From: Octopus vulgaris
Taxonomy: Eukaryota
Direction: 5' to 3'
DNA: 64,000 nucleotides
NCBI GenBank assembly: GCA_951406725.2
Contig: OX597832.1
Coordinates: forward strand, 10,230,001 to 10,294,000
Part shown: one piece after another, positions 1-64,000 of the stretch
How the letters are laid out: each line of letters begins with the position of its first letter
How positions within the stretch are numbered: the stretch's first letter is position 1
Notes under the pieces: generated by a model
Told to the model about the DNA's origin: nothing
What the model saw: only the letters and a program-made list of their open reading frames with translations
The model's database searches: none
Program-made: the position numbers and the translations under genes

Positions 1-292
1 TAATAGAAGTCAGCTCTTTCACCTCTTTAGGATCTAATGTGACAAACAATGCTAAGGTGGATTAAAGAAGTCCAATCACGTAAGTAAAATACTTGTTCAG
101 AGACTTTCGAAAATACATTACATCTCTATTTAGAGAGAACTTGAAATATCTAAAAAAAATAGTAATAAAATCATCGTCAAACTCTGTTGTACGTGGCAAA
201 GACTTGGACTCCCTTCCGCAAAAATATTAAAGAATAATATATATATATATATATAAAATATTAAATATATATATATATATATATATATAAGC

Positions 293-333
<41 letters not shown>

Positions 334-374
334 CATGCCTCTATCTATATAATAATTGAGAGTAATTAGATCTG

Positions 375-1115
375 TAGTCAATAGTCAACAATTTCCACCG
401 GGCCTGTTTTCAGTTTAGCCTCAAAGCTTATTCCAAAGTTCAAACCTTGCAATTGGTCGATGATCAAACGTAATTTGCTTAGTAAAAAGTCCAGCAATAT
501 GTCGCCAAATACTTTCCAAAATAACTGTCTACTTATTACTTATTGCACATGTATCCATGCCTCCCCTTGAATGTGGTAAGAGAGGTAAACTAATCTAATA
601 ACTTAATATTATTGATTTTTCCCCCAAGGTGAACTAATGGAATTACGTAAAATTGTTTCCTAACTTTCAATATTAGTAGAAATACATTTGGCTGAGCAGT
701 AAAAGTCGGACATTGATGTTTGTCCATGGTATGGAAGAAAGTAGCTTGCCGTTATATTGTCTTTACTGGTCGATCAACTTTCGGGCTTGTATGTATGTTA
801 TTTTACTGATTACGCGTGAGCTAAAACTGTAAAACAAACTATGACAACGGGCATCGCAATTTATTTACTGACATTGTAATGTTTCGTCCAGACGTCCACA
901 CACTTTGGGTCATGAAAATGATTCATATGTTTGTAGTATTAAAGGAATTTATTCTCTTCACAAAACAGGCACCTACATACATAATAATGTTTGTCACTCA
1001 AATATTTGTGTTGAAATCTGCAGTTTGTTCTTTGTTCTCCAAATGTGCATTCACAATATATGCTGTTATATGACAGTCTTTGTGACATTCATGCTTTCAA
1101 GACAATTTAAATATT
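375..1115 (-). pseudogene. Possible decayed single-pass receptor (Cys-rich, TM, SEFIR/TIR-like)
   Basis: One frame gives YCECTFGEQRTNC..VCRCLFCEE..IAMPVVIVCFTVLA..LVYLSYHIQGEAWIHVQ*V..GDILLDF with several stops. Confidence 0.2.
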
Positions 1116-1117
1116 AT

Positions 1118-1318
1118 TGTAAAGTATAGAAGCCATCTTAATATGGCTAACCACAAAGGGGAGGGGTGTTACTGTAGCTCTATAGCCCCAGGAGACCATC
1201 GTCTCCAGCTGGCTTTAGCCTAAAGCCAGTTGGAGACGATGATCTCCTGGGGCTATAGAGCTACAGTAACACCCGCCTTTTGTGGTTAGCCATATTAAGA
1301 TGGCTTCCATACTTTACA
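1118..1318. repeat. ~200-bp near-perfect palindrome related to the 352-bp hammerhead element
   Basis: ~100-bp arms around centre 1219; right arm aligns with 28230-28314; possible ATTAT direct repeat at the flanks. Confidence 0.9.
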
Positions 1319-4300
1319 TTATCGAGCGATTATTGTTTACATCTCATTCTGAGATTTAATAATGCTTAAAAATATTATTGTTTTCAAGGCAAAGCATATG
1401 TTAAAGTAAACAACAGAACACCCTATTCCAAGTTCGCTGATCACAAAAATGTATTTCCAGCTTTGTTTAAGTTTATTGCCAATAGGAGTTACTTTATTGG
1501 CAACTCCTAACTATGAACTAGAGAGAATATATGGAAAGAAACAAGCCGGAAGGCAAACGTTTGGAACTCAGTTCAGATTTCAATATTCATAAAATTAACA
1601 CTGTAAAAGAAATATGACACCTTTTATGATGAAAACCATGTGGTAATTAACACTGAGTTGAATTTGAGACGTGTTATTATTCTTATGAGGATAGCTGAAC
1701 GATTTTCCCTCAATGCGACCACAAGTGCGATTACTAAAAATATCATTGAGAAAAACTGTCTATACGCATGCTTTTCATTATGTGTTATAAACATCCACCT
1801 GATTACATTGCCTAGGACCACAACTGCCTTGGGGTTTTGCATGAATGCTATGCAATCCATATTTTTCTCTAGTTTTAATAGTTCAAGCTTTCCTGTACCT
1901 TGGTTACCAAATCGACAACGTGAATATGAGGTATCCTGCGAGGATGTTTCCTCCAAATTCTTTGCAAACCTCACTTAATGGCGTAGAAATTCATTACTCT
2001 CAAATGAAAATCTAATACTAGTTTATATAAAATTTAACTTATGCAATTTTAACGTTTTCGTATTCTATCGCTTCAGGTTGATTAACGTTCTCTGAACACT
2101 ATTTGTAGACGACGTTTCTTTTCATTAAACCGTTCAAAAAATAGTTTATAAGTGTAACCGAGGAATATAAATACAATATCCAGTAATCTCCATATTTGCT
2201 TTTAGCAAGCGTTGATATACAGAACATACTCTTGAAATACTATTTCTTATATAACCGCATTTGTATGACCATAAGAATTCAATAAATATCTTGCTCATTT
2301 GCTTCCGTATATAGCATTTCCTTATAATGAAATATTCATTTAAGTAAGATAAGAAATATATTCCTTTCTTAAATTGAGATGTGTTGTAATTATTCAAATG
2401 TAGTGGCTTCTTCCTTCCTTCTTTCTTCTCATCTATCGATCTATCTGTTTACATGTATGCGTATGTGTGGGTATATGAGTTTGTGTGCACGTGTGCGATT
2501 AAATGCGTGTATGGGGACTATATCTATATGTATGACTGCATTTATGTAAGTATTTATATGTGTGCATATACGCACATATATTAATCTTTATCATTTTTTT
2601 CCACTTGCCACACAATTTTAGAAATGAGATTTTCCTTCACCTCTGTATGCCATACCATTTTCTAAAACGGAAAATGATTTGTAAATTATTTGGCAATTTT
2701 ACTGTGTATACATACGAATACACATATGCATGCATATAGGCATGTATCGATATATATGTTTTGTGACTGCATATCTGTAAACATGTTCATATACATATCC
2801 ACATATATAAATTTATGTATAACGTGAGGCTATTAAATACTATTTATTCTAAATATGCATGGATAGCACAAAATATACAACTGGTATATCACAGTATTTA
2901 TTCCGAATACATGGTTTCTAAAGAACATTATAATAACATGGTATCTTTTTTTATTTTATTGTAGCCTGTGCATTGTCCCGCATTTCAGGCCACTATGGAT
3001 AGCAGTATTAAAAAAGCCAAAGAAGAAATTAAGTAAATGTTTTTTTCTTAACCGATGTGCCAATGCACTGCATCTACTTTTCGTCTATTTCATTCCGGCG
3101 ATTTACGATCTAAATCAATATAGGGAATATTCCGAAGAATATTTGCAAGAAAATACGTGCGAGTCTATTAGTCTTCGCAATTTTCTGCAGGAATAGAATA
3201 AATTCGTAGATGAATAATCAGTAGATGAATTTAGATGAATGTATACGCGAAAAATTCAATGTAAAAAAATATCAGTCATTGCAATTAGCAAGAATTGGGA
3301 GAGATTATCGGAAAGCTAATTCTCAACGTTGTCAATTTGTTGTTTTCTCTCCCATTTATGGAAAGATCTTTTATTTTTGAAGCACCTCATTTATTTCTTG
3401 AGTTTTTATTCTGTATCTGAGTTTCAATTGTCCATTTCGACCTTTTAAAACTATGTTCAGTTTAAAAGAAGAATATTTTATTAATGTTCTTACTAGAACA
3501 TGAGACAATATACATGCACCTAATCTGAGGAATGTAGGTGTCAAACGTTTTTTATTTGCATTATATTTTTGGAAGTTGAAATAAGACGTTGATAATATTC
3601 TTGTGAAAAATCTTTGTTGAATTTAATATTATATTTTATATGATAAATCTGATATTTGAAAAATGTATTATTATCTTGTACATATTGTACAAGTCTTATA
3701 CGCATTATATATGTTTAATATATTATCAGATAATAAATAAGTATTTATTTCTAAAGAAACCCGACGCGAAATGTTGCAGATATTGCTGCTTATGTATTTA
3801 TCAGTTGTCACAAAATACTTTTGATATGACGATCTTATAATAATGGATTATTAATATTACCTTTTCGTGATAATGTTATGCTAAAATGTAACATAAAATT
3901 ATTATACAATTGGCTCTTCTGTTCCGTATTTTTCAGAAACTCTTCTCCGACTCTCGATATTTGAGATACCAATTATATATGAAAATATGTAATAGTTACC
4001 TTATATGGAATTGTTCACTGAGCTACATATGAGGAAGGATTGAAATGAATATCACATCAGCGTATTTAATGTACTCATAAATATTTTAATAACACTACAG
4101 CGGGTTTCATTGTTATATGAAAATCAGCATTTTAAGCAAAGATTGTGAAACAATGGATACAGTGGTAATAATGCGATTCTTACTCGTTTTTAGCAGCAGT
4201 TGTTCAGAATGATGAACAGGTGTTCGAGCCAAAATGTGGACAGGGATTTATGTGGATGCATCATACTTTAAATACAAGGAAACATAATCATAAATAACTA

Positions 4301-5149
4301 TTGGTAATATTGGCAAACGTAACGAGGATATGAATGTTGGTTACAGAGTTGTACACTAAACCTCTTTTAGAGCTGTTTACGCAAGTATATATATCACTTA
4401 TGACGCTACAGCTAATACCATTGTGCATACTGAATCTAGAGTTATGTTTACTAATCTGCTGACATTCTAAGAACCAGGAGTATGATACCATAAAGACACT
4501 ACCGCATATACTGGCAATTCGATCAGCAACGTACAGTCTTTATATTTCACACGTGTTAAATTTAGAATATATTAAACATATTCATGCATCATAGCTTCCA
4601 TGTGAAGAAGTAAAAAGTCATATATCTCCTCTGGGAAAGTGTTGCTACGTTTAATATTTCTTTAAACACAATAAATATATAAGGAAGAGATATTACATTC
4701 AGTATAGCTTTCATAGATTGCGTAACAGAGTATTCAATCGAAATTCTCATACACTAAAATGAAAGGCGTATGTATCTAATGTTTACCTATGTATCTAACA
4801 AGCTCTTTGTCTCCGAAATTGTCTATATATGCATCTGTGCATGTTTATATATGTATACACATATATGCATGTATTTCTCTCTCTTTCTCTCTTTCTCTAT
4901 TTATATATATACACATATATTATATGTATGTATATATATATATATATATATATACATACATACATACATACATACATACATGCATGCATACATACATCGG
5001 GGGAAGAGAAACAGACAAATAGAGAGAAAAAAAGGTTAGAGCCTGCATGATGGATAAAAACAACTCTCGCCCACGCGCACATAACACACTCGCACATATA
5101 TATTAATATATACATACATATAAATACGTACGTGCATATGTGTGTATGA

Positions 5150-5199
<50 letters not shown>

Positions 5200-5614
5200 C
5201 TGGGTATATGAATATATGACACCACGAAATTTTGTGCGCGCGCACTAAGTGTCTGTGTATTCCGTTGCTTACATTTCTTGCACTTAAATGTCCGTGAGTG
5301 CAAGCAGAGAAGACTCGACCGGGGTTAAATCACATTATGTCAGTTTGAAAAGTTCCGAATTATTATTCTCTATAACTATATGTCTTCATATATATCTTTA
5401 CAAAAAGGTATATATAACTATATGTCTTCATACTTAATTCTATTAGGTCATGTGGAATATTTTCATTATAGTTGTTGAGTAAAAATTTGAATAAGGATTT
5501 CACTTAGATATTGTTTTATACACATCGAAAATATAATGTTCACACTAATTCTTTCTATCTCTCTATATGTCACCTGATATTCTTTTATCTATCATTTTCC
5601 CCCACCTTTCGTGT

Positions 5615-5830
5615 GAATGCAAACAGCTGGCAGAATCTTTGCAGCTGCAGGTAAAATGCGTATCTGTATTTCGTCTGTCTTTACGTTCTGAATTTAAGTT
5701 CCACGTTGAGCCACTTTGCATTCAACTTTTTCGAGGAAGATGATGCAAGTTTTAGTTGAGAATTTGGGTCAATTTTATCGATTTAGCTCTTACCCGAGAT
5801 TGCTGTCCTCATACCGAAATTTGCAGCTAT
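5615..5830 (+). mobile_element. Old SINE family B copy
   Basis: gctggcagaatc..tatttcgtctgtctttacgttctgaattta; diverged. Confidence 0.55.
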
Positions 5831-6217
5831 AAGAACGAACAACGTGAATATATATATTTTTTTTCGTGTGTGTCTGTGCTTTTGTATGTGCGCGCGCACT
5901 GACTCATCACTGTATTTTTGTATTATGACACCACATTTAGAAGAGGATAATATCAACAGACACGGTGATTTTATAGCTATACTGAGTATAAAAGCTTTTA
6001 GATAACAATTCGGGAATTTACTTGCATTGCTTTATGTCTCGATAGTTACTTTTCAAACTATAAATATAACCACATTGTTTACTTCATTATTACATTGTGA
6101 ACGTGACCTTCATTTTGTACTTTTATTCCATGTAGAAAAACCCGCTACGTCTGCATACAGACACACACGCAAACATACATACATAAGCATATATACATAC
6201 ATACATACATATATACA

Positions 6218-6334
<117 letters not shown>

Positions 6335-6399
6335 AAATTAACAGAATGAATGAAAAAACTAACAAGTCTGTGACAGATTTCAGAACATATATAAATGGG

Positions 6400-6448
6400 T
6401 CTTATAGCAGTTTCCGGGATATTTTATATATAACCCTTCATCGGAGAC
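6400..6448 (-). ncRNA. Degenerate type I hammerhead motif near (TA)n
   Basis: Minus strand gtct-CCGATGA-agggttatat..atatcccg-GAAAC-tgct-ATA-agac; U4C change and stem III mismatch. Confidence 0.5.
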
Positions 6449-6784
6449 GGTGTGAGAAAATGGTTAAGCAATAGTTATTCTATACAGGATATGAAATAGA
6501 GAGTGAAGTGGAGGAATGAAAATAGACGTGACATATGCAAGGATATTGTATCTTCAGCTGCAAGATCTTTTATTTATAAATGTTCTGAAATATTTCACAG
6601 GTTTGCATTATTATTGCATTCTGTTAATTTTTTTGTAAATATGCCCATGCTGATATATGAACTACGTGAGACTCCTCATTCGCATAATCACCGAAACTGA
6701 GGGCTTAACTATAATCTGTCAATAGCACTTACTCAGCATTACGTGACACTTTTGTGTCTTCTTGACACCATTACCTCTCATGTG

Positions 6785-7166
6785 GAAGCACTTCGTCGGT
6801 TATGACGATGAGGGTTCCGGTTGATCCGAATCAACGGATCAGCCTGCTCGTGAAATTAACGTGTAAGTGGCTGAGCACTCCACATACACGTGTACCCTTA
6901 ACGTAGTTCTCGGGGATATTCAGCGTGACACAGAGAGTGACAAGGCCGGCCTTTTGAAATACAGATACAACAGAAACAGGAAGTAAGAGTGAGGGAAAGT
7001 TCTGGTGAAAGAGTACAGCAGGGATCACCACCATCCCCTGCCGGAGCCTCGTGGAGCTTTAGGTGTTTTCGCTCAATAAACACTCACAACGCCCGGTCTC
7101 GGAATCGAAACCGCGATCCTATGACCGCGAGTCCGCTGCCCTAACCACTGGGCCATTGCGCCTCCA
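6785..7166 (-). mobile_element. tRNA-derived SINE, family A, full length
   Basis: Head tggaggcgcaatggcccagtggttagggcagcggactcgcgg...tttcgattcc (A/B boxes); homologous to 58642-59008. Confidence 0.85.
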
Positions 7167-7462
7167 CATAGGTTATATCTCATAGCTTATATATATGCGG
7201 CCAAAGCATGTCCAAATCTCATACACAAAACCATTATTGATATATATTTATATGAAAACGGCCAAAATCTTATTGGTGGTTAAGTGCCGAGCCCATATAT
7301 CCGCATTTCCTATGTTCTTCCACCCTGACCTATGAAGGGCCTATTTTTAAAACATTACTTTATAGTGACCATACGTATTAAATAGGTTGAGCCTGAGTAA
7401 CATAAGATGTATAAGCAAGCTATTCAAACATTTTATTTTTATATATCCAAAATTAGGGAAAA

Positions 7463-7662
7463 CGAGGTGGTGCTGAAAAGTTCCTGAAAATACAGGATGA
7501 ACAGTTAATCATGATTTTATTCAACATATTCTCTTCTAACATTCATATATTTGTTTCAGAGGTCCTTCGGTGTTCCTAAGTCTTGTAAAAGAACTCGGAA
7601 GATTGGACCACCAACTTGTTCTTTCGCGAAACCCATATAGCCAGGAACTTTTCAGCAGCTCG
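7463..7662. mobile_element. Tc1/mariner-type MITE (~200 bp)
   Basis: Imperfect TIRs cgaggtggtgctgaaaagttcctg / caggaacttttcagcagctcg; TA at right end. Confidence 0.65.
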
Positions 7663-9423
7663 TACATCAAAATCCTGTCTTAATCGTCGTCAGTATGTAA
7701 GGATAATATATATATGTTTATAAATTTACGTAAAATTACTGATTGCAGGAGAGCATATGAAAGCACATTGAAGTCATAGGTAAAATGTTGTAGTCGGAAA
7801 TATTGCATGTCAATTTGGTAACGGTTTGCATCGTTCCAGAATCTGGTTTCCACGTTTGTAGAAATAAACTGTGAGCAGAATTTGATAGTTAAACGGAGAT
7901 ATTATACCTACATACATACATTACGTAATATAGCTTAACATAACACAGCTATAAATATATAATTATATACATTTATTGGGGGCTAAAATTATATCGGTTA
8001 ACTATTTTGTAGAATTTAGTTCCGCAGGTCAATTTCAGTGATTGATCTATGGAACCGAATCCCTCCATATGTTTATCCCATTCAATTGTTAGTCCTCAGT
8101 AAATGTATATCATCCACTGTCTGTGTGTATTTTCCTATATCATTATGTTGCAACATACCGATTTATCTTGGTATATGGACCACGGTTTTACAAATATGAC
8201 TGCTGAGTCTTTGGATTCGAGTTACCTGGATTCCAGCATTAATCTCCAAACATTTTTGTTAGCTTCATATATTTATCTACAGATAGCTTTCAAAATGTTT
8301 TCATCTGTATTACTAATCCCTTTTAAATTTCTTTTTCTTTTTGATGTTCGACTACATTTAAAAGGGTGTTCACATGTGTGTGTGAGGAGGTGTGCATGTG
8401 GGTGTAGGTGTGTATACACCAATGCTTATGTGTACAATGATGTTATATATAATGGAAGAGATACAGAGAGAAAAAAGTATATACGCAATTTCCAACAGGA
8501 ATTATATAGCTTGTATGAATCATGATATTTATTTCTTTAACTTACGAAGAATATGCTCTAAAACACTTTGAAATTAATTTTGTACTCTTTCATGCCAAAC
8601 CACGGCAATATTGTTTACGAGAATGATAGAAAAATCTATGTATTAGTTTAATATTCAATAATATATCACGGAATATGCATGCCCTACACTACCAACATGA
8701 GCTCATATATTTGTAGTATCCATTTATGACAAACTTTATTCGAAATTAATGGACACCTCGTTTCAAACATCGATTTGAAATTAATTTCAAATTGTAAATA
8801 ATACTTAATTGGAAATATATTTCCTGAGCATAGATAATATATCTTCTTAGAAAGTTTAATTGCTCACAGACATAAGAGATCGTAATAAATTGATCTCTGC
8901 CTGAATGAAGCATACAACGGTATTGTCTACTTTCTTAAGTAATATGTTCACATATGATAAAGGCGGATAAGGAATCACAAGATTTCCATCAATGTTATAT
9001 TAAGTTTGCTTCCACTATAGTGGCTTAAATGCCTTTTCGGAAAATTACCTTATACTTATTATGTAATTACATCGTCTACGACATATTGAAATCGGGATTT
9101 ATGAATTTCTCTTTTGTGATATCAATGCCATTATTAATGTAGTTTATTATTAATATAATGTAATGCTGCATTGACATGTGCGAGCACAATGTGATTCACA
9201 TGGAACATACACGGTATAGTTTTCGCTTCTAAATTATGAATTGTAAAGCGCGACTGGTTTACCTTTGATTGCAGATTGCATCTATACGTACTCAACAAAT
9301 GACGCATTGCTAAAATAAAATTGGAAATCGTATACAAAGAATGCAAAACGAAATTTCATACAAACATCAACTATGTTTTAATTAACAAAATATGCTTTGA
9401 AAACGCAAAAAACAATCTCTTAC

Positions 9424-9599
9424 ATCTCGGAATTTTCCATCGAAATCCCAGCGAAAACAGGCAAATACATGATGTACCAAAGTTAGCTTCTTACTACAAA
9501 GCGAAATGTGCCGTTGTTGCGAGAACAGAACAGCATGTCGACTCCTCCGAACCATATGCACATGCAATTCCGTTTCGTACTAGATATATACCACAACAA
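9424..9599 (-). other. Candidate spliced exon (176 nt), possibly 5'UTR or lncRNA
   Basis: Acceptor tgtgttttcag, donor gat|gtaaga; upstream donor gcgc|gtgagt near 9804; locally CpG-richer; no recognisable protein. Confidence 0.3.
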
Positions 9600-10029
9600 C
9601 TGAAAACACAAGTATTTTTCAAAGTGCAGGTTTAATTGAATCGCGATCAACATTTTCGCAAGTTCAATAAAATGATATGCTTAAAATCAATGTATACAGT
9701 TGATTTATTGAAGCATTTACTAAAACAAGATTTACGAAAGCTAGGGAAATGATATTAACGTGCAAGTATGATCAGTTACTAATGTGAAATTTCCGAATAC
9801 TCACGCGCAGAGAACCATACATATTCGCTTCGAGTGAAACAAGCAATTATATGGTAAGACACCGGATCGAAAAATAAAATGCGTTCACAACAAAAAAGGG
9901 GGAATACATATACGGGCACCGCAGTACGAGCAGAAAGATATTCAGGTTATGTATACGATTAACTGTACCCAGCCGAGTATATCATGATCCCTGAGCCTAA
10001 TCAAGGAACTCACATTGCTCTAAATATAC

Positions 10030-10450
<421 letters not shown>

Positions 10451-12493
10451 CTCTCTTTGTTCACGTGAAGCCAATCCACTCACAAATTACTTGCCACCTC
10501 AGGACATTAGGAGGATACACTTACTACGCAGTGGTACTGGAACCAGATCAAAGTAGTAAAGTAGTTGTGAAGTAAATTTCTTACCACTTAGCTGCGACTG
10601 TGAACATAATACGAATAATATATTTGGTACATTATTAATACTGCTTTCATAAGCAGATGATAAGTTTTTTCTCTATCTTATAAAACTTCCGATTACACTA
10701 CTGGTGATTTAAAATAAAATACGTTAAACACAAAATAATGTGAGGCGTTAAAATTTATAAATTCATTACATGCAACAAATATATAATTTTACACGCGAGT
10801 GATTGAATGTATAAATACATAATTAATTAGAAAAATATGTCTTTAACAAATGCAATGAATTTGACAGAAGTGAGTAACATTAAAATTATCTTTCTTATAG
10901 ACGAAATAATATTATTAACAAAAAACTTTTAACTGTGAACATTAATATAATTCGTAGATACAATAACGAATTAAATAAAATTATTTCGTGTTGAAAACAG
11001 AGATTATTCTCCTATGTAAAAGCTGAGATTTTCTATGTTAATTTGTATTAGTCGTCCGGGAAAAATATCAACCAATTTTAAATTGAAATAAAATATAATG
11101 AGCATAATGAATATATTAATCTCGGTAACTAAAGCACATATTGAAAACCTGTGATTCAAGCTATTTAAGTTAAAAAAGTAAAACGTTTTTTCGATAATTT
11201 TTTTGCTGCTACGTTGAAATTATATTTATTTTTAAGTATTCTGCTCATAGGACTTTGAATTTAAAAAATAAATCATGAATAATCATGATGAAATTAACAC
11301 AATAAATCCATTCATTCTTTTGGCAAAAATCTGCTTAAAATTTTCGAAATATTTTCATTAAGAATTAAGAATATTTCTGAGATTAAAAATCAATTTGTAT
11401 AACAGCATTCTCTCAGTTTTGTATTCGAAATTTTTTTCAATGTTATGAAAAATGATTTCCACTCTTGTTAACACAAATCATTAGCTTCATTTATAATCTA
11501 AATATTTTCAACCATAATCCTCCTGTATTGAAAACAGCTACTCACACCATTATACACTACAGTTGAACTCATAAGATGAATGCGAAATTCGATTTATGAT
11601 TATAAAAATTCATATCAAATGAATGTAGAATTGTGAATAAACTGAAGCATCATGATTGCGTTAAAAAGGAAGCAATATTCAGCATGAGATAAAGGAAGAT
11701 GATATAAGACAGAATATCCTAGAAACGGTTTCAAAATACACTTTTCTGTGTATGGTATATAGATGTTGTGTGGATATTACATAATTTAGGTCCATTATAG
11801 GATATATACGGTAAAACCCGAAGAGTATAAAAAAGCTCACTAAAAGTAAATACAAAGATGTAGATTCAATCATTCCATGCCAGATAGATTTATGTGAAGA
11901 TCATGGGATACTCGTTATTCAACCATTCAAAGTTGACAATTTTCCACTACAACTGACAATACTAATCGTTATGTTATGACTTGACATTGCGGGACGTCTT
12001 TCTCAGTAATAATTAATATCCTATAAAACCTGCAAAAAAAGTGCAGTTCACTTTATTAGTTCAGGATTGGATGGAAGGAAGGTTGATCTCAAAAAATATG
12101 AGGTTCAAAAACTAATTTCAAGCTAGTGAGAAAGTTACTGAATTTATGCACGTATATACAATTTCGAGAAATATAGATTGTAGAAAAATATATCTTAGAG
12201 TCACAGATATAGAGAAACTAAGGTTAATATTTTTTACATTAAATATTACAAGAATATTTCTGTGCACATAAGTTATATTTAGATGTCCTTTCGTAGATAT
12301 CATCCTTTCTACTATTACCTGACCTTTTTAGTGGGAACGCAGTACATCTTTGATAAATTTATGCAGTTCACTAGAAATATAAGTTTTCATTTATACGGCT
12401 ACTGCACTGCTAAACTGTACATTAATATATGTTTCAAATTTTGACATATAAGCAGGAAAAAGCAACGATGTCAAGCAAATAAGAAACAAATAT

Positions 12494-12649
12494 GTAACAA
12501 TGATGTCAAAATAATAGTGCATTACGGCCGTTTCAAGGGCCTCCACAATGCAAACATTACATTAATTTGAATGTAATGCTTGCACTGTTTGATTAAATGG
12601 AGGAGCCTAAAACGGCCGTAATGCACTAATACCTTGACAACCTTGTTAC
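12494..12649. repeat. Inverted repeat carrying the 3' half of a hammerhead on both strands
   Basis: tagtgcattacggccgttt 12515-12533 pairs with 12610-12628; inner hairpin also present. Confidence 0.75.
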
Positions 12650-12799
12650 TTATTGGCTTTTTGTACAGTTTCGCGCTGTGCAGCTAATACCGGACTGACG
12701 TGGTGCCTCAATTAAAATACCTAATTCAACTGAAGCTTAAATTTTCCTTATGCATATATATAATTATCTCTATGTGTGTGTATGTGTTTGTCTATAAAT

Positions 12800-13025
12800 T
12801 GCAAGCTGTCGATTAGAATGTAACCGGCTGCTCGTGAAATTGACGCGCGTGTGAGTAGACCACAAATACGCGTGATAGAGGATATAGTAAGGTTGGACGA
12901 TTGGAATACTACCCACCCTTTTCCACCAGCTGAATGAACTGGAACAATGTGAAATAAATTGTCTTCCTCAAGTATAAAATGCGCCGCAAATTGAACTCCC
13001 GACCGTATGATCATGCGTCAAATAA
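12800..13025 (-). mobile_element. Diverged SINE (family A-like tail)
   Basis: ctgctcgtgaaattgacg tail motif and a degenerate tRNA-like head. Confidence 0.5.
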
Positions 13026-13090
13026 CGCTTCCACTACACCACGCACCTTGTTTACACTCTCTTTGACACACACACACACGCACACATATA

Positions 13091-13165
<75 letters not shown>

Positions 13166-14199
13166 TGTGTGAAAGAGAGTGTGGACGAGTGAGTGTGTAG
13201 GACAGAGAGAGAGACAGATGGACAGACTAAGAGACAGACAGAGAAACATAGATAAACACCGAAATGCTTTTACTTCTTCAGAATCAATGCAATTGATCTA
13301 AATATGTCTTCCTTTTCTTTTTCGTGAGAGGGATATAAAGAGAGGGAGAGAGAGAGAGAAAGAGAGAGAGAGAGAAATAGTCATGCAGCGGATGCTACTA
13401 TTCCTTCATGGAAATGTGACTTACAGATATCTATTTCTAGTAAATACAGTTGAAGTATAATGTCATATTTGCATGAACCATACGTATGCCGGATACATGC
13501 ATAATTAATAGAATTTATAACAGAATGTTTTATGCATAATTTTTAATGAATTGTTCTTCTTCAAAAATAAGGACCCATTATTTATTCATTCATAATCTGG
13601 AAGATACTGTAACATAATGGACAGCACTATGTAAGATATAAGAACCAGATCTGAAATCGCCTGACATCAGTGAATATTTTTCTCATGGTTAACGATCTTT
13701 ATATAGAGAATTAATGCATACATACCTAAGTATAAATACAAATGCACACACATATATGTGAATGTGAATATACACATATTTAAGAGAATGTATCATGATT
13801 TATGAATATTTTGAGTGTCGTATATTTTTAAATGACTATATCAAAATGATTTTACATTCGTAAAATGTATTTAGTCAAATGATATTGCTATTTATAAAGC
13901 TGCAGAGGATTTCATTCTAGGTCTCTTTTAATGATCGTGAAAACTTTTAGCAAGTTTTTTATAAAAACTATATTTCTGTGATTTATCTATTAATATTCTA
14001 TAAATATGCCATAAGGTGAGTCGGTTAACTTATTGGAATTTTGTCCGTTTTTACTTTATGTTCATAGTTCAAATTCCTGCGACGTCGACATTGGGTTCCA
14101 CCCTTCTTCACCGATAAAGAAAACACCATTTGAGCCTCGAGGTTGTTGCAATTAACTTACCTCAGTTTCTGATAATACTGGCCTCGTCCCAGGAATGCC

Positions 14200-15430
14200 A
14201 GCTGATACGTCCAAGAATGTCAGTTTATTGTCATTTTTTTTTCTATTGTGAACTGTATGGATGGCTTTATTGAGTTTACATGATCTAACAGCAATATTAC
14301 TGGTGAGGCAAGAGCATAAAGGTGTTATCAACATATCTATTTCTTCACTACCCACAAAGGGCTAAACACAGAGAGGACAAACAAGGACAGACAAACGGAT
14401 TAAGTCGATTATATCGACTCCAATGTGTAACTGGTACTTATTTAATCGACCCCGAAAGGATGAAAGGCAAAGTCGACCTCGGCAGAATTTGAACTCAGAA
14501 CGTAACGGCATACGAAATACGGCTACGCATATCGCCCGGCGTGCTAACGTTTCTGCAATCAACATATCATAGCCATAGCGTTGGTTTTAGTGGTGTTGAT
14601 CCTAATTCCACACTCTCAAAGCATTCCTTGTACATGTTAGCTATTACCTGTGATAATGCTGAACCCATAGCTGAACCCTCCTTTTGTCGATATATATCAG
14701 TCTCCATACTGAAGTAGGTAGTTTTTATACAGAAGGCCAACATTTCCATCAAGTTCCTTATTGGTATACTAGTGCGTTCTATTGGGTGGATGTCTGCCAC
14801 TAGTTTTTATTATATCACCGATAGTGCTTCACCAGTTGGGACTTTGGTGAGCAGGCTTATAACATCTAGACTCACCACCTGGTTGGCTTTAATGGCGGTA
14901 TCCTTGATCAATTCTGTGAAGTGGGTGGAATTCTTCACGTACGATGTTGACTTTCTTGTTAGTGGACTGATTATATCCACAAGGGAACGCCTCAGAGGAT
15001 GACATGCTGAACCTATACAGCTCAATATAGGTCTTAATGGAATAACACCCTTGTGAATCTTAGTGAAACTGTACAGGTGTGGTAGTTTACTGTGTTGTGT
15101 CAGTTGTCTGTACTTCATTGGTGTAAAGTGATCCTTGTTCTTGATCAAGAACTGTGAGACCTTTGTTCAGTATTGCTTATTCAGAGCTTTCTAGATGTCG
15201 GCTACTAAAAATTTATTATTACTTTCAAATGTGTGAGACGGATTTCAGTCTTCATTGTCTGACCTTTGAGCTTCATAAACTTCTTAATCTGGCGTGTCTT
15301 CACCATTTCAAATTCTTTCATGTACGACTTTTCCAAATCTTGTTCCCTTGTCTTTCTATCATCATCTCTGTATATTTTCCTAAGTAATGAAGATAACATC
15401 TTTTTGATTTTATTATTTAGTTGCTATTTT
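14200..15430 (-). mobile_element. Penelope-like element RT relic (left arm), interrupted by a SINE
   Basis: PHLYSFTKIHKGVIPLRPI, YVKNSTHF, VSLDVISLLTKVP, YRQKEGSAMGSALS, YVD-NTF, VNSIKPSIQFT, LTFLDV; stops and frameshifts. Confidence 0.88.
14338..14557 (-). mobile_element. SINE family B with 11-bp TSD
   Basis: gttctgagttcaaattc..gaggtcgactttgcctttcatcctttcggg core; TSD atcaacatatc at 14327-14337 and 14558-14568. Confidence 0.9.
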
Positions 15431-15434
15431 TACC

Positions 15435-16375
15435 AACGGTTGTGATGGATCCTCTCACGATATGTTGATGGCACCTTTATACTCTGACCCCACCAAGAAG
15501 ATATCCAAGTACTGTTATATCATGTGAACTCAATAAAGCCATCAGTACAGTTCACAATGGAAAAGGGAAAAGAATATCAGGTGGCATTACTGGACGTATT
15601 AACACGCACCAAGTATGGATTCAGGACATCTGTATACCTCAAGCGGACCTTTACTGGAGGATACCTCAATTTCAATTTCCACCATCCATACAGTGTAAAG
15701 TGAGGGATTGCTCAGAGCCTAAAACATCGTGCAAACAATATATGTAGCGATCGTGATACACACCACGAAGAAATGATCAAGATTAATATCGATATGTTAA
15801 GCAACAACTACTCCCAAAGTATACTATCCACTGCAATTATGAAGAAGAAGAAGAAAGAGGATTTGGCCACAGTCTGTATATCCTATGTGAAAGGCCTCTC
15901 TGAAAAGATACAAAAGATATGCAGCACATATAACATCAGGACAGTATTATAGCGTAATATAACAATTCACAAATATCTCATTTTAGTAAAACAACCAATA
16001 GATGAGGATATGACCAAAGACCGCGTTTACTCCATCACATGCAGCAGGTTATACAAAGGCGAAACATGCCACCCACTCAAAATAAGGGTAGAGGAAAATT
16101 GCAAAGCTGTGACACGAGGAGATATTTATAGATAGGGTATAGCTGATCATGTATGGAAAAGATTGAGACTACCTCCCTCTGTGGAATGAAGTTGAAATAA
16201 TAGACAGAGAACACATCCTAAGCAGATCGAGTGTAGATATGAACAGCATATGGGAACCAGTATGACGGAAGGATTGAAAAATATTAGATTCATAAGCACT
16301 AAAATTCACTCCATGATTGTTCACGGGCATATGGCCCTAAGATTCCCTGTTCTATTCCAAGCGCTGACCTGAACA
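15435..16375 (+). mobile_element. Penelope-like element: RT C-terminus + GIY-YIG endonuclease + start of 3' pseudo-LTR
   Basis: RYVDGTF, VNSIKPSVQFTME, LLDV, SVYLKRTFTGGYLNF..HHP, VYSITCS..YKGET..LKIR, IADHVW. Confidence 0.88.
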
Positions 16376-16557
<182 letters not shown>

Positions 16558-18840
16558 AAAGGCACTCACGAAGGTCCATAATTGGAAATCCCCCGGTAAA
16601 GATAAGGTGCCGAATTTCTGGCTCGCATCGCTCCCATGCGCACACGGTAAGCTAGTTCAGCTGCTCAATGGAATTATGAGAGACCCAAAGAAAACACCTG
16701 AATGGTTAGCAAGTGGTATTACTTACCTACTCCCAAAGAATAACGAAACCAACCTTCCAAAAAACTATCGGCCTATAACCTGTCTATCCACCACGTATAA
16801 AATCCTAACATCTATCCTGGCGGAGAAAACATATGCATTCATGGAGAAGAACGATATTTTCCCCATTGAACAAGAAGGGTGCCGCCGAGGCACTTATGGA
16901 TGCAGAGATCAACTGCTAATCAATCGTATGATCCTTGAGAACTGTCACAACAAGCGCAGAAATCTCAGCACCGCATGGATTGACTACAAAAAGTCCTTCG
17001 ACAGTATACCGCATCCATGGATCTTGAGATCGCTGGACATCTTCAAAATTTCCCCTGTGATTTCAAACTTCCTGAAGCACAATATGTCGTTGTGGAATAC
17101 GAATCTCCAATTATACCACTCTAATGGAGTACTTGCCTCAGAAAATATAAACATCAACTGTGGAATTTTTCAAGGTGACTCACTTTCACCTTTAATATTC
17201 TGCATAGACCTAATACCCCTTACAAGTGAATTAAACAGAACAGCGTATGGGTATAAAATTGCCAATAAAAACATAAGCCATCTATTTTATATGGATGACT
17301 TAAAACTTTATGGTAAAGACAATAATGAACTTGAAGGCCTATTGCGCACCGTGAAAGCATTCAGCGATGACATCGGGATGGAGTTTGGACTTCAGAAGTG
17401 TGCCAAGGCCACTTTCCAGAAAGGGAAAGTGAAGACCACAAATTCAGTCGTGTTAGATGTTGACACAGTCATAAGAGAGCTTGAGCAAGAACAAACATAC
17501 AAATATTTAGGGATAAATGAAGGCTCTGGTATTCAGCGTGCAAGCATGAAAGAGAAAATCAGGAAGGAATGTTATAGGAGAGTTCGTGCAGTCCTGAAAT
17601 CTGAACTAAATGCACGTAACAAGGTGTTAGCTATAAATTCCTTAGCAGTTCCAGTTGTTACTTATAGCTACAATGTGTTGAACTGGAATATGAGTGAAGT
17701 AAAGAATATAGATAGGAAAATACGCAAGCTGCTGAGTTGTAATAGGATGCACCACCCAAAGGCAGACGTAGATCGCCTTTACCTTCCCAGAGCCCAAGGA
17801 GGTCGAGGCCTGATCCAATTTGAACTAGCTTACAAAACAACCACAATTGAACTGGCCAAATATCTCGAGATATCGAATGACTGGATGCTAAAGCTCGTGG
17901 AAAATCACGGGAGACGAAAGAAGCTTCATTCTATCATAAAGGAAAGCAACAAATTTGCTATTGATCTCGTGCAGGATACCCCAACGGAACAACCCGAGGG
18001 AAGTACGGCAACTATTGTTGCAAAGAAGGTGAAAATGATGGCAATGAAAAAAGCGCACGAGCAATTGGCTGATAGGTGGGAGGAGAAACCTCTGCACGGC
18101 AAATATGTGACCGCAGCAAACAAGCTGATGTTGACCAGAAGCAAACCCATCAGTGGCTACGGAGCTCAGGGCTAAAAGCAGAGAGCGAAGGTTTCATCCT
18201 GGCTGCTCAAGATCAAAGCCTATTAACCCGGAACTACCAGGCCAATGTGATGAAAAATGGAGCAGACCCAAAATGCCGATTCTGCAACGACATGATTGAA
18301 ACAGTGGACCACCTAATCTCTGGATGTAAAGCCTTAGCACCAGTGGAGTATAAATTAAGACATGACAGAGTTGGCCAATATCTCCACTGGCTAATAAGTC
18401 GGTATTACAATATCAAAACTGCCGACAAGTGGTATAATCACCACCCTGAGGCTGTAACTGAAGGAGAAAATGTAACCATTCAGTGGGACTTTCCAGTACA
18501 TACAGACCGAACCATCAAGGCCAATAAACCAGATATTGTTGTGAAAGACCAAAACAATAAAGTTTGCTTATTGATCGACATGTGCATCCCCTGTGATCAT
18601 AATATCTCAGCGAAAGAGTTTGACAAGCTCAGAAAATATAAAGACCTACTCATTGAAATTGAGAAAATGTGGCATCTCAAGGCGGTTACAATACCAGTGA
18701 TCGTAGGAGCACTAGGAATGATCAAGAAGGGAACCGAAAATTATATGAGAATGATCCCTGGCTTACCATCCCTGCAAGAAGTGCAAAAGATTGTCTTAAC
18801 TGGTACATCACACGTATTGAGAAGAGCATTGTCGATGTGA
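16558..18840 (+). pseudogene. Dong/R4 polyprotein, N-terminally truncated, one frameshift near 18111
   Basis: ORFs 16379-18175 and 18076-18840 join as HGKYVT/RSKQADVD if one C is restored at 18111-18112; the poly-M/I/R N-terminus is only microsatellite read-through. Confidence 0.9.
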
Positions 18841-19002
18841 GAACTGTTGCTGCTCATGTATTTTAATTTAACTTTAAAAAAAAAAAATGAACGAACTACT
18901 GAGTATGGTTCAATGGCCTACCAATGTATACTATGAGTTTCTTTGCCCTAGGAGTCGTGAAGACACTCGGCAAGAAATGGAAGCAAATTTGAAAGAAGAA
19001 GA

Positions 19003-19003
<1 letters not shown>
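16558..19003 (+). mobile_element. 5'-truncated R4/Dong-clade non-LTR retrotransposon (RT + CCHC + restriction-like endonuclease) inserted in (TAA)n
   Basis: RT motifs NWKSPGKD, NYRPITCL, WIDYKKSFDS, GIFQGDSLSP, LFYMDDLKL; CRFC..ETVDHLISGC zinc knuckle; KPDIVVKD..ID..IP..K..KY RLE; about 160 bp 3'UTR; (TAA)n on both flanks, the established Dong target. Confidence 0.95.
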
Positions 19004-19078
<75 letters not shown>

Positions 19079-19082
<4 letters not shown>

Positions 19083-19260
19083 CATCAAAAATACCTTAAG
19101 AATGAGAACCCAGGCTCGAAATTTCCACAAGAAGAAATCTCCACCTGAAGAAGGATAGAGGGTATATCAGCCGAAACGTTGTGTTAACAGCAAACAAGAT
19201 GAGGAAAAATATCCGTCGAATGTAAAAAATGTACATAATACCTCATCTTTTAAATATAGA
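19079..19260 (+). mobile_element. Probable continuation of the PLE pseudo-LTR after the Dong insertion
   Basis: Resumes after (TAA)n and contains a minimal hammerhead motif typical of PLE pLTRs. Confidence 0.6.
19142..19183 (+). ncRNA. Minimal type I hammerhead ribozyme motif (degenerate stem II)
   Basis: cac-CTGAAGA-agg...cc-GAAAC-GTT-gtg; palindromic AACGTT stem III. Confidence 0.6.
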
Positions 19261-19703
19261 AGCGTATATTAAAAATAAGCTTAGAATTGATTCTAACATT
19301 TGAGTAACAACCTCTTTCTCTCACTCTCTCATTTAAGTTGTATTCCCAGTTAGCTAGGCATGTGTATATAAAACGGTTGCTGGATTTCAAAGTTATCCCC
19401 AGAGAGTGACGTTTAAGCCATAGAAAAATGCTACAAATAGGACATTGATATTAAATTATCCTGGCGCTTTCACTAACAAGATTAAATCCACAAATTCATC
19501 CTTTTGCACGCGGGAAGAACATACGCGAGCTTGATTATGGTACTTAGTATGTTCAGTAGTATATTACTATCATAGATTAAAGGATTTTTTTATAAAAGAA
19601 TTATATGGAATTTATGTAGGCTCAATTCCCCCTTAGATAATGATTTCTCAACAACAAACTCAGAAGCTGTTCTTTCCCCTTCTGTTGCATAAACACACAC
19701 ACA

Positions 19704-19760
<57 letters not shown>

Positions 19761-21608
19761 TCTATGATATCTCTCTCGCACACATACACGCCTTAATTAG
19801 CAGTTCCCAGTGTCACATATTTCCTAAGTCGAAGGGTAACTAGAATATTCATTTAAAATACGATATCCGACCATGCTTACCTGAAATGACGGTTATGATA
19901 TACATATGGGGAGGAAGCGTACTTGTGTGTATGTGTGAGAGAGAGAGTGTATGTGTGTATTCATTCATATATTTTTTATTCATATTGGACTGTGGCGAAT
20001 TTTCACATAATTATGTTTATCAAAATCTAATAAGTTGTGGCATTATAGCTTACACTTCAGCTTAGCACTAGTAATTTATTCCTATATTTTTGAGCATGAT
20101 TGCACCTAGGTTTACTATTAAATTGAAAAGACAGATACCTTAACCACGAACGCAACGTGTCAGCACCAAAGGAAGACAAATGCCATTCCCTTCATCTAAT
20201 TTACATTTAAGGTGCCTTAGACATTGCAAACAAGACGTTTACAATTCCACATTATTAAAAAAACACAGCCACGTTTATGCCCTTCATTATTTAATGGGAA
20301 ACCCATATTCAGCAAATCATAGAATATTTTAGCCTGTATTATTTCCCACAACTTGCACTAAAAGAAGAGTGTAAAGAAATTAAAAATTTATTCAAGACAA
20401 CAAGTGCAATTAACTTTGAAACGAAAACAAAATTCAAAAGCAATCGCGCAACAAACACATGCAAATTCTATCAAATATTAACTTTGGAGAAGATTGAAAA
20501 TATTTGATCATGTTTTTCGGGTGAAGATATCCAGTAACAGTTGAAAAAAATAATAAATTTCAAAAAAATTTTTAATTAAGGCAGTGAAACAAATTTAAGC
20601 AATTTGATGCCCTTACTGTTTGGTATTCGTAAATCTCACCTCATTTTATTTGATCCTTTTGACATTATGGAAAAATATAGGAAATTATCCTTTCGGTCGA
20701 TTGCGTCTGTTTGATAATGTAATACACAACCTTATATTTTTGGGCGTTATGTGATCAAAACTAATTTTTAGGTGTTGATTGATTCCCTAAAATACTGAAA
20801 TATGTGCCTTTTATGTCGTTTCCGCCTACCGCCCGGCTTGTTAACGCCAGCCGTGCAACAAACTAAATGCAACCTGGCGTTTCTGAATTCAAATTTGATA
20901 AACTTTGATTAAGACAACAAATATTTAAAGGTTCACGAGGTTAATATTTTCCCTAAACGATGTAATCATTTGGCTAAAATAATATGAGCTAGAAGAAATC
21001 AATAACCTCCTTCTGATATTGCCATCATTCTTATGATATTAAGAGGGAGGAAAAAATCAAAAATAATTTCAACCGAAGTTAAGGATTCTGCAATAAATTT
21101 CCATAGGCTTGCACTACACTTCCATAAAATTGCCTGAAGTACTTTCCTGAACTGGCTTATTTATTGATTCTGAAATGAAGCGGTGATATTTCAGAGTTTG
21201 AAAGAGATAGTGATGAGCATTATATAGTATCTCGTTGTTGAAATTATCTGATGAGAGTGCCGTACGTCAAAACGCTATATTTTCAGATGAATGAAATAAA
21301 TAACACTGCATTAGCTTTACGTCAAAAAAGGTTTGTTCACATCCCTAACGCAGGATTATTTGAAATATATACGTTGATATATACAGAGGTACGTACATGG
21401 ATACATAGATACATATGTGTGAATGAGTGTGTGTGTGTGTGTATTTGTATAAGAATGAGAGATGACAGAGGAATAAATGATTATGTGAAATAATCATTTA
21501 TTATTTGTCATTTCTCTTATTAGTCGCTCTATACTCAGTCATTATTTCGTTGTGTAACCTACATGTATTAAGTACTGTTATCTCGTTGATGGTCTCGCAA
21601 TACTTAAG

Positions 21609-21685
<77 letters not shown>

Positions 21686-22159
21686 ATACTTTTATATATG
21701 TGTGAGTTCAACGTGAATATAATTACTTCATCATTGAGTCCAACATTAGGTTGTATACCGATAAGGTGTTATAGATTTAATATTTTTTTTAGTTGTTGCC
21801 TCACGCTTCAGGTTCCACTCACCATTTACTGCTTTATCTTGTACTGAATCTTCATTTTGCATTAATGGCATATGTACATTCCATATGTTATTATATCCAT
21901 TAAGTGCAAAAATGAATTGTATAATGCATTGATATCCTCGATCTCGAAAAATTCTTAAAACTAGAAGTACTATACATATTCTGTCCTGCAGTCCACTTTC
22001 CTAATACCAAGTTTTAATTGAAAGTTTCGTGAGAAAAATGCATACTCGAATGCTTTTAAACATGTAACAATTACCCTTCATTTTTTTCTTATTACCTTTA
22101 TTATTGGAGTGGGCTTATTGAGTCGCTATGATGTCAGTTGTAGGCCGTTTAAAACCTTA

Positions 22160-22245
22160 AAATTATTATCATTATTCAGGTCACTGCTTGGAATCGAACT
22201 CGGTATCTTGGGGTTAGTAGCCCACGCTCTAAACCACATGCCAGT
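22160..22245 (-). mobile_element. tRNA-like head + short (TAA)n, same family as 16320-16380
   Basis: Minus strand tggtttagagcgtgggctactaaccccaagataccgagttcgattccaagcagtgacctgaataat. Confidence 0.6.
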
Positions 22246-23280
22246 ATTTAGTATTTGCTTAATATTTCTAGCAAGTCTTGTCATTGTGTGGATGATTTCA
22301 CTTTCACTGATGGTATACTAATATTACTTCCTCCTTAATTTTTCTTGATATATCCTGAAATATTAATCTGCTACCGAAATTAGCTTATGCTGCTTCTAAA
22401 ATATAAATTAACTGCACAAAGATAATATGCTATTTCTTTTAGAAATATTAAGTCGCTTATATAAAATTCTAATAGCCGGCAGTCTAAATTGTCCCTAATC
22501 ATTCACATGAAAAATTATCATTGTTGATATGATCTGCCTGGGAGAAAATAGTCTAAATCTTCACATGTTTAACGAAATATTCCGAGACAGGTGGTTTAAC
22601 AAAACTAACTGTTGTTTATTTTAATTTATGAAAGCATCTATTTTTATTGATATAATTTATAATGGGGTTATGATGAATACAATGGCCGTTGCTTCCTCTC
22701 TAAAACAGTTTACATTCTCAAACTGATTATTCACGTGACACAGATTGTCAAGTGATTACCACCGATATAGCTTCTACCAGGATCAAACGTAGGTCAACTG
22801 GGCTGCCTAAAGAATGTTTCAACCATAGAAGTATGTATGGACATAACAACTTTCATTAGAATTCTCAGAGCAGCTCACGTGTATACTAAGTAATTTTATG
22901 TCGATGTTCTCTGAAATATATCAAACAACTTTTGTTACAGTATTCTTTGCATAAAAGTATGGCATAAAATTATTCGCTGTAGATGACACTGTTCATTATA
23001 GTTGTTATAACAATATTAATTATAGAAATATTCTTCTTGTGATGGGTCGAAACTTCTTGCTTAATAAATAAAGAGTATTTCATTCCCAATATTTGAAAAC
23101 ATGCATTATTTCTACCTATTTTGAGAGATTCAAAATATTCAGTTGTATTTTGAATCAGAAATCTGTTGCTCAAATACACTCGATAGAAAACGTAGTCACA
23201 AGCCTCTCCCCAATGTGTACTTGGATATAATTATTTATGTGCACACGTACACAAATATGTATATATACATACATATATAT

Positions 23281-23362
<82 letters not shown>

Positions 23363-24352
23363 TCAAATAAATATATGAATGCCTATATATGGATAAATGT
23401 ATGTATAAGCATGTACATACGTGTCTATGTACATACATGCGCATGTGTGCGCGTGTATAAATATGTATGTATGAGGAATATTCATAGTGCTTTGAAACAA
23501 CTATATCATGTATCAGCGTTTTCTCATTTATACCCGCATTTTTCGTTTTATCTGCGATTTCTTTAATTCCTGTGTTTTTTAACACCCTTCATTTCCTATC
23601 ATTTGTTTAGAAGAAACATCTAGCAATAAAATAGATATGGGGGTCACAATTATAATCACAAATGCCTATCATATTACTCCACGAAAATATTTCTTTAAAT
23701 AATTCAAATTAAATGCAAATCAATCTTAAATTGATTGCCAATTTTTTCGTCTTTAAATTATTCAAATTTTTCCTTTGAAATCAATCTTTGTATTCTACTG
23801 GGAATTAACTAGAAAACTTTTCGATCGCCCCCAACACACCAACAAACCAACATGGACAGGGCAGATACGAAAACTCTTCAGAGATGTTTGATTGATGAAT
23901 GTTTTGTGGCTTGTTTGAGGTTTCATTTGAAACCTCTGACCTAATCTGTCTCAATCATGAAAACAATGTATATTCTAAATACATATAGTATTCAAATATT
24001 CTAATGGAATCTTCTCGTCTGATTGGATTCGCTTCCGAGTGAAGTAAATAAGAGTGAATGATAGAAAAAGACAATGAGAGAGAAATATAGAAAGAATGTT
24101 CTACTTCTTTTTGTGTGTAACCTTACTTTTACATGCGTTTGAGTATGTGGTTAGTAATATATGATATTTATATATATATGTAAATAACATGAATCGATGT
24201 TGGCGAATGAAGATAAATGGACGGCCAAATAGAATAATATGATTAATATGATATGCGTGTGCGCATGTGTGTATATGTGCTTGTGGGTGTGTGCGTGTGT
24301 TTGTGGGCGTGTGTATAATTTAGTGTGTGCGTCTCAGTACACAAACACACAC

Positions 24353-24398
<46 letters not shown>

Positions 24399-25556
24399 TA
24401 TTAGAATTAATATTAGCACCAGCAGAAGAAGCAGCCGAAATAGAAGCATTGACAGGGTTAAAAAATAGAATGAAGATGGAATGGAAGACAATGATGAGAT
24501 AAAAAGTAATTGAACATCAGGGTGAATACGGAAAACTTTCTACGATTCTCAATCTGTAAAATTCTATCGAATGCCTACTAATAAGATGTGACGTCATTAT
24601 TTTACGATAATATTTCTAATATTTTTTCATTAAAATATATTTCCAAACAATATAAGTATACACATTGATTTAGTTTTCTAATAACATTTATAGATGTTTC
24701 AATTATAAGGTACCAGGCAGTAACAGAGGTCATGATATTTTTTTAATTCATATGGAGATATAAAACGATTTTTAGCAAATTGTATGTCGCACGCATACAC
24801 AGACACACACACACACAAACACAGACAGACAGACACACACACACTCACATACTTACACACATACATACATACATCATCCGCCATGCCAATTAATCTAAAC
24901 ATATATTTTATACTAAGTGTTATCTTCTTATGTATGCAGATTAGAATTTGCAAAAGTTCATTATTGATTCCAAAATCAAAATTAAATATTTTTTAAGTAG
25001 AACACGTCATGCATTTACATCAGGCTCTTTAAATTATCTCGATATACAAGCTTCATATATTCAAAAGTTGAGTCATCTTAATAATTTTGATGAGTTCCCC
25101 AATCATGTTGGATAGCTCATACTTTTCTTGAACAAACAATTCTCTTTTTTCAAAAACATATACGAGAATGATAAATGTTGTGATACACGAAATCGCTCTA
25201 TCAGGAAGAATATGTTTTAAGGATAAGCTTACATATTATGTTTTGTTTTTGTGTGATATTTTGTAAACTTATACTTTAAAAATATAACGTATTTTAGATT
25301 AGAAATATAAATTGCAAACAAAGCAATTTGTATAATAACAATTACAAAATTACCAATAATAGGTGCTATAACAGAAATGGGTTATAGAATCTCAGCATAA
25401 AATTAATGAAACATTCTAAGGCCAAACGTGAAGAAATACTAAAGTATAAAAGTGCTCTGTCAATTTTATTAACATTCAGTTATGCACATACTTGCTCACA
25501 CTCACCCGTACACACACACACACTCACATACACATCCATCCATACATATATATATG

Positions 25557-25614
<58 letters not shown>

Positions 25615-27189
25615 GTGTGTGCGTATGCATATGTATATATATGTATATATTCACTTAACGCTGGTCTATTGAAATATAATTCTAGAATCGGCTTTTCTTA
25701 ATATTACCGATATTCGGAACAGAGAATATCGATTTTCAGATAATATGACTATATGTGAATGTAGGCCTCTTCATCATACTCATAATAAGATGTTGAGTGA
25801 AGAGCATTGCTCAATAATACAAAGACTTTCCAGAAAATGTTTTCTCACTACTGAAATTCTGATGTGAATCGTTGGTACACTTGAGGATATTGGGTTCGAG
25901 TGAGTGAAACCTCGTGTATTTCGGAGGAAAGATTTCATGCCATATCGTCGTATAGAGGGGGTATTTCGAAAATAAGTACAGTGAAATGTGTGTTAAATTT
26001 AATGGACATTTCATGTGTTTTTTTCTTAAATGTAAAATCTGCTGCAAGGAATCTGTCTAAATTTTAACAAACAATAAATTCCAGTTATTGAGCTACAGAG
26101 AAGATCGAAGCCGCAATCTTTCCGCGTATGAGTCGGCTTTATAAAGATAACATAAAAATTAAAATCCGCTGGATTAGAAAATGAAACTCAAATGGTAAAT
26201 TCTATTAAATTTTAAAACCACTCGAATCAACATGTAATGTATATTTTAAAACAATATACACTGATCAAGTCTGAAGAATAATTTAGAAAATGACTTGTTA
26301 AATATTCTGAAATCAAATATTCTCTTTCACTCATAAAACTTGAAGTGAGACTATGAGGAATTGAACAGTGTTACTAACTCGCCGTATGTCGAAAATTAAT
26401 ATTGATTATGAGTGGAATAAGCTGACAATCTGTGTATTATAGCGAGGGAGGAGAATAATTACGGTGTTAAAAATGTAACACAGAATTTAAGTTTCTTAAT
26501 TGAATTAACCAAAACTAGATAAATTGGTTTTGTAAACATAGTATGATTACCGCAGAAATATATTGCTATTCATAGAGTAAGTAAATATAAAATAATATAT
26601 TTGAACCCATTTTTTCCTAAATATATTTATTACGTATGATACTTTTATCTATATAGAAGATTTTCACTCTATTTCTCCATTTATATCAAAATATACTCAA
26701 AAGTACATTTAGAATAATATGAGTATATATAAATTGGAGTTTGTGTGAATATATATGCATTTCTGCTTTTATATACCTGTTAATATTTGTGTATATACTG
26801 ATATTTATGTGTATTCGTTTCCTTAATATTTTTTTATTAGAAAATATTAGATGATGTAATTTATATCAACGTACCTATATGGCTTCCAATTTATTCGCCT
26901 TAAAGTTTAAACGATTCTATTAAACGAGAAAGTAAAAATAAAGCCATAATAAGCGAATAAATGCCGACTTTCACTGTCCAACAGATAACAGTCACAAAGA
27001 AATACAAATTTGATAAAACGAAGTATATAACGGTGAGAAAAATTTTACAAAAATAAGAATTCAATAGAATCACACTTTGTAAAGAGAGAGGAAAACAGAT
27101 AATAGATATATAAGTTAGGCGCACGAAAATAAGAAAAAACAAAAGGTACGGAAATATATATATGGTATCAAAGAAGAAAGAAGAAAATC

Positions 27190-27780
27190 ATTTCGTATCT
27201 TCGAAAATGTCGACATAAGTGAAAGTGAGTAACTAATAAGGAAAAATCTAATAAATTCAGATATAACGGATAATATTTTTAGTTAAGGAAGTTTCTTAAT
27301 CGAATAATATTTATATCATAGAATGCTCAATAAAATAACGCTAAAAGTCAGCTCTTCATTTTCCAACTATTTCGCCTCTTCTCTAAACTTACATAATACA
27401 ACCGTTCTTAACAAAACTAACGGTGAGAGGAACCCTGAGTTAAAATGTAACTGTAAAGACACGAGCAGATGTCTTTTAGATGGAAACTGTATAATTAAGG
27501 GTATTGGGTATAAAGCTAGGATTACAATGGTTAACAGCAGTATGTACAAATTATGCACAGGTTTCATTGAATTGCTTCAGAACGAGGCTATATTTGCATA
27601 GGGAGTATTTGAAGTATCCAGTAAAAAGATGAACAACGAGCCGGGCCAAAATCATATAGAAATTCATGGAAGCAGCATGCACCGCACCAGAAATTTAGTG
27701 TTTCACATTGGAGAAAATGTACGCCACACGGGCACGGAACATAGAGAAACTTTATAAAGTGTCCATTTTTCAAAGCGGGA
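27190..27780 (+). mobile_element. Decayed Penelope-like linker/GIY-YIG fragment
   Basis: LNKITLKVSSS..HNTTVLN..CNCKDTSRCLLDGNCIIKGIGYKARI..KLCTGF. Confidence 0.75.
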
Positions 27781-27920
27781 AGTTGATTATGTTCCAGGAG
27801 CGAGATATATTAACCGTCGAATCAAGCTCCTACGATTTTGCAGGCTTGCTTCTTGGTAACGTATGAGCTGCTGGACAATTTCATATGCATAGCCTATTTA
27901 AAGTTTAGTATATATATATA

Positions 27921-28323
27921 TACAGTAGCATCCACCCTTAGGGGTAGCCATATTGAGATGGCAAATATACGTCACGATGTGTTACCGCTACTGTATATAA
28001 CTCACTTTGATATTTATCATTGTTTGATTTCACTTTTTCAATATCAGCGACAGTGGACGCTGGAAAAAGTATAAGTATTTGTGAAGGAAATCTAATTCTC
28101 GCCGACAACTATGATTGTCACACGCTGACGAGAGGTCAATACCTCGAAACTCGAGTCCGTGTGTATCATAAGTTGAAGGCGGGAAGGATGACTTCCCTTT
28201 GCAAATACTGACAGGACACAGAAAGTGTGTCTATGGCCAGCTGGAGGAGTGTGTCCTCCTGGGGCTAAAAACTACAGTAGCATCCACCCTTAGGGGTAGC
28301 CATATTGAGATGGCAAATATACG

Positions 28324-28327
<4 letters not shown>
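27921..28327 (+). mobile_element. 352-bp hammerhead-containing non-coding element (retrozyme / pLTR-like) with identical 55-bp terminal direct repeat, flanked by (TA)n
   Basis: 27921-27975 is identical to 28273-28327; hammerhead at 28119-28163; no protein-like ORF. Confidence 0.8.
28119..28163 (+). ncRNA. Type I hammerhead ribozyme, intact core
   Basis: cacacg-CTGACGA-gaggt(caat)acctc-GAAAC-tcga-GTC/cgtgtg; all three stems pair; predicted cleavage after 28157. Confidence 0.93.
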
Positions 28328-28378
<51 letters not shown>

Positions 28379-29224
28379 GGAATTTTTTCGCGCACTTCTA
28401 CATCATTTTTGTTTTAAAGCTTCATCGCTCTTTGATTCTTTAGAGCGATTTCTCTAAATAAAACAGTATTCTCCGTTGTATTTTATTTTTACTATTGAAC
28501 TGCCTTATATATTAATTTCTTGGGCAGAAATATGTTTTTAATAATTTTTGATAATTTTAGATATTTAAAAATACCTTTTGTATTCGTACTTTTATTTAAT
28601 TACCTTTGTGTATTTATGAATTTCTTGAAATCTATTTCCATTACATACTATTTTTATCTTTGTGCTTTATATCCAACTTCTTTTCAATGCATTACTTGTC
28701 TTTCTTTGATAAATATATCTATGGCGTATATATATCTACTATTCTCCACTTCATTACATGTGCTGAGCATTTCACGTTCAGAACTCATTCATTCCTAACT
28801 AACATAGTACCCGTACATTTTTGTTATTAATAAGTTATAAAGAAGAGTGATTGCCTGCATAACGTCTTTTAAATTTGTCTTCACATACATCGATGTAAAT
28901 TTAGAAACAAGTACCTTTTGTAGGAGTACTGTTGTGACGTCGGCTTCATAAACAACTGCGTTTATTTAACAGGCTTGGTGAAGTGGACAAGCTTTAGGAA
29001 CCGGTTACAACTGGGAGTGCGCTTTCGTGAAATGCGCATTATGAATCCCTTCGTTTTAGGCCAAGGAAAGGCAGAATTTCTTTCTGCGCGTCTATTAAAA
29101 AATCTTTCTGTACACGTTACAAGAAAACCTGAAGTTTTTTCTGCCCCTTCTCTCTCTTTGTATCTCCCTTTCTCTCCCTCTATCTATATCTATATTTATA
29201 CACACACATACATACATACATACA

Positions 29225-29258
<34 letters not shown>

Positions 29259-29269
29259 CATATATATAT

Positions 29270-29323
<54 letters not shown>

Positions 29324-29411
29324 CGGAGTAAACACATAAATGTGAAACAAGGTGGAAAAAAGAGTACATATATATATATATGTATATATACATATATATA
29401 CATATATATAT

Positions 29412-30400
29412 ATTAGATCACTCTATCAAAACCAAGAGGCTACTGTACGGATACCATATGGCGACAGTGATTGGTTTGAGATTGGAAAAGGCACACGGCA
29501 AAGTTGCATCCTGTCACCAGCAGTCTTCAACACGTACGATGAAAAGGTCATGAGGAATGCAGGCCTGGAGGATAGCAGCATTGGAGTGAGGATTGGAGGA
29601 CGAAATATTAATAACCTTCGCTATGCAGATGATTCAAACCTGCTGGCGGAGAATGGTAAGGATCTGGAGGATCTTGTCCTGCTGGTCAAGAAAGAGAGTG
29701 AGAAATTCGGGCTGTACCTCAATGTTAAGAAAACGACAATCATGTCAACAGCAGCCACAACAAACATCAGCATCGAGATCGTTAATGAAGACATCGAAGT
29801 GGTTGATGATTTCATCTTCCTTGGCTCCACAAAAAAAAAGATATGGTGAAAGCACTCCAGAAATAAAACGGCGGATAGTACTAGGCAGAGAGGCAATGGT
29901 CAGCATGAGCAGGGTCTGGAAGAGTAGAGACATCAGACTCGCTACCAAATGCAGATTGGTGAATGCAAGTGTCTTCCCAATAGCAACATATGGATGCGAG
30001 ACCTGGAGACTAAAGAAAACTGACCAGAACAGAATTAATGCATTCGAGCTTTGGTGTTGGAGAAGGCTTTTACGGATTCTATGGACAGTGAGGCTCACAA
30101 TGGAGAAGTTCTTAAGCAGATAAGGCCGAAAATGTCGCTAGGAGCTAGGATCACCAAGCATAGATTGGCATATTTCGGTCATATTATGCGGAGAAAATCC
30201 CTGGAGAAGGACATCATGCTCGGAATGGTCAGTGGCAAGAGAGTAAGATGCCGACCAAGAACCCACTGGTTTGACACCATCAAGAGTGATACCGGAATGG
30301 ACATAACCAATCTGAGAGAAGCGGCCCAGGATAGAAATGACTGGAAGACACTAATCCAACGAATGACCGATAGTCGACTTCGACTGAGCGGATAGAGAGA

Positions 30401-30403
<3 letters not shown>
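29412..30403 (+). mobile_element. 5'-truncated RTE-clade LINE (RT C-terminal half) inside (TA)n
   Basis: GTRQSCILSPAVFN, INNLRYADD, GLYLNVKKT, FIFLGS, ATYGCETW, FELWCWRRLLRI, YFGHIMRR; frameshifts near 29840 and 30100; stop at 30393-30395. Confidence 0.93.
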
Positions 30404-30449
<46 letters not shown>

Positions 30450-30784
30450 ATCTAAAGAATTCTACTTCGTATAATATATACTCACCTGTAACTATGATTC
30501 ACTAGGACTCAACAAATACAACATTTGCAATTAAAGCATAAGATATGCTTCACTAGTGGAATATGCAGAAGTAATTCGTGAAAATAAAGTTGCGTTGTAA
30601 GCTCTTATATTAATTTTGTGATTATATAGGTATATACATGGAGTCACAATCTGTCATCGAAAGACATCTGAATGCCTATAGAAAGACCATTTACTTATGC
30701 TATTTATACACAGTTATATAAGAACACAGAGAAAATGGATGTGGCAGAAAATACACAGAAGACATATTTAAATATGTGTGTGTA

Positions 30785-30866
<82 letters not shown>

Positions 30867-32779
30867 TGTGTGTGTATGTGTGTGTGTATGTGTGTGTTTG
30901 TGAATATATATCTGTGTGTATGTGTGAGTATGTGTTTGCGCAATATAATTTCTCCATTACTTTATCAACGTCCATTTTGATATGCCGTCTTTCTTGAGTT
31001 TTAACCAAATAGTTACACCGTTTATATCGTAATGATCACATATGAATTTGCTTAAGCTTATGCAATGATAATAGTATAGCGTATCATTGTGATAATATGA
31101 CATAAATCCACTTGTGTTATTAAAGAGTTGTCAAATAGTAAGTTGAAGTTTTAAGTTTGATGTGGTAGGCGATATGTTTAAAAGTAAATTACTTCCTTCT
31201 GAAATACATGTATTAATTTCTACGAACAACTCAGTACTGAAGGGTAAGGAATTCGAGTGAATTGAGTCGGTATGCAACTGCATGTATTTTCTCATATCTC
31301 CAAATGTTTAGAGGAATATATTATATAACTTGTTGCCCTCTATCATGCGTAATCATATTACAATTGTTTCAAATCACATTTTATTATTACAATTCTTCAG
31401 AATTTCATATTCATTGTTAAATGTGAAATCCAATTTAGAAAACATATCAACGTTATTTAATTCCTAATCTCAGAGGAAGCCCAACATATACTTTCATTCG
31501 TGTCGAAAAAATGAACAAAATTTTGCTAGCAAATGCACAGCTGAAATTTAAGATAAATCTATGCGCCTTCATAGTTCTCCTCATACAATCACTTCCAAAT
31601 TAACCACCTGATTCTAGTTCAGATTTAGCTCTTGCATTTCTGGCAAAGGATACATGCAACATCAGGGAATATATGGATCCAAATATAACAATTTAACAAT
31701 AGAACAATCCCCAAATTTGCTCTTCAGTGCGTTAACCATAAGAACCACACTGGGATTAATTTGTATGAGAGCTTCTAAAACAAAGATTCTGAAATATTGT
31801 GCTCGTTATTTATAAAAGTATATAAATTTAGATATGTATTATTTGCTCATAAATTAATATGATCAATGTTATCCAGCCTCATTATATAGTAAGCACGATG
31901 TTGCGCAGGTCACATATATGTTACTATCATGCTATCTTTACTACTATTTCATGGCATTTTATTTCTAATTTGTTACACACATATACAAATACAAACATAC
32001 ACATACCACCGTCAACAGTAACAACATACACCGACGCACAAAATAACACGTATATATAAATATATAGTTCAATGTGAATAAGTATGTATTACGTATAGAA
32101 ACAGACCTACATAAGTAGCACATAATTCACACTGTAAATTGGTTTGGTTTAGGATGGGAACCCTGTAAGAACCAAACTAAATCGGTCTTTGTTGCTTGGC
32201 GCTGACCTTTCTCTCACAAACGTGCGCCATACCATCATCGAAGATGAACATTAAAAGATGATGATGTTGATGATGTTTATATATACATACATGCATACTT
32301 ACTCGCACACAAACACGCACAAATACACGCACACCCTCCCAATTACACATACACATACTCGTACATGAACATGCTTACTGTAATACATACTCCATTATTA
32401 GTTGTTATGAATATTCATGCATTTTGAGATACATTTAGAGGATTTCAAAAGAAGATGGAGTGTGAACACCATAAACAAATTATGATATATAGCACATTAT
32501 AGTAAATATTGTTTATGTAATTTGCTAATTATTCGGTAATAAGCTATGAACGTTTTTAAATTAAAGATGAGGAACCTTGAAATAAATTAAGATATAAGCG
32601 TAAGAAACAGTGGCATATTTGTGCATTCAAAGCTTAATTGCTATTTTAATTACAAGTAATTGCATTGGGTCCTTCAAATATATGTCTATTATTTTCACAA
32701 GACACACCTCTGTATTTTTGCAAGCCATTAACTCTTTCATGATGATCATAATAATTTAATATTGTTATTTATAATATTA

Positions 32780-33219
32780 CTAGCAGCATAGCCCGGCGTT
32801 GCGCGGATATGTAAGAGCCCCTAGTAGGCAACGACTAATCCCAATCTAGTCCTTTCCCTCTAGGGAACGAAGGCGCATGTGTAGGTTGCAATGTCTTCTC
32901 TTCACTCGAATACTTCTGTGTATACGATGTTCCTAGCTGTCCCTTTGGGCGATAAAATGGTCGAGTTGTGTACCCTAGACAGAAAATGTGTTGCATATAA
33001 AAAGCTTAGATTCTCGACCCCATGTCAAAATTTATTGATTTTTTCAGAACTGGGGGAACTTTTCAAAATTTTCGCTGCGTTAGTTTTGAATTATGACATT
33101 GGGCTATGTGTGTGTCAAGTTTCATCTGAATCGGTTGAAAGCCGTGGTCAGGGTGAGGGTACAACCTAACAGACACACAGACACACAGACAGACAAACTG
33201 CTGTTTATATATAGAGAGA
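32780..33219 (-). mobile_element. Non-autonomous Helitron, 440 bp
   Basis: Minus strand starts A|TCTCTCTATATATAAA, has internal TCTG/TG repeats, and ends with GC-rich hairpin ccgcgcaacgccggg then CTAG|T; inserted between A and T with no TSD. Confidence 0.82.
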
Positions 33220-33821
33220 TGACTGAAACCAATATTTCTGAAGACCTATATTGTCCATGCTTTTATGAAAGTATATACTAGCGTGTAAACAATATTTAGA
33301 CAAAGCAGTTTATAAAAGCTAGTAATAGTATCACTAATATTATTAGTGGGAATAAGTATTGACTTTGGAATATTTGTTTAATATTTGCTTGTAATGGGTA
33401 TTTTATGAATAGAATATTTACGAAAATGAGCAATTCCATTACGGATTTCTCTCTTATTGTTTAACTTGAATATTTAATTATCTGCAATGAAGCCACATAT
33501 GTATAATGCATTAATGTATAAATATTTTAGAAAAATATTATCATTGAATAGAAGTGCTTACTTTAAAAATATCAACGCCTTAACAGCGGTTCTTATGGTT
33601 CTCAATGAAACCCAAATTCTTTCAGACCGTAAACACAATATGTATTCATTAATTTTGGCTGTTTTTGGATCACTGTAAACAATAAGTCTAACATAAATTA
33701 TAATAAAAGAGAATTATTGCTATTTTTATTCATTGTCTAAATCTCAGGTACAGGATTTTAAACGGCCCGGAGTTTCACTTATGGATTAGTCAATAACAAG
33801 TTGACAAGAATCTCTGTATGT

Positions 33822-33940
33822 AAGGCAGAATTGTTAGCACGCCGGGCGAATTGCTGAGTGTTATTTCGTCTACCGTTACGTTCTGAGTTCAAATTCCGCC
33901 GAGGTCGACTTTGTCTGTCATCCTTTCGGAGTCTATAAAT
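33822..33940 (+). mobile_element. SINE family B fragment
   Basis: ggcagaattgttagcacgccgggcgaa...gagttcaaattccgccgaggtcgacttt. Confidence 0.8.
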
Positions 33941-34357
33941 TTATTATCATTATTATTATTATTAGTAGTAGTAGTAGTAGTAGTAGTATCATTATTATTA
34001 TTATTATCATCATCATCATCATCAGCACCATCACTATTATTGTTGTTCTTGTTGTTATTTTCATATATTAAACAATTGGAAAAGAAAAATCCTAACGTCG
34101 GCTTACAACAAGTAATCTTAGATTCGAAGAACACATCTAATTATCATAGCTGTCCCGAATAACAGCGTTTCTTTACACTGAACTGGATTTTATACCTATT
34201 TCATGTATTCACCTTTTCAGATCTTTAGTCATAATTCATAATGCACCTATAACTTCTGCGATACATTTTACCCGCAGCTTCGATAGTCTCTCTAATTCAA
34301 TAGCTAGGCACAGACACTTTTTTTCTGTATTTATAATATTAATGTCGTTATAATTTA

Positions 34358-35785
34358 GGATTGTAGAATCAATTAGAATAGGCAAAACAAAAGTTTTGTC
34401 TTCCGCTTATTTCGCATAATTTTAGGGTACTGAATCCGAATCTGATATCAGTTTTCAGGCAACACGTGTATTTATTTTTAGTTATTCACAGTATCATATT
34501 TTCCAACCAATTGATAATATTGACAAAGTACTAGGCTATGTGTTTTGGATTTTCATTCATTTACTAGTCACTGAAACAAAACGAAGTGCTGATAGAGGGA
34601 AATGTAGACTACATGTTAAATTGCCACACAAGATAAGAAAATATTTTACTTTGTTATCCGCGTAATTATAGTAAAGTTCTCATCGTTTGACAAAGATAGT
34701 TCTCATGAAGAAATTACTGCATCTACTCCAATTAAAGGCGAATCTAGTGATAAAGCAGATCACCTTGATGAACCAGGATCTTCAAAAACCGTTCCTCACT
34801 TATTAAGTCAACTTGTGTTAAATTATTTAGTTAGATACTCGGATTTAAAAGGACTACTGAGCTCCAGGTTGAAACAATGGAATCTTTAGGATGATGGTGT
34901 AAAATGCTCGCATTTTCGAAACAGCATACAGAAGGGAATTAATTTTTTACAGAGAAATACGGTATTTGTATTTGTTATTATGTTTAAGGACACCTTCGTC
35001 ATATTTGGTACGGCCATAATCCTGACGAGATGAGGCTCTTCATAGATTCCAGCAGAGAAAGCCTTCAAATTTGTTTTGATACGTGATAGCAATCAAAAAC
35101 CTTCAATACCACCAGAACATGCTGTAGAATTTTAGGAAACTTATGAATCAATGGATAAAATTTTGCACTTGATTAAATATCTCGAGCACAAGTGAAATAT
35201 ATGCGTGGATTTGAAAGCTACTGGGTTGATTCTCTGGCTGCAAATGGAGCATGCAAAGTATTGGTGTTTTTTTTTAGCCTTTGGGACAGCAGAGATGACA
35301 AGGATCACTGTGATGAAAAGTGTGCCCAAACAGAAGTGATTTCAATATGGAGAGATACAACGTTAAATATATCCCTTTAGTTGTCCCTCAGAACATTCAT
35401 CTTCCGCCTTGACACGTTAAACTTGACTTGTTTAAGGATTTTGTTATGGTCATGCATGAAAACGGTGAAGGATTCAAATATCTCAGTGTAAAATTTGTGT
35501 CTAGCAAGAGTGAAGCAAAATCAATGCTGGTGTTTTTAATGGGCCAAACATTCGCACATTAATTTATGATGGGACTTTCACCAAAAATTAATCCCAACAA
35601 AGAAACTGCTTGGGAAAAGTGTGTGTCCCTTGTAAAAGATTTTTTGGAAATAGACAATCATTTACATTGTTATTGTGAATATATTTTTTTTTGGAAAGCT
35701 TATAAGCAACTTAGGGCAAGAATGTCTCTAAAAATTCATTTTCTTCACTCTCATCTTGACTTTTTCCATCCAATATGTGTGATAT
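34358..35785 (+). mobile_element. Decayed DNA transposon, Chapaev3(CMC)-like transposase, with internal inversion
   Basis: PHLLSQLVLNYLVR..LLSSRLKQWNL; ETYESM..IC.DLK; LWDSR; MSLKIHFLHSHLDFF. Transposase motifs are clear; the superfamily name is from recall. Confidence 0.75.
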
Positions 35786-35842
35786 GGGCCGACCAAAGCC
35801 CTGTGGGTGGATTTGGTAGACGGAAACTGAAAGAAGCCCGTC

Positions 35843-35896
<54 letters not shown>

Positions 35897-36105
35897 TTGT
35901 GTGTCTGTGTTTGTCCCTCAACATCTTTTGACAACCGATGCCGGTGTGTTTACGTCTCCGTAACATAGCGGTTCGACAAAAGAAACCGATAGAATAAGCA
36001 TTAGTCGTACAATTAATAAGTCCTGGGGTCGATTTGCTCGACTAAAGGCGGTGCTCCAGCATGGGAATAGTCAAATGGCTGAAACAAGTAAAAAGTAAAG
36101 AGTAT
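35786..36105 (+). mobile_element. SINE family C, 5'-truncated, abutting the Chapaev3-like relic
   Basis: Collinear with 39040-39295. Confidence 0.85.
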
Positions 36106-36169
<64 letters not shown>

Positions 36170-37635
36170 CTGTATGCATATATATATGTATGTGTGTGTG
36201 TGTGTACATATACCTTGCATACATACACTTATGAGATATTGCCAAAGCATCTTTGCTCCTTGTGAAAAGGTCAGCCTAAGTTTATAGTATATTATTTGTC
36301 ATTTGTGTAAAATATTCAAATATTTATATACTCGTTAAGTATTATATTTAAATATTCATATACTCCCTATGTATCATGTCGTAAAATCTTAGATCTTAGT
36401 GCCAAATTGCATTGCACGAGAAAGTGGGGCGACTACAGCCAAGACGAATACAAAGAAATCATGTGAGAAGAACCCATTTTAACCCATTAACCCCACTTCT
36501 TTATATTCATTGACATATTAATGGTAATTTTTGTGTGTCTGTTTGGTTCAAGAGAATTTCTGGGGGAAGGGAATTCTGGCATCTACATACTAAGCTGCAT
36601 GTTCATTCGCCCGTTACATTTTGTTAGAGAGGCGGCAGAGAATGAGTAAGAGGTGGAGTAAAAATGAGTGAGACATGTGTGGGAGAGAAATGCGAATAGA
36701 GAAGAAAGAAGAGAGGAGTATACTAAGCGCAAATGCATCATGTGGTTTGTTGCAGGGAAGGGCGAAAAATGAGAAAGAAAGTCGGTGAGAGAAAAAGTGG
36801 GAGAGAGAAGTGTTAACGACATACTGTAGGGTGGGAAGGAAAAGGAAATAACATGGTTAGAAAGATTGTTGATGAGGTATAGAGAGAGAAAGAATTATAA
36901 AGTGCTTAGCAGAGGGAACGTTTGAAATGATATAGCATATTATTTTAACTGGAAGTGAAAAAAATCATAGAAATCATCCTCTATTTCTTAGATAGCTATT
37001 TAATATTTTTCGTTCGGTGGAATTTCCACAAGTCCTGATATTATACATCATATTTTCTTAGTTTTGTGCTTTTACAATAAAATGTTGCGCACAGAACAAA
37101 TTGACTCATGACTATAAGGCTTACTATAAAATTATAACGTGGAGTGAAATCCCTTTTTGATTCTTAAGAAAGAGTATTTTGTTCCATAAAATATATACAG
37201 CATACCATGAAAGCTTTAGAATGTTGCTGCTTTTACCTATAGCGACTTACTTCTTTAGAAATGTTATATATATATATATAGTTTCAAAAATACGCAAAGA
37301 TTACATTTTTCTCCTACGTATATTTTCCAATTGATTAGTCACAACACCTACGTTGTTTTTCAGATCGTTCATGATTGCCATCAGATATTAGACGGCGCCA
37401 TATATAAGTAAAAAACAGATCTCCTAGAGACGCAACATAACCCCAAATCAGCGAATTTCAAGCAGTTTCGTACGTAAACAAAACACCATTTTTAGACTAT
37501 TAAACAACCTTGTGTGCTTGTGTGTATGCGTGTATTTGTGTTTGTATGCATGATTATATATATATACGTATTTATTCATATATATATAAATATGTATACG
37601 TTTCTCTCTCTGTCTCTCTCTCTCTCTCTCTGTTA

Positions 37636-37732
<97 letters not shown>

Positions 37733-37734
37733 TA

Positions 37735-38150
37735 TAATTTCAGATAATATATTATGAATATAACATAACATAAGATAATATTAAATAATTACTAAAAAGC
37801 ACCCAAAAGCAGGGACTTTCTTCAAATTATATACATTATGTGAATTATAAACAATAAATATCCAATTATATAACTGTCTTCAGAGTTTTGATTCAAAAGA
37901 CAGGAAATTCCGTGCGAAAGACGGCCGGGTTGCAAAACTTTCCTGTCCAAATCTGGCAGTCATTTCACACGAAAGTTCGTCTGTCTATTAAACCAAAGCT
38001 CTGAAGTGACCTATATAAATGAATATGAATTGTTTATAATTCAAGTAATGCATATCAGTCGAAACAAGTAGTCGGAGCTTTTGGCCTCTTGAATATTTTC
38101 TTACGTTATACTATATTACATTCATAGTATATTATGTTAAACTATAATAT
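37735..38150. repeat. Diverged ~400-bp inverted repeat with hammerhead-like boxes in each arm
   Basis: 37830-37892 matches the reverse complement of 37991-38056; CTGAAG 38001, GAAAC 38061, GTC 38071. Confidence 0.7.
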
Positions 38151-38726
38151 AAGTAAATTATTAGATTACCCTATGCATCACTCAAAAAAGTACAAGAGAC
38201 CTGTGGCCATTTTTATATGCAAATTGACATGGGAAATCCATTTCTGGCGGCTTTCTTTTTCTTGAATTAGGTATAGCTTCTACAGAAGTGTCACTGAATA
38301 CTCTTTTTTTCATTATTAGAAAAAAATTCTCTACCGCATTGTAAAATAGGTTTCAACCTAGGGCAAGAGACCAATCTTAATAACAACTACACATAGATAC
38401 ATATTGCAAATATATAAACATGTGTGTGTGAGTGTGTGTGTATGTGTGTATTTCGTCTTTGGATGTGGTTTGCAAGTTTCTTTATGCGAGTTCTTGAGTT
38501 CAAGAATATTTCGTTGTATATTTAGTACCAGGTTCAGTATTTGAGACTCTTCCAACATAGAGTAACGCACGAAAAACAATTATATTGTGGCAAAATGAAA
38601 TGAAATAATTATCAAAAAATATTTCCACAGTTTTAAAATGAAAGGGACATTTTTCTTTATTTCATTCTGTCTCTGTCTCACTCTTTTACTTTTCTGGATT
38701 CTAGGTAGGTAGCAGGATTCTTGTCT

Positions 38727-38831
<105 letters not shown>

Positions 38832-38892
38832 ATACCTATATATATATATATATATACACACACATATATATATGAATATATATATATATATA

Positions 38893-38948
<56 letters not shown>

Positions 38949-38950
<2 letters not shown>

Positions 38951-39292
38951 CGCAAGAGTGGCTGTGTGGTAAGTAACTTGCTTACCAACCACATGGTTCC
39001 GGGTTCAGTCCCACTGTAGTGTCTTCTACTATAGCCTCGGGCCGACCAATGCCTTGTGAGTGGATTTGGTAGACGGAAACTGAAAGAAGTCCGTCGTATG
39101 TGTGTATATGTTTGTGTGTCTGTGTTTGTCCTCCCTAGCATTGCTTGACAACCGATGCTGGTGTGTTTACGTCCCCGTCACTTAGCGGTAGAATAAGTAC
39201 TGGGCTTACAAAGAATAAGTCTCGGGGTCGAATTGCTCGACTAAAGGCGGTGCTCCAGCATAGCCGCAGTCAAATGACTCAAACAAGTAAAA

Positions 39293-39295
<3 letters not shown>
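38949..39295 (+). mobile_element. SINE family C (internal microsatellite), near full length
   Basis: ggcgcaagagtggctgtgtggtaag..gggttcagtccc head; ggatttggtagacggaaactgaaagaag; tail ggcggtgctccagca..aaacaagtaaaaga. Confidence 0.85.
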
Positions 39296-39345
<50 letters not shown>

Positions 39346-39787
39346 TCCATATATATATACATATATATGTATACTTATAGTTATGTATGCAGCTATTAAT
39401 GTGCTTATGCATGTATATATTTGTGTATGTATGTACATATAGTTCACAATTTACAGGTAGGACGAAAACTTTCAAAAGGCATGAAGCTGGTGTATTGGTT
39501 TGTCGCTCGTACTGAATGGATAATCTTCGCGGTATTTGTGTCTGTATCATAGATGTATATATTTTATCAGTTTTACTATTTCATTTATCTCAGTGAGACC
39601 ATGATGGGGTACTGCGTTCAATGGTTTAGTCCAACAAATAGACTCCAGCACTTACTATCTTCAAGCCGAGTGCTTATTAAATCATGCACATACGCACACG
39701 CGCGCGCACTCACACACGAATACAAATATGTATATATTAACGAAAGCCCTCTCTTCTGAAAAAACATTTCTTGCCAATATATGTGTG

Positions 39788-39843
<56 letters not shown>

Positions 39844-39895
39844 CATTTATACATATGTTAATATATATGTTTATAAATATATGAATATATGTATT

Positions 39896-39951
<56 letters not shown>

Positions 39952-40069
39952 AATCAAGGAACGGCCATAATAGGCCATTCACCCACTAGAAATAACAGCC
40001 AAAAGCTTTAACCGCAAAATAACATTAATACCGTAAACCAGGAGAAAATTGAAAAACTTTTACCCTGAA

Positions 40070-40176
40070 ATTTCTTAGACGATGCACCGTTTCATCTACC
40101 GTTTAATGGTAAACTAACCTGATTAAATTAAATCAAGCCAATCCACCATAGGCCCTTAGACTCATCAGTAAGAAAT
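40070..40176 (-). ncRNA. Type I hammerhead ribozyme with extended stem II (copy 1)
   Basis: Reverse complement of the 40698-40804 motif. Confidence 0.85.
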
Positions 40177-40697
40177 AGCCAAATCGGAACAGATATTTTT
40201 CACGAGGCATTCCTCTTGCTACCTCGGCAATATCTGACCTAAAATTTTCAAATCATCGCACTCGCGCCAAATTTATCGGCAGCAAATAAACCACCGATTC
40301 CGTTACGGAACTAACCAGAAAATTCATAATTAATCAATATAGGGTGGCAAAAAAATTTTGTAGAATTCTTTTGCCACCAGCGGCAACTAGTAGGAAAAAA
40401 TTAAATAGTCATAAACCATTTTTACGTTCAACATCACAATCAAGGAACGGCCATAATAGGCCATTCACCCACTAGAAATAACAGCCAAAAGCTTTAACCG
40501 CAAAATAACATTAATACCGTAAACCAGGAGAAAATTGAAAAACTTTTACCCTGAAAGGTTTATCGGCAGCAAATAAACCTCCGCTAATCATACAATCATA
40601 AATTTGGCGCGAGTGCGATGATTTGAAAATTTTAGGTCAGATATTGCCGAGGTAGCAAGAGGAATGCCTCGTGAAAAATATCTGTTCCGATTTGGCT

Positions 40698-40804
40698 ATT
40701 TCTTACTGATGAGTCTAAGGGCCTATGGTGGATTGGCTTGATTTAATTTAATCAGGTTAGTTTACCATTAAACGGTAGATGAAACGGTGCATCGTCTAAG
40801 AAAT
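40698..40804 (+). ncRNA. Type I hammerhead ribozyme with extended stem II (copy 2)
   Basis: atttctta-CTGATGA-gtcta...tagat-GAAAC-ggtgcatc-GTC/taagaaat; 8-bp stem I; predicted cleavage after 40796. Confidence 0.85.
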
Positions 40805-41178
40805 TTCAGGGTAAAAGTTTTTCAATTTTCTCTGGTTTACGGTATTAATGTTATTTTGCGGTTAAAGCTTTTGGCTGTTATTTCTAGTGGGTGAATGGCC
40901 TATTATGGCCGTTCCTTGATTGTGATGTTGAACGTAAAAATGGTTTATGACTATTTTTTTTTCCTACTAGGCCGCTGGTGGCAAAGGAATTCTACAAAAT
41001 TTTTTTGCCACCCTATATTGATTAATTATGAATTTTCTGGTTAGTTCCGTAACGGAATCGGTGGTTTATTTGCTGCCGATAAATTTGGCGCGAGTGCGAT
41101 GATTTGAAAATTTTAGGTCAGATATTGCCGAGGTAACAAGAGGAATGCCTCGTGAAAAATATCTGTTCCGATTTGGCT

Positions 41179-41285
41179 ATTTCTTACTGATGAGTCTAAG
41201 GGCCTATGGTGGATTGGCTTGATTTAATTTAATCAGGTTAGTTTACCATTAAACGGTAGATGAAACGGTGCATCGTCTAAGAAAT
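41179..41285 (+). ncRNA. Type I hammerhead ribozyme with extended stem II (copy 3)
   Basis: Same motif 481 nt downstream of copy 2; predicted cleavage after 41277. Confidence 0.85.
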
Positions 41286-41506
41286 TTCAGGGTAAAAGTT
41301 TTTCAATTTTCTCCTGGTTTACGGTATTAATGTTATTTTGCGGTTAAAGCTTTTGGCTGTTATTTCTAGTGGGTGAATGGCCTATTATGGCCGTTCCTTG
41401 ATTGTGATGTTGAACGTAAAAATGGTTTATGACTATTTAATTTTTTCATACTAGGCCGCTGGTGGCAAAAGAATTCTACAAATTTTTTTTGCCACCCTAT
41501 ATTGAT

Positions 41507-41546
<40 letters not shown>

Positions 41547-41640
41547 AATGAGGTAATCAGATCGGATGGTTCATATTTATAGATATTTATTTATATATTA
41601 CATTTTTTACATATATATCATATCATTCAGATCATATCAT

Positions 41641-41687
41641 TCGGATTAGCGCTTTCTCCCACTCGAGTGGGCTTTTCAAATCAAATC
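41641..41687 (-). ncRNA. Variant/degenerate type I hammerhead motif
   Basis: Minus strand gat-TTGAAAA-gcccac(tcga)gtggga-GAAA-gcgc-TA-atc; palindromic AGCGCT stem III. Confidence 0.5.
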
Positions 41688-41692
41688 GATTT

Positions 41693-41790
<98 letters not shown>

Positions 41791-42829
41791 GCACCTACTA
41801 TATACACATGCTCAAAGAAACACGCGCTTGTATGATTAGCGGAAATACGAATAAATGTTTTTATATATTTATGGACTTGCTTTGCTATATTCCTGATGTG
41901 GCATCGTGTCTTGAAGCAGATGTTATTTTGTGAGGGTAATTTTTTCTTGCCAAGTAAATACACGCACAGTATATATTCGTTCTTCACCCGTTTTTTTTTT
42001 ATTATTCTTGTTTCATCATATATCCAATCTCTGGAAACCTTTTGTCACACATCTCTGACCTCTGCAGTGTCTCTTCCATCCCACTTGTCTCCTGGTCTGT
42101 TCAGTGCATTCTGTCTGTCTATGATGTGTATCTTTATCTGTGCATGCCTTTTGATCTGGATCTGAGAGTGTATGTGAGTGTGTGTGAGTGTGTGCGAGCA
42201 CGTGCCTGCGCGTGTGAATGTGCGTGCGCGCATGTGCATGTGTCTGTAAGTATTTTGTATGTGAGTTTTGTGTGTGTTCATGTGGGATTTTTACAATATT
42301 TATGTCAGTGCCCTTTATATATATTTTTTTCATTTACTTACCTATCGCTATTTTTTTTATTCAGTGAGATGTATGTGTATATGTGTGTCTTTTGTGTGTA
42401 TTTGTGAGTTTATGTAATCTTGTGTATCCGTGTCTCCTTTTTTGTTTTGCTTCTATCTGAAGTCGTCGTCTTGCGCAAGGTAGTTCCGGTGGGTGTTGTT
42501 TTTCATTCGGCTGCATCTGTATGCGTGATTAGGCATATACATTGTTTTATACAGCTCTCAGTATTGTTATGTTATTTGTGTGTGTGTATGTACATAAGTC
42601 TATCTGCATATGTGTATACATGTATTTGTATGGGTGCGGGAATGTTTGTATATATTATGATTGAGATAGTCATGTCAGTGTGTCGGCGCCTTGTATAACA
42701 CCACTACACATTTACGCCTATTAAATTGGACAGCATTGTTGTAGGCAGCAAAACCGTTCGACGTTGCTCTTCCATGGGATGTTACGACCACTATACATAC
42801 CCCTGACGATAGTAATCCTTTTTCTTCTT

Positions 42830-43570
42830 ATTTTCAGTTTTTTCACGTTTTCCGTATCATTGGGCTCCACATATTCACCACTGGAATGTTCATCAGCACT
42901 GTTGGATCTCTGCATTTCTTGATCTGAAGGTTTAGGCACAGGTAATTTTTCTGGGTACTCTTCTGGGCGCATTGCTGATTGTAAATTTGGGCAAACAATA
43001 AGTTTTTTTTTTCTTTGCTGAAGTAGAGCCTGTAAATCATGGTGACAGAAATAGCAATCATTAGAGTGATTTTTCTGCTCACGCCAAATCACTGGCACAC
43101 CAAACTTTATGTGAACATTGTTTCCTGCATACCAGGCACTCAATGTCTTCACACATGTAAGGCAACAGATATCACATGCGGAGCCCATGACTTATCCTGT
43201 TCTCCTAAGTAACAAATGAAGTACACCTTGTATAATTTCTTGATATGGCATGTAATACTGCGCTTTCTTTAGCAAGATGTAACATAATCTGTTTGGACTA
43301 GTTTTGCACTGTCTTGCACTCATCCTTGAAAACAAATAAGATCTGAAAGATAAAAAACATAGTATGAAACACAAGCTTTGAAGTCTAAAGAATTTTGTGA
43401 TAAACTCAATTCACTATAAGCACACAATAATAAACAGGAAAATATAATTTTAAGAAGATCATCTCAAATTCCATTTTACATGTAAATTAGGAATTTTTCA
43501 AACTCATACAAATGACAAATCAGTGAGAAAAATTAAGCTATGCACACAAAAAACTTATTGGGTAACACTC
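42830..43570 (-). mobile_element. Decayed Chapaev3-like transposon, 5' part (Cys-rich N-terminal domain)
   Basis: CKTSPNRLCYI; CCLTCVKTLSAWYAG; FGVPVIWREQKNHSNDCYFC; PNLQSAMRP..LPVPKP. Confidence 0.78.
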
Positions 43571-44267
43571 GTAAAATAACTTTGGCTTTCTTGCTGCTAT
43601 TCCAGTTTTACGTTCTTAGAGTTACATAGTCTTTGTCTCTGACAATGCTTATGAGCCAACAAAACCATTAACGAGATTAAACAAGAAGCTGTTTTATCTT
43701 CTGTCGACATCTTACACTCGTGAAATTCATGAACAACAAAATCAGCAGTTAAGCCCAAGGCTGGGTGGATAACATCAGCTGAATTGTCATAGGATTTCTA
43801 TTTCAATATTACATTCTTGGACTTTCATAACAAAACAACTGTCAAATATGAAACCAGAAATAACTATATACTGACGATATGATACACTCACTGACGACCA
43901 AATACAGTTCTCAGCTGGACACTTCGATATAAAACAACCTTTAACAAAATTCTTGTGAACACCGGGATAGGCTTGCACTTTATGTCTTCATTTACGTCCT
44001 TTTTAGCGAAATATTACTTGCTTCCACCATTTGGATAATGTCTCTGAAACTTTATGCATACTGTCTTATTATGTTTGTATGATAAAAAGCATTATATTCT
44101 AGATAATACAAGAAAATATATGGAATCCTACCTTCCGTCCGTAACGATCCCACTTGTTTTTCTTTACTAAATGTAATCTCTAATTTGTAGAAAACGGAAT
44201 ACTTGAAATCTCTTAACCGTAAATTTGTTATTTGTCATATCACTTGCAAACCACATCCAAAGACGAA

Positions 44268-44316
<49 letters not shown>

Positions 44317-45071
44317 CACACATATATATATATTTGCAATATGTATCTATGTGTTACTAAACTTTTATGATTTTACCTCTTGCCCCCCGCCCCCATATTG
44401 CCGATATGTTGTTCCACCAACGATTAGTCGAAGAAATCTATATCAGATTTATGTGTAGCTGGTATTTATTATATCAGATTCGTTTTCTTGAACACCTACT
44501 TTAGAGGATATAATCAAGACAACAGTAGTGTCCTCCACTTGCTTGCAGTCCCTCCTCATTCACATTCACACAAACATACACACTCATTCACAAACCTATA
44601 TATAATACATTTCCATATGCACGCCTAAAAACATAATTTAACGTTGTCCATCTGGAGGAGAGAAAAGGAGAGAGAGAGAGAAACGGTGAGAGAGACTAGA
44701 GGAGGGCAGAACAAACAGTGTTCAATATAATATTGTATACAATGGCCTGTTTAGTTTTGAACGTCCGTATAACTTATACAGAATCGATATTTAATCAATT
44801 TAATAATCCAAGAAACAGGACGACTGCATTATGTTATGGATAATTTTGAAATACATCTGCAAAATCCGAGTATTGTTATATTATGTCTGAAACATATCCT
44901 AATTTGAAGTATTTATATACAATTTTGTTCAATTATGTGTTATGTTGTAAAGAATGCGTGCGTTTGGTATATTTCAGTAGCATTTAACGTTGACTCTGTT
45001 CATATGTACTATATTGTCAATTGTAGAAAATCTTTTGTTAAGTAGATTAGATGCAGTCAGACATACCAACA

Positions 45072-45127
<56 letters not shown>

Positions 45128-45140
45128 AACATACATGTAT

Positions 45141-45212
<72 letters not shown>

Positions 45213-45235
45213 ACAGATATATGCGTACATATAAA

Positions 45236-45445
45236 GGCGGTGAGCTGGCGGAAACCTTAGCACGCCGGGCGAAATGCGTAGCCGTATTTCGTCTGCCGTT
45301 ACGTTCTGAGTTAAAATTCCCCTTTCGGGGTCGATAAATTAAGTACCAGTTACGCACTGGGATCGATCTAAACGACTTAATCTGTTTGTTTGTCTGTCCT
45401 TGTTTGTCCCCTCTGTGTTTAGCCCCTTGTGGGTAGTAAAGAAAT
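45236..45445 (+). mobile_element. SINE family B with 16-bp TSD
   Basis: TSD agatatatgcgtacat at 45215-45230 and 45446-45461; internal deletion in the core. Confidence 0.9.
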
Positions 45446-46694
45446 AGATATATGCGTACATTTATACATAATATATACAAAAATATACATGATCATATGT
45501 ATACATATAGCCATACGCATTTATATAGAATTATATAGATGTAAGTATATATATGCGCAGCAACGCACAAAAATCATCCGCGCTCACACACAAAACGCAC
45601 TGAGACAGGGTCACACACACATGCTTAAACACAACGTGTGCTCAAGCATTCCTTTGAATGTGAACCTCCATTACTAATTTACATGCCACCCGAGAGGGGT
45701 TGTACCCTCCTATATAGACGTTACGTAGATTACATTAAATTTGGCTACAATGACTAGACTTGGTATGAATGCACTAATTGTTTTTCTGCCCCTCCTCGAG
45801 GTAGGTGAGATTCGAACTCAGAATATAGAGAGCCGGTATATATATGTAAAGCTTTACTTCAAAACGCAACAATTTTTGTGCTTCTGGACTACACACTTTA
45901 CATCAGTTATTTAATAATCCGTATATTTATATCACTTGTTACCTATGATATTCAGCTATTATTTGGCATTGATATCATTGTGTACCTTTTGGTGGATGTT
46001 TAGCCTTAGATAGAATTCATGCGTGTAAATAAAGTAAAATTTTCTGGCGGTATTTACTCGTGAGCAAATAAAGATCATACGTTAGCAAATGCAAGACATC
46101 GCTTGGTCGTCCGATTTACAATGTCACAATAGTGGCTGTAATTACTGGCACAAAATCACCAATTTCAGCGGTGCTTGATTACGCTTTATACCAAACCGAG
46201 TAATAAATTTGAACTTACAACATAAACAGGCAGAATAGGTAGTTCGATGTACTAAAAATTAAGCCAATTCACAGCCTTATACTTTTAATTATTAAACATT
46301 TCTAATCAAATAAGCACGGGAAAATATCATTAAGTAGTAAATTTTGATTAATGAGTTATTTTAACCAAAGTGAATACTTTAATACTATCATCTACAGTTT
46401 CAACTGGTAGGTTGGTTTTAAAGTAGAAGTTGGAAAATTATCATATTTTACGTACATGAAATATAGTTTCTCTTTCAAAGTTCCATAATAATAAAAACAT
46501 GCATGTAATCTGTGTATTCATTTAACATTTGGCGATGTAGAGTGCTGTATTCTGTATTTCTCAAAAGTAAAAAAGCAATATTAATGAAAAAAAATTAGGT
46601 TCTGCAATGGAATAAAATAAAGAAGGCAGGTTGATGTACAGTAAAATAAGTGAAAATAAAAAAGAATTGATGACGATGTGCAAAAGAAGAACGA

Positions 46695-46908
46695 AGAGGA
46701 GGAGGAGGAGGAGGAGGAGGATGGGGAGAGAATGAGGAGGAGGAGGAGAGGAGGAGGAGGAGGAGGAGGAGGAGGAGGGGAAAGGGGAATGGAAACCTAG
46801 GAGGGAATATCTGAAGGATTACTGAAAAAATGAAGCGGAGGGTGATTAGAAATAAATAAATAAAAGAATACAGAAAAGATAAGAAAAATAAGAAGCAGCA
46901 GCGGCAGT

Positions 46909-46985
<77 letters not shown>

Positions 46986-47069
46986 AAGAAAAAGAAGAGG
47001 CACCTGCACCAGCACCAGCAGCAGCAGTAGTAGTAGTATTAGTAGTAGTAGTATTAGTAGTAGTAGTAT

Positions 47070-47110
<41 letters not shown>

Positions 47111-47170
47111 AAGGAGAAGAGCAAAAAGGAGGAGGAGAAGAAGAAGAAGAAGAAAAGAAGAAGAAGAAAC
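46695..47170. repeat. Compound trinucleotide tract (GAG/CAG/TAG/AAG)
   Basis: Direct reading. Confidence 0.95.
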
Positions 47171-47694
47171 TTTTGAGCATGAACAACCACATAACACTAA
47201 AGAGAAAACGAATCTGGTACGAATGTGGAAAAGGTGACCAGAGACTATACTAAAGTATTACAATCATTATGTCAGGCCTAAATGTAACCGAAGTGTTGTT
47301 GAGTGAATAAATGTGAAATGTATATTTTGCATGAAGTAACAGTTTATTTTAAAAGACATTTTTAAAATGATGGATGATGTAGGCATTATGTGGCAAGCAA
47401 CGGCTAGTCTAGACAGAAGAGCAATGAAACTTTTGGGCCATGGAGTTAAGAAGCCATAATACTTCGTAAATATCATATAAAATATTGCGCCAAACACCTA
47501 GCGAAAATGCACGTATAAACGTATATGTATCTATATGTTTGGGCATGTATGTATATATACACGAATTCGAAATTATCAATATTTCCGCGAATATGTACTA
47601 GGATCGATCTCTTAGCCTAAGAAAATATCATCATCTTAGGTGATGCCCCATATGGTTGCAATCCAATGACTGAAACAAATAAAGGATACATGAT

Positions 47695-47923
47695 ATATAT
47701 TTCTTTACTACCCACAAGGGGGCAAAACACAGAGGAGACAAACAAGGACAGACAAACGGGTTAAGTCGATTACATCGACTCCAGTGCGTAACTGGTACTT
47801 AATTTATCGACCCCGGAAGGATGAAAGGCAAAGTCGACCTAGGCGGAATTTGAACTCGGAATGTAACGGCAGACGAAATACGGCAACGCATTTCGCCCGG
47901 CGTGCTAACGTTTCTGCCAGCTC
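47695..47923 (-). mobile_element. SINE family B
   Basis: Near-identical to 14338-14557. Confidence 0.88.
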
Positions 47924-48117
47924 ATAGGAACTGTATATAGGCGGGGGGGGCGGTGACTGAGTATACGTGTGAGTGTGAGCGTGAATGCGTGCGCGTGTGG
48001 TTGTGTGTGTGAGTGTGCGTTTCTTTAAATTTAAATTTAAATGCGAAATCGTATTTAAATTGTGACGAAAATTATATATGAAATTAACAGAACATACCAT
48101 TAATGATTAATTAACGT

Positions 48118-48275
48118 AGGCGTAGTCGTGTGGTAAGAAGTAAGCTTCCAAACCACATGGTTGTAGGTTCAGTTCCAGTGTGTGTTAACTTGGGCAAGTA
48201 TCTTCTACTATAGCCACGGACAGACCAATGCCTTCTGAGTGTAAATACTACATGGAAACTGAAAAGGCCATCATA
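48118..48275 (+). mobile_element. SINE family C 5' fragment
   Basis: gtgtggtaagaag..aaccacatggtt..gttcagttcca..cttctactatagcc; similar fragments at 10460-10600(-) and 51225-51295(+). Confidence 0.7.
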
Positions 48276-48283
48276 CATACATG

Positions 48284-48360
<77 letters not shown>

Positions 48361-48662
48361 GAAATACGTTACAAAAAGAAAATATAAAATGCACGTTGAA
48401 ATGTAAGGGTAAAATATGAAAAATCAAAGAAAATGCACGTTGTAAATAAAAAAAAGGCTTTTTATGAATGGTAACGACAAATATATACATTCAGATGGAC
48501 TGAGGTAGTAATAAAAGTCATTCATATGAGATGATTATAAAGTCAGAAAACAAAGCGCACCATTGTTTCCTCAAAGCTATTCATCGCTTTGAAAGCACCG
48601 GCTAATACACGGTGTCAGGTCTAATAGTTCCTGAGAACTATATATATATATATATATATATA

Positions 48663-48779
48663 TAAATGTAATATGTGACAATTATTCGGTAGCCATGATA
48701 CATCTCCGCGTTTCGGATGCCGAGGTTGAAAGTCGGAGTTTTATCATGGCTACCGAATAATTGTCACATATTATATTTA
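48663..48779. repeat. Inverted repeat (~46-bp arms) between (TA)n tracts
   Basis: taatatgtgacaattattcggtagccatgata / tatcatggctaccgaataattgtcacatatta. Confidence 0.85.
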
Positions 48780-48846
48780 CAGATACATTCCTCTATTTAC
48801 ATAATATCGAGGTCTATTTCATTCTTTTGTTGTCTACCATTTTTAT

Positions 48847-48905
<59 letters not shown>

Positions 48906-51101
48906 ACGGATCGACAGCAGATAACGTATTTACGTCCCTGTAAGAGATGCGGCTTATGTGACCGATAGAATAAATAACAAGTTTGAAAATAATTGCAACG
49001 GATGATTAGTTCGACTAAAATTCCTCCAGGCGATTTTCCTTCATGGCTGCTGTGTAATGACAAGTAAATTAATTAAAAAGAACAGAATGTATAAATTTGA
49101 AGTCATATAGAATTATTTTACTGATATTCACGCTGAAACGACTTACCCTTAATTAACAGTTTTGTGGATTCGTATCTATATGCTCCATTTTAGAAATGTT
49201 TGTGAACTTAATGTGCCAGAAATTATTCATAATTCATGTGGACAATGTTCTTATACTTCTCCAAGGATTAATAATTGTGTTATTATATTTGCGTTAATTA
49301 CGGAAAAACAATGGTATAATTAGAATCCATTCACATCCTCCTCCTCTATATTTGTTTACGCTGCATTTAAAGCTTAATTATCAAATGTTTACGAAGAAAT
49401 TTTTTGTCTTTAGTTGGTGTTACGTAGTAACGGAAGCTTTTGTTCATTATAAGCATTACACTTAAATTTGATAAAGAAATGATGAAAATCCTAATTCAGA
49501 ATATCAGTATTAAATCATAAAAGTATGATATTATGTGATTTTATGCTTTGATGTCCGTTTTTGTGTTAAAATTACTATCATCACCAATGTTACAAAGCGC
49601 TGAAATCTATATTTACATATTGGCATTATGTTTACATTCTTTCAACATATTTATGATTCTAATTAAACTTTCTAACAACAATGCATACATAAATGATATA
49701 CACTTATCAAGAGCATGTAATTTTGCTTCGCACTATAATATATGAAAACCCATAGCGATCAACGATGAGATATACAATTTACTACGTTCAATTTTGTTTT
49801 CATTTTCCAATTGGAAATTACAAATTCACAAACACGCACATACACACACACACACACGAACGCACGAACACACGTAGGGATGCATGTATCCGCGCACACA
49901 CATATGTACTTCAACGTAGTTTCTACTCCACTCGTCTCATTATGCCCTTTTCTCCACTTCATTATTTGTTTTCTTTAACTGACTGTAATTGATATCATAT
50001 TTTAGTTCATTCTTAATATTTCACCCCATAAAATCCATTGTTTTTCTGTCTCTCTCCTGTCATGCAATTGGTTTTGTTATAAACTATTTTTTGCACATCA
50101 ATATATTTGTTCATCTAGGACTGGACCAGCCGCAAACCTTTTATTTGTCAAGACGGAATCAGTGAACTAATTAGAATTCTTTTGATTGTTCATCTCTTAT
50201 TTCTTCATTTTAAATGTTTGCCCCAAATTTGCTTACTTTTAGCATTATTCTTTTTCACAAACATCATGATACGAAGTGTAATGTAGCATGTAGTTTCATG
50301 AAATTATTCTTTCGCTAAGTCTTATATGACATTATTCAATTATAGATAAGAACCGAAAATAGTGTTTCAATAAATAGTTGAGAAAATAGATTTTACTCTA
50401 GATCAGTATAGTAGAGTAACTTCTTTGCAGCATATGGTGTGTCACTCTGAATCTAAGGTATAATCTCATATTAGCTGTTAGAATGTCCGTCATCATTTTT
50501 CTATTACAAATATCACCAACATTCCTCATTTTTACTTGGTGAAGATTGGAAATGAAAACAACGTTATTCATATATACCTATGTTTCAAATGCTTTTGGTC
50601 GTATGCCTACTCATACAATTTTGATATATGATGATCAACATGAAGTATACAATTCTTTGAAAATTCTATGCAAACGATAACAATGAATTTCTTACATCTG
50701 TAACATCGATTGATGTCTAATAGAATCAGGAACTTTTAAGAAACATATTGTAAACACTCATGACCTCTGAAATTTATGAAATTTATTGCAAAGCATTGTT
50801 CGGTAATTCATTTTGATTGACGATTAACGTAGACAGTCACGTCAGAAGAGAGTGTATTTCAGAAACAACATTTGATTTTCTAGCACATATATATGTTTCA
50901 CTTACGTCCTACGAGATAACATTAGACTACGTGTATGGCGTCACACTCCCGTATATATTTCTCACATATTGTTTCACATTCACATATTCATTTATATCAA
51001 TGAAAGTTTTAGACTAACATTGTATATATATATATAATTCGAGCGCAGAAATGAACGTACGTATAGCCAGAGATTCCCATGGGTACATAACACACTCACA
51101 C

Positions 51102-51206
<105 letters not shown>

Positions 51207-51379
51207 TATATGCTCAGAGAGAGATGGGTTGAGCTATGTGGCTATACTAAGAAGTTTGCTTCCTAACCACATGGATTCAGGTTCAGTGTCACTGAACGCG
51301 TAGACACATAATTTGTGTATTACCCACATCTCTAAATTCTCTGTAGACAGCATCCCTCCATTCCTGAGAATGATATTTA

Positions 51380-51800
51380 CAAGCACCTACTGTGTAACTT
51401 CCGCCCTCTGACAATTTGCCCTGTACATACTCACTGCAGAAAGTCTAACTTAATTTACGAATGCAATGTCCGCAACACGGTACACAATTCTACAGCGATA
51501 TAAGGCCAACGATAAACTGTAAACAAAGACACCCTGCACATCACAATATTTTTAAACATAAGAATCAGAGTGCATCCACAAACGTCGACGGTCATACACA
51601 GCAATTTAAAAATAGGAATATTCCATATGACTTATCATGGTCCATAAAATATTATGGGTTTCTATACTAGGGTCAGTGCGCAGCCTGTAATCTATAACTA
51701 AAAGAGGCATAACATATATTAAAACATAATTCTTCGCTATTACTAAATAAGAATAATGAGCCCCTAGATACGTACAACCACCACTATTTCAAATTTTACC
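51380..51800 (+). mobile_element. Decayed Penelope-like GIY-YIG fragment
   Basis: CNFR..CPV..CRKSNLIYEC..KQRHPAHHNIFKH..KNRNIPYDLSWSI..CNL.LKE..LLNKNNE. Confidence 0.72.
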
Positions 51801-52245
51801 ACAGATCTAAATGCAACCTAAATCACTACGCAGTAAATATACCGAATACTCCACGGTAACCTTGAACAACCATATTTGACTTTATAACATAATATACCAT
51901 AAGTTATTTAAAAAACCCCAAAAGGCCAACAATTTATTTCGACTTTATACAGTTTTTTTTTATATATAAACTATTCAATTTCCTTACATATAATTCTCAT
52001 CAGGATAAGAAATGGAGGATCGTAAAAAGTAAATTCAAATGCTTATGGATTGTCAACGTGAGCGTTAGCCATTCAACTACATATCAATTACATAACAAAT
52101 AAAATAAACCAAATCATAACGAACAAAATAATAAATGTAAATAGAATCTACAACTATCGAAATTTATTTTTATATATCTCAAATAATATCATTACAATTT
52201 TTTTATGACTAAAGCAATTTTTCGCTATTATAGCAATATACAACA

Positions 52246-52314
<69 letters not shown>

Positions 52315-53473
52315 AAGTATCAGGGCTTTACACAATCTAGAAACTGCAATAAAAAGTGTAAAAAAGATATAAAGGATAATTATATATTTAATATATATTA
52401 ACTGTTCTATTTATTTTAAGCTGTTGATAAGAAAAGGTTGTTTAAAATAACCAATAAGAAGTGTTTTCTATTTGTTGTTTTTCAGAGGGACAATTATTGC
52501 GGAATAGATATGAATAGAAACTTACCAAAAAAATTATTTGGTTTCTTAATTTATCGTAGAGAGAATTCTGTCATAAATATGAAGATAAATTTAGAGCTAC
52601 ATACATTATTACAAAAATACGCCATAAATTGTGATATATGCTGTAATAATAGATATGAGAAGAAGATTTGAAGTTTCTTAACTAAGGATTATTATTCGTA
52701 TATTATACAAGGGATATATCCCTAAATAAAATCAATATAAAAAACATAATATAATTAAGATTATTATTTAATTAAAGTACTACATATATTATATACCTAA
52801 CATTTATTAATCCACTCGGAAGAAATAAAATAACATTATTGTAATAGGAATACAAGTATACACAACCAAATATAATAATAATTATTATTGTAGTTATTAA
52901 ATTTTGGAAGTAAGTTAAATAAATCAATTTTTATTATTATTATAATCATCAATTAATTAATTACTGAAAATAACATTTTCTATACATATAATCATTTAGT
53001 ATAATAAATACATATTCTTTGTAATAAGCAATTGATATTAAATTGCTAATATAATGATGCATCTACTACAAGATTACGCATTATAGTATATACCCGAATT
53101 TTATTAATTCATTCATAAGTAAAAAAAAAAATAATATTTTTTATAATAATACAAGTTATAAAGCATACAATACTATGACAATTATTATTTTGCTTATTGT
53201 CATCATCATCATCATCATCATCATCCTCACCATCATCATCATCATCATCATCACCATCATCATTAATTAATAAATTAAGTCAACGCATATACATATATAT
53301 ATATATGTTTGTGTGTGTGTGTGTATGTGTCTATGGAAGTATATGTAAACATCTGTATGAATTACAATGTATACATACGTGCTCATATGGTACGTGTATA
53401 CGTGTGTAAGTGTATATATATATATATATATATATATTCGCGTGTGTGTGTATCTTTAGTAGTATATACATAC

Positions 53474-53548
<75 letters not shown>

Positions 53549-54704
53549 TATAATCCATGTGTATGGATATGTATACGTGTGTATGTGCCTATATGCGTAT
53601 GTGTGTATGTACAGATATGGGTATATGGGTGCGTGTATAATTATTTGTAATAGGCAACTGATATTAAATTACTAATAGTTTGATGTATTTTACAGTAACA
53701 AAAAATATGCACTAAAGGGATTCAAATTTGTGAATTAATCCATTAAAATTAAATTTTCAAAATTCGACATTATTATAAATATTAGATGACAAAACTTAAA
53801 TATATACATATTTACATACATCCATATGTATACACACTTATACATACGTATACATACATATATATATATATATTTATATATATATATATATACATACACA
53901 AAAGGCACACACATATGTACACTAACACACGTATACATGCACCCATATGAGCACGTAGTTATACATTGTAATTCATACAGATGTTTACATATACTGCCAT
54001 ATATACACACACATACACACATATATATATATATGCAGAGAGATAAATATATATATATATATATATTCATATACATACACACACACACATATATATATAT
54101 ATACACACACATCTATACATATGTATACATACTTATACACATAAGTGCTCACATATAAATAGATACATACGAGTACAAATATACTCACTTAATGGAATTT
54201 TCTGAACATCTTTAGAATAGTGTGTAATTGATACACCCTACCTCTATATACAATATGTTGTGTAAAGAAAATTTATTAAATTAAGTTATCCTTAAATCTT
54301 CAATTACAATTTCTGGCTATATCATTAACTTTAATAGTATTATTATTTCTAATTTTATAAAAATCGTCGAAAGGTTTATTATTAATTCTAATTAATAATT
54401 CTAAACTAGTTTTATGACACTGAAAAACCTACTCTAATACTTTTACTATTAAATATTTTATAATATATATTATAAACCAAATATAATTATCTTTATTACA
54501 ATTACCAATATTTATATATCTATTTTTCTACTGGAAATATTTATTACACTTGTTATTTTGTTATTAATACTAGTCTTAATCATATCATCACTACTTACAA
54601 TTGAATTCGAAACATATCTACTATTACATTCACTCACTCCTTTGTCAACCACAGTATGATATTTTGAAGTTTTCATTCTTATTAAGATATATATTTCTAT
54701 TAAT

Positions 54705-55256
54705 GCGGCGAGCTTGCAGAAACGTTATCACGCCGGTCGGAAGGCTTAGCGTTATTTAGGCTGCCGCTACGTTCTGAGTTCAAAATCCGCCGAGGTCGCC
54801 TTTGCCTTTCATTGTTTCGGGGTCGATTAAATAAGTAACATTTACGAAATAATTGACTTAATCCGTTTGACTGTCCGTTTTTCCTCTCTGTGTTTAGCCT
54901 CTTGTGGGTAGTAAAGAAATAGGTATTTTGGCTGCCGTTACTTTCTCAGTTCAAATTCCGCAGAGGTTGACTTTGCAGGGTAAATAAATTAAGTACCTAG
55001 TTGCGCACTGGGGCCGATGCAATCGACTTCATCCATTTGTCTGTCCTTGTTTGTCCCCTCTATGTTTAAGTCCTTTGCGGGTAGTAAATAATAGGTACTT
55101 TTTCTGTCTTTTTCTGTTCTCATTCCGCCGAGGTCGACTTTGTTTTTCATCCTTTCGCCGTCGATGAATTAGGTACCAGTTGCGTACTGGATTCGATCTT
55201 ATCGATTGGCCTTCTCCACAAAATGTTCGGCTATTGTGCCTAGAGTAGAGAAGAAT
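54705..55256 (+). mobile_element. SINE family B, head-to-tail trimer
   Basis: Three successive ccg(c/a)gaggt(c/t)g.cttt..agtacc cores at about 54790, 54960 and 55130. Confidence 0.82.
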
Positions 55257-55489
55257 ATACTATTCCATTCCTTCTTTAGGGGTCTTATTATAATATTCGG
55301 AATTATTATCAACGATTCCATCTTTTGAGGATAAAGAAGGAAGACGACTCGAAATGTTATTAATCAAAGTTCTTGTGATCGCTATAGGATGGGTACTATG
55401 AAAGTTGATATATTTGAAATTATTGTTGGGTATATGATACGGACTGTGTAGACCAGACTTAGATTAACATTCATGTAATTAACTGAATC

Positions 55490-56510
55490 ATGATCATTTT
55501 CTATTGAGATAGATAAACCAAATATTTTAAAGAAATTATGGAATGTTTTATATATAGGTTTATTTTTCTGTCGGATTGACTATTAATCAAAAACTGTGCA
55601 TCATCTTTATAGAGCCCACCTTTATTTTCTGAAAACTCATTATGGAAATGATCCAGTATGTATATAACAACTAAGTCTGTAACCTTGGTTGCATTATCTG
55701 AGCCCAGCATTATGTTAAATTAATCAGTGTTTTCTGGCCCAATAATTGTTATCAAATAAATAATTGACTTCCAGACTTCCAAAATAAATTTTATTTCTCT
55801 TAAATTGCCGTTTGAATGTTTCCTAGCGAATATAAGTGTTCTGTTTAGTATAATGGGATTACCTGAAGAATAATAATTATTAATATCGACCTGAATGAAT
55901 TTTTACATTTATTATCTGATTTATCAATCCAATTAATGGCTTCCAGTTTATTAGACCTAGTTAAAGATCTAACGTTTACCTTTCCTTGAGATTAAAAATA
56001 TATTTGTCTAAAATACTCTTACTTAATCTACCCAGGTCAGAATTTCCTGGACAAATTAATCTAAATTTAGGGTTGGAGAAGAAGTTATCTTTGTGATGTT
56101 TCAGAACGATTTTCGGCCTCCAAGGCACCAAGATCAAAACCACACATAATTATTTAGCTTCTAAGGTAATAGGTATTAATAAATTCTTTCTTACTAACTT
56201 ATTGTTACTAGTAATTTCATTTTCTATTAAGTCATGATTTTTATAAATATCCATAAATTTCCCGTTTTGTCCGAAGGTACAATAATTCCATTTTTGCTCT
56301 ATTTTGTTAGTTCAGATACTAAACCCTTCATTTTCAACAGAAATTTGATAAATTTTGTATTCTTGACAATGATATCAAAAGCCTCGAAATGGCGGCGGGC
56401 AGGCGAACTTTTGCTGGTTTTGTAGTTCTCTATCTAAATTTCAAAATCTACTCTAAAAGGGTTTCCTTCTTTAACAATATTCCTTTCATGGAGCAAAGTG
56501 ATCCAACGAA
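55490..56510 (-). mobile_element. Decayed Penelope-like RT fragment
   Basis: IIVPSDKTGNLW, LKHHKDNFFSNPKFRLICPGNSDLGRLSKSILD, LGSDNATKVTDLVVIYIL..GGLYKDD. Confidence 0.82.
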
Positions 56511-58641
56511 TTATATATATGAGTGCGAGAATCTTAGTAGTAAGGTCTTTGTATGTGTATGCGTATTTATATATGTGTGTGTGTATATACGTATATCTTT
56601 AAGTTTTGCCATCTTAATCTATATAGCAATGTTGAATTTTGAAATTAAGTTTTTAGTGAATTAATCCGGGAAGTTAAACCCTTTAATGCATATTCTTGTA
56701 GTAAAATACATCATTATATTAGCAATTTGATATCAACTACAAATTATAAATGAGATGTCTTTATTATACTAAGTGATATGTATACAAACGTTCATTTAAT
56801 CTATTTATTAATTGATGATTATTATATTAAAATTGATGGTAATAATAAATAGATTTAACTTACTATCAATTTCGCAACATTATCTTAATCATAGCACATC
56901 CTCTAGAATCGATGATAATTTTAGTAAATCAAGAATTTATGTTGTTGATCAAATTTGGGAAGCTGGTCAATTTCAGTTATATCATCTTAGTCTATTTAAT
57001 TATGCAAATTAAATGTTTTCTACTCGCTTTTAGTATGAATCAAAATCCTTTGGCTACTAGAGATACTGTAACCGCTTTTGCTCATTACGGCTTTGAGCCC
57101 AAAACACGTGCCCTCGACTTAGCTATATATATTAAGCCTGTCCTTTTCCATAATGACATATTATTTTAAAAGGATATTTAAATAACGAGTGGATCTCTCA
57201 TTTTGAAATAGAGTTTATCTTAATTGTCATTTGGTAATCATATCATAGCAAGAGATGAAGAAATTTTGACAAATATACACCATATGTTGCAGGTTATATG
57301 GTATACTTGTATTTCTTAATGTTATGTATATTGAAATCATTCCTCTCTCTCTTTTGTTAATAACGATGTCCAAGCATTCACTAGTTTATATACTGTGGAA
57401 AAAAACATCATTGCATTAATGTAAAGACAACTAAGTATTTTATTTTTTAGACTAGAATATTCTTCCAATACTCGAGTGATACAGGAGAAGTAAGAATAAA
57501 TAAATAAATATATATATATATATACACATATATTTCGATGCCTGCATATTAGTGAGTTTATGACTCTCACTATTAGCGTGTTCTAATTCAAATATTAAGC
57601 ATACAAACACACGCACACATATAGCAATATACTTCAGAAACTTAGCAAAAACTATTATAATTCGAATAACAGAAAAATATTGTTTCCTATAAACAAAAGA
57701 TAAAGTTGCTAATACAACATTTATTAGTTGGCTAGAGCATTTCTGGGAAGATTGTTTTCATTTTCTTATATATGATTTACCTGAGATGGAAATCATTACA
57801 TGTGATGTACATATACTCAAACATATTATAGATTTATGCAACGACGATATTTTGTTATGAATATATATTTCAGTAGCACCAAGAACGGTACTAAATAACG
57901 CCTAATACCTAACGGAAGAACATGAATTATAAAATACAATTTTCTGAGAGACAATTCTTCGGTGAAAATACGAACTGAACTACAACTCCGAATGCAGAAG
58001 TAACAAGTAATAGTGATTCTTGCTTTACTGTCACTTCAATCTCTTTCAAATTATTATGTATGAGGAAAGAACAGAAGGAAATTGTAAATCCTAAACAAAG
58101 ACGAAATTATATAACTTTGGAGAGAACACAAGATCAGAGAGAAAAGTCTTGGTTTCAAACACAACAGTGATATTCCATGGTTGGATACACATGCGCTTTG
58201 TGAGAAGAAAGTCTTTGATAGTAACAACAGTAAAGGTGTTGGCGTTATTGGCAATGCTAATGACGTCGAAGATGAAAGCTTGTTGTGTAAAAGAGAATTG
58301 TGAGTTACCAAAATAGGAGAATAGAGTAAGATACATTAGAATTAATGAAACTTGGCTGAGCGTCTAATGAACATTGAAGAACAAATAACGACATTATCAA
58401 GGGAATATTTAACAGCAATATTAACAGCTTAGCAACAGACATTACCAAAATAATACGATCTCATTTAAAATATCTTTTTTTATTTCAGAAATATCTCAAT
58501 AAATTCCAAGACATTCATTCAAAAGTTGTTCGCTGCCTAATATGTGTGTGTGTGTATGTGGCTGTCGGTGCGTGTGTGTGGCTGTCCGTGTGTGTGTGAG
58601 TGTATGTCTCTTAGTGTTATATATTTGTGTACGTGTGTGTA

Positions 58642-59008
58642 TGGAGGCGCAATGATTCAGTGGTTATGACAGCGGACTCACGGTCGTAGGATCACCGTTT
58701 CGATTCCCAGATCGGGCTTTGTGAGTGTATATTAAGCGAAAAACACCTAAAGCTCCACGACGCTCCAGCAGCGGGTGGTGGCGAACCCTGCTGTAATCTG
58801 TCAACACAACTTTCTTATACACTTCATGTTTTTGCTGTACCTATATTTCAAACGGCTAGCCTTGTCACACTCTCAACCTCCCCCGAGAACTACATTAAGG
58901 ATACACGAGTCTGAGGAATGCTCAGCCACTTGCACGTTAATTTCAGGAGCAGTCTGTTCCGTTGATCGGATCAACTGGAACCCTCGTCGCGCAACCGACG
59001 GAGTGACA
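58642..59008 (+). mobile_element. tRNA-derived SINE, family A
   Basis: Collinear with the reverse complement of 6785-7166. Confidence 0.85.
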
Positions 59009-60720
59009 CTGATATGTGGATGTGTATATGTGTGTGGGTTAGGAGTGCGCGTATGTCTATGCGCGTGTAAGCCCTTATACACACTCAGATAGGAGGCTGG
59101 TTTTATATATAAGGCATGTGTAGAAAGGATGCAGTAATATATTCCACTACGTTTCAGTAAGTTAATGTTCATGTGTTAGAGTATAATATTGCTGAAATAT
59201 TGTTTTGAATACGTAGATTTAATATTGCTAAGATTGAGCGATGCACTGTTATGAATATCATAGAAATGTTTACGTAACATATGCCCGCGCATATATTGAT
59301 ATTTTACATATTTATCAATGTTGTATATATACAAGGATACTCACACTCACCAGCACACAAGCACATAATTATATAAAATCTCTGTATTTTTACAGAACAG
59401 TGAAGTTATCGTATTAGTTGTGCTTCATCGTACGATTTGGACATCGTACATTTACTGCTGCAAAATGACAGCGAGAAAACAAATAAACGAAAGACGGGTG
59501 GGATTTACATACTCTGGGCTTAGGTAACGCACTGCAAATAATGGGGAAGATGAGACAACAGGAACTTACACAAACTGACAGGAAGGGTAGGAACAAGAAA
59601 CAGAGAGAAGAAGGAGAAGGAAGAAAGGGAAATAAAACGTAGAAGGGAAGGGCACGAGGATAATATGTAGGGGAAATAAAGTAGGTGAGTTGGCAACTGA
59701 AAAATGAGAATGGTGTTACTAAATTAGAAGAGGTGCATAATTATACAGAAAATATTTTCCTTATTATGCTGAAGCTTTATTGCTAATCCTATTGCCTACA
59801 AGCGATTCTTACACATTTGACAAATGTTGTGTCGTATTGAAACCCCTCTATATATTCCTACTGAAAAGCTTGTAATTTTCAGGTGAAACAAGTCTAGTAT
59901 AGTAAGCCAGCTTCTCCTAAGGGACGGTTATCTTCACTATCAGTATATGGAAACCTGTATCTTGCAGTTCTAAGGCTTTATAACACATATTTCCAGCAAT
60001 ATAGGTGTTACTCATCACCCTCTATCACAATTACCGACAAATTCATTTACAATCACATACATAATTTTATATGATTAGGCTTCAAAGAATTCTTTCATTT
60101 ACACCCATCCCACAGATGATATCAAACGTATCTTTCGTACTTTCGAATTATTTAAATCTTTTATGTATCATTTCAACATCAAATGCCATTGTCTCCGTGA
60201 AAAGGCCAAATCACTGAATGAACATATTGTAATGTGACCAACAGTATGTGCTGGTATATTTCTCCCAAGAGAAACACCTACTTTTCATTGGGAAAAAGGA
60301 TTATTTTGTGGGAAATACGAATTTAATATGTTACATCATGCATCTCTTCATAGGCATGGCAACTTTTGTTAAATTTATGAATAGAAAAAGCGCGCCATAT
60401 ACATCGCTATAAGCGGTGTGTCATTTCTTTTTTGTCAATAAAACTTGCATGTTCTCTCAAGTTAAAGGTATTACATATGAATTTTATTAATGTTCCAAAT
60501 AAGAAAAGGGAATATTTCAAATCAAAGGAAATATTTTTGGCTTGCAGTTTGAGAGGTGGGTAAGTTTGTAACCTAAGGATATGTAGGTATGTTTGTCTTG
60601 GGTTCCTAGTGTCACATTTATTGCACTATTCGTTCGATCCATACAAGTTAGTGCATTTGGTCATTTTTCCCCAGTGACCTACAAGGTGAGAAAATATCAG
60701 AACAAATGAGCAGCAAATTT

Positions 60721-60780
60721 TGGTAACCACAGAAACATGCTTAAGTAGATGTGGTAACCACAGAAACATGCTTAAGTAGA
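60721..60780. repeat. Tandem duplication, 31-bp period
   Basis: tggtaaccacagaaacatgcttaagtaga occurs twice. Confidence 0.95.
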
Positions 60781-60929
60781 AATAAAAATAGAAGTAGAAG
60801 CAACAGTTGTATGAGCAGCAATAGTAGCAGTAGCAGTTACAGCAGCATTTGCTGCAGCACTAGTTTGTATTGGTGATGGTGGTGGTTGCACTAGTTGTGC
60901 AAGTAGACAAAGAGATAAGATAGGCTTCA

Positions 60930-61300
60930 TATGTTGGAACAAGGCAAGGCATTTCGGGAGAGGCTGTTATTCAATTATATCAACCCCAGTGTTCAACTGA
61001 TCTTAATTTATCGACCACCAAAAAATGAATAGCAAACACAACTTCGGCGGAATTCGAACTCAGAACAGCGAAATACCACTAAGCATGTTGCCGGTGTGTT
61101 AACGATGCGGCCACTAGTCGTAAAGTTTGCGCGCTGGCGAAATGTTCAGCAGTATTTCTTCCCTCTCTCTGCACGTTCTGAACTCAAATTCCGCAGTGGT
61201 CACCTTTGCCTTTCATCCTTTCGGGTTTGATTAAACGAATACCAGTTGAGTACGGATGTCGATATAATCGAATTACCCCCTCACACGAAATTGCTGGCCT
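60930..61300. mobile_element. Two family B SINE copies in head-to-head orientation
   Basis: Minus copy about 60930-61115; plus copy about 61130-61300. Confidence 0.7.
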
Positions 61301-61728
61301 GCTAGTCGGAGTCACTCTGTTCTAAATGCATTAGATGTTGTGGTATTTGCCGCTTTCGTCCGTCAGCATTGACTTCACCAGCATCTATATGGTATCGGAA
61401 GAAGTCTAAGACTGCTGCTTTGAATAAATGTGATGCTTACAATGTGAATGTAAGCATCCAGATCAAACATACTTCCAATTCTCGGATCCTCTAATTCAAA
61501 GTCTAAATTCAATCAACATTTACTCATAGTAGCCCCGATTTAGCTGTTATCCTCTTGCTCACTTGATCCCACCTTTTAAATTATAGTTTCAAGTAAAGGC
61601 GTTTTTTATATGAGAAAGATCTGATTCATTACAGGCATTTCAATAAATATGCTCGATGCCACCTAACATAATTTTAAATGAAACATTCGCTGAAATTATT
61701 TTCCATGTTTTTACTTTTTACTTTTTAC

Positions 61729-61805
<77 letters not shown>

Positions 61806-62619
61806 GTGTGTGTTTGTATATGGAGATAGATAGATAGATAGATATAGATATAGATATATATATTAGAATAAAATTTCAAACTTATGAAATAACCTATGTG
61901 TGACTTTTACATTAATTTCATTTGGAATATTAATCACCGGATTAAAAACTACCAAAAGCTTAGAAGGATATGTTATCCGCATTCAATGGAATCTGATATC
62001 TAAACGATGCTTTCTTCTTTTCAATACGAAATATAAACATCTGAAATTATATATTAATATATATATTAAATCTATATAGTGTATATTTTCAATGAGCATT
62101 TGCTCTTTTAAAGCACTAAAACGTTTTCTTATACATATTTTACTGGTTCCAATGCACTGAACACTTTTTCATTTTTTCATATTACGAATCTTGTTATACA
62201 AAGATGTCTATTGAATTTGCTGTGCGTTTTAGATAAATCTCTTTTACTCAGATTATTTTGTGTATTCATATTCGAAATTATAAGCCTTTCATCTATTCAT
62301 GTTCTTTGATGCTTAGTAAAAATCCTATTTCAATATATCAGCATGTTCTTAAAGTCTGCATCAGTATTCACTATTTACATCACATAATTCCTCAGACGCA
62401 TTATTATGTAACATAAATGTGTTCCACCATGACAATGAATATTGGAAATAAAGGAGGCTAATTTATATTAATTTATATATGTCTATATCTTAGAATACTC
62501 CAACCGTTACGATGTTATATTTCTACACACAAACACACACACACGCATGTGGGTATGTATGTAAATTTAGAAAATATCTAGGACCAGTACATTATATATA
62601 TCAGGATTTCAGGTTCCAT

Positions 62620-63498
62620 TAAAACGTTCATCTTTCTCAGAATTTCTATTCTCATGTACGCCATACTGTTTCAGAAATCGGTCTTACTCTTCGAGGGCTG
62701 CTGTGGAAACTACATATGCCGGAACAATACTAACAACAATGCTTCCCACAGAAATTAAACTCTCGACGACATTGCAATATTGGTTTTCTTGTAATGAAGT
62801 TTAGTTTCCCAATTAAATTGCTCCGGTTTTCTTACAGCAGATAGGAATAGCTGGCATGTATCTTATTTCATAGTTCTTCATATAATGAACATTACGAAGA
62901 GGTAATTGGAAGGATAATTATATGGTCCCGCTAGTATATATGTTTTTGGTTGTATTTGTCTCAATACTGGGATCAGAAAAAATTATGAGCACACCGACTT
63001 AAAGTGACGGTTCATTATTAATACCGGAATCGATCCTCATTTGACTCCAATGATAGTCATACATCGAGAAACTAATACCCATGTTAAAGAACTGTTAGCA
63101 GAATTTTGTACCATTATTCTAGTAAAATCGACATGAGCTCTTTTATTTCAGAATGCAGATTCACAATGCTGATACACATGCAGATCCAGAATGTTCGCTG
63201 AATTTTCGATCATATTGCAATCCTGCGATTGGAGGAGGGTAAAATAATCTCTTTTGATAAGTATGTACAAATATCGGCGAATCTTCCCTCAGTATTTACG
63301 TTTCATTAAACAAAACAATTTGCCGAGAGGGATGGGCATCATGTCCAGATAATAGCTGGTGTTAACTCGGGAGCAAATGTCAAAGATAATTCCGAGATGT
63401 GTCTGACGAAATCAAAAAGCAAACTTTCTGAACTGATCGCTGGCGACAAACGCATTGCTACTGACAAAATAAAGACAAATATAAAGAATGAAAGGTGA
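62620..63498 (+). pseudogene. Possible decayed single-pass receptor (signal-like, Cys-containing, TM, SEFIR/TIR-like)
   Basis: Hand translation across frames: ISILMYAILF..GCCGNYIC; VPLVYMFLVVFVSILG; IVIHRETNTHVKELLAEF; FDHIAILRL..KIISFDKY..LPSVF; many stops and frameshifts. Confidence 0.2.
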
Positions 63499-64000
63499 AA
63501 AGTTTAATATGACACATAACCCAACATTTCATTGGCGAGGCATACTATTATCTGTCATTAAAGTATTCAGGAAAATGTCTCAAGTTTCATCGTTATATCA
63601 GCAATGACAGAAATGCTAAACGTGATTTATTTATTCTTGATAATAACACTCTGATACAGGGCCTTCAAGAGAAATTTAGCAAGGTGGTACAACACCATGT
63701 CGCTGCCTTGAGGTAGACACCGATTTTTCCCAACATTGAAAATGTGATGTCTAGTAAACCGACATGTAAACTCTCGTGAATGCTTTATTTCCATGATCAG
63801 ATATAACATAATATAAAACAAAAACATTTTTTCAGTTAATGCAGCTGCATAAATCAATATTTGCAGTTGAATTCACCGATCACCCTTTCGGACATTTCAT
63901 AGGTAAATGCGTTTTAAAAAGTGAAAAAAAAATTAGCATTTAACTAGAGTACTAATTTGTGGAGGAGCGTGGCTTAGTGCTTAAGGTGTCAGCACCATGA

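Follow-up and report, generated by a model that had tools for sequence, protein, structure and literature searches.

A hammerhead retrozyme inserted as two opposed arms in a TA repeat of Octopus vulgaris, probably by a Penelope enzyme with two fixed priming sites and more than one round on a likely circular template

Non-LTR retrozymes of metazoans have been described in coral, mussel and axolotl (Cervera and de la Pena 2020, PMC7229834), where copying of circular RNAs into tandem cDNA by a reverse transcriptase (RT) is proposed and Penelope-like elements (PLEs) are named as candidates. Copying of circles has also been proposed elsewhere (PMC4209133). Vertebrate retrozymes are treated as non-autonomous derivatives of PLEs by Li et al. 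2026 (bioRxiv 10.64898/2026.07.22.740005), on the evidence of co-occurrence and of pLTR homology in Xenopus; local tandem expansion is discussed there, and its samples include no mollusc. Both the mobilising enzyme of animal retrozymes and the circle as template are left open in PMC7229834 and by Li et al. In EN+ PLEs a tail is found on one end only (Craig et al. 2021), and in vitro the RT begins synthesis at two positions inside the RNA, on both cut target strands, with the tail lying between these positions (Frangieh et al. 2024, PMC11167929). In the main text of PMC7229834 none of the words 'inverted', 'target site' and 'cephalopod' appears (0 occurrences each), and our literature search, outside which lay the supplements of that paper (on further invertebrates) and Repbase, returned no description of a cephalopod retrozyme. 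Nor did it return, with most subscription papers outside it, two-site inverted insertions for any retrozyme or twin priming in PLEs or retrozymes. The retrozyme class is already known; the two-site insertion footprint was not found in print. The two-armed copies likely record repeated copying of a circular RNA by a Penelope enzyme, a route that has been proposed for such elements and of which the search found no demonstration.

The window (the whole 64,000-nt stretch of Octopus vulgaris DNA that was analysed) carries at 39947-41510 an element flanked on both sides by (TA)n tracts. Self-comparison resolves it into an inverted arm (610 nt) and a forward arm (913 nt) with 41 nt of filler between them. 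We consider it probable that this is a two-armed insertion of a hammerhead retrozyme into a TA repeat, made by a PLE enzyme from two fixed priming sites, likely on a circle and for more than one round. Its parts are as follows.

39795-39948, no strand: (TA)n tract of the left flank, likely target (TRF)
39947-40556, minus strand: inverted arm of ~1.25 units, outer end at fixed site A (self-comparison)
40070-40176, minus strand: copy 3 of the type I hammerhead, with cleavage predicted between 40078 and 40077
40557-40597, no strand: junction filler of 41 nt
40598-41510, plus strand: forward arm of ~1.9 units, outer end at fixed site B
40698-40804, plus strand: type I hammerhead copy 1
40698-40705 with 40797-40804, plus strand: stem I of copy 1
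40706-40712, 40781-40785 and 40794-40796, plus strand: CUGAUGA, GAAAC and GUC of copy 1
Within copy 1, plus strand: long stem II; near-palindromic stem III of 4 bp
40797-41277, plus strand: predicted 481-nt monomer between the two cleavage sites
40893-40914, plus strand: hairpin just upstream of site A (second copy 41375-41396)
41179-41285, plus strand: copy 2 of the type I hammerhead, with cleavage predicted after 41277
41461-41496, plus strand: hairpin that lies just upstream of site B (~41510); its first copy is 40977-41012
41510-41539, no strand: (TA)n tract of the right flank, likely target (TRF)

The inner (5′) end of the inverted arm lies ~8-10 nt downstream of the ribozyme cleavage site, and 25 nt of the filler (40559-40583) are a templated copy of element sequence. 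Site A falls at ~40926, where it is read through, and in its second copy at 41408. A preliminary description had seen three near-identical tandem copies here; the three hammerhead cores stand, but the tandem arrangement does not, since one arm (39947-40556) is inverted and a filler lies between. It rightly took the unit to be without an ORF (the longest stop-free stretch is 49 codons), and the four hairpins that it named are all present in the sequence. It had overlooked the inverted two-arm layout and the pair of fixed ends, from which most of the information on mechanism comes. Elsewhere in the window a very high-copy SINE-like repeat lies near the element (38950-39290 and 36008-36093), likewise in TA repeats. 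The window further holds fragments of LINE-type RTs (Pfam RVT_1, zf-RVT) and a Cys-rich fragment resembling a transposase (16600-18837 and 29346-29846 on the plus strand, 42724-43191 on the minus strand), the Cys-rich fragment giving no Pfam match.

Each full copy was said to hold a complete type I core (CUGAUGA, GAAAC, GUC and an 8-bp stem I), and two predicted plus-strand cleavage sites were placed 481 nt apart; both statements are borne out. Complete cores were found three times, with CUGAUGA at 40706 (+), 41187 (+) and 40168 (-), a stem I of 8 bp and a stem II holding a ~55-nt hairpin insert. Cleavage is predicted after 40796 and 41277 on the plus strand and after 40078 on the minus strand. 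The invariant core of the type I hammerhead (CUGANGA, GAAA, UH) is present, as are the three stems and the open stem I. An Rfam scan at gathering threshold gave no match for the ribozyme, so the call rests on the core motif and on covariation rather than on an Rfam model. RNAalifold recovered the three-way junction from 24 copies of five subfamilies, with both-sided changes in 29/109 pairs against 19.8 ± 1.9 in shuffles (stem I 5/6 pairs, stem II 3/3, stem III 1/4); as the changes were counted on a structure from the same alignment, whose rows are related and represent only five subfamilies, these counts are supportive and carry no probability. In the young subfamily N7 and H17 (C or A) have heritable variants and the invariant core sites have none (0/11), a conservation that is not significant (Fisher p 0.15) in a sample chosen partly on the core. 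In sister subfamilies ~70% identical the ribozyme is conserved with compensatory changes. Together, the covariation and the core-site variants are supportive of a ribozyme under constraint.

The sense monomer is predicted to fold at -144.6 kcal/mol (z -5.13), with 0/100 shuffles as stable, and the antisense monomer at -84.1 kcal/mol (z -1.71). Compared with the circular MFE, the active fold of the monomer is less stable by 3.9 kcal/mol, and its stem III has a pairing probability of 0.01; both values count against the preferred reading of the element. In terms of predicted activity, the short, near-palindromic stem III and the raised active fold fit the known type of hammerhead that is active as a dimer and protected as a monomer (PMC4209133). 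Many other, unrelated type I hammerhead families were seen (L074:669-1240, L056, L057, L037, L088, L159, L160, L343), often with a long stem II insert and some in inverted pairs; these are possibly further retrozyme or pLTR families.

About a thousand copies of this ribozyme-bearing, non-coding element are present in the genome. A search with the unit gave 216 matches in the 40 that were scored of 1053 candidates, and exact patterns returned 422 ribozyme matches, 438 site A junctions and 968 site B junctions, against 0 each for the reversed patterns. The family is young and dispersed, and its copies are independently mobile. From the young subfamily we examined 133 loci, which fall into three sets: the window and its 39 best matches; 33 loci picked via the ribozyme pattern on contigs C1-C3; and 60 picked only by the site A junction. 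Together with 11 from the other sets, these last account for 72 of the 74 A junctions that were listed for C1 and C2. Arrays with at least two near-full units number 77 among these loci. Sister subfamilies, ~70% identical, and a remote older one have tandem units and the same B-type end, and the A-type end is also found in subfamilies B to E. At least six subfamilies, differing in age, retain the structure of the whole unit. As in non-LTR retrozymes, tandem units each carry a complete type I hammerhead, the two plus-strand cores of the window being 481 nt apart, and there is neither coding capacity nor any LTR feature, the ends directly adjoining (TA)n. In contigs from four runs of four studies, RNA by guess, the unit was covered and its unique flanks nearly uncovered, a pattern that a ~1000-copy repeat with DNA carry-over would give alike. 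At some loci (L054:2758-4191, L253, L273) two independent insertions are stacked in one TA tract, sometimes from different subfamilies; the second element of L054 has one arm that apparently lacks part of the ribozyme region.

The array termini are nearly always found at one of two sites. Outer ends lie at unit position ~379 (site A) or ~480 (site B), ~105 nt apart, each a dozen bases past a conserved hairpin and directly abutting TA repeats; inner ends are variable. For the 72 A-ended arms, which were chosen by the A junction only, the opposite arm ended at B in 57 cases, at A in 0 and elsewhere in 4, and was absent in 11. A motif count across the 133 loci gave 47 AB, 36 BA, 0 AA and 0 BB end pairs, so that every back-to-back pair found (83/83) combines one A with one B. 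The same rule holds in an autonomous PLE family of this genome, with a 1312-aa RT/GIY-YIG ORF, whose ends are 56 nt apart and occur one of each in 12/12 two-armed copies in view. A second PLE family also has two ends, 32 nt apart. From this we infer paired priming, one site per target strand. At several loci (L031, L033, L037, L046, L254, L259, L268) the last few template bases are reiterated at site B before the TA run, resembling slippage or re-priming by a telomerase-related RT.

Two RT start sites with a one-end tail, an inverted 5′ arm and an AT-rich target are the marks of mobilisation by a PLE, and all are found here. The proposal of a young, PLE-mobilised element of retrozyme type is thus supported, the two-site end rule being common to the autonomous PLEs of the genome, and we regard PLE mobilisation of the family as very probable. 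Several young autonomous families are present. One (L183:2263-6198, G000:C17, and related loci) is very young, with an intact 1312-aa RT/GIY-YIG frame that has a long Asn-rich insert; it targets TA, and its two ends are located at the ORF start. Two more (L079:3-1544, L215-L244; L367:1142-3484) have a C-terminal GIY-YIG, frames of 775+ aa and 781 aa, and many near-identical copies; by eye, the pLTR of the 781-aa family contains CCAAT, CRE-like and TATA motifs.

An insertion could arise in five steps. First, an array would be transcribed. Second, to judge from motif and covariation, tandem hammerheads would release monomers of ~485 nt, probably acting as dimers because stem III is short and near-palindromic. 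Third, by analogy with known retrozymes, a host ligase would close the monomer, or stem I would hold a nicked circle. Fourth, a PLE RT/GIY-YIG protein would cut both strands of (TA)n, one strand priming at A and the other at B, ~105 nt downstream of A and, like A, just past a conserved hairpin, as in vitro work on PLEs suggests. Fifth, each RT would complete a varying number of rounds, and the cDNAs from both would join head to head; the two-arm architecture and the single-haplotype arrays on which this last step is based are observed.

In the 77 multimer arrays, with homopolymer columns and gaps masked, the mean distance is 0.0052 within arrays, 0.0063 between opposite arms and 0.0333 between arrays. 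Arms agree at heritable sites in 52/60 arrays against 5.8% of mismatched control pairs, the main exception being a locus with two separate insertions. Among 265 units the nearest relative lies in the same array for 102, is tied for 124 and lies in another array for 39. The 77 arrays show 39 haplotype patterns. Where a variant is common to several arrays, every unit that covers it has it in 553 array occurrences, and it is partial in 142. A further 170 variants are restricted to one array each: 126 of them occur in just one unit, 28 are intermediate, mostly from one locus with two separate insertions, and 16 are fixed throughout, one of these in the window, where it is present in 3/3 unit copies. 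Arms reach ~7 units. On a self-cleaved linear monomer an arm begun at A could extend to at most ~131 nt and one begun at B to ~237 nt, yet 51/56 A arms that reach the cleavage window go beyond it, with 24/72 A arms longer than one unit. Repeated copying of a circular or circle-like monomer is the simplest reading of these arrays. At two loci (L249, L075) alternate units (1 and 3) of one arm share variants, which could reflect a dimeric template or an assembly effect.

The same element with the same paired priming by a PLE could instead have been copied from a linear template, either a mostly uncleaved multimer or linear monomers joined by template jumping, with no covalent circle. Unprocessed RNA serves as the main substrate of an Anolis PLE in vitro, where hammerhead mutants were without effect on insertion (PMC11167929), the core is blocked in the monomer MFE, and homogeneous parent arrays would also yield homogeneous daughters. 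However, the 39 haplotype patterns together with the 553 fixed and 142 partial occurrences would require repeated monomerisation and re-multimerisation. Moreover, copying through a parental junction would give identical inversion junctions, and none is common to two insertions among the 86 two-armed insertions. We therefore think a linear template unlikely, and a circular monomer rather likely.

One expectation of the preferred account is poorly reflected in the data. A pile-up of 5′ ends at the cleavage site, mapped with affine gaps, is weak and uneven and counts against this best explanation: ends near the site numbered 10/64 in the set whose query started at that site, 3/54 (p 0.18), 6/72 A arms (p 0.03) and 1/57 B arms (p 0.78) in sets that overlap slightly. 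Most 5′ ends lie 6-11 nt downstream of the cleavage site, and stalling of the RT at stem I would yield the same. Both arms end within 15 nt of one template position in 24/86 insertions against 6.3 by permutation, mostly where the insertion is short and the rounds of the two arms are equal; the lengths of the arms are correlated (rho 0.51, 86 insertions). Coincident ends after unequal rounds, as predicted for a circle, were not significantly enriched (6/46 vs 3.3, p 0.12).

These coincident ends fit two RTs halting at one RNA end, and they fit fold-back synthesis too. In the latter case, which would alter only the fourth and fifth steps above, there would be one priming site per event, the second arm would be made by snap-back and the other end would be fixed by endonuclease resolution, to which Craig et al. 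attribute the tail. The coincidence of arm ends and the correlation of lengths would follow from this, although two RTs halting at one RNA break would also explain the coincidence. Either arm can nevertheless exceed the other by kilobases, and for a PLE in vitro both sites act as RT starts on either strand (PMC11167929). Fold-back synthesis thus seems improbable to us.

Paired priming on a mobile retrozyme may also be set against local growth: the arrays could be solo pLTR remnants of an undetected PLE, expanded as minisatellites by unequal crossover, a scenario found in bioRxiv 10.64898/2026.07.22.740005. The spacing from the ribozyme to the first end is ~130 nt in the unit and, by reading, in two PLE pLTRs. 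Using profile and local alignment, we compared the unit with the best candidate partners only (two young PLE families, the GIY-YIG loci of several others and the oldest sister subfamily) and found no similarity to PLE pLTRs in the loci inspected; no partner PLE emerged from this comparison, which counts against the preferred reading. The best local alignment scores between unit and PLE were at shuffle level (30/100 and 81/100 shuffles as high), and profile matches in PLE loci were absent or lay outside pLTRs, seemingly in neighbouring unit insertions. A likeness by eye between the first end of one PLE and site A was rejected, its local scores being no better than those of shuffles. The unit was not linked to an ORF at any of 184 loci from subfamilies A-E or of 30 from F. 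PLE fragments are present in 13/184 and 1/30 of these loci, and in no case was a fragment assigned to the unit as its ORF; six junctions were viewed and the rest judged by coordinates. At five of the six, TA or unrelated sequence lies between the fragment and the unit; the sixth (L318) adjoins an inverted fragment. The preliminary description had allowed that, if all copies flanked PLE ORFs, the unit would be an ordinary pLTR; at the loci examined it does not flank an RT/GIY-YIG ORF in the same orientation, and no examined copy is the pLTR of an autonomous PLE. Local expansion also fits poorly with inverted arms that are both multimeric and of one haplotype, and with the 126 single-unit variants that have not spread, while at least six subfamilies of differing age retain the whole-unit structure. 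This scenario is, in our judgement, very unlikely. Lastly, although homopolymer indels separate the copies and the inverted array of the window was judged from the assembly rather than from raw DNA reads, an assembly artefact at the TA repeat is hardly credible, since the array follows the A/B rule of 83/83 pairs from many contigs, its junction and filler are peculiar to it, and a private variant is present in each of its three copies.

More tentatively, and at somewhat less than an even chance in our view, the family may be an old, independent viroid-like RNA lineage that has no sequence tie to PLEs and exploits their machinery by structure. A PLE RT dimer would act at two hairpin-marked sites on a ribozyme-made circle, in a double rolling-circle reverse transcription. 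If so, each genomic insertion would be the fossil of one circular RNA molecule and would offer direct genomic evidence for the retrozyme life cycle, and the tail and 5′ inversion of PLEs would be explained as paired priming, one site per target strand.

In summary, the footprint can be counted: strict one-A-one-B ends as in the host PLEs, and single-haplotype multimers in both arms. The one-of-each rule (83/83 here, 12/12 in a PLE) is relevant to the question of how the tails and inversions of PLEs originate, and the anatomy of the insertions renders the open mechanism of retrozymes testable. Moreover, the family comes with a template of 485 nt on which the start sites are defined, and the same genome encodes several young PLE ORFs that are intact, so that rolling-circle target-primed reverse transcription can be tested in vitro.

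On every feature that sequence can test, the element belongs to the metazoan non-LTR retrozymes, with circular RNA, a defining feature, lying outside such tests. Like the retrozymes of PMC7229834, it consists of non-coding tandem units with a type I hammerhead each, low GC and a highly self-paired monomer, and autonomous PLEs coexist in the genome. The unit is longer (481-495 nt against ~170-400 nt), with a long stem II insert, and unlike those retrozymes it is inserted as two-armed inversions with two fixed ends in (TA)n; circles have been demonstrated for them, whereas for this family they are predicted. With the retrozymes of Li et al. 2026 it has in common a dependence on PLEs and the occurrence of monomers, dimers and multimers; in contrast, pLTR homology was not found here among the PLE loci inspected, and the evidence is the anatomy of the insertions. 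Among Chlamys PLEs, which mostly lack hammerheads, the non-autonomous ones such as MRC1 (Craig et al. 2021) have a 3′ end similar to that of their autonomous partners, whereas our unit has a conserved hammerhead and no detected similarity to a partner. EN+ PLEs (Craig et al. 2021; PMC11167929) likewise show an inverted 5′-truncated arm, a tail on one end, two internal RT starts, AT-rich or (TA)n targets and a hammerhead upstream of the start sites. Unlike them, the retrozyme is without an ORF and has up to ~7 units per arm, and its tail is ~105 nt, compared with 30-40 nt published for EN+ PLEs and with 32 and 56 nt in two PLEs of this genome.

What the first reader, a model, noticed from the sequence alone, without database searches (positions are those of the whole stretch)
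40698..40804. Atypical hammerhead: ~68-nt stem II with a 19-bp G-U-rich helix and a palindromic stem III
Seen: between CUGAUGA and GAAA lies gtcta/tagat, an internal loop, then atggtggattggcttgatt pairing fully with aatcaggttagtttaccat (19 of 19 pairs, six of them G-U) around a 6-nt loop. The wobbles work only in the ribozyme polarity, which argues for selection at the RNA level. Stem III (ACGGUGCAUCGU) is self-complementary, allowing dimeric folding between tandem copies. Stem II in typical type I motifs is only a few bp, so standard descriptors may miss this one (inference). The closing pair is G10.1-U11.1 rather than G-C.
Basis: partly seen in the sequence, partly recalled or inferred. Interest (0 to 1): 0.75.

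Follow-up and report, generated by a model that had tools for sequence, protein, structure and literature searches.

The report
Long-armed, kissing-loop hammerhead in a retrozyme
This is one of about 3,500 genomic copies of a hammerhead-type RNA motif with an unusually long side arm, predicted to cut itself as a pair, inside a protein-free jumping repeat whose two-armed insertions show the same fixed-end footprint as the Penelope-like retrotransposons of this genome that likely copy it.

Summary
It sits in each ~485-nt unit of a non-coding repeat, one of about 3,500 copies of an old, diverse superfamily. Across subfamilies stems I and lower II show double compensatory changes, the long helix stays 96% paired, and the stem III loop is a palindrome in 3,486 of 3,574 copies (TGCA or TATA), supporting dimer folding. 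G-U richness, 19/19 and the G-U closing pair are subfamily traits, not conserved. The arm is a normal 4-5-bp stem II, an internal loop and a variable distal hairpin; the loop likely kisses a stem I loop (GCC/GGC to ACC/GGU). Insertions sit head-to-head in (TA)n; 67 of 67 classifiable ones have one arm ending at each of two fixed sites, as do 18 of 19 autonomous Penelope-like insertions. Verdict: new variant of animal non-LTR retrozymes. Cleavage, circles and expression are untested; the partner element is unidentified. The scan already reported this family and its two-armed layout on other DNA.

The parts
39947..41513 (.). Whole insertion: two head-to-head arms of the ~485-nt repeat inside a (TA)n tract
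39947..40556 (-). Left arm (1.27 units); its 3' end at 39947 is fixed end E1, about 130 nt after the predicted cut
40070..40176 (-). Hammerhead copy on the - strand
40557..40597 (.). Junction of the two 5' ends, with a 25-nt inverted piece of the unit (40559-40583) and 14 further bases
40598..41513 (+). Right arm (1.9 units); its 3' end near 41510 is fixed end E2, about 230 nt after the predicted cut
40694..40696 (+). GGC just 5' of stem I; likely partner of the stem II internal loop
   Evidence: inferred
40698..40804 (+). Type I hammerhead of the finding; predicted cut between 40796 and 40797
40713..40780 (+). Stem II: 5-bp lower stem, internal loop (GCC at 40721-40723), 19-bp distal helix 40725-40768
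40784..40795 (+). Palindromic stem III; hairpin -0.2 kcal/mol alone, -17.5 as a duplex of two copies
40893..40926 (+). Hairpin 1 and the short motif after it, ending at site E1
40977..41029 (+). Hairpin 2 and a similar short motif after it, ending at site E2
41179..41285 (+). Second + strand hammerhead copy, 481 nt downstream

Best explanation
The motif is a type I hammerhead with a long stem II in every ~485-nt unit of a non-coding tandem repeat (an animal non-LTR retrozyme); it is predicted to cut multimeric transcripts into unit-length RNAs, likely as a dimer joined through the palindromic stem III and likely braced by a three-pair kiss between the internal loops of stems I and II, and the RNA is likely copied into (TA)n tracts by a Penelope-like element's enzyme starting once at each of two fixed sites. 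Shown: core, stems, covariation, copy number, two-armed layout, the one-of-each end rule, and the same rule in autonomous Penelope-like elements of this genome. Inferred: cleavage, dimer, kiss, circularisation, the trans-acting enzyme. The distal helix likely hangs off the loop as a tolerated extension: pairing is kept, while length (about 5-21 pairs), sequence and G-U content vary.
For: Covariation, 49 of the 74 distinct copies (near-duplicates and single-copy variants left out): 94.1% of cells paired against 88.8% shuffled (0 of 500) and 26-47% slid; both sides changed in 4 of 8 stem I pairs and 4 of 5 lower stem II pairs; long helix 95.7% paired, 11 of 19 pairs change on one side only (G-U to Watson-Crick), 1 on both. 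N7, the free core position, takes all four bases. Stem III loop TGCA in 2,545 and TATA in 941 of 3,574 matches found without a loop constraint; a TACA array was also seen. Kiss: first pair G-C 95, A-U 20, G-U 10, unpaired 7 of 132, with G-C, G-U and A-U on successive branches of one clade. Ends: 183 of 191 3' ends fall in two windows; of 76 head-to-head elements 67 have one E1 and one E2, none has two alike, 8 have one end elsewhere, 1 was not classed; 163 of 191 abut a TA run; 7 of 7 further two-armed loci agree. Three young autonomous families (open frames of 781, 775, 811 aa; RT plus GIY-YIG shown for the first two) insert in (TA)n with two ends 30-40 nt apart, one of each in 18 of 19 two-armed loci. 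PMC11167929 links such tails to two RT start sites.
Against: No cleavage, transcript or circle was shown. No autonomous element with a homologous terminal repeat was found among the 65 loci screened, and their ends do not share the retrozyme's end motif; the 100-nt tail is longer than the 30-40 bp described (PMC8557442). Compensatory counts reflect few events because copies are related (pairs changed on both sides: 9 observed, 9.8 shuffled). The kiss rests on one clear double change plus one old copy; its two C-G pairs were anchored by my script, and a conserved GGGU 3' of stem I could pair with the same loop (83% against 91%). The 10.1-11.1 pair is mismatched in 46 of 132 copies. 8 of 9 Xenopus retrozyme dimers did not cleave in vitro (10.64898/2026.07.22.740005), and the anole element did not need its hammerhead for insertion in vitro (PMC11167929).
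Confidence: 0.8

Rival explanations
1. The units are the terminal repeat (pLTR) of an autonomous Penelope-like element not yet found, and the arrays are its 5'-truncated copies rather than a separate non-autonomous family.
For: Layout, tail and (TA)n target are those of Penelope-like insertions (PMC8557442 passages); only first-listed hits were sampled.
Against: Arrays of up to 9 head-to-tail units with no coding DNA between them; the four repeat loci with a Penelope-like ORF piece in the same stretch had it outside the insertion (L081 read in full: separated by a TA run); no homology to three young autonomous families.
Confidence: 0.08
2. The element is a Penelope-mobilised retrozyme, but it is copied from linear multimeric transcripts; the hammerhead is slow or protein-dependent and no circle is involved.
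For: 5' ends of arms are spread around the whole unit with only a mild bump just after the cut (16 in the first 15-nt bin against about 8 per bin, noisy); 39 element-private variants lie in a single unit; PMC11167929 found unprocessed RNA to be the main substrate.
Against: Core and stems are kept across subfamilies as far apart as 72% and beyond; leaving out two elements that are sole members of their subfamily, 10 private variants are shared by all units of an element (9 across both arms) against 6 shared by only some; other animal retrozymes form circles (PMC7229834).
Confidence: 0.25
3. The long distal helix has its own selected job (protein docking, RNA stability or small-RNA precursor) apart from catalysis.
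For: Stem II is 43-70 nt in 131 of 132 copies; the helix is 95.7% paired and its A/U-rich tip is nearly constant; the short-stem pattern found 40 matches, mostly unrelated motifs.
Against: Length, sequence and G-U content vary widely; the whole unit is strongly self-paired (circular z -3.9 to -8.9), so this helix may be one of many. This is compatible with the best explanation, not exclusive of it.
Confidence: 0.35
4. A chance hairpin in a satellite amplified at DNA level.
For: Young subfamilies are nearly identical, so copy number alone proves nothing.
Against: Compensatory changes, dispersed insertions with fixed 3' ends and variable 5' ends.
Confidence: 0.01

Closest known systems
Animal non-LTR retrozymes (Cervera and de la Pena 2020, PMC7229834, parts 2-4 of 6 read, supplement not readable; Li, Clavereau and Pollet 2026, 10.64898/2026.07.22.740005, parts 1-3 of 5 read)
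   Same: Non-coding tandem units with one type I hammerhead each, low GC, strongly self-paired unit, co-occurring Penelope-like elements.
   Different: Unit 466-497 nt (above the 150-450 bp of the 2020 paper, inside the 51-972 bp of the 2026 one); stem II of 43-70 nt instead of about 4 bp plus loop; dispersed head-to-head insertions with two fixed ends, which the text I read does not describe. Circles not shown here.
Endonuclease-bearing Penelope-like elements (Craig et al. 2021, PMC8557442, passages; Frangieh et al. 2024, PMC11167929, parts 1-2 of 4)
   Same: Inverted 5'-truncated arm, tail at one end only, (TA)n target, hammerhead upstream of the 3' end, two RT start sites.
   Different: No ORF; tail about 100 nt holding two hairpins; arms are multimers; the strict one-of-each rule is counted here (67 of 67) rather than noted as 'often'.
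Canonical and minimal metazoan type I hammerheads with palindromic stem III (Cervera and de la Pena 2014, PMC4209133, passages)
   Same: Core, palindromic stem III thought to act as a dimer.
   Different: There helix II is 4-8 bp, stem III 1-2 bp and G10.1-C11.1 highly conserved; here stem III has 4 potential pairs, the closing pair is free, and stem II carries an internal loop and a long hairpin.
Pseudoknot-stabilised hammerheads (Perreault et al. 2011, PMC3088659, passages)
   Same: Watson-Crick pairing between stems I and II as the tertiary contact, reported for all three types (about 40%).
   Different: Here the candidate contact is only three pairs and joins two internal loops, with a free helix beyond; not tested biochemically.

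Membership tests
Type I hammerhead ribozyme | Core CUGANGA ... GAAA ... UH with three stems, stem I open | tested here: met
Type I hammerhead ribozyme | Compensatory changes in the stems | tested here: met
   stem I 4 of 8 and lower stem II 4 of 5 pairs changed on both sides; related copies, so few independent events
Type I hammerhead ribozyme | R10.1-Y11.1 closing pair | tested here: inconclusive
   paired in 86 of 132, mismatched in 46; PMC3088659 reports a natural mismatch there
Type I hammerhead ribozyme | [quoted passage not shown] | tested here: inconclusive
   three-pair kiss with one clear compensatory path; an alternative partner exists
Type I hammerhead ribozyme | Self-cleavage | not testable with these tools
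   no assay; no raw RNA reads offered
Animal non-LTR retrozyme | Short tandem units, each with a type I hammerhead, at least two consecutive | tested here: met
Animal non-LTR retrozyme | No coding capacity | tested here: met
   no frame of 100 aa or more lies within 39971-41582
Animal non-LTR retrozyme | Strongly self-paired monomer | tested here: met
   6 of 6 representative units, z -3.9 to -8.9 (antisense -2.2 to -8.9)
Animal non-LTR retrozyme | Expression as linear and circular monomer RNA | not testable with these tools
   only contigs of runs not on record as RNA
Penelope-like-type insertion | Inverted 5'-truncated arm, one-sided tail, (TA)n target | tested here: met
   same in autonomous elements
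Autonomous Penelope-like element | RT plus GIY-YIG ORF between the repeats | tested here: not met
Derivative of a Penelope-like pLTR | Sequence homology to the terminal repeat of an autonomous element | tested here: inconclusive
   none among 65 loci screened; most of the genome's families were not seen

The most novel reading that the evidence does not exclude
A new hammerhead architecture in which two internal loops kiss by Watson-Crick pairs, leaving stem II free to carry a cargo hairpin of any length, works only as a dimer; and its RNA circle presents two hairpin-marked start sites 100 nt apart to a dimeric Penelope-like enzyme that primes both ends of a cut in (TA)n at once, always one site per end, rolling round the ring to make the multimeric arms. 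The one-of-each rule would then be the general footprint of Penelope-like retrotransposition.
Probability: 0.3. Interest if true: 0.75.

Novelty: new variant of a known kind. Interest (0 to 1): 0.52.

Why it matters
Which enzyme copies animal retrozymes, and how Penelope-like elements make their inverted, one-tailed insertions, are open questions in the papers read (PMC7229834, PMC8557442, PMC11167929, the 2026 preprint). This family gives a small, young, protein-free substrate with two mapped start sites, a countable rule that autonomous elements share, and three candidate enzymes with intact frames in the same genome, so the question becomes a bench test. For ribozyme work it shows thousands of hammerheads that Rfam misses, natural evidence for dimer folding (a loop that changed from one palindrome to another), and a stem II that tolerates a 5-21-pair extension.

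Tried and rejected
Rfam scan: 0 hits. Covariation within the window's own subfamily: copies almost identical, so older subfamilies were needed. Expression: no RNA holder listed; runs guessed to be RNA are contigs and show presence only. Arm 5' ends piling up at the ribozyme cut: 12 of 146 at +2 to +30 against about 9 expected, mild and noisy bump; not accepted as evidence of cleavage in vivo. Homologous autonomous partner: not found; L081 and L138 are separate neighbouring insertions. Short-stem ancestor: 40 matches, mostly unrelated motifs, a few that look like deletion forms of the old subfamilies. G-U richness as a conserved trait: rejected. The idea that A-to-I editing created the G-U pairs stays open: the direction of substitutions was not determined. 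Palindrome counts from TGCA-anchored patterns (129 of 132) were set aside as circular and replaced; 2 of the 100 listed matches that I fetched were not family members. Single-template test: 42 private variants shared by all units, but 32 come from two elements that are sole members of their subfamily; 6 in some units, 39 in one unit; within-element distance below nearest-other in 23, equal in 8, above in 13 of 44: not decisive. Literature: no paper on hammerheads in octopus or on a 'long stem II' turned up; the library lacks most subscription journals, a recalled 2017 paper on dimeric Penelope hammerheads was not held, and the supplement of PMC7229834, which draws invertebrate retrozymes, could not be read and may show similar stems.

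Full report
Observation. The + strand folds better than shuffles (z -2.14, 4 of 200), the - strand does not (z -0.23). Rfam gives no hit in the window.

Context. The motif occurs three times in a 1,567-bp insertion (39947-41513) of a 481-nt unit: a - strand arm and a + strand arm joined at their 5' ends, both ending in (TA)n. No frame of 100 aa lies inside it. The genome is a 2.8-Gb animal assembly, called octopus-like in the scan's notes (not checked by me). The window's subfamily has 426 exact pattern matches. Contigs of runs from four coded organisms carry relatives and showed variant letters, which led to further subfamilies: 1,310 matches with A at 10.1, 278 with another stem III, including a family 72% identical over the unit, and 772 in older, diverse groups. 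A family-wide pattern without a stem III loop constraint gives 3,574 matches, control 0. The old groups are homologous along the unit and form a ladder-like tree.

Covariation. On 49 of 74 distinct copies (near-duplicates and single-copy variants left out), 94.1% of cells pair, against 88.8% in shuffles and 26-47% when slid; stem I has 4 of 8 and lower stem II 4 of 5 pairs changed on both sides; the long helix is 95.7% paired, with 11 of 19 pairs toggling between G-U and Watson-Crick, one double change, and one pair broken in 26 of 49. The copies are related, so these are few events, and the count of doubly changed pairs does not exceed shuffles (9 against 9.8). In 132 of 142 distinct copies kept (stem I at least 4 bp, upstream not a TA run), N7 takes all four bases, the base before the cut is C, A or U (loci were mostly chosen with that constraint), the 10.1-11.1 pair is A-U 42, G-U 24, A.A 23, G-C 20, A.C 17, other 6, stem II is 43-70 nt in 131, and the distal helix averages 18 pairs with 4.2 G-U in 84 young copies and 14 pairs with 1.7 G-U in 48 old ones. 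So the long arm is old and kept paired, but the G-U richness, the unbroken 19 pairs and the G-U closure belong to this subfamily only.

Anatomy. All groups show 4-5 pairs of stem II, then an internal loop with a nearly constant RCC, then the variable hairpin. The loop sits where loop II of a canonical hammerhead sits (4-bp helix II; PMC4209133). A GGY just 5' of stem I is complementary to it: the first pair is G-C 95, A-U 20, G-U 10, unpaired 7, and G-C, G-U and A-U lie on successive branches of one clade, with a C-G to U-A change in one old copy. Without anchoring, three pairs can form in 91% of copies against 46% for shuffled letters, but a conserved GGGU 3' of stem I reaches 83%. I rate the kiss as likely, not shown; base-paired stem I-II contacts are known (PMC3088659).

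Dimer. Stem III is worth -0.2 kcal/mol as a hairpin and -17.5 as a duplex and is open in the predicted monomer fold. Its four loop bases, unpaired in a monomer, are TGCA in 2,545 and TATA in 941 of 3,574 copies; an array with TACA and a copy with TGCG were also seen. A switch from one palindrome to another, one event, is what dimer folding predicts, as proposed for animal hammerheads (PMC4209133; PMC7229834).

Insertion. Of 116 elements from first-listed hits, 76 are head-to-head and 40 one-armed. 183 of 191 3' ends fall at E1 (about +130 from the cut) or E2 (about +228), and 163 abut a TA run. 67 head-to-head elements have one E1 and one E2, none has two alike (binomial p 1e-20), 8 have one end elsewhere, 1 was not classed. 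Seven further two-armed loci, four of them old, agree. Each end follows a covarying hairpin and a similar short motif. The 5' ends are spread round the unit. The genome holds at least three young autonomous Penelope-like families with open frames of 781, 775 and 811 aa (RT and GIY-YIG confirmed for the first two, the third is 53% identical to the first over its C-terminal 298 aa). They insert in (TA)n with two ends 30-40 nt apart, one of each in 18 of 19 two-armed loci (2 of 2, 4 of 4, 12 of 13). This is the inverted copy and one-sided tail of PMC8557442, tied to two RT start sites and to cutting and extension of both DNA strands in PMC11167929. No terminal repeat homologous to the unit was found in 65 loci, so the partner is not named.

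Template. Units of one element share private variants across both arms in some cases (10 after leaving out two sole-member elements, against 6 shared by some units and 39 in single units). That fits one circular template but also a homogeneous source array. All six representative units fold strongly as circles.

Mechanism. Shown: motif, constraint, layout, end rule. Inferred, in falling order of confidence: copying by a Penelope-like enzyme from two fixed internal sites (about 0.9); self-cleavage into units (0.85); dimer folding (0.7); loop-loop kiss (0.55); circular template (0.55).

Novelty. A new variant of animal non-LTR retrozymes. My nine searches found no description of this long-armed fold or of the end rule for retrozymes, within the limits named under Tried and rejected. 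The scan has already reported this family, its long stem II and its two-armed layout in other windows of this genome, and the layout in another genome; I had reached the end rule before those look-ups, and they are not independent support. In the summaries shown I saw no mention of the kiss, of the palindrome switch or of G-U richness being subfamily-specific.

Noticed in passing
window 27923-28330, hammerhead at 28119-28163 (+): A second, unrelated, short canonical type I hammerhead inside a ~355-bp unit with a partial repeat, between TA runs; probably the 359-nt retrozyme family of the scan's notes.
   Followed up: partly
window 16700-18840 (+): LINE-type reverse transcriptase frame (RVT_1, E 3e-28) continued in a second frame with a weak zf-RVT hit.
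   Followed up: no
window 38949-39290 (+): A short repeat between TA runs; similar text recurs beside other loci (L081 2060-2400, L128). It looks like a tRNA-headed SINE (label from recall, not tested).
   Followed up: no
L177 about 6360-6400; L144, L145, L141 3' regions: The 781-aa Penelope-like family and its relatives carry a hammerhead-like motif whose core starts UUGAUAA (U3 with A8 in place of C3 with G8), with a covarying stem II and a short palindromic stem III. Its linker has a CX4CX2C motif like that described for the Neptune clade (clade not tested).
   Followed up: partly
L121-L135: Other short-stem hammerhead families with a perfect palindromic stem III, clustered at the start of contig C3.
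   Followed up: no
L081 1290-1725; L299: A retrozyme copy inserted in the TA run at the 3' end of an 811-aa-family element; its left arm is only about 20 nt yet still ends at E2 while the right arm ends at E1.
   Followed up: yes
runs X6 and X20 laid on 40690-40815: Loose ends show a variant with GAGG or GGGG in place of the core GAAA, perhaps a catalytically dead subfamily; not looked for in the genome.
   Followed up: no
G000:C1:195860571-195868535: A long array of the TATA-loop subfamily, 3 units on - and 14 on +.
   Followed up: no
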